DNA from: a virus
IMG/VR virus record: IMGVR_UViG_3300032289_001431
Coordinates: 8,532-72,531 of that record
DNA: 64,000 bases
Direction: 5' to 3' (one strand)
Shown here: positions 1-64,000 of the stretch, piece by piece
Position numbering within the stretch: position 1 is the first letter of the stretch
How the letters are laid out: the number at the start of each line of letters is the position of its first letter
Notes under the pieces: generated by a model
Told to the model about the DNA's origin: nothing
Databases searched by the model: none
Seen by the model: the letters and a program-made list of their open reading frames with translations, nothing else
Made by a program: the position numbers and the translations under genes

Positions 1-684
1 AATCAACTTTTAATTCTTAAAACTAACTATAATAAAACAATAGGACTTGTTCCATGGGGATATGATATTACAAAAGTTCCTCATTGTGATATAATATTTG
101 GTCATTTTGAAATATCTTCTTTTTATATGAACACATATAAAGTGTGTGAACACGGACATTCATATAAAAATATGTTTGATATTGGTGATTGTATAATTTC
201 GGGTCATTTCCACAAAAAAGATAACAGAAATTATGAAAATAATAAATCAATTACATACTTAGGAAGTCCATATCAACACAATTTTGGCGATATACATGAT
301 ATCAGAGGAATTTATATTTTTGACATATTAAACAATACTTTTCAATTTATAGAAAATGATATTTCACCCAAACATTATAAATTATCTATAAAAAAAGATA
401 TAGATGAGAATATAGTTAAAAACAATTTTGTTAGTATTGTTATCGATAATGATATTGAAGAAGATGAAATAAATTCATACGCAGCTAAAGTAGCATCATT
501 TAGCCCTAAAACATTAAGAATAGATTATGATGCCGAAAAAACAAGCATAGAAACACGCCAAGATGCGGAACTTGATAGTTCTAATTTACTCAAAAGCATT
601 GATGAATACATTGAAACATTGGATATAGAAAATAAAAAAGAAGTTGTAGAATATATAAAAGAGATGTATAATTCTTTAATATGA
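1..684 (+). CDS. gp47: Recombination endonuclease subunit, T4 gp47/SbcD/Mre11-like metallophosphoesterase (5' truncated by window)
   Basis: Frame is open from base 1 (NQLLILK...LVPWG...IFGHFE). Motifs SGHFH and YLGSPYQHNFGD..RG.YIFD are typical of gp47; the gp46 partner lies downstream. Confidence 0.9.
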   Translation, partial: NQLLILKTNYNKTIGLVPWGYDITKVPHCDIIFGHFEISSFYMNTYKVCEHGHSYKNMFDIGDCIISGHFHKKDNRNYENNKSITYLGSPYQHNFGDIHDIRGIYIFDILNNTFQFIENDISPKHYKLSIKKDIDENIVKNNFVSIVIDNDIEEDEINSYAAKVASFSPKTLRIDYDAEKTSIETRQDAELDSSNLLKSIDEYIETLDIENKKEVVEYIKEMYNSLI

Positions 685-1430
685 AAGATATAGGAATAGC
701 AATTATAGACGTTTATAGTCAAAATGACCTTGATTTATGTTATAAATCAATTCCAAATGAAATTGAAAACATAATCGTAATCTCAAATACTAGTAATAAA
801 CTCCCTGATTGTGATAAAAAACAATTTAGCTCGACTATACCATTTGCAACTTTAAGAAATTGGGCAATTAATTATTTTAGAATAAAAGGTTTAAAACATT
901 ATTTTTTAATTAATTCAAATCACAGTTTAACCGATTCTGAAATTTTTAGCAAAATAATAAAAAACGCAGAAGTGTTTGGAACTTGGTGTTTTCTCGGACC
1001 AGAAAAAACAACTCTTTCAATTGAAGATGATGAACATAATATTACATTAAATCTTAGTAATAAAATTAACAGTGATTTTATATATTTGTTTAATGGTATA
1101 GTTTCAAATATAGGATTTTTTGATGAAAGATTTTTTAATACAAAAGATCTTGATGTTTTAGATTATATCAAAAGAATGATAGATAAAAAAGTATTTCCAC
1201 CCGTTGGTTATATTCCAATTATAAAAGAAGGTTTAGTTAAATCGGAATCAAACATAACAAAACCAAATTATAAAGAAATAGATAATGCAGATCAAAGTGT
1301 TAATATGGCATATGCTTATTTCTTAAGCAAATATCAATACATACCCACTCAAAATGATCCAAAACCAGTATCCAACGAGGAATTAATGGCATCTTTAGAA
1401 AATATACAGAAAAATTATGCAAAAAAATAA
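681..1430 (+). CDS. GT2-like glycosyltransferase paralog, possibly catalytically degenerate
   Basis: IGIAIID N-terminal strand, ATLRNWAINY, and IGFFDERF...DVLDY (GT2 C-terminal motif). Lacks the acidic EDD/DxD seen in neighbours. Confidence 0.6.
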   Translation: MKDIGIAIIDVYSQNDLDLCYKSIPNEIENIIVISNTSNKLPDCDKKQFSSTIPFATLRNWAINYFRIKGLKHYFLINSNHSLTDSEIFSKIIKNAEVFGTWCFLGPEKTTLSIEDDEHNITLNLSNKINSDFIYLFNGIVSNIGFFDERFFNTKDLDVLDYIKRMIDKKVFPPVGYIPIIKEGLVKSESNITKPNYKEIDNADQSVNMAYAYFLSKYQYIPTQNDPKPVSNEELMASLENIQKNYAKK

Positions 1431-2238
1431 AATAGGACTTGGTTTAATAACATGTGATAGACCAGATTTTTTCAAAAAATGCTACTCTTCGATAAAAACT
1501 ATCAATGATAAATGTTTTGTAGTTGTTGATGATGGTAATACGTCTATAAAAGATTTAATAGATTCGGAAGAAAATTCCATACGTTACATTAAAACCAATG
1601 GAAAAGAGGGTGTAGCTGTTGCTAAAAATAAAGCATTGCGATATTTGATGGATTGTGAATGTGAACACATTTTTTTAATGGAAGATGACATTATTATAAA
1701 AGATAATAATGTTTTTAATGCATATATTAAAGCTTCAAATGAAACGGGAATTAAACATTTTAATTTTGGTTTACATGGTAATCATAATTTGGATCATCTT
1801 GGTCGCCCCGTTATACAAACAACTATAAATTATCCAAATAAAATAAGAATAAGTCTATTTTCTAACGTATTAGGTGCTTTTAGTTATTATCATTATGATG
1901 TTATTGATAAATGTGGATACATGGATGAATATTTTTACAATGCACTTGAGCACGTAGATCATACATACCAAATAATAAAAGCAGGATATCATCCTCCGTT
2001 TAGATGGTTTGCTGACATTGAAAATTCAACGCTTTACATACAAGATATTGTTAAAAATCATGATCAAAGTAAAATAAGATCACAAGATGATTATATGAAA
2101 AATTTTGTCAGAGCATTAGATTATTTTTTAAGTAAAAATAAATTTTCTGTTGTTCAGGGTTATGGAAGACCCGAAACAATAGCATCCGAAAAAGAAGTAA
2201 TTGAAAGTTTAAAAAAGATTTATAATGAACACAAATAA
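1417..2238 (+). CDS. Glycosyltransferase family 2
   Basis: LITCDRP, VVVDDG, GVAVAKNKAL, HIFLMEDD, GYMDEYFYNALEHVDH. Confidence 0.85.
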   Translation: MQKNKIGLGLITCDRPDFFKKCYSSIKTINDKCFVVVDDGNTSIKDLIDSEENSIRYIKTNGKEGVAVAKNKALRYLMDCECEHIFLMEDDIIIKDNNVFNAYIKASNETGIKHFNFGLHGNHNLDHLGRPVIQTTINYPNKIRISLFSNVLGAFSYYHYDVIDKCGYMDEYFYNALEHVDHTYQIIKAGYHPPFRWFADIENSTLYIQDIVKNHDQSKIRSQDDYMKNFVRALDYFLSKNKFSVVQGYGRPETIASEKEVIESLKKIYNEHK

Positions 2239-3001
2239 AATTGGCGTTGGTATAACAACTTATAATTCAGAAAAATATTTTAAAGCTTTATATGAATCGC
2301 TTCCGCTTTCAAATATTGAAGAATTAGTTGTTGTTAATGGTGGAAATCAATATGAGGGAAAATACGCTTGTCATTGGATACAACATAATCAAAATTATTA
2401 TCCAGCCGTATGTCGAAATGATGCCATTAATTTTCTTCTAAATAGAGAATGCGAACATATTTTCATCATAGAAGATGATATGATTATTAAAAATTCTAAT
2501 ATATTTAAAAAGTATATAGAAACTTCAAAAATATCAGGAATTAAATATTTTTCATATGTTAGTATGTCTTGGGATTCGGGTTCACCTTATAAAAGAACAC
2601 CAAAATTGTCTGTAAATTATTCAAAAGATATTGGTGTATCTTTTTATAAAAACATGTGTAATGAATTTACATATCACCATCATTCTTGTTTTCTTAAAAA
2701 TGGATTATATGATACTCAATTTAGAGATCCTTTTGATATTGATATGGCTTATAGAGAATCTCAACAAGATTATTCTTCTTTGTTTTGGTGGTTTGCTGAT
2801 ATTAAAAATTCAGATGAATATATAGAAAACAATCCAGACGCAACAAGTCGATTACAAACCGAACGTCCAGATGGTTCAAGACAAGAAACAATTAATAACC
2901 AATGGAAACTTTTTTTTAAAAAACACGGATTAACTGTAAATCAAATACCCGAACCAACAGAAAAAGAACTTTTAAACAAACTAAAAACAATAAAGCCGTG
3001 A
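2225..3001 (+). CDS. Glycosyltransferase family 2
   Basis: ITTYNSE, LVVVNGG, AVCRNDAI, HIFIIEDD, GLYDTQF; clear paralog of 1417..2238. Confidence 0.85.
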   Translation: MNTNKIGVGITTYNSEKYFKALYESLPLSNIEELVVVNGGNQYEGKYACHWIQHNQNYYPAVCRNDAINFLLNRECEHIFIIEDDMIIKNSNIFKKYIETSKISGIKYFSYVSMSWDSGSPYKRTPKLSVNYSKDIGVSFYKNMCNEFTYHHHSCFLKNGLYDTQFRDPFDIDMAYRESQQDYSSLFWWFADIKNSDEYIENNPDATSRLQTERPDGSRQETINNQWKLFFKKHGLTVNQIPEPTEKELLNKLKTIKP

Positions 3002-3771
3002 AAATATCAATCGGAATTAATATTTTTCAATCTTATAAACGTCAAAATCAATGTATTGAAGTTTTAAACGCATTAACTCGTAAATACAATGAGATAAATT
3101 TATACAATATAACATATATAGATCAAACAAATAAAACTTGTGGGTTTAAACATCTTCCTTTTTTAAAAAGAAAATGCAAAGATATTATTCAAAATTCTAC
3201 TTCTGAAAAACCAATAGCTAAAGATTTTTTTGATATATTAGCCGATACTAGTTGTGATTATTTTATCTTTTTAAACAGCGACATTTTATTAGCAGAAAAA
3301 ACAATAAAACTCATTTTAAAAGGTGAATATGAAACTTATTTTTTTTCAAGACATGATTGTTATCCAATAGAAAATATTAACAATATTGTACCATTTAGAA
3401 TAGAAATAGCAGGGTTTGATGCTTGGGCCGTTAAAAAAACATGGTGGTTAGAAAATAAACAAAATTTTAACGATTATGTATATGCTGAACATTTATGGGA
3501 TGTTGCGTTTTCATTAGAAATGTACAATAAAAGTAAATCTTTTATAGGAAATAAAGATGTTTATCTTTGTCATGAAAAACATGATTTAAAATGGAACGAA
3601 TTTTCACCAGAAGCTTTACATAATACAAAATTATGGGAAAAATCACCATATTCTAAAAATTGGAAAAAATTTATATACGAGAATCTTGTAAAAAGACAAC
3701 CATATGGTATGTTTTTAAACCCACTTCTTAATGAAGAAGAATTAGAAAAAAAATTACTTAAAGTGATATGA
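2998..3771 (+). CDS. GT-A fold glycosyltransferase-like protein
   Basis: KISIGIN start, DYFIFLNSDI (xxD motif), GFDAW, WDV; GTG start overlaps upstream TGA. Confidence 0.6.
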   Translation: MKISIGINIFQSYKRQNQCIEVLNALTRKYNEINLYNITYIDQTNKTCGFKHLPFLKRKCKDIIQNSTSEKPIAKDFFDILADTSCDYFIFLNSDILLAEKTIKLILKGEYETYFFSRHDCYPIENINNIVPFRIEIAGFDAWAVKKTWWLENKQNFNDYVYAEHLWDVAFSLEMYNKSKSFIGNKDVYLCHEKHDLKWNEFSPEALHNTKLWEKSPYSKNWKKFIYENLVKRQPYGMFLNPLLNEEELEKKLLKVI

Positions 3772-4415
3772 AAATAAAACATTACACGTTTTTTAGTGAT
3801 AGTCATAAAATATTTTTAAAATATTTTTTAAATTCTTTTCCATTTGATTCTTCAATAGATTTAATAATAAGATATATTCCACAAGAATGTAAATCGGCAG
3901 AATATGAATCAGAAGGATTCGACAAATCAATGAAAAAAAAAGTTGAATTTATAAACAATGCTTTTGATGAATTAAAAAATAATGATATTTTCATTTTTAC
4001 CGATCCTGATGTAATTTTTATTAAACCATACAAAGATTTATTTTTAACAGAAATGGGAAATTCTGATATAATATTTCAATCAGACGTTGGAACGGCATGT
4101 ATGGGAATATTTTGTTGTAAAGTATCAGATAAAACAAAATTTTTCTTTAAAGATTTATATGATAAACTAGATAATTTTAAACACGATCAAGATGCGGCAA
4201 ATGTATTATTAAGAATAAAAAATTATAATTTAAACATTAAATTGTTTTCACATAAAATTTTTAATTACGGATTTAATGGTGTTCGATATGAAGGCGAAGA
4301 TAAAATTAACATTCCAAACGATATTGTATTATTACATGCTAATTTTGCAGTAGGCGTTGAAAAAAAAATCAAGTTAATAAAATTAACATTAGATCAATTT
4401 AAAAAAAATATATGA
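3768..4415 (+). CDS. Nucleotide-diphospho-sugar transferase (GT77-like)
   Basis: KKVEFI, FIFTDPDVIF, DIIFQSD, CMGIF, DQDAAN, LHANF..G.EKK match the Nucleotid_trans pattern. Confidence 0.75.
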   Translation: MKIKHYTFFSDSHKIFLKYFLNSFPFDSSIDLIIRYIPQECKSAEYESEGFDKSMKKKVEFINNAFDELKNNDIFIFTDPDVIFIKPYKDLFLTEMGNSDIIFQSDVGTACMGIFCCKVSDKTKFFFKDLYDKLDNFKHDQDAANVLLRIKNYNLNIKLFSHKIFNYGFNGVRYEGEDKINIPNDIVLLHANFAVGVEKKIKLIKLTLDQFKKNI

Positions 4416-5080
4416 TTATTGGTAATGGTCTTATTGCTAACAGTTTAAAAGAAATAGATAACAATAATTTTATTTTTTTTGGAAGTGGTGTTTCAAACTC
4501 ACTATCAACAGATACAAAGGAATTTACAAGAGAAAAAAATTTATTATTACAAACAATAAAAGAAAATAATTTTAAAAAAATTATATACTTTAGCACATGT
4601 GATGTTTATGATTCATCAAAACAAAATTCTTTATATTTAAAACACAAATTAAACATGGAAGAAACAATTAAACTTAATTGTAAAGATTGGATTATATTTA
4701 GAGTTTCACAAATCATCGGACATGGTGGGAATAAAAACAATCTTCTTTATAAATTATGTTCAAATGTTTTTTCTGAATATAGCTTTGTATTATATTCAAA
4801 TTATGAAAGAAATTTAATTGATATTAATGTTTTTAAAAAAATTATTTTAATGTATTTAGTCGCATCTAATAAAGTTATTAACATTGCTAATCCTTTAAAC
4901 ATAAAAGTAAGCGAATTAATTAAATTAATTGAAGAAATAACAGGTAAAAAAGCAACATATGAAATTAATACCGATAAAAATACGTTTGACATACCATTAG
5001 ACGAATCTTATCCTTATTACATTTTTAATTCAAATTATTATAGAGATACAATAAATTCTTTTTTAAAAAAATTTAATTAA
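4412..5080 (+). CDS. Short NAD-dependent epimerase/dehydratase-like protein
   Basis: MIIGNGLIA, FGSGVSNS, YFSTCDVYD, YLKHK (YxxxK), IFRVSQIIG. Confidence 0.8.
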   Translation: MIIGNGLIANSLKEIDNNNFIFFGSGVSNSLSTDTKEFTREKNLLLQTIKENNFKKIIYFSTCDVYDSSKQNSLYLKHKLNMEETIKLNCKDWIIFRVSQIIGHGGNKNNLLYKLCSNVFSEYSFVLYSNYERNLIDINVFKKIILMYLVASNKVINIANPLNIKVSELIKLIEEITGKKATYEINTDKNTFDIPLDESYPYYIFNSNYYRDTINSFLKKFN

Positions 5081-5100
5081 AAACAATTTTAAACATAAAA

Positions 5101-5982
5101 ATGATTAATGAAAAATATCACAACGAAAGTTTAGTAAATCCACCATATCCACCATATCACGAAGGATATGATTTGGAATCTTATTTCATAAATTATTATT
5201 TAAACAATAAAAATAAAATAGATTCTACTGGGTGGAATTTTCTACCAATCAAATGGACTCATATATACAATCAAAGACCAGATTTATCTAACAGTTTACA
5301 ACAAGTTTTAAATAACCTTGATTTGAATAAAAAATATTTTACAGTTTCGCAACATGATGATGCACCTGCACACAAATTACCACCACAAACAATAAATTTT
5401 TCAGCGGGTGGCAATCAACCTGATACCATTCCAATACCTCTTATATCTTCTCCTATAAAAAATATTAAAAATACACAAAAAAATATATTTTGTAGTTTTG
5501 TAGGAAGCGTTAATCAAAACATGCCGGGAAATGCTGCTATTGGACATCAAATAAGGATGCAAATGCTTCATACATTGGTTGATAATAAAGATTATGTGTT
5601 AAAACCCAAACATTGGTCACCAGAAATAAACGAAAACAGACAGGATTTGTTTTTAGATATTACAAGTAGAAGCAAATTTACTTTATGTCCAAGAGGATAT
5701 GGCGCATCTAGCTTTAGGATGTATGAAGCAATGCAATTAAATTCAGTACCAGTATACATTTACAATAAAACACCGCATATACCATTTAAAGATGATATAA
5801 ATTGGGAAGATATATCGGTTTTAATAGAAGCAAATGATATTCCACATATAGATTCTATATTAAAGTCAATCAGTGATGAAAAATACAACAAAATAATTGA
5901 CAATATTAAGAACTTTTATCCCAAATACTTTACATTAGAAGCCACTTGTGTTAATATAGTCAAGATTATAAAAAATAAATGA
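5101..5982 (+). CDS. Exostosin-family (GT47-like) glycosyltransferase
   Basis: FCSFVG, SKFTLCPRGYGASSFRMYEAMQLNSVPVYI, PFKDDINW. Confidence 0.85.
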   Translation: MINEKYHNESLVNPPYPPYHEGYDLESYFINYYLNNKNKIDSTGWNFLPIKWTHIYNQRPDLSNSLQQVLNNLDLNKKYFTVSQHDDAPAHKLPPQTINFSAGGNQPDTIPIPLISSPIKNIKNTQKNIFCSFVGSVNQNMPGNAAIGHQIRMQMLHTLVDNKDYVLKPKHWSPEINENRQDLFLDITSRSKFTLCPRGYGASSFRMYEAMQLNSVPVYIYNKTPHIPFKDDINWEDISVLIEANDIPHIDSILKSISDEKYNKIIDNIKNFYPKYFTLEATCVNIVKIIKNK

Positions 5983-6542
5983 AAACTATTTTAGATATAG
6001 GGTGTAATAATTTAGATGGTTTTAAATTGTTAAAGACACAGGAAACAATTAACGATGAAGATGTTAAAATATTCGTAGAAGCTAATCCAGAATGTTGGAT
6101 AGACTTGGAAAGAGATATTAAAAGCATAGAAAATTCATTTTTAATCAAAAAAGCAGTAGATACTGAAGTAAAAACAACAACTCTAATAACTAGAAACGAT
6201 AAAATTAAAGATATTGGAGCGACAATAATGGGTGAAAAATTCTTAACTGATAGTTTGGGACGCTTTAATATTAAAATAGACAAATATAATCATTATAATA
6301 TTGAAACGACTACAATTATTGATATTATTAATGATTTTAAAATCAATACCGAAGAGTGTATTTTAAAATTTGACGCAGAGGGTGTTGAATATGCGGTATT
6401 AAAACAAATTTTAGAAAATAATATAATCTTTAAAAAGATATATTGTGAATTTCATGTTCACAATCAACAAGATGAAAATAAAAGGCAAAATATAATCAAT
6501 AGTTTTAAAGAAAAAAACCAAGAAATCGTAGAATGGCACTAA
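5979..6542 (+). CDS. FkbM-family SAM-dependent methyltransferase
   Basis: ILDIGCN, VEANP, LKFDAEGVEY, IYCEFH. Confidence 0.85.
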   Translation: MKTILDIGCNNLDGFKLLKTQETINDEDVKIFVEANPECWIDLERDIKSIENSFLIKKAVDTEVKTTTLITRNDKIKDIGATIMGEKFLTDSLGRFNIKIDKYNHYNIETTTIIDIINDFKINTEECILKFDAEGVEYAVLKQILENNIIFKKIYCEFHVHNQQDENKRQNIINSFKEKNQEIVEWH

Positions 6543-7396
6543 AAAACATTTTTACCAATTCTGAGTATTTAAAATCAGTTGGAGCAAATCAATCATTTGG
6601 TAATCATTTATGCCATTTAATGTTTTGTCATAATTTCAGCAAAAAAAGAAATTATAAATTAAACATTTGCACAGATACTAATTTGAGTAGTATATTTGAA
6701 TTAGATGAATATAAAAGCACATGGAATAATAATATAGTAAATTATTTTTCAGAATCATTTGTTCATGATATAGAAGAACTTAAAAAAATAGATCGTTTAA
6801 ATTTAAATAAATCTTTAAATTTATTAAATGACGAAACATTAGATATACCGGATAATATTTCTGTAACTGGATGGTTTTATAATACACCATTATATTCTAA
6901 ATCTTTTTTTAATGATATAAAAATAAAAAAAGACATAATTGATTTTTTAAATCAAAACTTTAGTAGAGTTTTTGAAAAAAATTCTATATCAATACATTAT
7001 AGAGGAACCGACTTCAATGGTCATTTGGGATATGATTTAAGATTACCTTTTGAATATTATGAAAAATGCATTCATCACATGATAAAAAATCATAAAAATA
7101 TAAAAAACATTTATGTTTTTACTGATGATAGTTTTGAATGTTTAAAATTAATAGATATTATTAAAAATATTGATAGTTCGTTTAATATAGAACTTATTCA
7201 AAATGAATATTACATAGATTGGGCTTGTTTACATTTTTCAAAAAACATAATATCATCAAACTCATCATTCTGTTCAACAGCATGTATTTATGATAAAGAA
7301 ATTTGCTACCAACCCAATAAATATCAATTAAGAAACACGCCAATTGATGGTGTTTATCCTAGCGAACCATTTTTTAAAAATTCTTATATATTATGA
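6533..7396 (+). CDS. Alpha-1,2-fucosyltransferase-like (GT11)
   Basis: FGNHL, GWF, SIHYRGTDF (HxRxxD), YVFTDD, IISSNSSF. Confidence 0.8.
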   Translation: MALKNIFTNSEYLKSVGANQSFGNHLCHLMFCHNFSKKRNYKLNICTDTNLSSIFELDEYKSTWNNNIVNYFSESFVHDIEELKKIDRLNLNKSLNLLNDETLDIPDNISVTGWFYNTPLYSKSFFNDIKIKKDIIDFLNQNFSRVFEKNSISIHYRGTDFNGHLGYDLRLPFEYYEKCIHHMIKNHKNIKNIYVFTDDSFECLKLIDIIKNIDSSFNIELIQNEYYIDWACLHFSKNIISSNSSFCSTACIYDKEICYQPNKYQLRNTPIDGVYPSEPFFKNSYIL

Positions 7397-7965
7397 AAAT
7401 ATTACAAATAGGCTGTCATACTGGAAATGATCATGTTTATCATTTTATAACTGAAAATTCTAATAATATAGAAAAATTATATTTAATAGATGCTAATATA
7501 TATTCTTTAAATGAATGTAAAAATAACTATGCAAACGTTGATAATGTTAATTTTTTAAATTATGCAATTACACCTACAGATGTTGAATATATTGATATTG
7601 TATTACCCGCTAACGAATTAACATCAAGTCATGTATCAGTATTTGAATCACATTTACACCAACACAATCATAACAATCTTATAAAACAAAAAGTAAAAGC
7701 AGTTAATATAAATAAATTATTTGAAGAATTGAACTTATCTGTAATTGATAGATTTTATATAGACACTGAAGGCTTAGATGTTCAAATAATCAATTCAATA
7801 GATTTTTCTAAAATTGATATTAAAATATTGATGTTTGAATTTATTCATTCGGATGGAACTCTTTCTTGGGGTGGCATAAATTTACATAATTGTTTAATGA
7901 AATTATTAAACTTAGGATATTCCATCATAAAAGAAGAATATAATATTATTGCCACAAAACAATAA
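7393..7965 (+). CDS. FkbM-family SAM-dependent methyltransferase
   Basis: ILQIGCHTG, IDAN, NYAI, IDTEGLD..I, FEFIH. Confidence 0.85.
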   Translation: MKILQIGCHTGNDHVYHFITENSNNIEKLYLIDANIYSLNECKNNYANVDNVNFLNYAITPTDVEYIDIVLPANELTSSHVSVFESHLHQHNHNNLIKQKVKAVNINKLFEELNLSVIDRFYIDTEGLDVQIINSIDFSKIDIKILMFEFIHSDGTLSWGGINLHNCLMKLLNLGYSIIKEEYNIIATKQ

Positions 7966-8014
7966 ATTTAAATAAAACATTTGATTATTCTGGATATTGA
8001 TTTAATATATCAGG

Positions 8015-9808
8015 GTGAAGAATGTAATCTTTAACTCTATAAAGATAAAAAATTTCCTTTCCATTGGAAACAATCCAATTAAAATTGATTTTGCCAAAGG
8101 TATTACTGTAATCACAGGAGAAAATAAAGATAAGGGTGGTAAAAATGGAATTGGTAAAAGTACAATAGCAGATGCAATTTTTTGGTGTTTATTTGGAAAC
8201 ACAATTAGAGAATTAAAAAAAGATAAGATACAACATAACAAAAATAAAGAAGAATGTCAGGCTATTTTAGAATTTACTGTAAAAGATTCTTTAACAACCA
8301 AATATAAAATAACAAGAACTTTAGATCCAACAAAAATAGAAATTTTATGTAATGATCAGGATATTACATTATCAACTTTACCTAAAAACGATGAATTTAT
8401 CAAAACTCTTATAGGTGCTAACGAAGAAGTGTTTAACAATGCAGTTATTATGTCTGCAAATAACACCATTCCGTTTATGGCGCAAAAAAAGACAGAAAAA
8501 AGAAAATTTATTGAAGGAATACTTCAATTAAACATTTTTAGTGAAATTTTATTAAAAACTAGAAGTGATTACAATGATACAAAAAAAGAAAATGATATTA
8601 TTAGTAATATTTTTATTAATCTTCAAAGAGATTTAAATACATTTGAAATTCAATTAGCAAACGAAGATAAAAAGAAACAAGAAAAAATTGATAATTGGAA
8701 TTACAATATTAAATCAAATGAAAAGACAATTAAAGAATGTAAAGATAAAAAATTTCCATCCGTGGATGAGTGTAATAACGATATTAAAAAATTAGAAGAA
8801 CAAATTTTTCTTTTAAAGGAAGGAATCAAAACTTTTTCTAAAAACAAAACAGATACTATATTAAAAAGTTCAAACATATCTGCTGAAATCAATCAACTTA
8901 AAAAAGAAAAACAAAAAATAAAAGATAAAGGTAATACATGCCCAACTTGCAATAGAGAATATTGCAAAGACGATATTGAATCTGTTAATAAAAGATTAAC
9001 AGATATTGAAAATGATATTATAAAATTTTCTAATGAAGAATCGACCGTTAATGAACAAAAAAATTCTTGGGCAAACAAAATAGAAAAAATAGAAGATGGT
9101 ATTGATAAGATTAACAAAAAAATTAAAAATTTAATTCAAATTAAATTAGACATTAAAGATAATGATCATAAAATTTCTAAATGTGAACATGACATTAAAA
9201 ATTTCAAACAATTTATTGTTGAAATTAATAAAGAAAAATCATCAACTAAAGTAAACATAGATAATGTAAAAAAAGAAATACAAATTAATGAAGAAAAGCT
9301 TAAAAACATTAAAAAAGACATGGCAATACTTGATACCGTCAAGTTTATTATGTCTGAGGATGGAGTCAAAAAATACATTGTAAAAAAAATCATCAATATT
9401 CTTAATACAAGACTTAACTATTATTTACAGACGCTTGATGCGCCCTGTAAATGTGTGTTTGATGAAACGTTTGAAGAAACAATTTATAATGAACAAAATA
9501 AAGAATGTTCATATTTTAATTTTAGTGGTGGAGAACGTAAAAGAATTGATACCGCTATACTTTTTACATTTCAAGACGTATTGAGGTGTCATTCTGGTAT
9601 ATCTTTTTCTTTGAATATATATGATGAACTTTTTGATTGCGCTTTAGACGCAAAAGGAACAGATAAAATTCTTGAAATACTTAAAGATAAGGTTGCAAAA
9701 TATGACGAATCAATTTATATTGTATCTCACAAATCATCTGAAATCACAAATTGCGATAACATAATTTTATTAGAAAAATTTAATGGTGTTACAACAATAG
9801 TTAGTTGA
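8015..9808 (+). CDS. gp46: Recombination exonuclease ATPase subunit, T4 gp46/SbcC/Rad50-like
   Basis: KNFLSIG, Walker A NGIGKST, coiled coil with CPTC zinc hook, signature FSGGE, Walker B IYDE, VSH. Confidence 0.95.
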   Translation: MKNVIFNSIKIKNFLSIGNNPIKIDFAKGITVITGENKDKGGKNGIGKSTIADAIFWCLFGNTIRELKKDKIQHNKNKEECQAILEFTVKDSLTTKYKITRTLDPTKIEILCNDQDITLSTLPKNDEFIKTLIGANEEVFNNAVIMSANNTIPFMAQKKTEKRKFIEGILQLNIFSEILLKTRSDYNDTKKENDIISNIFINLQRDLNTFEIQLANEDKKKQEKIDNWNYNIKSNEKTIKECKDKKFPSVDECNNDIKKLEEQIFLLKEGIKTFSKNKTDTILKSSNISAEINQLKKEKQKIKDKGNTCPTCNREYCKDDIESVNKRLTDIENDIIKFSNEESTVNEQKNSWANKIEKIEDGIDKINKKIKNLIQIKLDIKDNDHKISKCEHDIKNFKQFIVEINKEKSSTKVNIDNVKKEIQINEEKLKNIKKDMAILDTVKFIMSEDGVKKYIVKKIINILNTRLNYYLQTLDAPCKCVFDETFEETIYNEQNKECSYFNFSGGERKRIDTAILFTFQDVLRCHSGISFSLNIYDELFDCALDAKGTDKILEILKDKVAKYDESIYIVSHKSSEITNCDNIILLEKFNGVTTIVS

Positions 9809-9837
9809 TTAATACACCATGACTTATAAATTTAAAT

Positions 9838-11133
9838 ATGGCATTAAAAATAAAAGAAAATAATGGTAATAACGTTGTATTTCAATACAATCCAGTTAGA
9901 ACTAATATACCAAACCCACCAGCAGCAATGCCAATAGGTATGCCCACCTACAGTTATGCTGGTATGCACCCCGTAAAATTACCAGATCCACCTAAATTGG
10001 AAATGCCAGAAGCAAATTTACCACGAGCCATCAATTACTATGCCGATTATGGTGGTTGTGGGTTTTGGAGAATGGTTTGGCCTGAGTTTCTTATGAATGC
10101 TTACACTAAAGCATGTATGTCAGGTCTTACTCAAATGATTTTAGATTTAAGATTTTATGGTGGCATTAAAGCTATAAGAATGCAACGTCAAGCGACACCC
10201 ATTCAAAGAGATTTTATTAAAGAATTAAAAAAAGCGCAGAGTCATTTTAAATATAGATTAATTTATGAAGTCGATGATATCGTCTTCAAAGATGATATTC
10301 CTGATTACAATCGTTGTAAAGATGCTTTTGTTGATCAAAATATCACCGATAGTATTTTAGAGATCATGCAAACAATGGATGAGATGACTGTTACTTGTAA
10401 ATACATGAAAGAATATTATCAAGATAAAACAGGTAATAAAAACATAACAGTTATTCCAAATTATCCTCCTAAATTCTGGTTAGATCGTTTTTATGAGAAA
10501 GAAAGAATTGAAAGATTGTACGACGAAAACAAAAAACGTCCTAGAATATTGTATTCTGGATCAGGAACACATGTTGATGTGTTAAATCGCACTGGATTGA
10601 ATGATGATTTTAAACACGTTACCGATGCAATTATAAAAGCACGTAAAAAATTTAAATTTGTATGGAAAGGTTGTTTCCCATTGGTACTAAAACCATATAT
10701 TGATAACGGCGATATGGAATATATCGATTGGTCACCCCTTCATGATTATCCAAAAGGTCTTTATGATACAAATTGTAACGTATCTTTTGCACCATTGATT
10801 GATAATGTTTTTAATAAATCAAAATCTAATATTAAAATGATAGAAGCTGGTGGTTTAGGTATGCCGGGAGTATATCAAGACCTTTGTACATACGAAGAAG
10901 CTGAATTTAAATTCAAAACTGGTGATGATTTAATTCAACAGCTTGAGTATATAACATCTGATCATAGCCGATATATGAGATTATCAGAAAAAGCCAGAAA
11001 ATTCACTGAAGGATTGTGGTTAGAAGACCATTTAGACGAATATGAAGCAATGTATTTTACCGAATGGGGTTCAAAAGAAAGAAAAAAAATGGCTCCAAAA
11101 CTTATATTAAACAATCCAGATCAAGATTCTTGA
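9838..11133 (+). CDS. GT-B fold glycosyltransferase
   Basis: DYGGCGFWRMVWP, MQRQ, YEVDDI, VIPNY, ILYSGSGTH, APLIDNVFNKSKSNIKMIEAG. Confidence 0.8.
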   Translation: MALKIKENNGNNVVFQYNPVRTNIPNPPAAMPIGMPTYSYAGMHPVKLPDPPKLEMPEANLPRAINYYADYGGCGFWRMVWPEFLMNAYTKACMSGLTQMILDLRFYGGIKAIRMQRQATPIQRDFIKELKKAQSHFKYRLIYEVDDIVFKDDIPDYNRCKDAFVDQNITDSILEIMQTMDEMTVTCKYMKEYYQDKTGNKNITVIPNYPPKFWLDRFYEKERIERLYDENKKRPRILYSGSGTHVDVLNRTGLNDDFKHVTDAIIKARKKFKFVWKGCFPLVLKPYIDNGDMEYIDWSPLHDYPKGLYDTNCNVSFAPLIDNVFNKSKSNIKMIEAGGLGMPGVYQDLCTYEEAEFKFKTGDDLIQQLEYITSDHSRYMRLSEKARKFTEGLWLEDHLDEYEAMYFTEWGSKERKKMAPKLILNNPDQDS

Positions 11134-11157
11134 CCATTTGTAAATTTATGCCATAAT
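11130..11157 (+). promoter_or_regulatory. Sigma70-like promoter of DNA polymerase
   Basis: TTGACC-N16-CATAAT, ATG 6 nt downstream. Confidence 0.6.
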
Positions 11158-11163
11158 AAGTAT

Positions 11164-13734
11164 ATGGCGTATAGAAACGTTTATTATGATTCCCGAAATG
11201 GTGCTATGCACCTGTGGACTTGGGATGATGATGGTAACAGAATTACTCGTGTTACTAGTTATGAGCCATATTTATACATTGAATCTGAGCACGGTACAGA
11301 TGCTACATCTGTTTTTAAAACTCCCCTTAAAAAGTTAATATTTAAAAATCAAAAAGCTAGAAAATCTTACGTTGAAACGACACCAATTACGAGATTATTT
11401 TACAATCTTGAAATTCAACAGCAATTTTTACTTGAAACTTTTAAAGATGATATTGATAAGCCGGGATTTGGAACACAACCACTCAAAATTTTTTATCTTG
11501 ATATTGAAACTTATGCAACTGATCACTTTGCATCACCAGAAATAGCTAGTGATCCTGTAAACCTTATAACGGTTTATGATTCTTTATCAAAACAGTATTA
11601 TACTTGGGGTTGTAAAAATTATTCCACATTAGAAGAAGACGTAACTTATATTAAATGTAAAGATGAAAGAGATTTGTTAAAGAGTTTTGTTAATTTTTGG
11701 AGAAACGACCCACCTGATATTGTTACCGGATGGAACGTTCATGGGTATGATATACCATACATCATGAATAGATTGTCGAAAATATTTGAAGATGATTATA
11801 AAGAAAAATTATCACCAGTTAACAAGCTTTGGTTACAAGAAAAAGCATCTATTAACAAATTAGGTAGAGAACTTGACAGATGGCACGTTGCGGGTGTCAG
11901 TATTATCGATTATATGGATCTCTATGAAACTCTTTGTGGTGGAAAAAGAGAGTCAATGTCTTTAAATTATATATCAGAATATGAATTAGGTGAGTCTAAA
12001 ATAGCTATTGGTAGCACATCATTATCAACTCTTGCTGATACTGATTGGTTTAAGTTTACAGATTACAATATTCAAGACGTACGCTTGCTGGTAATGCTTG
12101 AAAACAAGTTAAAATACTTGCAACTCATTAGAAATCTTGCATATCGTGGATTTATTCCATTTCAAAAATCAATGGGTAAAGTTTCAATGATTACTGGTGC
12201 TGTTGCACATCAAGCATTATCACAAAACATGATAATTCCTACATTTAACGTGGATAATGTGAAACAAGATTTTGCTGGTGGTTTTGTTTATGAACCAGTA
12301 AAAGGTTTATATGATGATGTTGTGACGTATGATGCTAATAGTTTGTATCCAAATACAATTATTACTTTAAATATATCAACTGAAACCAAAATAGGCAAAA
12401 TTATTGCTCGAAGTAAAGATGGTATTACTTTAAAATTAACTAATAATAAAATTGTAGATCTTACTAATGAAAAATTTGAAGAAATAGTTAAATCTGAGAA
12501 ACTTTGCATAACAAAAGCTGATGTTTTGTATACACAAAGATTTAAAGGAGTCGTACCTACCCTTATTGATAAATTATACTCTGAAAGAGTAAAGGCAAAA
12601 GATAAAACATTACAAGCTAAACTCAAATTAAAAAAAGCAAAAACACCAGAAGATAAACAAAAGTACCAAGAAGAGGTTAATGATAACGATACATTGTCAA
12701 ATGTGTATAAAGTATTTTTAAACTCAATATATGGTGTATTTTCTAACATATTTTCACCTCTATTTGACATTGATCATGCGGAAAGTGTAACGTTATCGGG
12801 TCAAGCGGTTGTTAAAAAGGGTCCAGAAATTATATATGAGTATGCCAAACGATCTGGGTTTTCTGGTAAGTTGGAAGATATTTTAATTTATCAAGATACT
12901 GACAGTGAATTCTTTTCATTTAAAGAAATATTACAAAATAAAAACACTTCTCTACTAAAAGACGGAGAAATCACCAAAGAAGCATACGATATTATCGATG
13001 AATATGGTAAAGTTTTAAATAATGGAATTAACGAATGGGCTAAATTAGAATTTAAATCAATCGACCCTCGTTATGTTTTTAAACGAGAAAAAATATGTGA
13101 CGTTGCGTTACTTCAAGCTAAAAAATTCTACATTCTTCACATTTTAGACAAAGATGGCGTTAAAACCGAAGAGTTTGAATACAAAGGGATTGAAGTTGCC
13201 AAAGCAACTTTATCAAAAGAAGTTAAAGAATTGATTAAAAATGTTATAGAATCAGCAATTATTGCTAAAAATAGAAAAATAGCGATTCATTTGTTTCAAG
13301 AGGGATATGAAAAATTTTGTAATATGTCTACAATTGAAATTGCTACGAGAAAAAAGATTAATAATTATGAAAAATACAGCAATATGATTGATGGTAATGG
13401 TGGTTTTGGTAAAGGAACTCCCGGTCATGCTAAAAGTTGTATTAATTTTAATGATGCTCTTAAAAAATTAAAAATTGATGATAAATATCCAGCAATTGCT
13501 AATGGAACTAAGATTAAATTTTTTTATTGCAAGAAAAACATATATGCATATGAGACAATGGGTTTTATAGATGAATATCCAAAGGAGTTACTTGCAGTGA
13601 TTAAGCCTGATTATCGTTTTATGTTTGAAAAAAACGTAGTTCCGCTATTAACAAGGATATTTAACGTTATTGGTTGGCCTACTCCCGCAATTGGGTGCGA
13701 AGAGGCTACAGATTTAACAGAATTATTTTCATGA
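11164..13734 (+). CDS. gp43: Family B DNA polymerase (T4 gp43-like)
   Basis: Exo motifs DIET, GWN..GYDIPY, YNIQD; Pol motifs DANSLYP, K..LNSIYG, YQDTDS; no intein. Confidence 0.97.
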   Translation: MAYRNVYYDSRNGAMHLWTWDDDGNRITRVTSYEPYLYIESEHGTDATSVFKTPLKKLIFKNQKARKSYVETTPITRLFYNLEIQQQFLLETFKDDIDKPGFGTQPLKIFYLDIETYATDHFASPEIASDPVNLITVYDSLSKQYYTWGCKNYSTLEEDVTYIKCKDERDLLKSFVNFWRNDPPDIVTGWNVHGYDIPYIMNRLSKIFEDDYKEKLSPVNKLWLQEKASINKLGRELDRWHVAGVSIIDYMDLYETLCGGKRESMSLNYISEYELGESKIAIGSTSLSTLADTDWFKFTDYNIQDVRLLVMLENKLKYLQLIRNLAYRGFIPFQKSMGKVSMITGAVAHQALSQNMIIPTFNVDNVKQDFAGGFVYEPVKGLYDDVVTYDANSLYPNTIITLNISTETKIGKIIARSKDGITLKLTNNKIVDLTNEKFEEIVKSEKLCITKADVLYTQRFKGVVPTLIDKLYSERVKAKDKTLQAKLKLKKAKTPEDKQKYQEEVNDNDTLSNVYKVFLNSIYGVFSNIFSPLFDIDHAESVTLSGQAVVKKGPEIIYEYAKRSGFSGKLEDILIYQDTDSEFFSFKEILQNKNTSLLKDGEITKEAYDIIDEYGKVLNNGINEWAKLEFKSIDPRYVFKREKICDVALLQAKKFYILHILDKDGVKTEEFEYKGIEVAKATLSKEVKELIKNVIESAIIAKNRKIAIHLFQEGYEKFCNMSTIEIATRKKINNYEKYSNMIDGNGGFGKGTPGHAKSCINFNDALKKLKIDDKYPAIANGTKIKFFYCKKNIYAYETMGFIDEYPKELLAVIKPDYRFMFEKNVVPLLTRIFNVIGWPTPAIGCEEATDLTELFS

Positions 13735-14378
13735 AAACTAAATTAATATCATTAACAACGCCTCAAATTGAATCTACAATATCCACACCAGAAGATTTAA
13801 TTATTTATTGTGCAAGAGTTTCAAATCCTAGTAATCAATTAAACAAAGAATCTTCTCCAAAATTAATAAATTATTTAATTAAACATAAACATTGGAGTCC
13901 ATTTGAAATGGCATCTATGTGTATAGAAATTCAAACATCAAGAGCTATCGCAGCGCAAATATTAAGGCATCGTAGCTTTTCTTTTCAAGAATTTAGTCAA
14001 AGATATTCTGAAGTAACAAAACTAGAACCAATTGAATTTAGAAAGCAAGGAAAGACAAATCGACAAGTGGGAGATGAGGAAGTTCAACTTACATCATTCC
14101 AAGCAAGTATCGTTGACAATGCAGAGAAAGCTTGTCTTGCCGCTTATGAACATCTTATTGATTCTGGTATCGCAAAAGAATGTGCAAGAATGATTCTTCC
14201 ATTGAGCACACAAACAACAATGTATATGTCAGGTTCCATTCGATCTTGGATTCATTATTTAGAAATTAGAACCAAAGAAGACACACAAAAAGAACATAGA
14301 GAAATAGCAAATGGTATTAAATCAATTTTTATAGAAAAATTTCCACAAATTTCTTACGCATTAGGATGGAAATTGTGA
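13731..14378 (+). CDS. thyX: FAD-dependent thymidylate synthase
   Basis: HWSPFE, RHRSFSFQEFSQRY, KECAR, TQKEHR. Start moved to ATG 13731 (ATGA overlap with the polymerase stop). Confidence 0.95.
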   Translation: MKTKLISLTTPQIESTISTPEDLIIYCARVSNPSNQLNKESSPKLINYLIKHKHWSPFEMASMCIEIQTSRAIAAQILRHRSFSFQEFSQRYSEVTKLEPIEFRKQGKTNRQVGDEEVQLTSFQASIVDNAEKACLAAYEHLIDSGIAKECARMILPLSTQTTMYMSGSIRSWIHYLEIRTKEDTQKEHREIANGIKSIFIEKFPQISYALGWKL

Positions 14379-14699
14379 TTTTACAAAATCTTTAAAAGAT
14401 AATCTTTCATTATCTTTTGATCTTTTGATATAAGCTTTTAATTTTGTCATTTCTGATGAAAATTCTTCAGGTGACATAATATCATTTGTTTTTATTTCAT
14501 GTTCTTTTTTAATATCTTCTAATTTTTTTTGTACATTTTCTTTTGCTTCTTGTTCAGATATATAACCAGAAAATTTATAAGTTTTATAATAATTTTTACC
14601 TTTAGATGGGTCAGCTATTTGAATAATAAGATCATAATCATCAGATATATGAGGATTACTTTTTTGTATTTTATAAAAATATTTAGAAAAATTTAACAT
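14361..14699 (-). CDS. Hypothetical protein
   Basis: 112-aa ORF with TAAATA motif 6 nt upstream. Confidence 0.55.
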   Translation of the reverse strand: MLNFSKYFYKIQKSNPHISDDYDLIIQIADPSKGKNYYKTYKFSGYISEQEAKENVQKKLEDIKKEHEIKTNDIMSPEEFSSEMTKLKAYIKRSKDNERLSFKDFVKSQFPS

Positions 14700-14755
14700 T
14701 TTTAATATTTACCCATTGACTATTATACATAATATGTTAAATTTATATAACAATT

Positions 14756-15157
14756 ATGAGTAATACAACAACAACAACAGAAAACAAATTAATCGTAATC
14801 CTAGACACTATTGGTAGGACAATTCTTGGTCAAGAAGCTCCTTCTACAAAAGGAAACTTGAACATTAAAAATCCTGTCATTCTTCATATTGTCCCTGCTG
14901 ACAATACCGGAAAGATGTCAGTTCAACTCCTTCCTCTCTTTTTCAGAGAGTTCTTGGGAGATAAGTCCGCAGATGTCGTATTTACATACGACTCTTCGAG
15001 AATAACAACAACAGATATCGACGCATTAGATTTCCGTTTACAGACACAATATGCACAAATGTTCAACCCACAAAACGCATTTGTCACAGCAGATGTGGCT
15101 GCTGCTCAACCAGCACCAGAACCCACTGAAAGAGTAGTTAATTTATTTGACGAATAA
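14756..15157 (+). CDS. Hypothetical phage protein
   Basis: 133 aa, own sigma70-like promoter (TTGACT 14716, TAAATT 14738), followed by a hairpin. Confidence 0.7.
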   Translation: MSNTTTTTENKLIVILDTIGRTILGQEAPSTKGNLNIKNPVILHIVPADNTGKMSVQLLPLFFREFLGDKSADVVFTYDSSRITTTDIDALDFRLQTQYAQMFNPQNAFVTADVAAAQPAPEPTERVVNLFDE

Positions 15158-15180
15158 CAAATTTTTCAGTATTCATCAAA

Positions 15181-15216
15181 AAAAACCTCAGATTGTCTTT
15201 GACAGTCTGAGGTTTT
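15181..15216 (+). terminator. Intrinsic terminator-like hairpin overlapping the uvsX -35 box
   Basis: AAAACCTCAGATTGTC-TTT-GACAGTCTGAGGTTTT inverted repeat. Confidence 0.7.
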
Positions 15217-15233
15217 CTGTTAATATATTGTAT

Positions 15234-16334
15234 ATGGCTAAGAAAAAAATTGAAGAAAATATAGAAACTAATACCGGAAATATCATGGATGCATTTAATG
15301 TTCTAGATGATCTTAATCCAGAGGCAGCATTTCTTGATGAAAACAGTTTATCTAACGTTAAAGAATGGATTGATACTGGATCATTGGCATTAAACGCAAT
15401 CATATCAGGTTCTATCTACGGGGGAATTCCAATGGGTCGCCTTACGGGTTTTATTGGACCAGAATCTTGTGGAAAAACACTGATGGCTAATAAAATTATG
15501 GCAAATGCTCAAAAAAAAGGAATGCACGTTGCATATTTTGACACCGAAGGCGCATTAGACGAAGATACAGCAAAAAGACTTGGATGTGACACCTCAAAAA
15601 TCAAACATGTCCCATCACAATTGACTGAACAATGCAGAAATCAAGTTGTAAAGTTTCTACAAACTGTCATCGAAAAAAATCTGCAAGGCAAAGTTCTTAT
15701 TGTCATCGATTCTCTTGGTAATTTGATTACAACCCAAGAACAAAAGAAGATCGATGAGGGTTCTGATACTCCTGATATGGGAAATCGTGCAAAAGCTTTG
15801 AAAAGCATGTTAAGAGCAATCACGCAAGTAGCATCAAAGGCTAATTGTCCTGTTGTTTTTACCAATCATATCTATGATGATCCATCACAACTTCATCCTT
15901 CTGCTTTAAAGAAACAAGCTGGTGGTTCTGGACCTCTTTATATGGCATCTGTGATTGTTCAGATGGCAAAGAAGGCTGAAAGATCAAGTGATAGTAAGAA
16001 TAAGGATTCTAATGACACGGTTACACCTCTATCAAAGGACATTAATGGACTTACATTGAGAGCATTTACGACTAAAAATCGTTTTGTGCCACCATTCCTT
16101 GAGACTGAGATGTATTTAAACTTTAGAACAGGTCTTAATAAGTATTCGGGCTTGTTAGAGATGTGTGAGGGTTATGGTATTCTTGAAAAACAAGGACATA
16201 GACATGCTTTCAATGGTGAAATTTTAGGTTTCTTTAAAGATTGGAAAACAGATGAAGTCGTTTGGGGAAAAATTCTCCCTGCACTTGAAGAAAAACTTAA
16301 AGTGGAACTTACATTTAAAAACGAAGTCCAATGA
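15234..16334 (+). CDS. uvsX: RecA-like recombinase
   Basis: IDTGSLALNAIISG, GPESCGKT, YFDTE, VIDSLG, DMGNRAK, GGSGPLY. Start moved to ATG 15234, after the promoter. Confidence 0.93.
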   Translation: MAKKKIEENIETNTGNIMDAFNVLDDLNPEAAFLDENSLSNVKEWIDTGSLALNAIISGSIYGGIPMGRLTGFIGPESCGKTLMANKIMANAQKKGMHVAYFDTEGALDEDTAKRLGCDTSKIKHVPSQLTEQCRNQVVKFLQTVIEKNLQGKVLIVIDSLGNLITTQEQKKIDEGSDTPDMGNRAKALKSMLRAITQVASKANCPVVFTNHIYDDPSQLHPSALKKQAGGSGPLYMASVIVQMAKKAERSSDSKNKDSNDTVTPLSKDINGLTLRAFTTKNRFVPPFLETEMYLNFRTGLNKYSGLLEMCEGYGILEKQGHRHAFNGEILGFFKDWKTDEVVWGKILPALEEKLKVELTFKNEVQ

Positions 16335-16347
16335 TGAAAGTTATAAA

Positions 16348-16376
16348 TTGCTTTTTGTGTAAATGCAATTTATAAT
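16348..16376 (+). promoter_or_regulatory. Sigma70-like promoter of helicase
   Basis: TTGCTT-N17-TATAAT, ATG 6 nt downstream. Confidence 0.65.
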
Positions 16377-16382
16377 GTCTTT

Positions 16383-17777
16383 ATGTCAGAAAAGAATCTA
16401 TCGTTAGATCTGGATTATTTTGAAAAAATAGTCATGTACAATGCTTTGTTTGATCAAAGTTATCTTGAAACTATTATTGATTTCATTAATCCCATTTTTT
16501 TTAAAGATAAAAATATTAATATTGTTTTTACAATTCTTAAATCGTTTTATATTGAAAATAGACACGTTCCAAACGTCACAGAATTAAAAGCACATCTTGT
16601 TACACAAGAACAAAGGGATGCTTTGAAGCAAACTGTTATGTCTTTTAACGGTATTGATAAAAACTACAATAAAGATTTGCTTATAAAAAACACTGAACGA
16701 TTTTTAAGGGAAAAATCAGTTCTTACGACTGTATTAGAAACATCATTAGATGTTAATTCTGGTCATATTGATAATGCAAAGATACTTAAGAAGTTTGAAA
16801 AGGCATGTAGTATATCTTTAATTGATAATATTGGAATGGATTATCTTGAAGATATCGATAAACACTGCTCTGATCTTAATAAATCATTTAATACCATTTC
16901 AAGTGGTTGGAAATGGCTTGATAATCATATTGGAGGTGGATTTATGTCAGAGGGTAGAGCACTTTATGTGTTTTTTGGACAAACTAATGTTGGTAAATCT
17001 ATTTTTCTTGGTAATATTGCAACAAATATTCTTAGTCAGAATAAAACAGTTGTTTTAATTTCACTGGAAATGCCTGAACAGGTTTATGCAAAAAGAATAT
17101 CCGCACAGTTATCTAAAATACCGTTTGATGATTTAAAACTTCAAGTAGATCCACTTAAAAAGCATCTTAATGAATATAAAATTAAAAATAGTAAATCTAA
17201 ATTAATTGTAAAAGAATTTGCACCACAATCTTTAAGTGTTCTTCATTTAAAGACGTATGTAAACAAATTAATACAAAAGGGAATCAAACCAGACGCTATT
17301 ATTGTTGATTATATTAATCTTTTGATGCCAGCATCTGCTGGATTAAGTTCATATGAGTCTATTAAAAAAATCACTGAAGGTTTAAGGGCTTTAACATATG
17401 AGTTTAACTGTCCTATAATATCTGCGACACAAGCAAACCGAGCCGCTATTAATACACCACAGCCCGATATGGGAAAAACTAGCGAATCTATGGGTTTAGC
17501 GCACACTGTCGATGCTATGATGTCAATTTGGACAGAAGAAGGTGATTCTGATCTTGGTATTATTCACATGGGGATAGAAAAAAACCGTTTTGGCCCTAGA
17601 GAAGTATATACACATCTTAATATCGATTATCCAACTCTTGCATTGAGTGAACCCGATCAATCTGTTCAACAATATAGCGTTAAAAGTACATCACCAAATA
17701 TGAATATGAATTTAGATGATGAAATTGGTTCTAGTATATCGGATACTTTAAATTTAATTGATAAATTAAGCAATTAA
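16383..17777 (+). CDS. gp41: DnaB-like replicative helicase (T4 gp41-like)
   Basis: GQTNVGKS, ISLEM, VDYINL, ATQANR, SESMG, KNRFG. Confidence 0.93.
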   Translation: MSEKNLSLDLDYFEKIVMYNALFDQSYLETIIDFINPIFFKDKNINIVFTILKSFYIENRHVPNVTELKAHLVTQEQRDALKQTVMSFNGIDKNYNKDLLIKNTERFLREKSVLTTVLETSLDVNSGHIDNAKILKKFEKACSISLIDNIGMDYLEDIDKHCSDLNKSFNTISSGWKWLDNHIGGGFMSEGRALYVFFGQTNVGKSIFLGNIATNILSQNKTVVLISLEMPEQVYAKRISAQLSKIPFDDLKLQVDPLKKHLNEYKIKNSKSKLIVKEFAPQSLSVLHLKTYVNKLIQKGIKPDAIIVDYINLLMPASAGLSSYESIKKITEGLRALTYEFNCPIISATQANRAAINTPQPDMGKTSESMGLAHTVDAMMSIWTEEGDSDLGIIHMGIEKNRFGPREVYTHLNIDYPTLALSEPDQSVQQYSVKSTSPNMNMNLDDEIGSSISDTLNLIDKLSN

Positions 17778-17794
17778 TCTAAATAAACAACGTA

Positions 17795-18688
17795 ATGGAT
17801 ATAAAAAAAACATATCAAATTTTTACTCATAAAGATTTAGATGGGGCGGTCAGTCTTTTGACTTTTTTATGGTCTAAACCTGAAGCTCAAGTTACATATA
17901 GAGAAATTACAAACGTACAAATTGATATAATTAAAGACTATATACAAAAAACTTGCAATCCACCTGAAATTATAATCATGGATCTTTCCTTAAGAGAAGA
18001 AATGTTACCCGAACTTGATTATGAATATATAACATTTATAGATCACCATGTTAGAAGTTCAAAATATATTCCCTTGTTTAAACAAGCAAAAATACTTCAT
18101 GGTGATTATACATCAAATTCTATTTTTGTAAGAAAATTATTTAAAAACATAGCACCAGAGTTTACAGATGCACAAAAAAAATTATTATTATTAGCTGATG
18201 ATCATGATAGTGGTAATAATAATTTTCAAGATTCATATGATTTAAATATTTTGTTTTGGACGCAATTTAAAAACGAATTTTGTTATTTTTGTAATTATTA
18301 TAAAGATGGTTTTAGAGAATTTACTCCAAAACAAAAAGAAATTATCAAACATGCTAAAGATGATGCCAAAATAAAATTAACTCAAACTAATTGTTATGCT
18401 GGTGAACTAATAATCGAAGGAACCCCACAAAAAATAATAGCAGCAACTACTGAAAATTTTAATAATATCGTAATGGATTCATTAATGAGCATACATAAAC
18501 CAGATATATTGTTCTATATCAATACAAAAACGGAAAAAGTAAGTATGAGGCAAAGAAAAAGCGATAAAAATATTGATTTAGCTGCATTTGCAGACAAATA
18601 TTGCAACGGAAATGGTCATAGGTACGCTGCTGGTGGAAAAATAACACCATTATTCATGGAAATGACCAAAAAACTTAAAGCATTATGA
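17795..18688 (+). CDS. DHH/DHHA1-family phosphoesterase
   Basis: THKDLDG, MDLS, IDHH, SMR, GNGHRYAAG. Confidence 0.85.
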   Translation: MDIKKTYQIFTHKDLDGAVSLLTFLWSKPEAQVTYREITNVQIDIIKDYIQKTCNPPEIIIMDLSLREEMLPELDYEYITFIDHHVRSSKYIPLFKQAKILHGDYTSNSIFVRKLFKNIAPEFTDAQKKLLLLADDHDSGNNNFQDSYDLNILFWTQFKNEFCYFCNYYKDGFREFTPKQKEIIKHAKDDAKIKLTQTNCYAGELIIEGTPQKIIAATTENFNNIVMDSLMSIHKPDILFYINTKTEKVSMRQRKSDKNIDLAAFADKYCNGNGHRYAAGGKITPLFMEMTKKLKAL

Positions 18689-18978
18689 TTATAACATCCT
18701 CTCAGCAACTAGAATCACTCACAAATCCAGCAAATGCTTTAAATATTGAAGAATTTGAAGAGATAACTTTAAAATTTGGAGCATTTGTCTGTATATGCAA
18801 GGGTAAAAAAATGAATTATCTTAATTTTTTAAAATTTTTAGTTGACGATAAGAAGACACAGAAGATATACTTTGCATTATTGGGTGAATACAACCTTCAA
18901 GGTATCATAAGAGCATATTTAAGCTCAACGCCAAACGTTTATAAAAAAATATTTCGATCAAAGTTAAACAAAAAATGA
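18685..18978 (+). CDS. Hypothetical protein
   Basis: 97 aa with ATGA overlaps on both sides. Confidence 0.65.
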   Translation: MIITSSQQLESLTNPANALNIEEFEEITLKFGAFVCICKGKKMNYLNFLKFLVDDKKTQKIYFALLGEYNLQGIIRAYLSSTPNVYKKIFRSKLNKK

Positions 18979-19643
18979 ATAATTTTACTGATTTAAACAA
19001 AAAAGTATATAATTGTTATCTTAAAAATTATAGAAGGGGTGAACCATACAAACAACGTAAAGATTTTTCAAATATAAACCCAAACACCGCAACATCTATT
19101 ATAAAAATATCAAATTTTTTAAAGAAATTCCCACACATTAAGTGCGATGATTTCTTTGAGGCTCCTGTTTTTTTATATCCTAATGATAAATATCCACCTT
19201 TAAACTCATTTACAACAAGAGCAGCATTAAAAAACTATGCTATGTATCAAAAACAAAAGGAAGATCGTAGTCCTGACAAGCAACATGATGAGATTAAAGA
19301 GAGTTTACGGTTTATTGGTATGTATTGTATTGATAAAAAAATTAATTTGGATGCGTATCTTTATAAAAAATCAGGATACATCTATGCGTGGTTAGATCAT
19401 TATAGGGAACATAGAGTAAATCCATATTGTTTGTTTGAGTTGGGCGATGTTTTTTCCATATTAAACACCATTCCAAAAGATGAACTTTATTTGTTTGCGA
19501 CAAATTTATACGAAGCATTGGTATCATACAAAAACAAATACGATAAATGCTTAAAAACAAAAGAATTTATAAGAGATGGTGTTAAAAAAGTTAAGTTTTT
19601 TGTGGAAAAAGAGTTGACGAATACGCCAAATGTGATAATATAA
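18975..19643 (+). CDS. Hypothetical protein, possibly gp59-like helicase loader
   Basis: About 220 aa, basic and helical, directly upstream of gp32 as gp59 is in T4-like phages; positional inference only. Confidence 0.4.
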   Translation: MNNFTDLNKKVYNCYLKNYRRGEPYKQRKDFSNINPNTATSIIKISNFLKKFPHIKCDDFFEAPVFLYPNDKYPPLNSFTTRAALKNYAMYQKQKEDRSPDKQHDEIKESLRFIGMYCIDKKINLDAYLYKKSGYIYAWLDHYREHRVNPYCLFELGDVFSILNTIPKDELYLFATNLYEALVSYKNKYDKCLKTKEFIRDGVKKVKFFVEKELTNTPNVII

Positions 19644-19650
19644 ATAGATT

Positions 19651-20514
19651 ATGAGTACTAAATACAACGCAAGCCTGTTCGATACCCTAAAGGAATCCTT
19701 CAGCAATAAAAATAACACCGAATCAGTCTTTAAAGACTTCTTGAAATTTGAATCTGGTAAGACATATGTGGTTCGTCTCGTACCAAACGTGGAAGACATA
19801 AGCAACAGTTGGTACAAATACGCACAACATATCTTTGAAAGCTGTGTTCATGGTAAAAAAATTTCAGTGTTATGTCCTAACACTTACAAAGAGAAGTGTC
19901 CGATTTGTGAGTACCGTTCCAAGATTTGGGCTACTAAAAATGAAACATTGATTAATCAGGTTAAACCTCTTAAAAAGTCGGAGAAGTGGCTTTACAATGC
20001 ATATGTAATCACCGATCCTTCCAATCCCACAAATCAAGGTCAGGTTAAATATCTTAATGCTGGAGCGCAACTTGAAAAAATTATCGAAGCTGCTCGTTTT
20101 GGTGATGATAAAGATGAATTTGGCTCACGAATTTTTGATCTATCATCAAATGGATGTAATCTTAAAATTAAGGTTGAGACTAATGAGGGTGGTTATCCAT
20201 CATATGTAACTTCTAAATTTGTTTCACCTTCCGAAATTGAAGGTTTAGATACAGATTCTGCAATTGATTCTGTTTATGGTTCTTTCAAATCGTATGACAA
20301 TATTTTCAAACCAAAAACTTATAACGAGATTAAAGATCTTCTTGATGTTCACTTCTTAGGTAAAGACACGGCTGCACCTGCGGTTGTTGAGGAAGATGAA
20401 GATGAGTTTAAAGTTGATGATATAAGTGCTTCAACTGAAACAGAAGTTGAAACCAAATCAGATTCTCTTTCTGATCAGGAGAAAAGGATGAAAGAGATTT
20501 TGGAAAGCCTCTAA
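19651..20514 (+). CDS. gp32: Single-stranded DNA-binding protein (T4 gp32-like)
   Basis: VVRLVP, H...CP...CPIC zinc site, YNAYVITDP.NP.N.G.V, FDLS..GCN, Y..SKF, acidic tail. Confidence 0.9.
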   Translation: MSTKYNASLFDTLKESFSNKNNTESVFKDFLKFESGKTYVVRLVPNVEDISNSWYKYAQHIFESCVHGKKISVLCPNTYKEKCPICEYRSKIWATKNETLINQVKPLKKSEKWLYNAYVITDPSNPTNQGQVKYLNAGAQLEKIIEAARFGDDKDEFGSRIFDLSSNGCNLKIKVETNEGGYPSYVTSKFVSPSEIEGLDTDSAIDSVYGSFKSYDNIFKPKTYNEIKDLLDVHFLGKDTAAPAVVEEDEDEFKVDDISASTETEVETKSDSLSDQEKRMKEILESL

Positions 20515-20517
20515 AAT

Positions 20518-21054
20518 ATGAATCAGGCGGAAGCGTTAGAAGCTGCTAAACTAGCTGCAATGGTGGGTGGTCAAATGAAAATGGTTGATCAATTTACCAC
20601 CCACCGCACTAGTAATCCTGCAAATAAAATCGATATAAATAGTTTTGTAGCTAAAGTTAAAAATCCTAATGTTAGGATCAAACCTGCGAGTTATTTAACA
20701 GACACACCCGCAGGATATGCACCACCGCCGCCTGAAGAATATGTGCAATCACAAGTTCCTGATATACAACCATCTTTTATTCCAACTGCTGCTTCATTTG
20801 CAACAGAATCAACACAATTACCACAAGCGGTATCTACAATACTTCCGTCTGTTACTAGTCCAAATATTCAAACTTTACGAACAGAAACAAAAACATCATC
20901 TATAATCGATGGTTTTAAAGAAGATAAAAATGTAACTCTTTTAACTCGTAGTGATGTAGATAGTATCAGAAATTCATTAAAAAACATTGACAAATCATTA
21001 CAGGGTATGCTAAAGTATATGCAAGAAAGTAGCAAACCTAAAGTTGATGAATGA
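20518..21054 (+). CDS. Hypothetical Pro/Thr-rich protein
   Basis: 178-aa ORF in operon. Confidence 0.65.
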   Translation: MNQAEALEAAKLAAMVGGQMKMVDQFTTHRTSNPANKIDINSFVAKVKNPNVRIKPASYLTDTPAGYAPPPPEEYVQSQVPDIQPSFIPTAASFATESTQLPQAVSTILPSVTSPNIQTLRTETKTSSIIDGFKEDKNVTLLTRSDVDSIRNSLKNIDKSLQGMLKYMQESSKPKVDE

Positions 21055-21802
21055 ATTTTTAATACCAATTCCAAAAAGTTCTTTGGAAAAATTGTTAAAG
21101 CCTGTAAACAGGCTTGCCGATTCTTGCGTTTTACGTAATGATACCGAATCTATATACACTCTTTGTAGTTCAATTGATAGTAGTGTTATACTTTACGCTA
21201 ATACCAAACTTCCAGTAACTATAGATAAAATAAAACTTAATATTATCAATATTAAAAAATTTTTAACTGGATTAGATTGTTTGGGTGATGACGGTGAATT
21301 TAAAATTATTAAAAATGATAACAATATTGTTTGCAAATCAACTAATACAGTATCGGGCGAAAACAATCATTTTAAATATCATTTAGTTGAAGATAACATT
21401 ATCAAAGAATCCAGTGTTAATATTGAAAAAATTGCAAGTTTAAAGTATGATACTGTGTTTGATATTTCACTTGCAAAAATTAAGCAAATCATGTCAGCGT
21501 ATTCTTTTGTTAACGATGTTAATAAAATATATTTTTATACTAAAGATGATACTGTAATAGCGGAAATTGATGATAAATCGCTTCAAAATATCGATAATGT
21601 ATCTTTGGTGGCTTCTCCTTCATTTACAGGAGAACCTTTACTAACGCCAATGTCGGTTAAAATAGAAGTATTTAAATTACTGGCTAGTAGTAAAACTTCT
21701 ATTAAAGTTAAAATTAATAATGAGTTTAAAGTGTTTGTTTTTGAAACACAAGAAGATGAAAATACACAGTTAAAATATATTATATCCGCACTTGTTAAAT
21801 AA
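21047..21802 (+). CDS. Sliding clamp (gp45-like)
   Basis: About 250 aa with a two-domain alpha/beta pattern (KKFLTGL...FKYHL...YIISAL), in the replication block. Confidence 0.55.
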   Translation: MNEFLIPIPKSSLEKLLKPVNRLADSCVLRNDTESIYTLCSSIDSSVILYANTKLPVTIDKIKLNIINIKKFLTGLDCLGDDGEFKIIKNDNNIVCKSTNTVSGENNHFKYHLVEDNIIKESSVNIEKIASLKYDTVFDISLAKIKQIMSAYSFVNDVNKIYFYTKDDTVIAEIDDKSLQNIDNVSLVASPSFTGEPLLTPMSVKIEVFKLLASSKTSIKVKINNEFKVFVFETQEDENTQLKYIISALVK

Positions 21803-21824
21803 TTAATAAGTGATAAGATATAAT

Positions 21825-22148
21825 ATGTCGAAAAATAAATTAACAACTGTTGGATATTTTATCAAACGCCTTCGTGATAGTGGATATGTAACTGATAAAG
21901 TTTTTACAGATTATTCTGAACATGATCCTAGAGCTTGGACTGTTGTGGTAGATCCTAAAGTATCATCTGTGTTTATAACATGTTTTAACAATCATAATTC
22001 TTTTGGCGAAGAATATTTTGAAATGCATGATGGGGCGCAATTTATACCAGATAGATTTAAATTAAAAACAAGTTCTATTGAAACAGTTGTCGAATATCTT
22101 GTTAAATTTGGAATAAATAATAAAGCACCTAAATACAATGACAAATAA
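21825..22148 (+). CDS. Hypothetical phage protein
   Basis: ATG 21825 after TTGTTA-N16-TAAGAT; YFIKRLRDSGY, DPRAWTVVVDP. Confidence 0.7.
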   Translation: MSKNKLTTVGYFIKRLRDSGYVTDKVFTDYSEHDPRAWTVVVDPKVSSVFITCFNNHNSFGEEYFEMHDGAQFIPDRFKLKTSSIETVVEYLVKFGINNKAPKYNDK

Positions 22149-22527
22149 AAGAAAAAAAACTAATACCCCCTCATTGTCTTCAGAAAATACCAGTGTAAAG
22201 TCAAAAAAAAAAGGTATGACAGATGAACAAGTAAAAGAATTAAATGATAAAGTTTTTTTAGCTGTTAATAATTTAGAACTTCAAAAAAGTTTGGATAGAT
22301 GGTTAAGAGAAAATTCACAAAATAACACAATTGTCAGAAGAGATTTGACAATGTTAAAAAATATGGTTTCTGAATATTTGGACTCTTTTGTTTTGTTTGG
22401 ATATAATATGGAAGGAGAAAGAGTTATAATTCAAAAGTTTGAAACCTCAAAAGATAGAGATGCTGTTATGGAATTTCTCAAAACTATATTTTTAAAACAA
22501 CAACACGAAAATTTTTTAGATGAATAA
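22138..22527 (+). CDS. Hypothetical protein
   Basis: 129 aa, overlaps neighbours; EYLDSFVLFGY..EGE. Confidence 0.65.
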   Translation: MTNKRKKTNTPSLSSENTSVKSKKKGMTDEQVKELNDKVFLAVNNLELQKSLDRWLRENSQNNTIVRRDLTMLKNMVSEYLDSFVLFGYNMEGERVIIQKFETSKDRDAVMEFLKTIFLKQQHENFLDE

Positions 22528-23560
22528 CATTGATCCTAGTTTAATAGACCCTTTTTGTATTCAAGCTGGATTAGACCCGACTCTATTTCCAGTAGGCTCT
22601 GCCCAACATTTAGATCTTAATTTTAACATAATACCTTTTTTATGTAATTTATTAAATGCAGTAAATGATGATAACGTTAGTGGAATATTAGTCGCACCGC
22701 CTTCATCGTTTGATATTACCCCATTTACTGATTTTACTGGGCTAACTGGTGTCGGTGATCCAAGAGTTTCTTTAGGAGAAGTAATGATTCAAACTGGTAT
22801 AAATTTTATACCAAAAATGATAGCACAAACAGAGGTTAGACAAAACGGGGGAACTCAAATTATAGATAATTATATTTGTAATTCCGATGGTGTGACGATT
22901 AAAAAATCAGAAACACTTCCAGCATTATTATCTTTGGATTTAACTGGTCAAAACCCTTATCAATATGGTGCAATCACAATACCGCCTTTAAGTACAACTT
23001 ATGAAGAACTATTAACTCCCTTTGCACCACAAGATGTTACAAATTTTGTATATGATTATATAAATTCAGCCAGAGAATCACACGCTGGTTATTTTGTTAA
23101 CTTTATAAAAAAATATTTTTCAGATTATAAAGCGGAAGTAAACATATACAAAACATCAGGAACGATGCTTGTTCTTTTAACAAAAGGAACAACAATTGTG
23201 TATTTAAAATATTATGCTGATATTGCAAATAAAGTTGCAGTATTGTTAAATTTAGATGATATGAAATATATCATAGGGAATAAATCACCAACAAACGGTG
23301 CAATATCTTTAGCAATGGCATCCGAAATTCCAAATTATAAAAATATATATTTAAGTGAAACTTTATCAAAAGAACATTATGATTTGTTAATGGACAAATA
23401 TAAAACTACACCCGAATTGGAATATACATATATATTCTCAAATTCAGCACTAGCAATTAAATATTTTTCTGATACGTATGGATCAATGTTGACACCCACA
23501 GTAAGTACCGTTCCAGTTGTTTATACTTCAGTAACAACAATTGGTGGTATTGTTGTTTAA
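22520..23560 (+). CDS. Hypothetical protein
   Basis: 346-aa ORF ending convergently with the spike gene. Confidence 0.65.
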   Translation: MNNIDPSLIDPFCIQAGLDPTLFPVGSAQHLDLNFNIIPFLCNLLNAVNDDNVSGILVAPPSSFDITPFTDFTGLTGVGDPRVSLGEVMIQTGINFIPKMIAQTEVRQNGGTQIIDNYICNSDGVTIKKSETLPALLSLDLTGQNPYQYGAITIPPLSTTYEELLTPFAPQDVTNFVYDYINSARESHAGYFVNFIKKYFSDYKAEVNIYKTSGTMLVLLTKGTTIVYLKYYADIANKVAVLLNLDDMKYIIGNKSPTNGAISLAMASEIPNYKNIYLSETLSKEHYDLLMDKYKTTPELEYTYIFSNSALAIKYFSDTYGSMLTPTVSTVPVVYTSVTTIGGIVV

Positions 23561-25653
23561 TCACATCCAAGATTGAAATTTGGTGGTGGTATTAAATTAC
23601 CATCTGGATCAAATACACCATCAGCAGTAACAAAGTTTCCATTATACGCATCTCCATCATTCGGCCCTAGCCCATATTGCGAATTTCTTCTAGATATTGC
23701 TGCTTCATTTCCATTATTACCAAAAGGGTTAATACAAGGTATACATAAATCACCAATACTTCTATGTCCGGGTTTAGAACCCATACCAGTTGGTTTTGCT
23801 GGTGTTGGTACGTGACTAGGTTGAGGTCTAGTTGCTCTAGCTGTTTTTGCATTTGCAACTTGATGTCCATGATAACTTGTATAATCATGGGCGTGTTCAT
23901 CACCAGCATTACCGTGATTATGTGGGAAAGTAAATATTGGTAAAGTTTGACCGGGAACTACGAAAGTATTTGTAAACGTAACAGGCGCAGGACCATCTTT
24001 AGTCATTGCAAACGCAATACCGTTAACCATCAGCGGACTACCAGCAGGAACACCGGGAGGTGCAAAATAAGTCATAGCATACCCAGTGGGCAAACCAGTA
24101 TTATCAACGGGAACTTGTAACATTGCTCTATCATATGCTTCCATAGCCAATGTAAACATTGGAGTAGTTCCGTTAAAAATATTTTTTGATAATGTGTTAA
24201 ATAAATCTCTTCCTGCTGTTTTTACCACATAATCCTTTGTATTAGCTAATGTTGCTTTTAATGCACCTGTTGGATTATTCCAATTAGCACCCAAATGAAC
24301 CGAATTTGAACTGTTAGAAGGTCCAGTAGATACACGTTCGCCGGGGGCTGTAATGTGAGTGCAATGTAAACCACCATCCAATGATAAAGAACCTTTTATA
24401 GCAGTATCACCGCTAACATGCAAAGCACCAGCAACCATAACATTATTCGCTTCCATTCTTATTCCAGTATCACCAGAACGATCATTACCATCTATTACAA
24501 TATTTTTTCCTTTGATTGTAGTAAGATTTTTAGACATTAATGTTAATTCACCTTCAGTTGCTGCTATCGTAGTAACCGCACCGTTAAATTGAGCCTTACC
24601 TGTTGTGTGAACATCAATACCGGGAGATCCAACAGCCAATGTAAATTTTTGAGCAACTCCTAAAAATAAACTACCGGGGTTTATTAAAGGATCAGTATGT
24701 ATAACTTGTTTACAATTACCTTTAGTGTGAGGAAAAAGTCCTTTTCCTTCTTCACTATTTAAAAATCCAAAAGGAGTGGTCATGTTTTCACCTTCAGCGG
24801 TTGTTGGTGCTTTGTTCATCGATTTTGGATGACCTACATGTATAGCAACATCAGACATAAATGGACCCATAGCATGAGTTCCACCACTACCTAAATCTTT
24901 TTGATGTTTTTCTAATGTTTTTTGTTTACTTTCTAAATCTTTAGCAGCGGTTTCGTTTGCTTTTTGTATTGCTTCTTTTTTAGAATAAACCATTCCATTT
25001 TTACAACCGGGACTACCACAACCTTTTCCTTGATTTAAAGATGACACCTTTTCACTTGAAAGAAACGGTGTAATTAACATATTTAAATATTTTTGAATTA
25101 CTTCTAATGGGTAAGGTAAATTTGGTATTGTAAATCTTATAATTTGAAATGCTTTATCAATTAAACATTGATCTTTATCTGTTAATATTTTACTAGAACA
25201 CGTTGGACATGGAACCTGTGATCCTTTTTCTTTTTTAATTGTATCGACTTTTTTCTTATCAATATCATGTGTAGTATCTTGTAAACTTTTAGCAGCCGTT
25301 ACTTGCTTTGATGTTGCTTCCCCAACTTGTTTTGTTTCATTACCATGTACATAACTATGTTTATCCCCTTGAGCTACCGTTTGAGAATCGCCCCTTATTG
25401 AAGTAAAAAGATTTTGACCAGCACCAATATACAAATCAGCATTTGATTTTATTGTTAAACCTCCACCTATAAGTTGAACTAAACTTTTATATTTGTCTTG
25501 TAATAAAACATAAGACATATCATCTTGAATAGATGAACCAGTAGCAGTGTTAATAAAAATATTACTTTTTATTTCCAAGCCACCAGCTTCAGCAACTAAT
25601 GAACTGGTTTGTTTTGAACCGGATAAACTATCTAATGTTGTTGATGCTGCCAT
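23557..25653 (-). CDS. Baseplate central spike, gp5 C-terminal beta-helix-like, with metal-binding insertions
   Basis: Beta-helix-like repeats (SIRGDSQTVAQGDKHSYVHGNETKQVG; VAGALHVSGDTAIKGSL) and HNH..HAH apex motif; directly after the gp5 OB gene. Confidence 0.6.
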   Translation of the reverse strand: MAASTTLDSLSGSKQTSSLVAEAGGLEIKSNIFINTATGSSIQDDMSYVLLQDKYKSLVQLIGGGLTIKSNADLYIGAGQNLFTSIRGDSQTVAQGDKHSYVHGNETKQVGEATSKQVTAAKSLQDTTHDIDKKKVDTIKKEKGSQVPCPTCSSKILTDKDQCLIDKAFQIIRFTIPNLPYPLEVIQKYLNMLITPFLSSEKVSSLNQGKGCGSPGCKNGMVYSKKEAIQKANETAAKDLESKQKTLEKHQKDLGSGGTHAMGPFMSDVAIHVGHPKSMNKAPTTAEGENMTTPFGFLNSEEGKGLFPHTKGNCKQVIHTDPLINPGSLFLGVAQKFTLAVGSPGIDVHTTGKAQFNGAVTTIAATEGELTLMSKNLTTIKGKNIVIDGNDRSGDTGIRMEANNVMVAGALHVSGDTAIKGSLSLDGGLHCTHITAPGERVSTGPSNSSNSVHLGANWNNPTGALKATLANTKDYVVKTAGRDLFNTLSKNIFNGTTPMFTLAMEAYDRAMLQVPVDNTGLPTGYAMTYFAPPGVPAGSPLMVNGIAFAMTKDGPAPVTFTNTFVVPGQTLPIFTFPHNHGNAGDEHAHDYTSYHGHQVANAKTARATRPQPSHVPTPAKPTGMGSKPGHRSIGDLCIPCINPFGNNGNEAAISRRNSQYGLGPNDGDAYNGNFVTADGVFDPDGNLIPPPNFNLGCD

Positions 25654-25678
25654 ATTTTATTTATTAATTTTATTGAAA

Positions 25679-27307
25679 TTATCCATGTGCTCCTATGTTA
25701 GATGGTTCATATACTTGACCCATATAAATTGGTCTTTGTGAACTACCCCCTTCAAACGTCACCCATACTTTTGAACCAACGGCTGGCGTTGAAAAAACAC
25801 CAACAGGTGCTCCATATCTTGACATGTTAACACTACCATAAGCGTTCATACCTTGATTTGTTGTCCTTTGAACCAAAGCACCAGAACTCGCTGCTGTTAA
25901 TGGAGCACCTTCACCTCTCATTCTCGCCATGGTTGTACCCGCAAATGATCCTCGTTTTGTAACTGTATTATCAAGACCATCAATTGAATTATTTCTAGTT
26001 ATTTGAATTTCCGCCATTGATATTGCGGTATTAGCGGCAAGCTCTGGTCTTGATTGTAAATCATTAACGCCCATTCCACTATATCCAGCATACACCGATG
26101 TATCAAGAACACTAGTTGACCATGCACCCCAAGAACCACCCGGATCATTTACAGTATCAGCACCGGATGCTGCAACCTTACCACCTTGTTCCGCTAATGC
26201 CAATCTCCACATAAAATCCGCCCATTGATTTGGATCTTTAGTGTTTGATACTCCATATTTTGCTGCTTCTGATGGATTTAAATTTGCTGATAGTAAAGGT
26301 GAACATTTCATTCTTTCAACAGCATAACTTTTAAATGATGCTTCATCCATTACACCATTATTAGAAGCAATTGTCATTCCTTTGGAATCCATTTCACGGT
26401 TTTGAGCTACTGATAATGCTTTAGCTTCAGAAAGACTCATCGGAGAACCGCTTGAATTTCCAGCACACGCACTACCGGAACCAATTGGATCTTCATTTCC
26501 ATTAAATGTTCCTTCTTTATTATTAACACCATCATCAGAAACTCCTCTATTATCACCATTTACAGCTTGAAGCGATTGAGCGGAATTATCATTACCATAG
26601 TTTGTGTTTACAGTTCCCGGATTTAAATGTAGTAAACTCATTACACCTTCTGGTGTATTAATTCTAACAACAGTTCCACCGCCACCAGAATCTTCAAACG
26701 TTCCAACATAAGTTGCGCCGTTTTGTAATTGAATAGATGATCCAGTTGGGGTTCTAAAATCAATACCTTTGTGTGGACTTTTTCTAAAACTTTCAGTAGC
26801 ACCATAAGCGGAAGAAACACCAAAACTACTTGGTGATTTTCCGTCTATTAAAAGATATTTATTTGCATCATTTGCTGAAATAGGACGTTTATCACCCCAT
26901 CTAACATCCAAATGTGGACCCGTTGACCTACCACTATTTCCAGTTTTTGCTAAAACGCCGGGAGTTACACCAGCATTTGAACCAGAACCAAGAGCACGAT
27001 CTGTCGGTATTGTAGTTGCTTGTTGAGTATCCGTTGCAACGGGAGCACCCGTACCACCACCCCAGACAGGAGTAGATGGCCTTGCCCACGGTAAAACCCC
27101 CAACACTCTATCTAAAACATCAGGTGAAAACGGATCAGAAGATGCAGTTTTAAATGATATATCATCAAGTTTATCGTTCCATCCTTTAAAAAGTGGACCA
27201 GTTTTACCGGGAACTATTAATTTAACTCTACCTAAACCATCGGGATCTTGTGCATCTAAAACCAACCCAACGTATGTTCCATAAAGTAAATGACTATCAC
27301 GAGACAT
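25679..27307 (-). CDS. Baseplate gp5/VgrG OB-fold protein with inserted peptidoglycan hydrolase domains
   Basis: N-half YVGLV...DPDGLGRVKLIVP...LPWARP; C-half GVFSTPAVGSKVWVTFEGGSSQRPIYMG; M23 motifs GNSGRSTGPHL and HKGID in between. Confidence 0.8.
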   Translation of the reverse strand: MSRDSHLLYGTYVGLVLDAQDPDGLGRVKLIVPGKTGPLFKGWNDKLDDISFKTASSDPFSPDVLDRVLGVLPWARPSTPVWGGGTGAPVATDTQQATTIPTDRALGSGSNAGVTPGVLAKTGNSGRSTGPHLDVRWGDKRPISANDANKYLLIDGKSPSSFGVSSAYGATESFRKSPHKGIDFRTPTGSSIQLQNGATYVGTFEDSGGGGTVVRINTPEGVMSLLHLNPGTVNTNYGNDNSAQSLQAVNGDNRGVSDDGVNNKEGTFNGNEDPIGSGSACAGNSSGSPMSLSEAKALSVAQNREMDSKGMTIASNNGVMDEASFKSYAVERMKCSPLLSANLNPSEAAKYGVSNTKDPNQWADFMWRLALAEQGGKVAASGADTVNDPGGSWGAWSTSVLDTSVYAGYSGMGVNDLQSRPELAANTAISMAEIQITRNNSIDGLDNTVTKRGSFAGTTMARMRGEGAPLTAASSGALVQRTTNQGMNAYGSVNMSRYGAPVGVFSTPAVGSKVWVTFEGGSSQRPIYMGQVYEPSNIGAHG

Positions 27308-27313
27308 AATATA

Positions 27314-28954
27314 TTAAGCGACATTAACTCCAATTTTTGACGAGTCAGTGGGATGTCCATAAATATCTTCAGTGCCATCTTTAAACGTACTAGCACCGAG
27401 TTTTGAAGCTGATTCTGGGTTTGTCGAATTAGTATCCCCTAATGCATTGATAATAGGATTAAAAATTGAAAAATTTGGACCCATTATATTTTGAATTTCT
27501 GATACAACTTTATTTTGAGTTGCTTTTGCTGCTAACCCATATCCATAATTTGCCAACATAGAACTTAAAAAATTATTTGGATTATTTGCTAATGAGTTTA
27601 CTTGGTTTATAATTTGATTTACTTGTGGTGGCAAATACTGTGATACAAACCCGAAAGGATTACTTGCAAAACTACCAGCAGTGCCAACCCAATCACTACC
27701 AGCACCAAATGCACTATTAACATAACCTTCCAATGTACCCGTAAGATTACTTGTTATGTTAGACATATTCATTAATGATGTGAAAAACGGAATATCACTA
27801 GCAATAGAACGCAATATAGCCATCAATATACATAACAAATCAACCGGAATTATACTTTCTAAAAAATCCATTACAAGTTGTTGTAATTTAGACAATAACC
27901 CATTTATATAAGCATAAAATTTTTGAACATATTCCATAATACCATTATAAATGTCATTTATAAGAGTCGAAAATGCTGCTATTACACCATTAATACCCGC
28001 CACTAAACCCTGTATCGCACCAAAAGCTTTTTTAGGTAATGCTAAATAAGCAGATGTTCTTACTTTATTACAAAAAGCATCCAATTCAGCAACTGCGTTT
28101 GGATGTATTTTGTTTATCAAAGCTGTTACTAAATTTGGATGTTCAGTTTGAGGTCCAGTTATTGGACTTGTATTCATATTATTAGCATTAGCTTGAGTAA
28201 CACCTAATTTACCAATATCATCAAATGATTTTTTTTGATATGCAGGTGTTTTCTTTAACGCTTCTTGTAATTTTGGCTGTTTAGCCATTTTGATAAAATC
28301 GTTTAAAAACCCTTGATCTATAACATATTTGTCTTGACCATAAACACCAGATTGTAAAATTTTATTATCAAAACCATAAACTAACATGTTTAATAAAAGA
28401 TAATATTTATTTGTATTTAAATTGGAAAATTGATGTTTTATTCTGGCTAATTCACCGCCAAAAAGATAAGGATATAATGATAAATTAGTTTGTTTTTCTA
28501 ATTCTTGAATTTCTTTGTGTGTAATTGTATGTGATTTACTACCACCTTGATTTATTTCTTTAGTTTTATCTTTTTTCTGAGATGGTGTTTTTTTCTGTTC
28601 AGCCGATTGTTTAGACAATCTTGCATTTGGATTATCTGAATTTGCATTTGGGTTAGGATCAACTGAATTTGCAATATAAACTGGTGCGTCTTTTAAAGAC
28701 GGATCGATTATACTAGCAGTAGTCCCAGTGAAAATAGCATCATCTGGCATTGATTCTATAAAACCATTCGATATATCACCAGTAGTCCCAGTTAAAACAA
28801 AATCACCGCTTGACGCACCAATACCGCTTATTATATTTGGCTCGTTTGGATTAAAAACCTGTTGAACACTTGCCGTGGTGGGTTCTTTTGAAACGGGTGC
28901 AGACGTTTCTATTGTTTCAGATACCCCAAAAATTGGATTTATTTCAATGGACAT
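27314..28954 (-). CDS. Hypothetical virion/baseplate-associated protein
   Basis: 546 aa with long amphipathic Ala/Gly/Asn helices, co-oriented with gp5. Confidence 0.55.
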   Translation of the reverse strand: MSIEINPIFGVSETIETSAPVSKEPTTASVQQVFNPNEPNIISGIGASSGDFVLTGTTGDISNGFIESMPDDAIFTGTTASIIDPSLKDAPVYIANSVDPNPNANSDNPNARLSKQSAEQKKTPSQKKDKTKEINQGGSKSHTITHKEIQELEKQTNLSLYPYLFGGELARIKHQFSNLNTNKYYLLLNMLVYGFDNKILQSGVYGQDKYVIDQGFLNDFIKMAKQPKLQEALKKTPAYQKKSFDDIGKLGVTQANANNMNTSPITGPQTEHPNLVTALINKIHPNAVAELDAFCNKVRTSAYLALPKKAFGAIQGLVAGINGVIAAFSTLINDIYNGIMEYVQKFYAYINGLLSKLQQLVMDFLESIIPVDLLCILMAILRSIASDIPFFTSLMNMSNITSNLTGTLEGYVNSAFGAGSDWVGTAGSFASNPFGFVSQYLPPQVNQIINQVNSLANNPNNFLSSMLANYGYGLAAKATQNKVVSEIQNIMGPNFSIFNPIINALGDTNSTNPESASKLGASTFKDGTEDIYGHPTDSSKIGVNVA

Positions 28955-28982
28955 ATTTTAATAATAGTATATAGTTATATTT

Positions 28983-29594
28983 ATGCATAATATCAGTTTT
29001 TCATACCCCCCAATAGGCATTGCAGGAGCAGCAAGAGCAGGAAAAGACACCCTCTGTAGAGGTATAATTCGACAATTAAAAGAATATAAAATAGATGCTA
29101 TTCGCAAATCTATCGCTGGTGATGCGGTTAAGACAGATTTAAAAGATTTTATATCAAAAAAGTTTAATCTTGACGCTTTTACTGAAAATTCTGATGATAA
29201 AGAATTTATGCGACCATTATTAGTCGAATATGGTAAGATGCAGAGAAGTAAAACCAAAGGTAGATATTTTATTAATGCGTTTACAATTATACCAAATTTT
29301 GTTAATATATTACCCGATATTCGTTATATAGAATATGAACAAGATGAAGTATATTGGCTTAAAAATGAAGTAAAAGGTCTTTTAATCTTTATTAAAAGAA
29401 AAGGAATACAAGATGCTAATGATACTGAGAGAGTTAATAATAAAATTATCAGTAGTATGGCTGATTATATTTTAGAGTGGGATACTTTAAAAGAAAAAAA
29501 CCCAGAAGATGTTTTGCAAATTGATTATTATGCCAAATGGATAGTTGATCAATATTATATACCAATGATATATTCAGCTACCACTTGCCAATAG
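28983..29594 (+). CDS. dNMP kinase-like P-loop protein
   Basis: IGIAGAARAGKDT, KE..RPLLV.YG..QR, PDIRY..E. Confidence 0.75.
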   Translation: MHNISFSYPPIGIAGAARAGKDTLCRGIIRQLKEYKIDAIRKSIAGDAVKTDLKDFISKKFNLDAFTENSDDKEFMRPLLVEYGKMQRSKTKGRYFINAFTIIPNFVNILPDIRYIEYEQDEVYWLKNEVKGLLIFIKRKGIQDANDTERVNNKIISSMADYILEWDTLKEKNPEDVLQIDYYAKWIVDQYYIPMIYSATTCQ

Positions 29595-29889
29595 GACAAC
29601 TGGATGCTTTAACATAGGCTTTAACTGCCATATAACATCCACATTTTAAACATCTTTCTTGTGCTTTGTTAAAAAATTCACAAGAATTGCATATATTTTT
29701 TCTTTTATTTGCTTCTTGACTATCAACATTAATAGGATTGCCAGCAGCTACACTTTTTACGGTTTTAAATATATCTTGTCCTAAATTTTTTGCCATTTGT
29801 GGTATACTTGGCATACTAGGTTTATTAGAAGATGCTAAATCTTTAATTCTATTTTTTTGAATAGCTTGTTTTATTACGTTTTTATCCAT
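29578..29889 (-). CDS. Small Cys-rich (Zn-binding) phage protein
   Basis: R..ICNSC...RCLKCGC...K......CPIGKW; ATG 29889 directly after upstream stop. Confidence 0.7.
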   Translation of the reverse strand: MDKNVIKQAIQKNRIKDLASSNKPSMPSIPQMAKNLGQDIFKTVKSVAAGNPINVDSQEANKRKNICNSCEFFNKAQERCLKCGCYMAVKAYVKASSCPIGKW

Positions 29890-29890
29890 A

Positions 29891-31540
29891 TTAATAATTA
29901 CTATCTTCTTCAGGCCATAATTCAGAATAACTATCAACTTTATTAGCTACGATTTCGTTTATATATGTTTCTTGTGTAAACAAATGAGTCACATGTGTAA
30001 TTAACCATTGTCCTAAAAATCTATCGTCAAACGGATTTACATCACCAGACGCAGTACGATCAATAAATATAAATTTTCCGGGAGTTCTTATTGTTAATCC
30101 TAAAGTTTGAAAAGAAATAGATTGATTTAAAAATATAGCATCTAAAATCATTTGATGTAAAGGAGCATCATGTAAAGAATAAGGTCCGGTTATAGAAAAT
30201 TCATTTTTAGTCATTTGTCCGGTTGTTTTTGTTTTATTTAAACTTATTAATATTTGTGGTTTTTGATTACCATTGGATTTTTTAAAATTATATAAACCAA
30301 GTTTAGCCAATTCTTTTAATTTCTCAATTACTTTTTTTGCAGTATTATTTTTCTTTTTTAAATTAAAAAACCCAGTATGTTCATCAAAATAACATAATGG
30401 AGAATTTAATATTCTAGCATCGTCTAAAGATACCATAGGAGAATAATTATATTTTGTTATTTTTGAAGCAACTATAGATGTAAAATTTTTAGTTTGTGTT
30501 CCAATTGAAGCATCGGCTCTTGGTATATACGGTGTGCTATTACTGGTATTTCCCGTTGTTTCGGATGAATCGGGAGCTAAACCATCTTCCAAAATTAATC
30601 TTTCCACTTGTTCATCTGTAGATTTTTTAAAATACTCTGACAGTGAAATTAAATGCCATCCTTTATCTTCACTATTTCTACCATAATCAAGTAATACCGG
30701 AAAATCATCTGAAGATTTACAATGTGATAATATATAAAACATATCATCCAAAGCCGTAGAATTTGCACTCGGATGAAATGAAACTTTATTGTTAGAATCA
30801 CCAACATCCCATTGTTGCGTTTTATCAAAATCAATACTAGGCTTATCGATACTTCCATTTTGATCAAATCCAATTTTTATTTTTTCCATCGTATCACCAT
30901 TAGTTGAAACTAAAGTTAATAAATCCTTTAAAGCATCATTGGGATTTATAGCAGCTTGTGAGTCTTTTAAAAATCTTGCTTGCGTTCCTAATCTTTTAGC
31001 CGACATGGTTGCAGATGACCATTCTAAATTTTTTTCTTTTAAAATTTGACATCTTTCGTCAATTAACATATACATCTTTTTCTTGATTTGAACATTTGGT
31101 GTTGGTAAATCTTGCATATCATAAACTACAAAATCATAGTCTAATTCCCAATATTTTTTTTCAAATTTAGCCGAACTACCAGCACTTTTAATGGTTCCGT
31201 CTAAATTCATGTCAACGGGATATATTTTAATATGTATTCTATTTCTACCATCAGTTCTGTCTATATAAGGAGCTTTAACATCTGTATTGTTTGGATCTGA
31301 TGTTATTTTTTGAGCACCTCTTGCAAAAATTTCAAAATCAGAATTAAAAACTATTTCAGCTTTAGTAATCCAAGTAGATAAACCTTCATGAATTTTAAGA
31401 GAATCAACAAAGAAAAAAGGAACATTTAATGGTTTTTGACCTTCAATTTGATTATACAATGATATTTCAATATAATAATATTGATCTCTTACTTGATGAT
31501 AAGTTCCTTTTTGATCTGTGTTGTTCATAGTATCAGCCAT
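29891..31540 (-). CDS. Baseplate hub protein (gp27/GpD-like)
   Basis: LKIHEGL N-terminal motif and C-terminal GLTIRTPGKFI...FLGQWLITHVTHLF typical of hub proteins. Confidence 0.6.
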   Translation of the reverse strand: MADTMNNTDQKGTYHQVRDQYYYIEISLYNQIEGQKPLNVPFFFVDSLKIHEGLSTWITKAEIVFNSDFEIFARGAQKITSDPNNTDVKAPYIDRTDGRNRIHIKIYPVDMNLDGTIKSAGSSAKFEKKYWELDYDFVVYDMQDLPTPNVQIKKKMYMLIDERCQILKEKNLEWSSATMSAKRLGTQARFLKDSQAAINPNDALKDLLTLVSTNGDTMEKIKIGFDQNGSIDKPSIDFDKTQQWDVGDSNNKVSFHPSANSTALDDMFYILSHCKSSDDFPVLLDYGRNSEDKGWHLISLSEYFKKSTDEQVERLILEDGLAPDSSETTGNTSNSTPYIPRADASIGTQTKNFTSIVASKITKYNYSPMVSLDDARILNSPLCYFDEHTGFFNLKKKNNTAKKVIEKLKELAKLGLYNFKKSNGNQKPQILISLNKTKTTGQMTKNEFSITGPYSLHDAPLHQMILDAIFLNQSISFQTLGLTIRTPGKFIFIDRTASGDVNPFDDRFLGQWLITHVTHLFTQETYINEIVANKVDSYSELWPEEDSNY

Positions 31541-31542
31541 AA

Positions 31543-32133
31543 CTAACAAGATGCTTGATTGACATCTTTTAATAATTCAACTTCTAACTGATTAAAAACA
31601 AAAGTAACATTTGAATTAATTTCAGATGGATCTTGATTATTAAAATTTATTTCACTTAAACTGATTGGAAATGCGTTAGAATAAGAAAAAGAAATAATTT
31701 TATTATTATATTCATCAATGCCATAAATTTTAAAATTCGAAGTATAATTAGACATTGGATTAATTAATTTTTCTCCATTATCAACAATGTTATGTGCAGT
31801 TGTTTTAGATGTTTTATAATTATTTAACAAATTAAGCCAATTCCAAATAGCCCAATAGTTTTTATATCCATTATCAATTAAAAATTTTATTTGCAACGGG
31901 TCATATGCTGGTCTTGAAAAAGATGAAGTTTTATAAAATTGTCCACCAAAAGGAACATCCACCGCAGGTACATTGATAGCAGGTACAGGTGAGCCTATTA
32001 TTGATAATTGTAAAGGGTCAATTTTAAAATTATCACTAATAATTCTATCATAATTCTTTTTCAGAGCTAATGGAATATCCAAAACTAAAATGAATTTATC
32101 ACTACGTGATCTATTTAACGGTGTTTGTAACAT
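31543..32133 (-). CDS. Tail tube terminator/completion protein (gp3-like)
   Basis: PLN...KF, PAINVP, YDPLQIKFLID...NYWAIWNW, AFPISLS, VTF.F. Confidence 0.7.
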   Translation of the reverse strand: MLQTPLNRSRSDKFILVLDIPLALKKNYDRIISDNFKIDPLQLSIIGSPVPAINVPAVDVPFGGQFYKTSSFSRPAYDPLQIKFLIDNGYKNYWAIWNWLNLLNNYKTSKTTAHNIVDNGEKLINPMSNYTSNFKIYGIDEYNNKIISFSYSNAFPISLSEINFNNQDPSEINSNVTFVFNQLEVELLKDVNQASC

Positions 32134-32142
32134 AATATTTTA

Positions 32143-34032
32143 TTAAATTAGAATTGCTGGTCGCCATTCTTCTCCATTATATAATTTATCCTTATTATCT
32201 TTATTGTCTTTATCGATTGTTTCTACCATTGGTGGTTCAGGACCAACATTTCCCCAGTTTGAAAGCCAACGTTGAAGCTGTAATGACTCTTGTTCAATTG
32301 TTATCGGTGCTTTCATGTCAAATTTACCCACAAAACTAACATTATTGTTAATAATATTATTAGTTTTTTTAAAATTTGAAACTTGACCGTAAAAAATTGG
32401 ACTTTTTTTAATTAAATCGCTATTATCAACAAGAGGTTTAATTTTTAAAGGTCTACCTTGATCGTCAGTTTCAATAATATTGAAATATTTTGGTGCTATA
32501 GACGGATCTAAAATAAATAAACCCCATATTAAAGATAAAACTCTATCATCCAAATCTTCATCTTTTCTTTTACTAAATGTAAAATTAGGATGTCTAACAA
32601 AATTAGTAAGTTCCAATAAAGTATCCATGTCATATAACGCTAAAGCTTTCAAACTATTAGCCCAATATCTAAAATTCGTAACGCCCCTATAGCGAGTATT
32701 GGTGTGATTGTGAATACCAAATCTTCCTTCTTTGTTGTAATGTTTACTCATACCGTCAAACTGATATGTAACAACTGATTCATAATTGTGCGTGTGACAC
32801 AATACGTCTAATACTTGTTGACCATTATTGTTGTTTTCAACAAGAATGGGTGGTCTACCCCAATCGTTAAGAATGCCCATTAATCTTGTTCCAAAATGAA
32901 AAGGACTCATTTGATTTGTTGAATAAATTGCAACTTGTTTTATATTTGTAAGATCTGAAAAATCTAAAATTTGTGCAACTGTATTGCTTCTTCCTATACC
33001 TTCACTGACATCAACGCCAATAGCATAAAAACTTTCGGGGTTTGGTTCATTAAAAACTTTATAATCACCATTATCCATAACAAGTATGGGGTCTTTGCAT
33101 TGTTCTTTTAATTTTTCTAATAATTCAGGATCAATTGCGGTTTTACCTTTGTCGTGAAATACATTTCCAAACTCTTGATCAAAATCTTCTTTTGATCCAA
33201 TAGCATCTATAGCATCAAGTTTCCAAGCTTCGTCTCTACCGGGAACTTCCCACCAATCAACTCGTTCTAAATGCCATTCGCTATTTGATTCTTGTGCTTG
33301 TTTATAAAGATCATAAAATTTATTATCTACACCATTAGGCGTACTAATAATCACAAGTTGTGATTTCTTAGAAGATGAAATAATAGGAATAGCCGATTTC
33401 CACAATTCTTTCATTAAATCATTAGGACAGTGTGCCATTTCATCTATAATAAGAAGATTACTTGAACTACCACGAGGTCCAGCACTTGATGTTGAACAAA
33501 CCGTAATAGCCGAATCGTTTTCTAATTGAAAACCATCTTTTCTCCACGATTTAACGGATGGTTTCATCCAAATTGGAAGCTGTTCAAATGCCATTTTAAT
33601 ACGAGCAAAAATTTCTTTTGCGGTATCTTCTTTATTTGCAACAATAGTGATCCTCTTATCGTTCTGAAAACATACCATCCACAGCGCATAAATGGTGATT
33701 GTAGTTGTTTTTCCACTTTGACGGCTAGATAAGACAACATTAAATCTATTAGTAGAAAATGCTTTCAAAAGACGTTTTTGATACTTTCTAAGTTCTATTT
33801 TTTGTTTTCCATCATCAAGAGTTGTGATGAAAAAATAATTTTCAGCGAAATGTAATATTTTTTTATTACATGTTTTAATCTCCTCAATCATTTGAGGAGT
33901 CCATTTCATTTGAGCGTTACCTCTTAATAGATTTTCATTGCCTTTAAAGAAATTACCATCTACTAATATGTCTTCTGTTGAAATATTAGATAAATCCAAT
34001 TCATTATTTTCATCTTTTTTCTTCCTTGGCAT
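32143..34032 (-). CDS. gp17: Terminase large subunit
   Basis: LRKYQ, SRQSGKTT, LIIDE, ISTPNG, WWEVPGRD, FDQEF, GVDVSEG, DDRV. Confidence 0.95.
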   Translation of the reverse strand: MPRKKKDENNELDLSNISTEDILVDGNFFKGNENLLRGNAQMKWTPQMIEEIKTCNKKILHFAENYFFITTLDDGKQKIELRKYQKRLLKAFSTNRFNVVLSSRQSGKTTTITIYALWMVCFQNDKRITIVANKEDTAKEIFARIKMAFEQLPIWMKPSVKSWRKDGFQLENDSAITVCSTSSAGPRGSSSNLLIIDEMAHCPNDLMKELWKSAIPIISSSKKSQLVIISTPNGVDNKFYDLYKQAQESNSEWHLERVDWWEVPGRDEAWKLDAIDAIGSKEDFDQEFGNVFHDKGKTAIDPELLEKLKEQCKDPILVMDNGDYKVFNEPNPESFYAIGVDVSEGIGRSNTVAQILDFSDLTNIKQVAIYSTNQMSPFHFGTRLMGILNDWGRPPILVENNNNGQQVLDVLCHTHNYESVVTYQFDGMSKHYNKEGRFGIHNHTNTRYRGVTNFRYWANSLKALALYDMDTLLELTNFVRHPNFTFSKRKDEDLDDRVLSLIWGLFILDPSIAPKYFNIIETDDQGRPLKIKPLVDNSDLIKKSPIFYGQVSNFKKTNNIINNNVSFVGKFDMKAPITIEQESLQLQRWLSNWGNVGPEPPMVETIDKDNKDNKDKLYNGEEWRPAILI

Positions 34033-34040
34033 CTTATTAA

Positions 34041-34050
34041 TAAATACTTA
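34041..34050. promoter_or_regulatory. Overlapping divergent late-type promoter motifs
   Basis: TAAATA on + (34041-46) and TAAGTA on - (34050-45), each 12 nt from an ATG (34059 and 34032). Confidence 0.6.
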
Positions 34051-34058
34051 TGAGAAAA

Positions 34059-34448
34059 ATGAATAAATCGACTCTTAAAACGGATAAAAATAATCTATTA
34101 TTAGGTAAAAAAGATTTAATCTTAAATTATCAAAGTAAATGGTTGATTTATAAATTAAATCTTTTTGATAAAAAGGGATTATGGTTAAAATTTCAAAATA
34201 AATTAAACGAATTGCATGAAAAAAACATGTTAAAAACAATAACAGACGATGATTTATTAGATTTTTCTTTAAAAAATTCACATATTGAATTTGAATTACA
34301 TGCATTTGAAGATATAATGCAAAAACATAATTTATTTAAGATTAATGAAATTATATATTCATATTCAGATGGTAAAAAAACCAAAAACACTAAAAATATA
34401 GCTTATGTTAGGTTTTATTTTGAGTTAGAAGAATTTTTTAACTATTAA
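34059..34448 (+). CDS. Hypothetical protein
   Basis: About 130 aa on the opposite strand between terminase and the gp53-like gene; ATG 34050 is an alternative start. Confidence 0.55.
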   Translation: MNKSTLKTDKNNLLLGKKDLILNYQSKWLIYKLNLFDKKGLWLKFQNKLNELHEKNMLKTITDDDLLDFSLKNSHIEFELHAFEDIMQKHNLFKINEIIYSYSDGKKTKNTKNIAYVRFYFELEEFFNY

Positions 34449-34794
34449 TTTGAGCATTTAATGCTGATATAACAGGCCAGACAAATTCCTTTTTCAATAA
34501 TTTAATTTTAGTTCCCTGTTCCGGTATCAATGTGGGATTTTGAATGTTATTATATTCACATATTAACCACCATAAATTCATTGTACCGTAATATCTGTAT
34601 GATATTAAAACCCAAGTGTCATTTAATTTAACATAATAATCATCTTCTGCTGAACTATCATTAGCAGGTAAAATATTTATCGATCTTAAAAAATTATAAA
34701 AGCGAGTTCCGTTATCATCTTCGTATATATTCAAGAAATTTTCATATCTGTAAATAGATAATTTAGGCAAATCTGTAAAGTCTGATTGTTTCAT
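34438..34794 (-). CDS. Baseplate wedge protein gp53-like (LysM-like)
   Basis: Y.V..NDTWVLISYRYYGTMNLWWLICEYNNI.NP. Confidence 0.8.
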   Translation of the reverse strand: MKQSDFTDLPKLSIYRYENFLNIYEDDNGTRFYNFLRSINILPANDSSAEDDYYVKLNDTWVLISYRYYGTMNLWWLICEYNNIQNPTLIPEQGTKIKLLKKEFVWPVISALNAQINS

Positions 34795-34798
34795 ATTA

Positions 34799-35908
34799 TT
34801 ATGGGTTTCCTGTTGCACGATTTACTATGTCTCCTAGAAAATCACCTGTTGCGTTAGCAGCATTAGTAAGTGTTTCTGCAATTGCACCACCATCAGTAAC
34901 TGAAATTTTAGAACCCCCCATTGTACCAGCAAATACATTTGAACTTTGTGATAACAGATCGGTAAAAGTTATTGATACTCTATATGCTTCAGGCATAATA
35001 ATATTATTTGCACCATATCCATACCAATCACTCATAGCTCTTGTCGTACCAATGCTTTCTATTTTTAACTCACTAACTACTGCTGCTGGCATATAAACAC
35101 CGCCAATGGCATAAGCGTCAACTTCATAAATTTTCGGTGGTATAAATGTCATTAACGATGTTCTTGTTTTTAAATTTTGAAAGGTAAAAAGTTGAACAAA
35201 ACTAAAATGTCTAAATGCTGATTTTAAATCTAATGTATTATATAAAGGAAACGATAATGTTATAGATTGCTGTGAAGTTGACTTATATTCTTTTGTATCT
35301 TCAAATCCAAATCCCGGAGTTAAAGCACCCATTACAGCACCACCCACAGCACCAATTAAAGCAGAACCTGCATTGTTATTTTGACTAGATCCGCTAGATT
35401 GAGCACCAAAACTTTTAGCTAGAGACGAAAGACCCTGTGCATCATCCCAAGTATTACTAATTGTTCTCAATGGTTGTCCGCTGTTTATTAACCAAGGAAA
35501 ATTATATTTAAAACCCGTGGGTTTAGCGGAATATAATTTTAAAAATGTATCTAAATTTTTTGCATTACTAGCACCAACAACAGATCCAGCAGTACTTAAA
35601 ACTGCACCAGTTTGTGTTAATAAATTTGATAATTGCGTTGCCCATGTTCCAAATTGAAGTTCTTTTTCTACACAGAACACAGAAGGAACTTCGTCTTTAT
35701 TTCCCGTGTTAGACCAATACATGTCTTTTGATACATCCACAAGACCACTTCCGGTTTTTTCTAATACCGTGTATGGTGAACTATGAACTCCCAAGAAACT
35801 CATTTCTTTGTCTGTAGCTTTAAAATACTGTGCTGAACCACCAGAACTTCCACCAAAACTACCGTTTACACCACTAGCCCCATCTTGTGTTATAGCATCA
35901 TTTGACAT
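34799..35908 (-). CDS. Baseplate tail-tube cap (gp48-like)
   Basis: Tube-fold pattern SITLSFPLYNT, PPKIYEV, AVVSELKI, PEAYRVSITFTDL. Confidence 0.55.
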   Translation of the reverse strand: MSNDAITQDGASGVNGSFGGSSGGSAQYFKATDKEMSFLGVHSSPYTVLEKTGSGLVDVSKDMYWSNTGNKDEVPSVFCVEKELQFGTWATQLSNLLTQTGAVLSTAGSVVGASNAKNLDTFLKLYSAKPTGFKYNFPWLINSGQPLRTISNTWDDAQGLSSLAKSFGAQSSGSSQNNNAGSALIGAVGGAVMGALTPGFGFEDTKEYKSTSQQSITLSFPLYNTLDLKSAFRHFSFVQLFTFQNLKTRTSLMTFIPPKIYEVDAYAIGGVYMPAAVVSELKIESIGTTRAMSDWYGYGANNIIMPEAYRVSITFTDLLSQSSNVFAGTMGGSKISVTDGGAIAETLTNAANATGDFLGDIVNRATGNP

Positions 35909-35929
35909 ATAAAATACTTATAAAATACG

Positions 35930-38104
35930 TTAAATATAACCCCAATTCCTATTGTTTGAATTATTGGTATATGTCATTCTAGTTTCAAAGTTAACATCTC
36001 TTACTGGTTTAAGAAGATAATCTTTAATTCCCGTATTAGAACTTGGTGATTGTTGTGTTTGATTTATAACAGTAGTGCTTTGTGTGTTATTTTGTTTTTC
36101 AGAGTTTTTCTGTAATGTAGCTGTTAAATTATCCAAACTAGTTATTATTTTTTTGTTATCTTGACTAAGTGCAACGTTTTGAGCGACTACTTGATTTGAA
36201 TTTTCTTCCGGTTTTGGTTCGTATTTTACGGATGGTGCTGGCATTACTGGTCCTACTGGTGTAATGACGGGTGTAATTTTTGGTTCTTTTTCTTTATTAG
36301 GCATCAATGCTTTTGAATATCTTTCATCTAAAACTTTACGTTCTTCTGGTGAAGCTTGTTGATATTTTGGTGAACTTCTCCATATTTCTTGTGGTGTTCT
36401 GTTATCTTCGGGACCCATAGCCTGACCGTCATTATAAGTCTTCATCAAATCTATTGTTTGTTCGCCTAATTTGTGAGTATCTATTTTCTCCGCTACCCAA
36501 TCAACAGCTTCTCCTATTTTACCAACCCAACCCAATGTTGGTATTTTACCAACCCAACCAAGTAGTGTTCCAAAAAAGCTTACAAGTTCAGATATTAAAC
36601 TACCTAAACCACCAAAAAATCCAGCAATAACAGCTGTAGCTTTTTGTATCGGACCCAAAGCATCATCGTTTATAACCGAAAAAAATGTTTTAATCCCTGT
36701 TACAAAACCATCAATTAATTGTATAACTGGTATGGATATAAATCTAGCCAACCATTTTAAAGGCGCAATAAACATCTCTAATACTTTTCCAAGAGGACTA
36801 AAAAATTCAAAAAAACCTTGAATTGGTCCTTTAATTTTTGTTAATTGTTCTCCAAGATTTTTTACAAATTTGCTTACATTTGATAATGGACCTTCTTCTT
36901 TAAACATATTACTAATATTAGTAAACCAACCTGAAACACGAGTTCTAAGATCTGTTATTGTTTGCCATGATGTTTTTAAAGCATTAGACATCCTAGCGTA
37001 CATTCCTTCGGTTTTTACTAAAGATTCACCATAAGCATTTTGTGCTGTTGTTAATTTTGCAAAATTCTTTTCAAACCCCAGTTTTTCAAAAAAACTATTT
37101 TTAAATTTTGAAATTTCATCTAAAACACCGTTTTTAAATTTTGTAATACCTTCTGTTGTCGCTTTAATCGTTTCGTCTATCCATTTATTAATTCCAAGTT
37201 TTTCTCCAATTTTAACAAACGGATCTATTAAAAATCTTTTAAGAGCTACACCAACTTGTTCAAGTTGTTTTCCAATTTTAGTAAAAATTTCACCAATAGT
37301 TATCACCATCCCTTTAACACTTTGATAAATTTTATATAATTTTTCGCCCATCCATACTATATCGGCTAATGCTAAAAGTAATATACTTGCGAGCCAACCG
37401 CTACCGCCGCCTTTAAAAGAATCTTTAATGTTTTTAATAATACTTGCAATTCCTTTATCCATGTTTTCGGTAAACGAACTTAATGATTTATAGATAGGAT
37501 CTAAAAGTGTTCTTAATATTTTTATACCTTCAGGATGGAAACTTACCCTTAATATTTGCTCTCCTATGTTTTTTTGCTCACCCGTATCATTTTGTTTGTT
37601 GATTTTACCAAAAAGATTATTAATATTATTTGGTAAATTTTTAAAAACTTCAGATAATTTAAAAAACATATCATCCTTTTTTCCATTCTCTTCGGTTTTT
37701 TCGTTTATTTTAATCTTTTTAACCCCATCGGGTAATAAATCCAAAATAGGAGATTTTTTTAATTTTTCAACATTCGTTTTTTCGTTTTTATAATTTTCGT
37801 CTTCAAGTTTTTGAAGTTTTTCTTCTCTTTCTTTTATTTCTTTATCTCTTTTTAATTTTTTTTCATAGTCAGCTATTTCTTTATCTTCTATATCTTTGAT
37901 AAAACGTTCTCTAGCTTCACGGAGTTTTCTAGAACGTTGTTCAATCTCAGTTTCACCCTTTAAAGCCGCTTTTTTGAGTTCTATTAAAGCTAAATTTTGT
38001 TTATTAACATAATCTTGTTCTCTTTTATATTTTTCTGCCATCGCTTGAATAGCCGCAAGATCAGCCTCGTTAGGCTGTGTACCCGTAAACGTATTAAATG
38101 ACAT
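35930..38104 (-). CDS. Tape measure-like protein
   Basis: 724 aa with N-terminal coiled coil, long amphipathic helices with hydrophobic segments and a low-complexity Asn/Thr/Gln tail; position after hub-assembly genes. Confidence 0.65.
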   Translation of the reverse strand: MSFNTFTGTQPNEADLAAIQAMAEKYKREQDYVNKQNLALIELKKAALKGETEIEQRSRKLREARERFIKDIEDKEIADYEKKLKRDKEIKEREEKLQKLEDENYKNEKTNVEKLKKSPILDLLPDGVKKIKINEKTEENGKKDDMFFKLSEVFKNLPNNINNLFGKINKQNDTGEQKNIGEQILRVSFHPEGIKILRTLLDPIYKSLSSFTENMDKGIASIIKNIKDSFKGGGSGWLASILLLALADIVWMGEKLYKIYQSVKGMVITIGEIFTKIGKQLEQVGVALKRFLIDPFVKIGEKLGINKWIDETIKATTEGITKFKNGVLDEISKFKNSFFEKLGFEKNFAKLTTAQNAYGESLVKTEGMYARMSNALKTSWQTITDLRTRVSGWFTNISNMFKEEGPLSNVSKFVKNLGEQLTKIKGPIQGFFEFFSPLGKVLEMFIAPLKWLARFISIPVIQLIDGFVTGIKTFFSVINDDALGPIQKATAVIAGFFGGLGSLISELVSFFGTLLGWVGKIPTLGWVGKIGEAVDWVAEKIDTHKLGEQTIDLMKTYNDGQAMGPEDNRTPQEIWRSSPKYQQASPEERKVLDERYSKALMPNKEKEPKITPVITPVGPVMPAPSVKYEPKPEENSNQVVAQNVALSQDNKKIITSLDNLTATLQKNSEKQNNTQSTTVINQTQQSPSSNTGIKDYLLKPVRDVNFETRMTYTNNSNNRNWGYI

Positions 38105-38133
38105 ATATACTACTTATTGTAGTATATATATTT

Positions 38134-38952
38134 TCAGTTTAAAAACAACACACTGTCCACACTGATGGTTTTTACATATTCATCATGTTTAACCGTTAAA
38201 ACTTCATCCAATTTAGACTTCCACTCAGTAATAGTTTCTAATACCTTTTGAACAAGAACACTTGGAAGTTTTTCTATGATTTTTATTCTCTGTTCAAATT
38301 TAAGATCGGTTAAAATTACCTCTTCTTCATTTATCCAAATTTTGTTGATATATTTTGAAAGTTCGCCCAAAAAAGCATTAGTAATTAAAATTTTAACATC
38401 TTCGTTTGATTTAATGTCTTCGGTTTTTTTATTACCTTTAAATTGATTATCATATTCTACTTCAGTTTTAATTGTGGGTGGCATAATTTCAGCTTTTAAA
38501 ACAAATGAACTATTATGTGATTCTAAAACTATGGTTTCGGGTGATTTATAGGATTTAAATTTATTTAAAATATCTTTAACATCATATTTATTGGAAATGT
38601 TTTTTGCATCATCAAAAATTACATTAATTGATTCTGATATTTGTCCTTTTAAAGCTATTGCAATAGAAGTTTTATCTGATAGTGTTAAACTGTCAATTAA
38701 AGCATCATCACCATTAACTATATTAGTTTTTAAAATATTATAAAACGCAGTTATAAAACTTGTATTATATATGGAAGTATCCATAGCAGCATTAAGTAGT
38801 TCTTTTTGTTGTTTTGCGTTTAAACCTTTAAATGTTAAATATTCTCGTTTAGATGGTATCCAAACTTCAATTTTAAATGCATCGGATGCTTTATCTAACG
38901 CACTTAAAGCACTATTAAAATCTAAAAGATTATTTTCTACGTTTTCTTCCAT
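38134..38952 (-). CDS. Baseplate hub assembly protein (gp26-like)
   Basis: VWIPS....F..L..KQQKELL, LT..DK..I...L, IIEKLP. Confidence 0.6.
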   Translation of the reverse strand: MEENVENNLLDFNSALSALDKASDAFKIEVWIPSKREYLTFKGLNAKQQKELLNAAMDTSIYNTSFITAFYNILKTNIVNGDDALIDSLTLSDKTSIAIALKGQISESINVIFDDAKNISNKYDVKDILNKFKSYKSPETIVLESHNSSFVLKAEIMPPTIKTEVEYDNQFKGNKKTEDIKSNEDVKILITNAFLGELSKYINKIWINEEEVILTDLKFEQRIKIIEKLPSVLVQKVLETITEWKSKLDEVLTVKHDEYVKTISVDSVLFLN

Positions 38953-38967
38953 AATATATTATTTAGA

Positions 38968-39948
38968 TTATTCTTGATTAAATTCAAGAGCCAGTTTTTT
39001 GACAGCATCGCTAAACCCACTACCATTATTTGGGTTTTCTAATCCGTCAGATTCTGACTTATCTCTTTTTTTATTGGCATCTTCAATAATAGTCATATAT
39101 ATTTTTCTTTCCATGTGTGAAATTCCCATTACATATTGAGGTGATATGTTATATGAGGCCAAAAAATATATATCTTGAAATATAGATCTTATATCATACG
39201 AAAATAATAATTTTACATGTTCTATAAAACTTAAATTATAAAAATTAAATTTATAATCATCAAAAACAGAAACGTCAAACAAATTTGATTCAAATAATAC
39301 TTTGCAAGAGTTTACAATTTTATCTTGTATTTTATCTTTTAATTTTAATGGTATCTTATCAAATAGTTTTATTTTTTGTTGTTTACTTAATACATTATGT
39401 AATATTTTATTATTATCAATTTTTATATATTCTATAAATTCACACAACGAATCATTAAAAAAATAATATTGATTTTTTGTGGATATATCAGTGGTATTAA
39501 ATGTTGAAATAGAATTTAAAACAGGCCAATTTAATTTTACTTCAATATTTTGTTCCGATAAAAATGAATTATTTTCATCTTCAAAAAAATTAGAATTTTT
39601 ATATAAATTAATTAAATATTTTTTTAAATCTATTTGTATTTTTGTTTTAACTTTAGATTCTTCTTCCGTTTTTAATATAAAATCAATTTTAGACCCAACA
39701 CTGACGGTTCTTAATTTTGTTAAAAACAATACATATTCGATTATATTGATATTTTTAAAAATATCTTTATTTTCCACACAATTTAAAATAACGTTCAATG
39801 CATATTCGCTATATTCAAATAACGAATTTTTATCAGGGGCAAAACTCATATTAGCTTTTGCCAATGCCAATTGTTCTTCTGTGTTTAGTTCTCTAAACTT
39901 TATTTTAGTTTTAGTGTAAGGCAAATCTACACTATAGTTATAATACAT
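38968..39948 (-). CDS. Baseplate hub assembly protein (gp26-like with gp51-like C terminus)
   Basis: Y.VDLP....IKFREL..EE, EY.LFL.KLR..SVG, C-terminal ERKIY..I. Confidence 0.65.
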   Translation of the reverse strand: MYYNYSVDLPYTKTKIKFRELNTEEQLALAKANMSFAPDKNSLFEYSEYALNVILNCVENKDIFKNINIIEYVLFLTKLRTVSVGSKIDFILKTEEESKVKTKIQIDLKKYLINLYKNSNFFEDENNSFLSEQNIEVKLNWPVLNSISTFNTTDISTKNQYYFFNDSLCEFIEYIKIDNNKILHNVLSKQQKIKLFDKIPLKLKDKIQDKIVNSCKVLFESNLFDVSVFDDYKFNFYNLSFIEHVKLLFSYDIRSIFQDIYFLASYNISPQYVMGISHMERKIYMTIIEDANKKRDKSESDGLENPNNGSGFSDAVKKLALEFNQE

Positions 39949-39956
39949 ATATAAAT

Positions 39957-40655
39957 TTATCTTAATCCTATAAAAGATCCACTAGAACCATCTAAAATAG
40001 AATATCTATCATAAATAAATTTAACATCACTGTATCTCAATCCTTCTTCAGTGTAAGAATAAGTTTCACCTGCTATGTTTATTGGAGCCGCATTATAAAA
40101 TCTATATATTTTCCTTATTCCCATTTGTTTATCAGCACCAGTTTTTGCATACATTGTAACATCTATAGTTGATGCTTTTACTCTTTTATTACTATTTGCG
40201 TTTCTAGCTACCAAACCATTATAACTAACCATTATAATCCAAGGTCTTATTATAAAATCTAAAAACGATGCATTCGTCTCAAGCATAGTTATATTTAAAG
40301 TTTCATATTTGCCTCTAGTGTTCGAGGTGGCTGGTGGTAAAAAACCAGCATAATCTAAACCTATGTTGCCAGCGTCTACAGATTCTCCGGGAAGTTGTAC
40401 TTGTCTTGCAAAAACACAACCCATCATGTTTTCAGATGAACGTTGTAATCCACCATCTAATAAAGTAGTTATTACTGAATTATTAAGTTTCCATTCGGTT
40501 GGTTCTCTTTGTTTAATAACATTTTGTATATTATTAAATAAACTATTAACGTTATCAAAATTAATAGTCACCATCCATTGACTAGCTAACGCAATCGCTG
40601 TAGGCCATTCGCCTAAAAGCTGTAAATAATACTCGTAAGGACTACCTTGTGGCAT
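39957..40655 (-). CDS. Tail tube-like/initiator protein (gp54-like)
   Basis: VQLPGE, LNITMLETN, PW, YRFYNAAPINI, V.F.Y. Confidence 0.6.
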   Translation of the reverse strand: MPQGSPYEYYLQLLGEWPTAIALASQWMVTINFDNVNSLFNNIQNVIKQREPTEWKLNNSVITTLLDGGLQRSSENMMGCVFARQVQLPGESVDAGNIGLDYAGFLPPATSNTRGKYETLNITMLETNASFLDFIIRPWIIMVSYNGLVARNANSNKRVKASTIDVTMYAKTGADKQMGIRKIYRFYNAAPINIAGETYSYTEEGLRYSDVKFIYDRYSILDGSSGSFIGLR

Positions 40656-40686
40656 AATAATATTTATGCCACAAGGTCAAATAATA

Positions 40687-41226
40687 TTAAGTTAATCTCC
40701 AATATTGATAAGCGATAGTAGCTTGTTGTTCAAGAACTTCACCAGCGGATGTAAGATTAACCGTTAAATCGCCAACAGCTTGACAATATGCACCATACAA
40801 TGTGTAAATTCTGAGAGGAGTACCAGCTTTATCTAAAAGGGCTAATACGATTTGACCTTGAACACCTTTATTTGGTATGCTGTACGCACCTGTGCTAGTA
40901 CGATCATCAAAAACATATTTCGTCCAATCTTCAAATTTAGCACGAACCGAAAGATTAGAAGGAACTCTAAATGTAATTTGCCATCCAGCACTATTTGGAT
41001 AATTTGCAGTTCCGGGAACGTTGAATGAAAGTCCCATGAAAGGAACCGGAACGTTTGTGATCGCTCTACCCGGTATAGTTGTTGATGTTACATAAAGTAA
41101 CTCTTGTTGTGAAAAGTTTGTACCTCCAAGAGCAAGAACTCTGAAAAGATTTTGACGAGCAAAATCGTTAACAATAGCTGTGTCGTAGAAGTTTTCTATA
41201 CCTTGTGTGTCGAATAATCCTGCCAT
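40687..41226 (-). CDS. gp19: Tail tube protein
   Basis: ARQNLFRV, TTIPG, VPFMG, WQITF, R.KFEDW, LDKAG...YTLYGAY, IAYQYW; follows sheath. Confidence 0.85.
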   Translation of the reverse strand: MAGLFDTQGIENFYDTAIVNDFARQNLFRVLALGGTNFSQQELLYVTSTTIPGRAITNVPVPFMGLSFNVPGTANYPNSAGWQITFRVPSNLSVRAKFEDWTKYVFDDRTSTGAYSIPNKGVQGQIVLALLDKAGTPLRIYTLYGAYCQAVGDLTVNLTSAGEVLEQQATIAYQYWRLT

Positions 41227-41278
41227 AATTGTATTAATATTTATCCCTGTGAGTATGCATTAATTTATATTTTTTAAA

Positions 41279-43798
41279 TTATGCTTGTCCTCCAGAAATT
41301 AATTCTGTAAAATTAACACCAGTTCTTGTTGCTATAAAGTCAGCTAAAATAAATTCAGCGGCTCTTACAGGTTGAATGTAAATTGAAATTTTCAATTCAT
41401 TATTATCAATAACGTCAGGTGTATTGTTTGTTGTGTCGCAAACTAAAAGATAATCATAACAACCTTCATTAAGTCTGGCTTGATCGAAGATTGGCGTTAA
41501 TGCACCTTTCAAACGATTTCTGGTTGCAAAACTATTTGGTTCAAACACATAGTATTTTAAAAGTCTTTGTGTTTCTTTTTCTAATGTTAAGAATAATTTA
41601 CGAACATTAATTCTATCAAAAGCTGAAGGCTTACGATACATTGTTTTTTGACCATAGATTACAAAACCATCTTGATTAAAGAATGCAATTGGGTTTACAT
41701 TTATTTTATAAAGTAAATCTCTTTGTTTTTGTGTTGGATTTACACCAATATCTAAAACATTTACCAACGATCCTCTGGTGAATCCAGCAGGTGCTATCCA
41801 AGGATATGCTTGTTGTGCAGTTTTTGCCATTACAGCAGCAGCATAACCAGAAGAAGGAATCCATACTGGTGTGCTCGTAAACACATCATTGAATTGAATC
41901 CAGTTGCCATATGTCGCAACATAACTGCTTTGAATGCTATTGTAAATATTGTTCAAAGGCCAGTATATTTGATTTGAAAAGTTATAATCTTTTCTAGAAC
42001 TCATTTTACGATTGCTTCCTCTTACGAAGATTTGTCTAAGTGGATCAGATATGAAAACGTGATCTTTTCTTGCGTCTGCAAATGCGACAAATTGTGATGT
42101 AATTGCACTATAAGCATCATAAGTCACACCAGTAGGAACCGTGTTAACTTGGGTATTTGATATACCACTCGTATAATCAATATCATATGGTGTATATGTC
42201 TCATCATAAGTATAAGTTCCATCGCTTATAATAGATGGGTCTAAAGATTTAGCCTTTGCGCCAGCCCAAATTGTCGATAATCCAGCATCAGCAATAATAT
42301 CAATATTTGTTGTATCATCGTTCGAAAGAATTGTTAAAAGTCTTGCAAGTTTTCTATCAACTTGTCCCAATTCTTGGGTATTGTTTAAACCCGTAACGTT
42401 CAAATAAACACCAGTTGAGTGAGCATTTCTTGCTTCTTCTTTAAGTCTTACTGTTTTGGTTGGTAATCCATTCGAATTTACCCAATCAGTGGCTGATGAT
42501 ATATAAGGATTCGTAATAACTTTTAAGTTAGGAGATTTATTATTAACTACATTATCCAAGAAGAATGAAACTGGAGTTCCGCCATATATATTATTTTGTG
42601 TTCTGTTTGCATTAAGCGAACCAGTGTATACTTCAGATACACCATAATCTAAGATAATAGTATCTTGACCATATTGTGTTGATCTGAGATTGAATAACAT
42701 TACTACTAAACTATCATCAAATGAATTTGATGAAAAATCATATCCAGCTGGATAATTTTCAATTATCTTTGAAATGCTATCTCTACCAAAAGCTGTTGCG
42801 GCTTGAGTTAAAGAGAAGTTAAGTCTTGATGTTGGGATTTGAACAAAAGTTTGTAAATCATCATTATTACCATGTACAGATTTAATACCTCTAATAGCAT
42901 TGAATGTAGTTGTTGGGTTATGATTTGAATTGTCATTAACTGCTACGTAATATCCTTCATAAAGATTATTAATAGCGGTTTTTGATGTATTTATAATAAT
43001 CAAACCAGCATTACCGATATCATTAGCATCGTTAATAGGTTGATTTGGAACTGGATTCCAGTTAATATTATTTGTAACAATATCATTATATTGATCATCA
43101 GATAAAAGAACCGATACGGGTGTACCTAATTGATAAGAAGTACTTGTAGCATAAGCACCATTACCACCCGAATAACCAACAACTCCAATTTCTATATTAT
43201 TTATATTAGCAGGTGTAACAGGAGTACCACCTATTAATTCAACATTTGGCAGTTGGATATAACCACGACCAGCATCGTCAATGACAATTTCTGTTATAAC
43301 GCCACTCTCATTTATTACAGCATGTGCTTTAGCTGGAAATTCAGGTTCAATACCGTTTTCACCACCACCTTGAATAGAAACGTCAGGTGCTACTACGTAA
43401 CCTGCACCATAATCATCTAATTCTATTTTTGTAAGACCCGTAATAGCAGGATTAAGTGTTGTTGTAGTTTCGATTGAATATGCTAATGCGCTATATGAAT
43501 TTGCATATCCTTCACCAGCACCAGAACCATATGGCATTCTGGAAACTAAAAGATTTGCAGGAGATTGATTTAAAATTTGTTTAGCACTATAATATAAATA
43601 TCTTTCTGCTGCATTTGTGGGTGTTCCGTAAATGCTTTCAAATTCAGAAATACTTCCAATGTTCACTAAATCTTCGGTTGGACCTTGTGGTGAAAATCCA
43701 GTTATAAGTATATCAGTAGCTCCAAGTGGTCTAGTTGTAAGACTAAGATCAACTTCATTAATTTGAACTCCCGGTGATGTTATGGTTAAAGTAGACAT
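41279..43798 (-). CDS. gp18: Contractile tail sheath protein
   Basis: SPGVQINEVDLS, PWIAPAGFTRG, RDLLYK.NVNPI, GQKT, SAFDRINVRKLF, FEPN, CDTTNNTPDVIDNNE, QPVRAAEFI. Confidence 0.95.
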   Translation of the reverse strand: MSTLTITSPGVQINEVDLSLTTRPLGATDILITGFSPQGPTEDLVNIGSISEFESIYGTPTNAAERYLYYSAKQILNQSPANLLVSRMPYGSGAGEGYANSYSALAYSIETTTTLNPAITGLTKIELDDYGAGYVVAPDVSIQGGGENGIEPEFPAKAHAVINESGVITEIVIDDAGRGYIQLPNVELIGGTPVTPANINNIEIGVVGYSGGNGAYATSTSYQLGTPVSVLLSDDQYNDIVTNNINWNPVPNQPINDANDIGNAGLIIINTSKTAINNLYEGYYVAVNDNSNHNPTTTFNAIRGIKSVHGNNDDLQTFVQIPTSRLNFSLTQAATAFGRDSISKIIENYPAGYDFSSNSFDDSLVVMLFNLRSTQYGQDTIILDYGVSEVYTGSLNANRTQNNIYGGTPVSFFLDNVVNNKSPNLKVITNPYISSATDWVNSNGLPTKTVRLKEEARNAHSTGVYLNVTGLNNTQELGQVDRKLARLLTILSNDDTTNIDIIADAGLSTIWAGAKAKSLDPSIISDGTYTYDETYTPYDIDYTSGISNTQVNTVPTGVTYDAYSAITSQFVAFADARKDHVFISDPLRQIFVRGSNRKMSSRKDYNFSNQIYWPLNNIYNSIQSSYVATYGNWIQFNDVFTSTPVWIPSSGYAAAVMAKTAQQAYPWIAPAGFTRGSLVNVLDIGVNPTQKQRDLLYKINVNPIAFFNQDGFVIYGQKTMYRKPSAFDRINVRKLFLTLEKETQRLLKYYVFEPNSFATRNRLKGALTPIFDQARLNEGCYDYLLVCDTTNNTPDVIDNNELKISIYIQPVRAAEFILADFIATRTGVNFTELISGGQA

Positions 43799-43876
43799 AT
43801 TTTCTAATACTATTTACCTTTATTTTTTACCATTTTTAAGTTTTTTATTTTATGATCATCTAGAATAAGTAATAAT

Positions 43877-44152
43877 ATGAACAAATATGATATATTAGTA
43901 TCTAACTTATTGAATGAAGCCAATTGTACAAAAGTAACAGGAAAAACATCTTCCACATCAAAAGGTAAGAAATGGATGAAGTGTGTTAAAAACCCTAAAG
44001 GCGGATATAAAAGAATTCATTGGGGTCAAAAGGGAGTAAGAGTTACAGGTAAATCTGGAAATACAAAACGTAAAAAATCTTTCAGAGCAAGACATAAATG
44101 TTCTTCAGCAAAACCCGGAACACCAAGATATCAAGCTTGTAAAGATTGGTAA
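43877..44152 (+). CDS. Small basic protein, putative internal head protein
   Basis: MNKYD..V..LLNE leader, RKKSFRARHKC, TAAGTA upstream. Confidence 0.7.
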   Translation: MNKYDILVSNLLNEANCTKVTGKTSSTSKGKKWMKCVKNPKGGYKRIHWGQKGVRVTGKSGNTKRKKSFRARHKCSSAKPGTPRYQACKDW

Positions 44153-44173
44153 ACCACGATAAGTAATAATGTA

Positions 44174-44596
44174 ATGAATAAATTTGATAACATTTTAAAA
44201 GATTATTTAAAAGAAGAAAACACTGCTACTAAAGTGTTTACATCACCACAGTTTCAAGATGTTATAGGAAGAACTTTAAAACAAGCAGGACCACTCGGTG
44301 ATAGCGTTAAAGCATTGGGTGCAACTTTATTGGGCGATCCACACGTTCAAGACTTTAATAGATTACTAGATCCTAAAAATACCGATTTTAAAACTGTAGA
44401 TGATTTTTTAAAAAAATATCCAGATTTAACAACAAGATTTACCGAATTAGGATTATATACTGTTCCAAAAAAACCAGAAGTTAGTACTAATAATGATGAC
44501 AATAATAACACAAACACCAATCAAAATGTAAAAAAACCAAATGAAACACAATCTACATCGACATTACAAGGTGTAGATTCTATGCAAGGGGTTTGA
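44174..44596 (+). CDS. Hypothetical protein, putative internal head protein
   Basis: MNKFDNILKDYLKEE leader, TAAGTA upstream. Confidence 0.6.
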   Translation: MNKFDNILKDYLKEENTATKVFTSPQFQDVIGRTLKQAGPLGDSVKALGATLLGDPHVQDFNRLLDPKNTDFKTVDDFLKKYPDLTTRFTELGLYTVPKKPEVSTNNDDNNNTNTNQNVKKPNETQSTSTLQGVDSMQGV

Positions 44597-44605
44597 TTGT
44601 GATTT

Positions 44606-45457
44606 ATGAGTAAAAAGAAACGTCCTATTAAAAATACAAATAAATTACAATCAAAAAAAATTCGTAATGTAAATTCATTAGATGATGGTGGAAAACAAAA
44701 TGATAATTCGCCTTATGTTTTTCAAAGAGATAAAATTTCTTTTGATTTAACAATTAAAAATTTACCTTGGTCTGAAAAACAAAAAGAAATTATATCAAAA
44801 TTTTTAGATAAAAATACAAAAGTTCTCTTCCTTAAAGGACCAGCAGGTACAAGTAAAACAACACTTGCAATGTATTGTGGATTAACTCTACTTAATATGA
44901 AAAGAGTTTCTGATATGGTTCTTGTAAGGTCAGCGGTTGAATCGTCTGATTCTAAATTAGGATTTTTACCGGGAACTCTTGATGAAAAAATTGCAGTATA
45001 TCTTACGCCTTTTCATGATAAATTTGAAGAATTGCTTTGTTATGCTCAATTAGACAAACTTCAAAAAGATAATCGTTTAACTATATGTCCAATAAATTTT
45101 GCAAGAGGATTACATTTTTCTGCAAAATTTGTATGTGCGGATGAAGTTCAAAATTTTTCTAAAAAGGAAATTCACACGTTAATGAGTCGTATTGGTGAAT
45201 TTTCAAAAGTGTTTTTATGCGGAGATCCAGATCAATCGGATCTCCCATATGGAAAATCAGGGTTTACTAAAGTTTTTGATTTGTTTAATACAGATGAAGC
45301 AAAAGCACAGGGTATTTTTTGTATGGAATTAACAGAAGATGATATTGTTCGTTCTGAACTCTGTAGATTCATTACACACAAATTTAAAGAATTATATGTT
45401 TCAGAACAACCTAAACATGATAATAAAGATAATTGGAAACCATCAGAAGGTAAGTAA
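44606..45457 (+). CDS. phoH: PhoH-family ATPase
   Basis: GPAGTSKT, RSAVE, LGFLPG, ARG, DEVQN, RIG..SK...GDPDQSD, DIVRS. Confidence 0.92.
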   Translation: MSKKKRPIKNTNKLQSKKIRNVNSLDDGGKQNDNSPYVFQRDKISFDLTIKNLPWSEKQKEIISKFLDKNTKVLFLKGPAGTSKTTLAMYCGLTLLNMKRVSDMVLVRSAVESSDSKLGFLPGTLDEKIAVYLTPFHDKFEELLCYAQLDKLQKDNRLTICPINFARGLHFSAKFVCADEVQNFSKKEIHTLMSRIGEFSKVFLCGDPDQSDLPYGKSGFTKVFDLFNTDEAKAQGIFCMELTEDDIVRSELCRFITHKFKELYVSEQPKHDNKDNWKPSEGK

Positions 45458-45466
45458 GTATATATT

Positions 45467-45649
45467 ATGAATAATACTCCGCAATATCAAACATTAGAAA
45501 ATCGTCCAATTGCTTGTAATTTTTGTGGTGCCACGGTACAAGGAAGAATAACTGAAAAGAAAAATCCTAAAACACAAGAAGTAGTTAAAGAATGTCGTTG
45601 GACATGCAGCCGTTGTAATAATTTATCTAAAATTGGAAACGTAAAATAA
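45467..45649 (+). CDS. Zinc-ribbon protein
   Basis: CNFC...CSRC; TAAGTA upstream. Confidence 0.65.
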   Translation: MNNTPQYQTLENRPIACNFCGATVQGRITEKKNPKTQEVVKECRWTCSRCNNLSKIGNVK

Positions 45650-46159
45650 ATGGATTTTACAAAGCTAGTTGAAGAAATCTACAACGGTGGGGGTGGTAAC
45701 TATCCTGCGTATAATTCACCAGCAAGAAAAGATTTTGCACCCATGTCTGGGTCTAAAACCGGAAGCTATGACTATCCTTATCAAAATAGTGGAACAGCTG
45801 GTGATTTAACAACGCCAGATCCCGATAGTATTGTAAATTTCCCATGGCCTTTGCAAACCGTAACTACCGATTTTGCAGATAGTTTTGTGTTATTGATGAC
45901 AGGTATCAGTAAAATGTCACAATGTATAAAACAAAACCCATCATTACAAAAAACAACTAAACATGATTTAATTGAATTGTTTAAAAAATCAAAACAAGCA
46001 TTAGCTATAATAAAAGAAGTTGGATTGTCTTTGGAAAAACTTAACATGTCAGGTCCACAACCTAGTCAAAATCCTATACCAAACACTCCAGATCAAAGAA
46101 TTAACCCATCAAGTATTCCAAATATTAATACAACAGTTGTTATAAAATTACCAACATAA
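45650..46159 (+). CDS. Hypothetical protein
   Basis: 169 aa, MDFTKLVEEI leader. Confidence 0.6.
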   Translation: MDFTKLVEEIYNGGGGNYPAYNSPARKDFAPMSGSKTGSYDYPYQNSGTAGDLTTPDPDSIVNFPWPLQTVTTDFADSFVLLMTGISKMSQCIKQNPSLQKTTKHDLIELFKKSKQALAIIKEVGLSLEKLNMSGPQPSQNPIPNTPDQRINPSSIPNINTTVVIKLPT

Positions 46160-46201
46160 AATATATTGACATGTTATTTTTGTTATGTTATATTCTTATA
46201 A

Positions 46202-46624
46202 ATGGAAAAGAATAATTTAAAAAATATTATTAAATCCACTTCGATAGTAATAATAATATCAGCTATCGGTGCTTTAGGATTATATTTATTTAATATAAAT
46301 TTTTGGGCATCGTTTTTATTATTGTTTGTATTGCAATACGTTGTTTTTTCTTTTGTAAGCAGCACTATAAATAATTTTTATATACAAAAAACAAGACAAA
46401 AAGAACTTGATACTCTTGAACCATTATCAACATTTTTAGAATGTGCATATTGCAAAAATGTCAATCTGATGACATTTTTACCAGATCAAACTGAACGAAT
46501 AGAGTTTGAATGTGTAAAATGTAATAAAAAAAACCTAGTGAATATTTCTTTTAACGTTGCAAGATTAACAGAATCTGTTAATATTCCTGATATAGCTAGA
46601 ATACCTTTAATTGATGAAAAATAA
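46202..46624 (+). CDS. Membrane protein with zinc ribbon
   Basis: Two hydrophobic helices then CAYC...CVKC; promoter TTGACA-N17-TATATT. Confidence 0.7.
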   Translation: MEKNNLKNIIKSTSIVIIISAIGALGLYLFNINFWASFLLLFVLQYVVFSFVSSTINNFYIQKTRQKELDTLEPLSTFLECAYCKNVNLMTFLPDQTERIEFECVKCNKKNLVNISFNVARLTESVNIPDIARIPLIDEK

Positions 46625-46910
46625 TAATAAAAATTGGAAAGTAATTCACGAAGAATCATCCAGATGGGCTAGATGGATTTCTCTTTATGAAGCAGTTAAT
46701 TGTATTGCCGACAAAGCGGAAGAAAAAAAAATACCATTTTCTAAAATAGATTTGCCACCTTTGGCTATAATGAAATATATAAATTCAACAGAAAATTTAA
46801 TACTTAGAAAACTTTTAAAAAATGAATATAATATAGATATTTGTTTTGATGGTGATGATGAACAAACAATGTATAATTCTACATTACCAAAATTTAATGA
46901 AGATTTTTAA
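46614..46910 (+). CDS. Hypothetical protein
   Basis: About 98 aa overlapping upstream gene. Confidence 0.6.
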   Translation: MKNNNKNWKVIHEESSRWARWISLYEAVNCIADKAEEKKIPFSKIDLPPLAIMKYINSTENLILRKLLKNEYNIDICFDGDDEQTMYNSTLPKFNEDF

Positions 46911-47536
46911 TATTCACCGTAAATACTTGTATTACTACATGGATTTTCTTGTGGGTAATTAAAGTTAGAATCCGCAAGTTGTTCTAATTTATCGTTGTCG
47001 TTATTTGGAGTATTACCAATACCAGATCCGGGAGATCCATTTTCGAAACTGTATTCGTAGCGTCTCGCTTTGAAAAACCATACATAGTGACCACCTAAAG
47101 CGTTTAATTGAAATTCATCTATAACTTCCGTTAATTCATAAACAGTTGCGCCTCTTTTTGGATAATTGATACGATCACTGCCAAATTCTTTCAACATCAT
47201 TAAATCACCAGCTTTTGGTTCAGAAGAAAGACCATAAATTTTTGTAAAATGTTTTGGATGTATAACACCACTCATATCACTATCAGCTATAATTCCAAAT
47301 TTAGAAAGAAGATATGAATCATTAGTGACATTCAACAATACAATCATGTCTTTGCCTTGCCCAAAACCAGCATCCGGTTGTTCACCATATAGAACATTAA
47401 TACCCGATAAATTGGTTTGATTGTTGTAATATAAAACATCTTGACCATAAATGTTAATTTGTTCATACCACCATCCATCAAAATTGGATCTTTCGTTAGC
47501 GTTATAACCTTTGTTTAAAAATCTTAGCTGTTCCAT
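46907..47536 (-). CDS. Neck/head-completion protein (gp14-like)
   Basis: EQINIYGQDV.Y, LYGE, LLSKFGI, PKAGDL, YE.TEV, YVW. Confidence 0.75.
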   Translation of the reverse strand: MEQLRFLNKGYNANERSNFDGWWYEQINIYGQDVLYYNNQTNLSGINVLYGEQPDAGFGQGKDMIVLLNVTNDSYLLSKFGIIADSDMSGVIHPKHFTKIYGLSSEPKAGDLMMLKEFGSDRINYPKRGATVYELTEVIDEFQLNALGGHYVWFFKARRYEYSFENGSPGSGIGNTPNNDNDKLEQLADSNFNYPQENPCSNTSIYGEY

Positions 47537-47948
47537 GTTTTCCTCCTTTGTGTGTATATACTAAACAATAAACAGATTTTACCAAAGAATTGTTTGGTTT
47601 TATCATTTGTAAACTAACACCAGTTTGTTTTATTGCTTTTAATGGTTCTTCGTGAGTAGGACAGATTTTAAATTTTGACATTATTTCATTGGCTTCCAAT
47701 TCACCCAAACCGACATTTTTTTTCGTTTTCATACAAAGATCTATTTTAGGGTGAAGTGTTTTTTTAGGTTGTGATTGCGATTTAGCAACAAGATTATATT
47801 TTTGTCTATCATCCATGTTAATCACTCTACGTAAACGTTTGTGATGTTCGTTACCAGTATTGATACCAGATTTTAAATGTTTTTTCTCGCCACCACTTAA
47901 TTCTGGGCCATTTAAAAATTCTTTTAAAAAATATTCTTTGAATTTCAC
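47502..47948 (-). CDS. Hypothetical protein, putative internal head protein
   Basis: GTG start 5 nt after TAAGTA; (M)KFKEYFLKE leader. Confidence 0.6.
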   Translation of the reverse strand: MKFKEYFLKEFLNGPELSGGEKKHLKSGINTGNEHHKRLRRVINMDDRQKYNLVAKSQSQPKKTLHPKIDLCMKTKKNVGLGELEANEIMSKFKICPTHEEPLKAIKQTGVSLQMIKPNNSLVKSVYCLVYTHKGGKHGTAKIFKQRL

Positions 47949-47963
47949 AACTATACTTACAAT

Positions 47964-47992
47964 AAAAAACCCCACAGAAAGTGGGGTTTCTT
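47964..47992 (-). terminator. Intrinsic terminator
   Basis: AAACCCCAC-TTTCT-GTGGGGTTTTTT on - strand after 48016..48876. Confidence 0.8.
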
Positions 47993-48015
47993 ATTATACC
48001 AATTGGTAGAAGTTA

Positions 48016-48876
48016 TTAGTCTTGATCGAAGTGGGATTTACCAACTTTATCAACAGATCCAACGAGTTGCTTTTTGCTTTGTAATTTAGATATAGCACCT
48101 GATGTTGAGTGTGCTGTTAATTTACCAGAAAAACCCTTACCAGTGGATGGTGTTACGGCTTTCTTTTTTGTTACGGGAACTGCACCTTGAACTGTCATTT
48201 TTTTCTTTCCAATAAGTGTTTTTCCTTTTTCGGTGCTGAGTTCCGACATATCAGTGGCTTCACCGAAAGGCATTGCTCCGCTTTGTGACTCTTCTTCTTC
48301 ACCTTCTTCTGAATCACCAAATGCGTTTTCATCTTCTTCACCTTCGGATTCTTCACCCTCATATTCTTCTTCGCTTTCACCACCAAGAATATCACCAAGA
48401 ACAGAATAAAGTGCTTCAGCTACTTCACGATCAAGCGTAAATGATACTTGATCTTCACTCTCTTCGCTTTCTTCACCTTCAGTTTCACCGAATTCATCGG
48501 ATTCTTCACTTTCAGATGGTTCAAATGTGCTATCTTCTGGATTTTCAGTATCTGTTGAAAAATCCATAATACCTTCTTCTGAGATTATTTTATTAAAAAG
48601 TGTATCAAAAGGATTTACCGAATCATTAAGTTTTTTAGGAGTTCCATCGTTTTGTTTACTAGCTGTTAAATGTCCTTCAGCTTCTTTTGGATTTTCAACA
48701 TCTTCAGTTCCTTCGGAATCTTCCGGTCCTGTGTTTTTTTGGAATGTTGTTGCGTTTTTATCATCATGTCCAAAACTTTGCCCAATTTTGAGGTCAGTTT
48801 TGACTGTGCCTGATGATTGTAATTCGGCAACTGATTCGTTGACGATTTTTAAGTATGCGTTTGCTAATGGGTCCAT
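48016..48876 (-). CDS. Highly acidic protein with basic tail, putative prohead core/internal protein
   Basis: Long Glu/Asp tracts, repeated ..(V/I)xE sites, late motif upstream and own terminator. Confidence 0.65.
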   Translation of the reverse strand: MDPLANAYLKIVNESVAELQSSGTVKTDLKIGQSFGHDDKNATTFQKNTGPEDSEGTEDVENPKEAEGHLTASKQNDGTPKKLNDSVNPFDTLFNKIISEEGIMDFSTDTENPEDSTFEPSESEESDEFGETEGEESEESEDQVSFTLDREVAEALYSVLGDILGGESEEEYEGEESEGEEDENAFGDSEEGEEEESQSGAMPFGEATDMSELSTEKGKTLIGKKKMTVQGAVPVTKKKAVTPSTGKGFSGKLTAHSTSGAISKLQSKKQLVGSVDKVGKSHFDQD

Positions 48877-48930
48877 ATGTTGTAATAATATTTACTCTTG
48901 TGTTATTCCATTTCTATACTTTTTTTTATT

Positions 48931-49788
48931 TTACTTTATATTGTTTAAAATGATCTGAGCTTCTTTTTTTAAATTAAGAGCAGGTATTAGTTTATAATTG
49001 TCTAATCCAGCAACCCACACAACGTGTGATTCTTCTATTTCAAATGGAGAATTTTTTTCAAATAATAAACGATATAACCAAAGTTGTAAACTATATTTGA
49101 TTAATTCACAATTTTGCAAATGAGTAAATGGTTCATTTAAAGTATCACCTCTTGGGTTTTCTAATTTAATTTCTTTATTTGTTTTATAATCAAATATTGA
49201 TAGTTTTTTTGTTTTTTTATTATATGATAAATTATCAAGCGTTCCACATAAACCAGTTTCAACATCACCGATTACAAATTCAGATTTTATTAAAACGTGA
49301 TCTTGTTTCCACCATTCATAAAAATTTAAAAAATTATTGATAAGATGTGCCATTTCATTGTAATATAAATCAATATCTTTTTGCTCAAATATATTTTTAC
49401 TTTTTGCAAGAAAATTAATAAACGCTTCTTTATCTAAAGTAATTTTCCTTCGTTCCAAGAAATTTTCCACAAATAAATGAAATTCTGATCCCTTATGGCA
49501 AGAATAGTCTCTTTTATAATCCCATTCTTTAAGAACCTCATTTATAGTTTGGCCGTTTTTCTTAGCAACAAAACCAGCTACTTTTTCAGTTTCAAATGGC
49601 TTTTCATATTTTTTAATTGCACCTGATACCGATATTTTTGCAGGTTGATTGTTAATTGTATATTTATGGTTTTTTGCAAAAAATTTAATGTTTGCAAAAC
49701 ATTCATCTAAACATACTAAAGAATCAAAATTAAGCTTTTCCAAATCCAATAATTCGATCTGATTCTCCTTTTTTGTTTTTGTTTCCAT
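48931..49788 (-). CDS. PD-(D/E)XK exonuclease
   Basis: SVS..I, KGSEFH..E, SE, CGTLD, IFDYKT, YSLQL..Y. Confidence 0.8.
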   Translation of the reverse strand: METKTKKENQIELLDLEKLNFDSLVCLDECFANIKFFAKNHKYTINNQPAKISVSGAIKKYEKPFETEKVAGFVAKKNGQTINEVLKEWDYKRDYSCHKGSEFHLFVENFLERRKITLDKEAFINFLAKSKNIFEQKDIDLYYNEMAHLINNFLNFYEWWKQDHVLIKSEFVIGDVETGLCGTLDNLSYNKKTKKLSIFDYKTNKEIKLENPRGDTLNEPFTHLQNCELIKYSLQLWLYRLLFEKNSPFEIEESHVVWVAGLDNYKLIPALNLKKEAQIILNNIK

Positions 49789-50947
49789 GTAAATCTACTT
49801 CTTTTTCTAAATTATAAATATCACTTATTGATAGTGGTTCAGTAATTTTCTCATCAATAAATTTTTTTGGATATTTTAAACTCTTTGCGAGTTTTTTTGC
49901 ATCTTCAACAGACAATGCATTAAATTCATACTCAGCTTGAAGCCTACCTTTTCTTTTAAGTGCATCATCAATATCCTGTTTAGGACAGTTATAAGTCACT
50001 ATAACTGATGTCTTTAATATATCACTAAGAATTCCATCGGACAGGTTTAATAATGAGGATACAGCAGAAGAATCCATACCATCACCATGTCTCTTGAGAA
50101 TTGCCTTTTCGGCATCTTCGAGAATGATAACCGAGTTGGGTTTTTGGATTAATGTGTGTAAACAGTTTGGATCAGATGTAAAATTCTCAATCATCGTTGT
50201 GGGAATATAAATAAAATCCCTTTTAATTCTACTGGCTAGGTATTTGATGTATGTAGTTTTTCCAGTTCCGGGCATACCATGAAACATGAATAAACCATTT
50301 GGTTTTTCAATTAATCTATCTTGAATAGTTTTATCAACATCTAAGAACTTTTTACCATAATTCAATTCTAAATTTAAATCTTCAGGAAGATTAACTGATA
50401 TTGGTTCAAATGTATATTCTCCATATTGATTCTTAATAAACAAATGAACTTTTGTTTTATGATCATCAGGAATAATAAATTGATCAAAATTAGATATATC
50501 AACTTTTTCTAAATCTGATGGGTATATTATCTGTATAGTATACGTTTTCTTCTCTGGAATTTTTTTACTTCCATCAGGATTGATACCCATTTCTCTTAAA
50601 TCAAAACTTACGGGTGGAAATTCATCATCATTTGATTCACTTTTAGTTGCAATCTTTAAAAAATAATTTTTATATTTGAACCAAAAGAAACCATTTTTAT
50701 AATTTTTATAATTTTTTTGAATTTGTTTTGCATCACTAGTTATAGATGAATTTAAAAATGTAGAATTTTCAAACAAAAATGATAAAACATTTTCATTAAA
50801 AGTATCATCTAAATATAAATATGAAGGGCAATATCCGTAAGTCATTGTAATGTAATTTCTTATAGGGAAATCGTTTGTTGTCTCTATTTTAAAATGAGTT
50901 AATTCTTTGTCTAAAGATTCAACTTTGTTTTTGGTTATTGGAAACAT
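49730..50947 (-). CDS. AAA+ ATPase (BCS1-like)
   Basis: GLFMFHGMPGTGKT, ILEDAE, LLNLSDG, IDDALKRKGRL; ATG 50947 or 50953. Confidence 0.85.
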   Translation of the reverse strand: MFPITKNKVESLDKELTHFKIETTNDFPIRNYITMTYGYCPSYLYLDDTFNENVLSFLFENSTFLNSSITSDAKQIQKNYKNYKNGFFWFKYKNYFLKIATKSESNDDEFPPVSFDLREMGINPDGSKKIPEKKTYTIQIIYPSDLEKVDISNFDQFIIPDDHKTKVHLFIKNQYGEYTFEPISVNLPEDLNLELNYGKKFLDVDKTIQDRLIEKPNGLFMFHGMPGTGKTTYIKYLASRIKRDFIYIPTTMIENFTSDPNCLHTLIQKPNSVIILEDAEKAILKRHGDGMDSSAVSSLLNLSDGILSDILKTSVIVTYNCPKQDIDDALKRKGRLQAEYEFNALSVEDAKKLAKSLKYPKKFIDEKITEPLSISDIYNLEKEVDLHGNKNKKGESDRIIGFGKA

Positions 50948-51040
50948 ATTCATATACCTTAATTGAAATTATACAAAAAGCAATAAAATATTGACATTTT
51001 GCCGAAAATATTGAATGATATTTAAACTATAAGTATTACT

Positions 51041-51415
51041 ATGAAAAAGTTGGGAAAAATAAAAATTCAAAACCTTTACAACAGATGTTTAAATCTAGTT
51101 AGAAGAAAACCGCCAGAATTTTTTTTGTTTAAAAAAATGAGAGGTTTTGCAGGTTCTTGTAATTGGACTGATATAGAACTTGACCCACGCTCGGATTTTA
51201 TTTCCACGGCATATCATGAATGTATTCATTATGTTGAACCAGATTGGAGCGAAACGCAAGTTTTATATGCAGAATCTCGCATGAGAAATGTTTTAAATTA
51301 TTTAGATCAAGCTAAATTTTTAAAACATATTAGTATAAAATTATATGAATCTGAAAGACAAAGACATTTTTTAGAAAAACCAAAACGTAAACTTAAAAAA
51401 AAAAATAAAAAATAA
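51041..51415 (+). CDS. Small HExxH metalloprotease-like protein
   Basis: IELDPR....TAYHECIH. Confidence 0.55.
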   Translation: MKKLGKIKIQNLYNRCLNLVRRKPPEFFLFKKMRGFAGSCNWTDIELDPRSDFISTAYHECIHYVEPDWSETQVLYAESRMRNVLNYLDQAKFLKHISIKLYESERQRHFLEKPKRKLKKKNKK

Positions 51416-51471
51416 AAGTGTTGTATTAAACGTAGTTTACTGATACATTTGCAATAAGTATTGTACAATTT

Positions 51472-52443
51472 ATGATATTCGAAGAACAAATCAGCCGTAA
51501 ACCTAACAAATATCCTTGGACAGATGAATTTATTGAGGCAATGCATAATGGATTCTGGACAGACAAAGAATTCAACTTTAAATCTGACATTCAGCAATTT
51601 AAAGTAAATCTCACCGATCAAGAGAAAGAAATTATTGTTCGCACACTTTCCGCTATCGGTCAGATTGAAATCGCAGTCAAAACATTTTGGGCAAAATTGG
51701 GAGAAAATCTTCCACACCCATCACTTTCCGATCTTGGATACGTAATGGCAAATGTAGAAGTTATTCACAATAATGCATACGAAAGACTTATTTCAGTTCT
51801 CGGTCTTGAAGATATTTTTGAGAAAAATCTCAAATTAGATTGGATTGAAGGTAGAGTAAAATATCTTAGAAAATATACACATAGATATTATAAAGATTCC
51901 AAGAAACAATATTTGTATGCTCTTATTTTATTTACATTATTCGTAGAAAACGTTTCTTTGTTTTCTCAGTTTTATGTAATCAATTGGTTTGCTCGTTTTA
52001 AGAATGTTCTTAAAGACACAGATCAACAAGTAAAATATACTCGTAACGAAGAGAATATTCATGCTCTTGTTGGAATTAAGCTTATCAACACAATCCGCAA
52101 AGAATATCCAGAACTTTTCGACGAAGAGTTAGAAGAAAAAATTGCAAAAGAAGCTGTTCAAGCATTTGAATCAGAATCACAAATTGTTGATTGGATGATT
52201 AATGGTATTCAAGAAGATGGATTATCTGCTGATATTCTCAAAGAATTCATTAAGAATCGAATCAATGATTCTCTCAAACAAATTAAATTTAAAAAAGTTT
52301 TTACTATAGATAAAGAACTAATCGGTAAAACTAAATGGTTCGAAGAAGAATTGATTGGAAATAATATGACTGATTTTTTCCATTCTCGTCCGGTTGAGTA
52401 TTCTAAGAAGGGTCAATCTTTTTCTGAAGAAGATTTATTTTGA
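51472..52443 (+). CDS. nrdB: Ribonucleotide reductase class Ia beta subunit
   Basis: FWT..E, EVIHNNAY, VENVSLFSQF, EENIH, DFF. Confidence 0.95.
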   Translation: MIFEEQISRKPNKYPWTDEFIEAMHNGFWTDKEFNFKSDIQQFKVNLTDQEKEIIVRTLSAIGQIEIAVKTFWAKLGENLPHPSLSDLGYVMANVEVIHNNAYERLISVLGLEDIFEKNLKLDWIEGRVKYLRKYTHRYYKDSKKQYLYALILFTLFVENVSLFSQFYVINWFARFKNVLKDTDQQVKYTRNEENIHALVGIKLINTIRKEYPELFDEELEEKIAKEAVQAFESESQIVDWMINGIQEDGLSADILKEFIKNRINDSLKQIKFKKVFTIDKELIGKTKWFEEELIGNNMTDFFHSRPVEYSKKGQSFSEEDLF

Positions 52444-52484
52444 TTGCTATTGGTCGTTAATTTGGTAAGATAAATACGTTATTT

Positions 52485-54149
52485 ATGTATACCAACCAGC
52501 AACAATCAGATATCTATTGGCTTAACAAAGATTCCAGAAAATTTCTTCAAAGAGGTTATCTCTTAGATGATGAAACTCCAGAACAAAGAATTAGAGATAT
52601 TGCTATTGCAGCAGAAAAAATATTGAACGAAGCGGGGTTTGCTGCAAAGTTTGAAGATTATATGCATAGAGGATTTTATTCTCTCGCATCTCCCATTTGG
52701 TCAAATTTTGGTCGCAAAAGAGGTCTTCCTATTTCTTGTTTTGGTTCTCACATTCCTGACACAATGGCGGGAATTTTGGGCAAAGTTGCAGAAATAGGTA
52801 TAATGACAAAAAATGGTGGTGGAACATCTGCTTACTTTGGTGATCTTAGATCAAGAGGGACAGAGATATCTTCCGGTGGTGAATCAACTGGTTCAATTCA
52901 CTTTATGGAACTCTACAACAAACTCATGAGTGTTGTTTCACAGGGTAATGTAAGACGAGGATCATTTGCCGCTTATCTTCCGATTGATCATGGTGATATT
53001 GAAGAGTTTTTAAAAATCCGTGGAGAAGGAAACGAAATTCAAGATATATCATTTGGTGTCACAGTTTCTGATGCATGGATGAAATCAATGATTGATGGTG
53101 ATAAAGAAAAAAGAAAAATTTGGGGATTAGTTTTAAAGAAAAGGTTTGAATCCGGTTATCCTTATATTTTCTTTACGGATAATGTAAACAAACAAGCACC
53201 AAAAGTTTACAAAGATAAAAAATTAAAAATTAAACAATCCAATCTTTGCACAGAAATCATGCTTCCTAATAGTGAAGATGAATCATTTGTATGTGATTTA
53301 TCTTCCATGAATTTAGATAGGTGGGAAGAATGGAAAGATACTGATGCAGTAGAAACAATGATTTGGTTTTTAGATTCTGTTATGACAGAATTTATTAACA
53401 AGACCGAAGGAATGAAGTTTATGGAAGCACCAAGAAATTTTGCTATGAGACATCGTGCATTGGGTCTTGGGGTTCTTGGTTGGCATTCTCTTTTGCAATC
53501 TAAAATGATTGCATTTGAGTCTATGGAAGCAAAACTTCTCAATACAACAATTTGGAAAACCATTCGTGAAAGATCCGATAAAGCATCAGAGCAACTTGCA
53601 AAGATATATGGAGAGTCTGAGTTGTTAAAAGGTTATGGCAGAAGGAATACAACAACTCTTGCTATCGCACCAACAACATCTTCTTCATTTATTCTTGGTC
53701 AAGTTTCGCCAAGCATTGAACCTAATAATAGTAACTATTATGTTAAAGATCTTGCCAAGGGAAAATTCTCATATAAGAATCCATATCTCAAAAAACTCTT
53801 GAAAGAAAAAGGTAAGAGTGATGATGACACTTGGATGGATATTCTTAAACACAGTGGATCCGTTCAACATTTAGATTTTCTTACACAAGAAGAAAAGGAT
53901 GTATTTAAAACGTTTGAAGAGACATCTCAAAGAGAGATTATCATTCAAGCCGCTGCTCGTCAAAAATACATTGATCAAGGACAGAGCTTAAACATGCTTA
54001 TTCCCTCTGGTACGCCACCAAAGGATGTAAATGAACTTGTTATTTTTGCATGGGAGCAAGGTATTAAGTCTCTCTATTATCAGAGATCAACAAATCCCGC
54101 AAAAGAACTTGCTCGTTCAATTATGACTTGTAAATCTTGCGAAGCATGA
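52485..54149 (+). CDS. nrdA: Ribonucleotide reductase class I alpha subunit (no ATP cone)
   Basis: LPISCF, GGGT, QG..RRG, SNLCTEI, VCDLSS, IAPT..SS, IDQGQS, KSLYY, C-terminal CKSCE. Confidence 0.95.
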   Translation: MYTNQQQSDIYWLNKDSRKFLQRGYLLDDETPEQRIRDIAIAAEKILNEAGFAAKFEDYMHRGFYSLASPIWSNFGRKRGLPISCFGSHIPDTMAGILGKVAEIGIMTKNGGGTSAYFGDLRSRGTEISSGGESTGSIHFMELYNKLMSVVSQGNVRRGSFAAYLPIDHGDIEEFLKIRGEGNEIQDISFGVTVSDAWMKSMIDGDKEKRKIWGLVLKKRFESGYPYIFFTDNVNKQAPKVYKDKKLKIKQSNLCTEIMLPNSEDESFVCDLSSMNLDRWEEWKDTDAVETMIWFLDSVMTEFINKTEGMKFMEAPRNFAMRHRALGLGVLGWHSLLQSKMIAFESMEAKLLNTTIWKTIRERSDKASEQLAKIYGESELLKGYGRRNTTTLAIAPTTSSSFILGQVSPSIEPNNSNYYVKDLAKGKFSYKNPYLKKLLKEKGKSDDDTWMDILKHSGSVQHLDFLTQEEKDVFKTFEETSQREIIIQAAARQKYIDQGQSLNMLIPSGTPPKDVNELVIFAWEQGIKSLYYQRSTNPAKELARSIMTCKSCEA

Positions 54150-54160
54150 TATTTTATAGT

Positions 54161-54538
54161 ATGAAAAAATTATTATTACTAACAATAGTATTACTAACAG
54201 CATGTCAAACAACTCCAACAAATCCAGAATTTTGGATGGAAAGAGAAATTAACGCATGTCTTCCAACCGCTATCACATTCCGTGAGAGCCTAAAAAAATA
54301 TAATGTATGGGCTGAAGTTTTTACATATCGTTGGTACAATGCAGAGGAAAAAAAAGGTCACGGTCATGCAATGGTTGCCTATCTTTATCCAAAAGGTAAA
54401 AATCAATTGTGGACATACGATACTTTAGGTTCATATAGAACAAGAGCTTTTACAAACAATGTTTATCAAATAGCCCAACAAGCGCATTCTGTTAGAGGTG
54501 ATACTAATAAAATATTTTTAGCTGAATTTATAAAATGA
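54161..54538 (+). CDS. Lipoprotein with possible Cys-His-Asp triad
   Basis: MKKLLLLTIVLLTAC lipobox; NACL, GHAM, WTYD. Confidence 0.6.
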   Translation: MKKLLLLTIVLLTACQTTPTNPEFWMEREINACLPTAITFRESLKKYNVWAEVFTYRWYNAEEKKGHGHAMVAYLYPKGKNQLWTYDTLGSYRTRAFTNNVYQIAQQAHSVRGDTNKIFLAEFIK

Positions 54539-55434
54539 AAATATTAATACTCGGAAAAGGATATATCGGAAATTATCTGGCAAAGGCCAATCAAAAGCAC
54601 AACATTGTTCATATTAGTAAATCTGATTTAAACTATGAAGATCCTGATACCTTTGTAAAATTTTTGCACAGAGAAACAAATTATCCAAAAGCATATTTCG
54701 ATTGGATTATAAATTGTTCTGGTTATACTGGTAGACCTAATGTTGAAGCATGTGAAACCAACAAAGAAAATTGTTATCATTATAACGTAACAGTACCTTT
54801 ATATATCACTAAAGTCGCTAACCGTCTTAGAATTCCAATTATTCACATTGGATCTGGTTGCATTTATGATGGTTATTTACAACAATATACCGAAGATGAT
54901 CTTCCAAATTTCGGAGCAGATAGTAATTTTAGTTCTTTTTATTCCAAAACTAAAGATGCTTTTGAAAAGTTAAGTGAACATTTAGAAAGATATATTTTTA
55001 GAATTCGTATACCTTTTAATGGCGTTTCTGAATCTAAAAATTATCTTTGGAAATTATTAAAATATAATAATTTAATTACTCAACAAAATTCTATTACAAA
55101 CGTTGATGATCTTGTAAGTTTTGTTTACAAGTTCATTGAAAAAAATAGACCTTTGGGAATTTATAATGTTACGAATAAAGGTAGTATTGAAGCAAAAGAA
55201 GTTGTTGAAATTTTAAAGTCTTATGGATTAGAAAACCCAAAGTGGAATTTTGTTTCTATTCCTGATGCCAAATTTAAAGTTGGTAGAAGTAACTGTATAT
55301 TAGATACAAGTAAAATAGAAAGCATGGGATTAGGACTTCCTGATGTTAAAGAAAGTATAGAAAAAGCGGTTAAAGAATATACTTTGGCTGAACCTATAGA
55401 TTATAGATTGGGTGGTTATGAATCATTTAAATAG
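54535..55434 (+). CDS. NDP-4-keto-6-deoxyhexose reductase/epimerase (RmlD/UER-like)
   Basis: GKGYIG, GYTGRPNVEACE, GSGCIY, E.D.PNF, SFYSKTK, RIRIPF, RSNCILD. Confidence 0.85.
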   Translation: MKILILGKGYIGNYLAKANQKHNIVHISKSDLNYEDPDTFVKFLHRETNYPKAYFDWIINCSGYTGRPNVEACETNKENCYHYNVTVPLYITKVANRLRIPIIHIGSGCIYDGYLQQYTEDDLPNFGADSNFSSFYSKTKDAFEKLSEHLERYIFRIRIPFNGVSESKNYLWKLLKYNNLITQQNSITNVDDLVSFVYKFIEKNRPLGIYNVTNKGSIEAKEVVEILKSYGLENPKWNFVSIPDAKFKVGRSNCILDTSKIESMGLGLPDVKESIEKAVKEYTLAEPIDYRLGGYESFK

Positions 55435-55999
55435 AACAACCGTATTAATTTTAAATCGCAATTGGCAAGCAATTCACGTTAAATCACCAGCAGAATCATT
55501 GTCAATGATGTATGCGGGTACTGCCACTGGTTTAGATATTGTAGGAGAAGATCATATGGTCCCTTATAAGTGGAATGATTGGATCAATCTTCCACACGAT
55601 GAGACTTCCGATTACATATCTACAATAAATTCAAAGATAAAAATACCCAAGGTTATTGTTCTTTGTCGTTATGATAAAGTGCCTATTAAACGTCCAAAGT
55701 TCTCTATTAATGGTATATGGATAAGAGATAATGGCATGTGTCAATACACAGGAAAAAAACTTTCAAAGAATGAAGGTAACATCGATCATGTGATTCCAAA
55801 GAGTCGTGGTGGTAAAACCGATTGGTCAAATTGTGTTCTATCTCATAAAGAAATTAATGCAAGAAAAGCCGATAGAACACCAGAAGAAGCAGGTATTAAA
55901 TTAATAAAGAAACCTGATATGCCTAAGCTTCTGCCTATTACGTTTTATATTCGTAATACATACAAGATCAAAGAATGGGAATTATTTTTAAATAATTAA
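55418..55999 (+). CDS. HNH endonuclease
   Basis: VLILN..W, RD...CQYTG, IDHVIPKSRGG...W.N.V, N..KADRTPEEAG. Confidence 0.9.
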   Translation: MNHLNRTTVLILNRNWQAIHVKSPAESLSMMYAGTATGLDIVGEDHMVPYKWNDWINLPHDETSDYISTINSKIKIPKVIVLCRYDKVPIKRPKFSINGIWIRDNGMCQYTGKKLSKNEGNIDHVIPKSRGGKTDWSNCVLSHKEINARKADRTPEEAGIKLIKKPDMPKLLPITFYIRNTYKIKEWELFLNN

Positions 56000-56562
56000 A
56001 TTCTTTTTCTTTTAAGTCCACTTCTTCCATCACCAACACGCTTAACATCCTTGATAGGACACGCACAGTTCTTCACCAAGGCACATTCTGAGCATCCCAG
56101 ATCCAAATAAACGTCCGGTCGCCAGCAAGCAAAGGATGTCACTTCCTGACAAACTTGTTTGTTTTTTACCATATCAATACGCTCACGAACTTTGTTTAAA
56201 TCGATTTTAGGTAGATTCTTTCTTATTTCTTCCGCACGATCTTCCATTTCTTCCCTCGTCAAAACCTTTGGAACATAAGTTTTTTTCTCCTGTGGGAATA
56301 AGATATTTTTACATTCTTTACAAATAGATTCGGTAAGAATCCTATTCATATTATTATCAAATTTCTTTTTAGCATGAGCCATTGCAATACCTTTCAGATT
56401 TACAAAAGATATTTTACAGTTATTGCAAATAATCTTATTGTATGGAAGTTTTTTATTTTCTTCATAATAAGAAATCCATGCATCCAGATTATCAATTTGA
56501 TTATTAGATATACCTTTAATTTTTTTCAATTTATTTTTTTTGGTTTTTTTGGTTTTTTTCAT
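55996..56562 (-). CDS. Cys-rich hypothetical protein
   Basis: CNNC, CKEC, CWRPD, CSEC..C.C. Confidence 0.65.
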   Translation of the reverse strand: MKKTKKTKKNKLKKIKGISNNQIDNLDAWISYYEENKKLPYNKIICNNCKISFVNLKGIAMAHAKKKFDNNMNRILTESICKECKNILFPQEKKTYVPKVLTREEMEDRAEEIRKNLPKIDLNKVRERIDMVKNKQVCQEVTSFACWRPDVYLDLGCSECALVKNCACPIKDVKRVGDGRSGLKRKRI

Positions 56563-56984
56563 ATGTTGGTTTTAATATGTTGTATACAGTCAATCCCGTA
56601 AAATTTGAATATATCAAGAGAAGAAGTATCCCTATGATATATATCTTTGTAAAGAACTTTTTTAATCCCATATGCCGCAATATTTGTAGCACAACTTGAG
56701 CAAGGTAAAAGAGTACAAGCTATCATATAAGCATTATCCGATTTTTTAATCCTAGCCAAAGCATTTGCTTCCGCATGAATCATATAGGGTCTTCTTTTAT
56801 CTCTATCTTTCCAAAAATCTTCTGAAACATTTATACCGCTTGCTAGTCCATTATATGCAACTGTTAAAACATCATATGTGAGACTTAGAACACAAGCACC
56901 CACCTTTTGAAAAGGATCTTCCGATCTAAAACTAGCCCTTTCTGCTAATTCCATAGCATGTTCTTCCCAAGTTGGTCTATACAT
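56559..56984 (-). CDS. dCMP deaminase
   Basis: RS.DP..KVGAC, YNG, HAEANA, PCSSCA; promoter TTGCCA-N16-TATAAT. Confidence 0.92.
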   Translation of the reverse strand: MYRPTWEEHAMELAERASFRSEDPFQKVGACVLSLTYDVLTVAYNGLASGINVSEDFWKDRDKRRPYMIHAEANALARIKKSDNAYMIACTLLPCSSCATNIAAYGIKKVLYKDIYHRDTSSLDIFKFYGIDCIQHIKTNI

Positions 56985-57039
56985 TTAAACAATTATAGAC
57001 GTTTTTATAAAAATGGCAATAAAAAATTTATTATGTGTT

Positions 57040-57930
57040 TTATAGAACAGCCATTAACAATCCATTTGCAAATATTAATGTTTGATTATTTATTACAACA
57101 CTACCACTATATGCTACTTGATTTTTAGTTGGTGTGGGTGTTGGTGTAGCACTCAATGAAAACGCTCTTGTTGACGTTGGTGTGGGTGTTGGTGTAGCAC
57201 TCAATGAAAACGCTCTTGTTGACGTTGGTGTGGGTGTTGGAGTGCCACTTAAAGGGATTATTCTTGATGATGTTGGTGTTCTTGTTTGGGTTGGGGTTGG
57301 TGTATTTGTCGGTGTTGATTTTGGTGTTCCTGTTGGTGTATTTGATGGTGTATTAGTAGGAGTACCTGTAGGAGTACCTGTAGGAGTACCTGTAGGAGTG
57401 CGTGTTGGTGTTGGTAGTGGCGTAGCACTCAAAGATGGTACTCTCGTTTTTGTCTGTGTTGGTGTTGGTGTTGGTGTTGGTAAATTTGTACCAAGATATG
57501 TATTTGAAACAGTGTCATATAAAACAGGACTAGAAGATCTCATTAATCCATTAGCTTCTGAAATACGAATCCAAACATATTGAGGTGGGAATATAGTAGT
57601 ATTTATACCTCTTGGGCTTACCACAGGACCAGTATTATTAGTAAAAGGTCCATTTGGACCAAAAAAGGAATAACTTATAGTCACAGCTGATGTTAATTGG
57701 CTTATTCCATAAAAATAAACCATAAAATTTGTGCTTGAAATTCTTGTAACATTGAAGACAAATGGTAATGCTAATGGTGCTTTTGTTGGTGTGGGTGTAG
57801 GTGTACGTGTAGATGTAGTTGATGGGTATGATGGATATGATGGGTATGATGGGTATCCGCCTCTAGTCGGTGTAGGCGTTGGTGTCTCATACCCGCTTAA
57901 AGATAAAATTGTCGATTCGGGGATATCCAT
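57040..57930 (-). CDS. Thr/Pro-rich (mucin-like) protein with a small beta domain
   Basis: Extensive PTPT tracts flanking a roughly 90-aa beta-rich segment; C-terminal LIFANGLL. Confidence 0.7.
   Translation of the reverse strand: MDIPESTILSLSGYETPTPTPTRGGYPSYPSYPSYPSTTSTRTPTPTPTKAPLALPFVFNVTRISSTNFMVYFYGISQLTSAVTISYSFFGPNGPFTNNTGPVVSPRGINTTIFPPQYVWIRISEANGLMRSSSPVLYDTVSNTYLGTNLPTPTPTPTQTKTRVPSLSATPLPTPTRTPTGTPTGTPTGTPTNTPSNTPTGTPKSTPTNTPTPTQTRTPTSSRIIPLSGTPTPTPTSTRAFSLSATPTPTPTSTRAFSLSATPTPTPTKNQVAYSGSVVINNQTLIFANGLLMAVL
57128..57240. repeat. 48-bp tandem repeat (about 2.3 copies) encoding TPTPTPTSTRAFSLSA
   Basis: Units start at 57128, 57176 and 57224. Also 12-bp GTAGGAGTACCT repeats near 57356-57397 and 9-bp YPS repeats near 57821-57856. 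Confidence 0.9.
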
Positions 57931-57941
57931 TTTAATAAAAA

Positions 57942-58316
57942 TTATTTTTTATACATTATTGCATTTGCAACATGAATAATATAATCATTTGCAATAGCAA
58001 TTTTTTCTTGCATCCAAGGTTCTATTAAAGCACCTCTTTCTACGCACCCATAAATCTCATGAGCGTGTGAACGAATTGTATGGAGATGAGCCTCAACCAT
58101 TTCATTTTTTTCTTTTTCAAGATCTTTAAGATCATCTATATCATCGTTGATATCAATGTCATCTCTGCTTTCAAGATCATCGTTGCTATCAATATCATCT
58201 GATATTTCAATATTATCAACAGGTTCATTTGAATCATTTGGTATTTCTTCGATTTCTTTATCTAAAATAATATCGTCGTAAGCTTCCATTAATGATATAA
58301 TATCTTTTCTATTCAT
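57942..58316 (-). CDS. Acidic protein, putative internal head protein
   Basis: MNRKDIISLMEAY leader, Asp tract, EPWMQEKIAIANDYI; TAAGTA upstream. Confidence 0.65.
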   Translation of the reverse strand: MNRKDIISLMEAYDDIILDKEIEEIPNDSNEPVDNIEISDDIDSNDDLESRDDIDINDDIDDLKDLEKEKNEMVEAHLHTIRSHAHEIYGCVERGALIEPWMQEKIAIANDYIIHVANAIMYKK

Positions 58317-58365
58317 AAAGATACTTACACTTGAAATTATTCATTTCTATTATCTTTGTCTTATG

Positions 58366-58638
58366 TTACCAGCATGGATATCTGTATGCACCGTTCCATT
58401 GCCAACCACCACCGCCCCAACCACTAGTCCATGGAAAACCGCCATAAAAACCTCTGTAATAAGGAAATGTCCAATATGGTGCGTATGTGTTTATGATAGT
58501 AGTTGGTTGTGATGCTGGTGCTACCCCTTTAACCGTATTGCCTGTTACAGTATTTGTATAATTACCTCTTACACTACCATCGATGTTATATGTACATGAA
58601 GATAATATTAAACATGATATTATGAATAATATTTTCAT
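58366..58638 (-). CDS. Small lipoprotein with Gly/aromatic tail
   Basis: MKILFIISCLILSSC lipobox; YYRGFYGGFPW..GWGGGGW. Confidence 0.6.
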   Translation of the reverse strand: MKILFIISCLILSSCTYNIDGSVRGNYTNTVTGNTVKGVAPASQPTTIINTYAPYWTFPYYRGFYGGFPWTSGWGGGGWQWNGAYRYPCW

Positions 58639-59273
58639 TAAGCTACGTTTCTAATAATCCAAAAACCAAAACTACTTAACTTTTCCGAAAATTTTCTTAT
58701 TACTTTAGAGATAAAATTCCAAAAGGCATACCAATGAGAAAAGGTTATTCTATTCAAAAACTTTCTGATTTTGGTAGAGATTTTCTTATTATGATCTTCG
58801 GCTAATTTTTTCCAATGAGCTTCATCTTTATCAACCTCTTGCTTGGTTCTATTGATTTCACATTTAATTGTTTGAAACTTTCCTTTTAAAGAACCATCAA
58901 CAATTTTTGCTTCAAACTCTATCCACCATTCATTTCCGTTTTTATCAACCAAAATGTCATAAAAAAATATGTTACCAGTATGGTTGACAATGATTTCTTT
59001 TCTGGAAGTTTCTTTGAATTCGTAAGGCCACACCCAACGATTCTTCTTACGTTCTTTCTTTTCTTCTGCTTCGGTCATGATGCGGACATGATCACCTTCG
59101 ATCCTTGTGGTATAGAGTTTACCGTTTTTCTTTAAAGTATAAACTGCTAGACTATTATCAAGATCTTTGGTTTGAAATGGTTGATGATTCCAATCAATGT
59201 GAGAGAAAATCTCCTTTTGTTTTTTGTTGAAAGGTAATTCCTTGTGTATAAAGATAGTGTCAAACATTCCCAT
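58638..59273 (-). CDS. Hypothetical phage protein
   Basis: MGMFD, FQTKDL, HTG.I.FY, WIEF.A..VDG. Confidence 0.7.
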   Translation of the reverse strand: MGMFDTIFIHKELPFNKKQKEIFSHIDWNHQPFQTKDLDNSLAVYTLKKNGKLYTTRIEGDHVRIMTEAEEKKERKKNRWVWPYEFKETSRKEIIVNHTGNIFFYDILVDKNGNEWWIEFEAKIVDGSLKGKFQTIKCEINRTKQEVDKDEAHWKKLAEDHNKKISTKIRKFLNRITFSHWYAFWNFISKVIRKFSEKLSSFGFWIIRNVA

Positions 59274-59279
59274 AATTTA

Positions 59280-59699
59280 TTAATTTATCAGATTTCTATT
59301 ATTTGTCAAGAAATGTTTTTCCCTGTGACAATTTGCACAAAGTACTTCGCATTTTTGAATTTCCAATAAAACAGTTTCCCAAGAACATCTACCAACAGCC
59401 ATTGATGCTACGTCAAAATTTTTATCATCGTTTTTATGATGAAAATCTAAAACATACCAACGGTTTTCATTACAATTAATACATTTTAACGTTTTTTTAT
59501 AATCTATATATTTTTGTTTTTGATTTTTTTGATATTTTTTTCTAGTTTCTAATTCATTTTTTATATTTTTTTTAAAATCTTCTATTCTTCTTTTTTTAGA
59601 ACAAGTTTTACAATAAGATTGTAATCCATTTAATTTTTTATTATTTTTATAAAATTTTTCTTCGGATAGTAATTCTAAACATATTGGACATTTTTTCAT
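59280..59699 (-). CDS. HNH endonuclease with zinc fingers
   Basis: CPIC, F......G....CKTC, C..C, LDFHH, EIQKCEVLCANCH. Confidence 0.85.
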   Translation of the reverse strand: MKKCPICLELLSEEKFYKNNKKLNGLQSYCKTCSKKRRIEDFKKNIKNELETRKKYQKNQKQKYIDYKKTLKCINCNENRWYVLDFHHKNDDKNFDVASMAVGRCSWETVLLEIQKCEVLCANCHREKHFLTNNRNLIN

Positions 59700-59715
59700 A
59701 TTAATTTAATTTAAT

Positions 59716-59789
59716 TGGTGGAGGATTAGGGAATTCAACCCTAGACTCCGCAGTGCAAGTGCAGCGTTTTAGCACTAAACTAATCCCCC
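59716..59789 (-). tRNA. tRNA-Ala(UGC), CCA encoded, C19-G56 elbow
   Basis: GGGGGAT/ATCCTCC acceptor with G3-U70; anticodon arm CTGCA-CTTGCAC-TGCGG; T arm TAGGG-TTGAATT-CCCTA. Confidence 0.88.
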
Positions 59790-59794
59790 GAAAA

Positions 59795-60247
59795 TGGTGG
59801 AGGTGAGGAGAGTTGAACTCCTGTCCAAATAATCTAACCTAAAAGGTCTACATGTTTTAGTATCTTTAGCATTTCAGCCACCATACGGTGACGAAGACTT
59901 TAGGCTGCTTGGCGATACTAACCGAGTTTTTAGTCTGCCTATAGACATTATCGCAGTCTATATACGGTTGATATTTTATTGTTACATCAGAACTACCAAC
60001 AATCTGACTTCCTCTGCTATCAATTAACCCTTAGAGGATCTAGGTTAAAGGTCTTAGGCTGCTAAGAGGTATTCCTCTTCAACGCCAACGAGATACTCGT
60101 CAGCATTGTTGAAGATATGCTCGGCTTCAGCCAAGATGGAGTCAGTATTGTCTGCTCTTAATCTTTCAATCGATTTTTTACGAGGCCATCGATCAACCTC
60201 GACATGCACTTTTAGTTTCAACTATCTGTCGAAACCAGTACACCCCC
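59795..60247 (-). ncRNA. ssrA: tmRNA; predicted tag ADNTDSILAEAEHIFNNADEYLVGVEEEYLLAA*
   Basis: 5' GGGGGTGTACTGGTTTCGAC and 3' GGACAGGAGTTCAACTCTCCTCACCTCCACCA, with G3-U in the acceptor; tag frame 60155-60054 ends LAA-TAA. Confidence 0.92.
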
Positions 60248-60269
60248 AAAATTTCAAAGATCCATAAAA

Positions 60270-60344
60270 TGGTACACGAGGAGGGATTTGAACCCCCGAC
60301 AGGTTCGGTGTAAACGAACTACTCTACCCCTGAGTTACTCGTGT
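60270..60344 (-). tRNA. tRNA-Val(UAC), CCA encoded
   Basis: ACACGAG/CTCGTGT acceptor; GTTCG-TTTACAC-CGAAC; T loop TTCAAAT. Confidence 0.9.
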
Positions 60345-61035
60345 GTATCTTATTACTTAATATCTTAAGCTCTTTTTGGATATTGTCAATTATAATTTTT
60401 TGTTCACCACCAAGATTTACATCTTGTGTTATTGCATCATAATCAGTTCCTACGTATGCTTGTATCTCATCATTGATTACATTACGAGCATAACCAAGAT
60501 CAATTAATGTGTTTTTCATTTTATTGAAAATGCTTTTTGGTAATTTTTTAATAATCAAATTAGCTTGTTTTTTATAATGAGGATACAAATAATAAAAAGC
60601 ATGACACACTTCATGATCGATTATATCTTTTTTATGTGGTTGAGATGCTATGATATAATATCTATCATTCGATTTTATTTTTTTTCTAATATCGGAACAT
60701 ATATCTTCAAAAACTTTATCATAAATATTATAATCCCAGTTATCGACATTAACATTAAAAACATTAAAAAAGTTTTCAATTACATTTGATGGTATATTAA
60801 AACCAGACCAATCAATAGGATAAGAAAAAAACTCTTCCCCACGATGAAAAGTATATAGTCTCTGAAAATCTATCATATTAAAAACTTTACCTCTTATTTT
60901 TTTAAATGGAGATTCGTAAAATTCTTGAACCCTACAAAAAGTCATCGTAAGGTCGTATGAATTGTCTATTGTTACTAAAAATATCTTTGGGTGTATTTCT
61001 GTAATTTTGTAATTAATTTTTATATTTTTATCCAT
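60319..61035 (-). CDS. HExxH-containing hypothetical protein
   Basis: F.RVQEFYESP, WSGFNIP, IDHEVCHA, DEIQAY; stop lies inside tRNA-Val. Confidence 0.7.
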   Translation of the reverse strand: MDKNIKINYKITEIHPKIFLVTIDNSYDLTMTFCRVQEFYESPFKKIRGKVFNMIDFQRLYTFHRGEEFFSYPIDWSGFNIPSNVIENFFNVFNVNVDNWDYNIYDKVFEDICSDIRKKIKSNDRYYIIASQPHKKDIIDHEVCHAFYYLYPHYKKQANLIIKKLPKSIFNKMKNTLIDLGYARNVINDEIQAYVGTDYDAITQDVNLGGEQKIIIDNIQKELKILSNKIHTSNSGVE

Positions 61036-61454
61036 GTGAATTTTGATTTTGGTAATTTATAAAAAAATTCTTTATTTTTTACCAATCTGTTCTTGTTTTC
61101 TTTTAAATTTTGTTCATTAATATATTCTGATATATTTTTTTTGCTTATGATTCCTATGTGAGAGTAGTCTTTTGATATTATTATATAAGATGTTTTACCA
61201 TCCGTAAAGAATTTATTTTTTCTTTCTGGTAGGTTAATTTCATCAAATGGGAAATTAACAGAGTCCCAATTTATCCGTCTTTCGATTTCAATTCTTAAAG
61301 AACCATCTTCGGATATAAGATCAACACCATACGGGTCTTTATTATCAACTAGTGTGATATTATGTGTTTTGAAAAAATTCTTAATAATAGTTCTAGATTT
61401 AGGATCATTTTGTTTAAATAAATTTTTGTTAAATTTTTTATGTATACCTTTCAT
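61020..61454 (-). CDS. Hypothetical protein, restriction-endonuclease-like fold possible
   Basis: YGVDL...IEIERR..W, P.RK.K; ATG 61454 is 8 nt after TTGATA-N16-TATACT. Confidence 0.6.
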   Translation of the reverse strand: MKGIHKKFNKNLFKQNDPKSRTIIKNFFKTHNITLVDNKDPYGVDLISEDGSLRIEIERRINWDSVNFPFDEINLPERKNKFFTDGKTSYIIISKDYSHIGIISKKNISEYINEQNLKENKNRLVKNKEFFYKLPKSKFTWIKI

Positions 61455-61502
61455 CACAAATAAGTATAAACATAATAAAAAAATTATCAATAATAAAAAT
61501 AA

Positions 61503-61584
61503 TGGGTAGGAGTGGACTCGAACCACTGAACTCCGAAGAGGGGAGATTTACAGTCTCCAGCAATTGCCGCTATGCGACCTACCC
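61503..61584 (-). tRNA. tRNA-Tyr(GUA), long variable arm, CCA not encoded
   Basis: GGGTAGG/CCTACCC acceptor; GGAGA-CTGTAAA-TCTCC; T loop TTCGAGT. Confidence 0.92.
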
Positions 61585-61589
61585 TAAAG

Positions 61590-61660
61590 CTACCTCGCAT
61601 AGACTCGAACTATGACAAAGAGTGCCAAAAACTCTTGTGCTACCATTACACCACGAGGTA
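61590..61660 (-). tRNA. tRNA-Gln(UUG), CCA not encoded
   Basis: TACCTCG/CGAGGTA (U1-A72); AGAGT-TTTTGGC-ACTCT; T loop TTCGAGT. Confidence 0.9.
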
Positions 61661-61669
61661 AAAATGTCA

Positions 61670-62668
61670 TTATATTTTAGTCGAATCTCCAGAAAATACA
61701 ATATCATCTTCTGTGATTCCGTTGATATTTCCATTAGAAATATAAAGACGAATAACATCTTTCATTTCATCTAAAGAATTATAAGTCCTAATTTGATTGA
61801 TAAAAAGTTTATAGATATTTAAAGTTTCTAATACATCACATTTATTAATGATAAGTTTAGTTACACCAGAAAGATTGATAGCTTGTAATAACAGTGGAAC
61901 ATTAAGATAATTTACAAGTCTTTTTCTATTGGTAGTAGTACCAAATTCTTTTCCTTCTTCTATAATCTTATTAAGTTCATCATTATCCCAAAGCGATTCG
62001 GGAAATAATGGATCTACTCCACTTTTAGTATCATATATTTTTACAACCCCAATAATTTCACGAATCTTTTTTGGAGAAAATCCAAGAGAACATGCGTTAT
62101 GTGGGAAAGTTTCAGAACTTGTTACATATGGATAAACTCCATAATTGATATCCAACCAGATTGATTGTGCTCCTTCGCATAATACTTTTCCATATATTTT
62201 TCCATCCCATAGATAATTTGATGTGATATAGTTTTTAATCTGTAAGCCAGAACGAACCATTTTATCAGCATAACAAGGCGCAATACCTTGACCTGTTGTT
62301 CCAAGTTTAGGTTTGAGTACATTTAAATCATACGATATATGATCGTTTGTAATAACATGAGCATTTGGATGGATTTTAACCAAAGACGTATCAAACCCGT
62401 TTTCTTTAAGATATTGGATTTCTTCATAAAATTTATCAATATTAATTACACAATTAGGACCGATAATAGAAGGTTTTCCGTGAAAAATACCACAAGGAAT
62501 TAAATGAGTTTTATATTTTTTCCCATCTAAATAAACAGTATGACCAGCATTCGGTCCACCGTTCCAACGACAGACCATATCATAGTCTTTCGCCATTGCA
62601 CTTGAAATTTTACCCTTGCCTTCATCACCCCAAGCAAGACCAACAATAACATCAACGTAATCAATCAT
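61670..62668 (-). CDS. purA: Adenylosuccinate synthetase (short form)
   Basis: WGDEGKGK, NGGPNAGHT, GTTGQGIAPCYADK, EGAQ, YPYVTSS, EFGTTTNRKR, NKCDVL. Confidence 0.92.
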   Translation of the reverse strand: MIDYVDVIVGLAWGDEGKGKISSAMAKDYDMVCRWNGGPNAGHTVYLDGKKYKTHLIPCGIFHGKPSIIGPNCVINIDKFYEEIQYLKENGFDTSLVKIHPNAHVITNDHISYDLNVLKPKLGTTGQGIAPCYADKMVRSGLQIKNYITSNYLWDGKIYGKVLCEGAQSIWLDINYGVYPYVTSSETFPHNACSLGFSPKKIREIIGVVKIYDTKSGVDPLFPESLWDNDELNKIIEEGKEFGTTTNRKRLVNYLNVPLLLQAINLSGVTKLIINKCDVLETLNIYKLFINQIRTYNSLDEMKDVIRLYISNGNINGITEDDIVFSGDSTKI

Positions 62669-62810
62669 TGGTTATAAAATCGTTTGTAACCCAAAGAACT
62701 TGAGCTATATTTTCATCATAATAACATATATATGTTTGAGTTTCTGTTACATCTAAAATTGAATGAATTTCAAATTTACTTTGATCTGGAAATGTACAAT
62801 ATTTTTTCAT
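62661..62810 (-). CDS. Small hypothetical protein (49 aa)
   Basis: MKNIVHFPDQSKFEIHSILDVTE...; fills the gap between a promoter and purA and overlaps the purA start. Confidence 0.5.
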   Translation of the reverse strand: MKKYCTFPDQSKFEIHSILDVTETQTYICYYDENIAQVLWVTNDFITND

Positions 62811-62850
62811 ACACTTAGTACATTATATCAACAATGTTTAAAATGCAAGA

Positions 62851-62885
62851 AAAAAGGCTTTGCTATTTTTTAGCAAAGCCTTTTT
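62851..62885. terminator. Bidirectional intrinsic terminator
   Basis: AAAAAGGCTTTGCTA-TTTTT-TAGCAAAGCCTTTTT. Confidence 0.85.
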
Positions 62886-62905
62886 GAATCTAACTAACTA
62901 GAAGA

Positions 62906-63139
62906 TTATGCCCATTGAACTACAGGAGCGGAAAGAACTTCAGTTGCTCTTGCTGTTGCGGATTCATTTGTCCAAACACCAGCGGCTGTGTATTCGGCAT
63001 CACCCTTCCAGAGAACTACTGGACGAGGAAGACCTTTTACACGAGCAATGATCGTCTTCTCTTCAAATAAATCTCTAACTGCCAAGATATTGACGGCTGA
63101 AAGACTTACTGTTTGTTGAGGTTGTGTTACGATATTCAT
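62906..63139 (-). CDS. Small protein (77 aa), possibly fibre chaperone/virion protein
   Basis: ATG 63139 after an A-tract; LWKGDAEYTAAGVWT; follows the fibre gene. Confidence 0.65.
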   Translation of the reverse strand: MNIVTQPQQTVSLSAVNILAVRDLFEEKTIIARVKGLPRPVVLWKGDAEYTAAGVWTNESATARATEVLSAPVVQWA

Positions 63140-63261
63140 TTTATTTTTGTTTTTTTTTTTGGTTGGTTGTTTATGGATTCGTTGTATCCCCCTTACACCC
63201 ATAAGAGGCGATTCCTTTCTATTAATATTTATCTTTGATTGATACTATTTCTAGTGATTTT

Positions 63262-63999
63262 TTATGCACGAACCGATGAAAGAGATCCAGTATTTGTAAC
63301 AAATACTCTATAACGTGTTCCGTTTGCACTCTTAAGAATTACTGATGAATTTGAATCAGCAACTTCCAATGCATTTACATATGTAAAGTTAGCAGAAAGA
63401 GCAGTTACATTAGAACCAATGATGTGTGCATTGTTAATTATATCAATGGTGTTATTATATCCACCGAGAATTGAACTACAAAATGAATCACCAATAATGC
63501 AGTTGTTAGTACCACCAGCAATTACCGTAGATTGACCATCAATTATATTACAACATCCAGCACCGATAAAGGAATAACCACAACCAGTTGTTATGGGATT
63601 TTCATTGATAATGTTACAAAATCCACCTGCAATTGTGTCGTATTGATTATTAACAAGATTACAATATCCACCACTTACGGTTGAATAACAACCACTTGCA
63701 GTATTACAACGACCACCGCCTACGGTTGAAGCACCGCTACTTGCAGTATTACCCTGACCACCACTTACGGTTGAATTATAATAACTTGCAGTATTACTAT
63801 ATCCACCACTTACGGTTGAACCACTACAACTTGCAGTATTACTATGTCCACCACTTACAGTTGAAGCATTACCACTTGCAGTATTATCTCTTCCACCACT
63901 TACGGTTGAAAAACAACAACTTGCAGTATTACCACATCCACCACCTACGGTTGAATAATAACCACTTGCAGTATTAAAATATCCACCACCTACGGTTGA
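63262..63999 (-). CDS. Fibre/adhesin-like protein, C-terminal part (5' end outside window)
   Basis: Open frame with STV(S/G)GGxxNTASxxx repeats, ending ...VILKSANGTRYRVFVTNTGSLSSVRA*; absent from the ORF track because it runs off the edge. Confidence 0.85.
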   Translation of the reverse strand, partial: STVGGGYFNTASGYYSTVGGGCGNTASCCFSTVSGGRDNTASGNASTVSGGHSNTASCSGSTVSGGYSNTASYYNSTVSGGQGNTASSGASTVGGGRCNTASGCYSTVSGGYCNLVNNQYDTIAGGFCNIINENPITTGCGYSFIGAGCCNIIDGQSTVIAGGTNNCIIGDSFCSSILGGYNNTIDIINNAHIIGSNVTALSANFTYVNALEVADSNSSVILKSANGTRYRVFVTNTGSLSSVRA

Positions 64000-64000
64000 A
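63661..64000. repeat. 45-bp in-frame tandem repeat array (at least 7 units)
   Basis: ACTTGCAGTATT at 63694, 63739, 63784, 63829, 63874, 63919 and 63964. Confidence 0.95.

What the first reader, a model, noticed from the sequence alone, without database searches (positions are those of the whole stretch)
59795..60247. Phage tmRNA of 453 nt with an unusually long 33-residue acidic tag
Seen: a complete tRNA-like domain and a frame GCA GAC AAT...TTA GCA GCC TAA giving ADNTDSILAEAEHIFNNADEYLVGVEEEYLLAA. Known: E. coli tmRNA is about 360 nt with a 10-codon tag ending YALAA, the ClpX degron. Inference: the degron is kept, but a roughly 20-aa acidic amphipathic insert could change adaptor or protease routing of rescued proteins. 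It is co-transcribed with a tRNA-Ala(UGC) that reads the predicted GCA resume codon. No smpB is seen in the window.
Basis: partly seen in the sequence, partly recalled or inferred. Interest (0 to 1): 0.7.

Follow-up and report, generated by a model that had tools for sequence, protein, structure and literature searches.

The report
Phage tmRNA with long conserved tag
A large freshwater phage carries its own ribosome-rescue RNA (tmRNA) whose tag peptide is three times the usual length and is kept almost unchanged across many related phages, so the tag body probably has a function of its own.

Summary
Rfam finds a full-length tmRNA at 60247..59795 on the minus strand (144.6 bits, E 1e-56). Its tag frame reads ADNTDSILAEAEHIFNNADEYLVGVEEEYLLAA.

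The window is part of a T4-like myovirus record.

Seventeen IMG/VR contigs and 62 protein clusters carry the same RNA, with 32-35-codon tags. The RNA structure covaries strongly.

- A stands at -4 in 18 of 18 genes.
- There is an in-frame one-codon indel.
- pN/pS is 0.26 in frame, against 1.87 and 1.01 out of frame.
- pN/pS is 0.13 for codons 2-17.

No SmpB, ClpP or Lon was found, even in a 99%-complete relative, so host factors must be used.

The tRNA-Ala adjacency is not conserved. The host is unknown. No bacterial genome of 185,579 species encodes the tag core.

ARAGORN calls none of the 13 intact genes.

The scan's first readers noted this same family on other genomes.

Verdict: a real gene, and a new variant of a known kind (phage-encoded tmRNA). 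Interest is moderate.

The parts
59795..60247 (-). tmRNA (ssrA) gene, 453 nt, one-piece, CCA encoded
   Evidence: Rfam RF00023, 144.6 bits, E 9.9e-57, model positions 1-374 of 374. Homologous genes occur in 17 IMG/VR loci. On 10 sequences, 86 pairs in 15 helices are 94.5% paired, and 35 pairs change on both sides, against a shuffle mean of 18.4; 0 of 500 shuffles reach the observed value.
60241..60247 (-). 5' strand of the acceptor stem (GGGGGTG), with G3 of the G3:U70 alanine identity pair
   Evidence: Sequence. G:U at the third pair in 10 of 10 sequences, with compensatory changes at pairs 4 and 5.
59795..59822 (-). T-arm (stem AGGAG/CTCCT, loop TTCAACT), 3' acceptor strand CACCTCC, discriminator A, and CCA
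   Evidence: Sequence. The T-stem and acceptor stem covary (helices 1 and 15).
60166..60201 (-). Pseudoknot 1 (CGAGG/CCTCG and GATCGA/TCGATT)
   Evidence: helices 5 and 6: 3 of 5 and 4 of 6 pairs change on both sides. Rfam aligns this stretch with high posterior probability.
60153..60155 (-). Resume codon GCA, preceded by U at -5 and A at -4
   Evidence: The Rfam alignment places it on the consensus GCA. A at -4 in 18 of 18 genes; U at -5 in 16 of 18 and C in 2 of 18. In E. coli, A86 at -4 is required for frame setting (PMC2481249, passages read).
60054..60155 (-). Tag reading frame, 33 codons plus TAA: ADNTDSILAEAEHIFNNADEYLVGVEEEYLLAA
   Evidence: Translation. Variable columns by codon position are 7/9/20. 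pN/pS is 0.26 in frame, against 1.87 and 1.01 in the other frames. An in-frame one-codon indel follows the GCA.
60011..60047 (-). Pseudoknot 2 (stem TAACCT/GGGTTAA; loop CCTCT pairs with the downstream AGAGG)
   Evidence: helix 7: 6 of 7 pairs change on both sides. Helix 8 is almost invariant.
59864..60008 (-). Region of pseudoknots 3-4: covarying hairpins at tmRNA positions 240-262, 286-308 and 356-371
   Evidence: helices 9, 10, 12, 14. I did not work out the pseudoknot partner strands. Rfam shows a 107-nt insertion here relative to its model.
60270..60344 (-). tRNA-Val(UAC), 22 nt upstream of the tmRNA
   Evidence: ARAGORN; Rfam tRNA, 63 bits.
59716..59789 (-). tRNA-Ala(UGC), 5 nt downstream of the tmRNA
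   Evidence: ARAGORN; Rfam tRNA, 60.3 bits. The adjacency is not conserved in relatives.
60362..60389 (-). Promoter-like site, TTGACA-16 nt-TAAGAT, just upstream of tRNA-Val
   Evidence: The region holds 18 such sites against 16.4 expected from shuffles, so this is only a lead.
59280..59699 (-). HNH endonuclease gene directly after tRNA-Ala
   Evidence: phrog_2255, E 1.6e-28.
58638..59273 (-). 211-aa phage protein of unknown function, linked to the tmRNA in part of the family
   Evidence: tblastn finds homologues in 8 of 17 family loci. In 7 of them the gene ends 18-30 nt before the tmRNA on the same strand. It has no Pfam, NCBIfam or PHROG family.

Best explanation
This is a working, phage-encoded one-piece tmRNA in a lineage of large T4-like phages. 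Relatives of the gene lie in contigs of four runs filed as aquatic, freshwater or lake-water metagenomes.

Inferred path:
1. It is transcribed inside a tRNA cluster and trimmed like a tRNA.
2. Host alanyl-tRNA synthetase charges it through the G3:U70 pair.
3. Host SmpB and EF-Tu carry it to ribosomes stalled on broken mRNAs.
4. Translation resumes at GCA and adds the carried Ala plus 33 templated residues ending in LLAA, a ClpX-type degron. The ribosome is freed and the truncated protein is marked for host proteases.

Shown here: the RNA family and its covarying structure, the resume-codon context, protein-level purifying selection over the whole 33-codon frame, and the absence of phage SmpB, ClpP and Lon.

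Inferred only: charging, SmpB use, tagging, degradation, and the benefit to the phage. The likely benefit is more rescue capacity and amino-acid recycling when host mRNAs are destroyed during infection.

Because the 20-odd residues between the N-terminal ADN and the C-terminal LLAA are conserved as protein, that part is probably read by some factor (an adaptor or a protease). Which factor is unknown.
For: - Rfam match over the whole model, 144.6 bits.
- Covariation on 10 family sequences: 35 of 86 pairs change on both sides (shuffle mean 18.4; 0 of 500 shuffles reach it), and slid controls give 3-12.
- G3:U70 in 10 of 10 sequences.
- A at -4 in 18 of 18 genes, matching the A86 requirement in E. 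coli (PMC2481249).
- In-frame TAA three codons upstream of GCA in L007, L038, L040, L048 and L026.
- One-codon indel right after GCA.
- pN/pS is 0.26 in frame against 1.87 and 1.01 out of frame, and 0.13 for codons 2-17.
- 45 distinct tags of 32-35 residues among 63 sequences, all ending [LI][LM]AA.
- SmpB found in 0 of 6 records, ClpP in 0 of 5, and Lon_C in 0 of 5, including a 211-kb record rated 99% complete.
- Contigs from two metatranscriptome libraries of two studies lie only inside the tmRNA, at 59810-60118.
- AlphaFold2 models tag residues 4-16 as a helix at pLDDT about 90.
Against: - There is no direct evidence of charging, tagging or degradation.
- The RNA-library contigs come from relatives (90-97% alike), and DNA carry-over cannot be excluded. 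The runs were also found with this gene, so cover restricted to it is partly by construction.
- The host is unknown, so compatibility with its SmpB and proteases is assumed.
- The pseudoknot partners of PK3 and PK4 were not resolved.
- ARAGORN does not recognise the gene.
- Amphipathicity of the tag is only modest: 54 of 2000 shuffles reach the observed 18-residue moment.
Confidence: 0.78

Rival explanations
1. The long tag is not a phage invention. The phages copied the ssrA gene of their still unidentified host, whose own tag is equally long, so nothing about routing is phage-specific.
For: The tmRNA is 84-88% identical in nucleotides between records whose terminase is only 66, 46 and 26% identical and whose DNA polymerase is 55%, 43% identical or undetectable. 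That pattern fits a shared outside source or exchange. Phage tmRNAs related to host lineages are described in the literature (PMC9004378).
Against: - A protein-level pattern for the tag core ILAEAE[YH]IFNNA has 0 matches in one genome each of 185,579 bacterial and archaeal species.
- In 401 Verrucomicrobiota genomes, the group with the best 5'-end similarity in my sample, 131 have a match, but none reaches past tmRNA position 108 into the tag.
- All 17 nucleotide-level relatives came from the viral collection. That is biased, because only that collection was scanned with loose patterns.
- The tmRNA genes are mosaic among phages, and an HNH endonuclease and a group I intron sit at or in them. 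This fits phage-to-phage exchange.
Confidence: 0.17
2. The gene acts mainly as a decoy. Its tRNA-like domain soaks up host SmpB or otherwise blocks host trans-translation, and the tag is irrelevant.
For: A phage tmRNA reduced to the tRNA-like domain is known (mycobacteriophage DS6A), and such molecules inhibit tmRNA (PMC4131195, passages read). No phage SmpB is present.
Against: The full mRNA-like part, PK1 and the resume context are kept, and the 33-codon frame is under purifying selection at the protein level. A decoy would not need that.
Confidence: 0.03
3. Translation resumes further downstream (for example at GCT GAC GAG), giving a tag of ordinary length. The upstream codons would then be untranslated spacer.
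For: None beyond the presence of internal Ala codons.
Against: - Codons 2-17 have pN/pS 0.13, with pS 0.42.
- In the first 17 codons, third positions carry 10 of the 17 variable columns.
- The indel after GCA is exactly one codon.
- The internal GCT has C, not A, at -4.
- GCA lies at the usual distance after PK1 and aligns with the Rfam consensus GCA.
Confidence: 0.02

Closest known systems
Bacterial one-piece tmRNA (SsrA, Rfam RF00023; E. coli as the model)
   Same: Shared features: a tRNA-like domain with G3:U70, helix 2, PK1, U/A at -5/-4 before a GCA resume codon, a tag ending in LAA, and then further pseudoknots. The GGCCTCGTAAAAA stretch of PK1 is as in the Rfam consensus.
   Different: The tag has 33 templated residues instead of 10 (ANDENYALAA, PMC2481249), and the RNA is 453 nt. 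It is carried by a phage with no smpB. ARAGORN fails on it.
Phage-encoded tmRNAs: mycobacteriophages of the Bxz1 group and Bacillus phage G (PMC4131195); OM43 phage Melnitz and pelagimyophages (PMC9004378); huge phages (PMC7162821)
   Same: These are tmRNA genes carried by large virulent phages, often near tRNA genes, and are thought to sustain translation or recycle host protein (passages read).
   Different: Melnitz and most marine phage tmRNAs are two-piece (permuted); this one is colinear. Some huge phages also carry SmpB; this lineage does not. None of those papers, in the passages I read, reports a 32-35-residue conserved tag. Their surveys used ARAGORN, which misses this family.
Extended tmRNA tag of Mycoplasma (27 residues, read by Lon)
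   Same: The tag is much longer than the usual 10-14 residues, and its internal residues matter. The M. pneumoniae tag is called unusually long in PMC8403727 (passages read).
   Different: The Mycoplasma tag ends in AFA and belongs to cells without ClpXP (PMC3985003). This tag ends in LLAA, is strongly acidic (8-11 D/E, 0-1 K/R), and is longer still. [quoted passage not shown]

Membership tests
tmRNA (RF00023) | Covariance-model score above the curated gathering score over the full model | tested here: met
   144.6 bits against 47, model positions 1-374 of 374.
tmRNA (RF00023) | tRNA-like domain: 7-bp acceptor stem with G3:U70, T-arm, discriminator A, CCA end | tested here: met
   Sequence. 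G:U in 10 of 10 sequences, and compensatory changes in the acceptor and T stems.
tmRNA (RF00023) | Pseudoknot 1 shortly before the resume codon | tested here: met
   Both stems covary (helices 5 and 6).
tmRNA (RF00023) | Resume codon with conserved A four bases upstream | tested here: met
   A at -4 in 18 of 18 genes. The requirement is taken from PMC2481249.
tmRNA (RF00023) | Short open frame translated as a tag, closed by a stop codon | tested here: met
   33 codons plus TAA. pN/pS is 0.26 in frame against 1.87 and 1.01 out of frame. Translation itself was not observed.
tmRNA (RF00023) | Pseudoknots 2-4 after the tag | tested here: inconclusive
   Both PK2 stems were found. Covarying hairpins stand where PK3 and PK4 should be, but their second strands were not assigned.
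tmRNA (RF00023) | Works with SmpB; alanylated; tags stalled nascent chains | not testable with these tools
   No SmpB in 6 of 6 phage records, so a host SmpB would be needed.
ClpX-type ssrA degron | Free C-terminal Leu-Ala-Ala | tested here: met
   The window tag ends in LLAA. Of 45 distinct family tags, 37 end LLAA, 7 end LMAA and 1 ends ILAA. Degradation was not tested.
Two-piece (permuted) tmRNA, as in Melnitz and pelagimyophages | Acceptor 3' half encoded upstream of the 5' half | tested here: not met
   The gene is colinear with the one-piece model from position 1 to 374.
Mycoplasma-type extended Lon tag | Long tag ending in AFA, in a lineage without ClpXP | tested here: not met
   The tag ends in LLAA. 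The host's protease set is unknown.

The most novel reading that the evidence does not exclude
The conserved acidic, helix-prone middle of the tag is a phage-specific label. Proteins cut short in an infected cell would receive a mark read by a factor other than, or in addition to, ClpX. The label would separate these proteins from host-tagged ones, speed their recycling into phage protein, or keep fragments out of virion assembly. The gene would then be a mobile, phage-adapted rescue-and-tagging module that moves between unrelated freshwater phages.
Probability: 0.2. Interest if true: 0.75.

Novelty: new variant of a known kind. Interest (0 to 1): 0.5.

Why it matters
Phage tmRNAs are known, but their role is not understood, and the tag is usually treated as a short degron.

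Here a tag of 32-35 residues is conserved as protein across many phages whose core proteins differ widely (terminase 26-66% identical). That points to a function for the tag body, and it can be tested directly with reporter-tag fusions, ClpXP/Lon assays and pull-downs.

The family also shows a practical gap. ARAGORN, the tool used in the published phage surveys I read, calls none of the 13 intact genes of this family, so counts of phage tmRNAs are underestimates.

Tried and rejected
ARAGORN. Run on the window and on all family loci, it called no tmRNA. I did not find out why.

BLAST against 50,697 deposited phage genomes. The tmRNA and its flanks matched only the flanking tRNAs and the last 30-35 bases of the tRNA-like domain. 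There is no close cultured relative. The DNA polymerase is at most 32% identical to those of T4-like cyanophages.

Host search:
- The genome-contig scan for the tag core gave 0 hits.
- The second scan, with a T-arm pattern, was too generic.
- ARAGORN on those 119 loci gave 103 tmRNAs with tags of 6-28 residues, median 9, and none of 30 or more. This sample is biased and some long calls look like mispredictions.
- The best 5'-end similarity was to two Verrucomicrobiota MAGs. In a sample of 401 genomes of that phylum, matches covered only the tRNA-like domain and PK1. I do not take this as a host assignment.
- A betaproteobacterial MAG shares the first 22 bases exactly. That is too short to interpret.

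Tag as a protein motif. A search for longer proteins carrying the tag sequence found one 136-aa ORF that is probably a spurious read-through.

The 211-aa neighbour. It has no Pfam, NCBIfam or PHROG family. Foldseek against the PDB gave nothing at E <= 0.001. VIA-align matched only the C-terminal long helices, at Z about 5.

Habitat. Sixteen further runs listed hold small shares of the stretch, and most are labelled lake or freshwater metagenome.

Literature:
- Searches for phage tmRNA terms, for freshwater T4-like phage tmRNA, and for four tag fragments found no description of this family (0 papers for the fragments).
- Gur and Sauer 2008 and Ge and Karzai 2009 are not held. What I say about them comes from PMC8403727 and PMC3985003.
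Table S1 of PMC9004378, the list of phage tmRNAs, could bear on novelty and was not seen.
- That tmRNA genes can carry a group I intron in the T-loop (Clostridium botulinum) is recalled, not checked.

Full report
**Observation.** Rfam's covariance model for tmRNA (RF00023) matches window 60247..59795 on the minus strand. The match runs over the whole model (positions 1-374) and scores 144.6 bits against a gathering score of 47, with E 9.9e-57 (repeated on the whole record). The frame 60155..60054 (-) translates to ADNTDSILAEAEHIFNNADEYLVGVEEEYLLAA followed by TAA. tRNA-Val(UAC) lies 22 nt upstream and tRNA-Ala(UGC) 5 nt downstream, both on the same strand. ARAGORN does not report the tmRNA.

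**What the DNA is.** The window is bases 8532-72531 of a 72.5-kb IMG/VR virus record that CheckV rates 34% complete. It encodes the following:
- a T4-type DNA polymerase;
- an SbcC-like nuclease;
- a DnaB-like helicase;
- a large terminase;
- a tail sheath;
- ribonucleotide reductase;
- adenylosuccinate synthetase.

G+C is about 30%. No deposited phage is close. The polymerase is at most 32% identical to those of T4-like cyanophages, and the tmRNA region matches deposited phages only in tRNA-like pieces.

**A family of such genes.**
- Two pattern scans of IMG/VR fetched 52 loci. nhmmer with the window's tmRNA finds homologues in 17 of them. Fourteen are full or nearly full, and three are cut by contig ends. 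The other 35 are chance pattern matches.
- The contigs reach 211 kb. That record is rated 99% complete.
- Gene callers have often read through the tag. A protein search with the window's 55-residue read-through found 62 clusters from JGI, ENA, Logan and NCBI sources. Together with the window these give 45 distinct tags of 32-35 residues.

**RNA structure.** I used an alignment of 10 full-length genes and a structure of 86 pairs in 15 helices. The helices cover the acceptor stem, helix 2, both stems of PK1 and of PK2, several 3' hairpins and the T-stem.
- 94.5% of cells pair.
- 35 pairs show changes on both sides, against a shuffle mean of 18.4. None of 500 shuffles reaches the observed value.
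- Sliding the partners by 1-3 columns gives 3-12 such pairs (RNAalifold).
- The third acceptor pair is G:U in 10 of 10 sequences.
- The pairs that RNAalifold proposed inside the tag region show no compensatory change. Conservation there is therefore not structural.

**Where translation resumes.**
- The Rfam alignment puts the window's GCA on the consensus resume codon.
- The base at -4 is A in 18 of 18 genes. The base at -5 is U in 16 and C in 2. In E. coli, A86 at -4 is essential for frame choice and U85C is tolerated (PMC2481249, passages read).
- Five loci have an in-frame TAA three codons before GCA.
- Family members differ by exactly one codon (GAA or AAA) right after GCA.
- Among 12 distinct tag sequences, variable columns fall 7/9/20 on codon positions 1/2/3.
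- Pairwise pN/pS is 0.26 in the tag frame, against 1.87 and 1.01 in the other two frames. It is 0.13 for codons 2-17 and 0.42 for codons 18-33.

The whole 33-codon frame is therefore selected as protein. Counting the alanine carried by the tmRNA itself, 34 residues would be appended.

**The tag.**
- It has 9 acidic and no basic residues. Across the family the range is 8-11 acidic and 0-1 basic.
- The core ILAEAE[HY]IFNNA[DS]E is nearly invariant.
- All 45 distinct tags end in [LI][LM]AA, the kind of C-terminus that ClpX and ClpA read in E. coli (PMC3985003).
- AlphaFold2 with 38 sequences models residues 4-16 as a helix at pLDDT about 90 and the rest with lower confidence.
- The helical hydrophobic moment is modest: 54 of 2000 shuffles reach it.
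- For scale, the 27-residue Mycoplasma pneumoniae tag is called unusually long beside the 11 and 14 residues of E. coli and B. subtilis (PMC8403727).
- In a biased sample of 103 bacterial tmRNAs called by ARAGORN, tags ran from 6 to 28 residues, with a median of 9.

**Partners.**
- SmpB (PF01668) is found in none of the window's record and five related records, including the 99%-complete one.
- ClpP and the Lon protease domain are found in none of five records.
- The RNA must therefore use host SmpB, AlaRS, EF-Tu and proteases. This is an inference.
- The neighbouring tRNA-Ala(UGC) is not a conserved partner. Of 16 related loci scanned, only L008 has one, about 2 kb away. In L038, L040 and L048 the same-strand neighbours are tRNA-Thr and tRNA-Ser. 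Several loci have no tRNA in reach.
- A promoter-like TTGACA-16-TAAGAT sits just upstream of tRNA-Val, but such sites are no more frequent than in shuffles. Co-transcription is plausible from the 22- and 5-nt spacers and is not shown.

**Expression and habitat.** Four runs were laid. They are labelled aquatic, freshwater or lake-water metagenome and come from four studies.
- All four hold contigs that are 85-99% like parts of the tmRNA, so they carry relatives of the gene.
- Two of the runs are metatranscriptome libraries. Their six contigs (171-246 nt) lie only within 59810-60118, inside the tmRNA.
- This is a weak hint of a stable RNA. Contigs cannot show ends, DNA can be present in RNA libraries, and the runs were found with this gene.

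**Source of the gene.**
- The tag core has no match in one genome each of 185,579 prokaryotic species.
- The best similarity to bacterial tmRNAs in my limited sample is confined to the tRNA-like domain and PK1.
- Between phage records the tmRNA is 84-88% identical in nucleotides. Terminase is 66, 46 and 26% identical, and the polymerase is 55%, 43% identical or not detected.
- The tmRNA genes are mosaic. L049 shares the window's tag (91%) but not its 3' end (65%). L038 shares the 5' part (90%) but not the pseudoknot region (54%).
- An HNH endonuclease follows the tRNA-Ala in the window. In L007 a group I intron (RF00028, 81.5 bits) splits the tmRNA gene in its T-loop.

I read this as a mobile gene exchanged among co-occurring phages. 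A common, unsampled host source is the main rival.

**A linked protein.** The 211-aa ORF at 59273..58638 (-) has homologues in 8 of the 17 family loci. In seven of them it ends 18-30 nt before the tmRNA on the same strand. In the window it lies about 520 nt downstream, behind tRNA-Ala and the HNH gene.
- It belongs to a virus-only family of unknown function: 181 representatives at E <= 0.001, and Atlas clusters that are 97-100% viral.
- It folds with pLDDT 95.5 into a beta domain plus three long helices.
- It matches no solved structure convincingly. In BFVD it matches only uncharacterised proteins of T4-like and jumbo phages.
- Because some of those phages are not known to carry tmRNA, the linkage may be plain synteny. 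It is a lead, not a finding.

**Comparison and novelty.** Phage tmRNAs are established:
- mycobacteriophages and Bacillus phage G (PMC4131195);
- 402 of 18,146 phage genomes by ARAGORN, many of them two-piece marine forms (PMC9004378);
- huge phages, some with SmpB (PMC7162821).

This gene is a member of RF00023, one-piece, and without a phage SmpB. What is new:
- a 32-35-residue acidic tag under protein-level selection;
- its spread across divergent phages (the four runs I laid that hold relatives are labelled aquatic, freshwater or lake water);
- the fact that ARAGORN misses it.

I found no paper describing it. Supplements were closed. First readers of this scan noted the same family on at least five windows of other genomes, and none of those notes had been followed up in the listing.

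**Verdict.** The tRNA-Ala link is not supported. The routing idea is open but made more plausible by the conservation of the tag body. It is a new variant of a known kind, and interest is moderate.

Noticed in passing
L007 3844-4078 (-), inside the tmRNA gene at L007 4511..~3800 (-): In this related phage contig a group I intron (RF00028, 81.5 bits, E 7e-21, full model) splits the tmRNA gene within the T-loop. The rest of the T-stem and the acceptor strand follow about 257 nt downstream.
   Followed up: partly
window 58638-59273 (-); L049 2171-2806, L043 3721-4356, L035 11177-11809, L052 4124-4759, L004 4151-4777, L018 3795-4424: A 211-aa virus-only protein of unknown function is linked to the tmRNA. 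It has a high-confidence model (pLDDT 95.5) with a beta domain plus long helices and no convincing PDB match. In 7 of 17 family loci it ends 18-30 nt upstream of the tmRNA.
   Followed up: partly
L049, L043, L004, L027 (3' and 5' ends of their tmRNA genes): These four genes have a variant tRNA-like domain. The T-loop reads TATCGTA instead of TTCAACT, and the 5' D-loop analogue is shorter (GAAAGGATTCGAC), as if the two had changed together.
   Followed up: no
tmRNA genes of L013, L008, L049, L038 against the window; records G001-G003: The tmRNA is mosaic between phages. It is also far better conserved (84-88% nt) than terminase (66/46/26% aa) or DNA polymerase (55%/43%/none), which suggests exchange between phage lineages.
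   Followed up: partly
window 59280-59699 (-): An HNH endonuclease gene (phrog_2255, E 1.6e-28) lies directly after tRNA-Ala, within the tRNA/tmRNA cluster.
   Followed up: no
window and all 17 family loci: ARAGORN 1.2.41 calls none of the 13 intact tmRNA genes of this family, although Rfam scores the window's gene at 144.6 bits. Surveys of phage tmRNAs based on ARAGORN would miss them.
   Followed up: partly
L063 / G009:C6:21074-21095: A betaproteobacterial MAG with a two-piece tmRNA shares the first 22 bases of the phage tmRNA exactly. This is too short to interpret.
   Followed up: no
window 61670-62668 (-): The adenylosuccinate synthetase gene (PF00709, E 2e-81) is only 332 aa long, shorter than the 416-position Pfam model, and lies just upstream of tRNA-Gln and tRNA-Tyr.
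   Followed up: no
window 63262-63999 (-), open at the window end: This ORF carries UspA1-type adhesin repeats (PF18792, E 1e-16). It may be a fibre or surface-binding protein.
   Followed up: no
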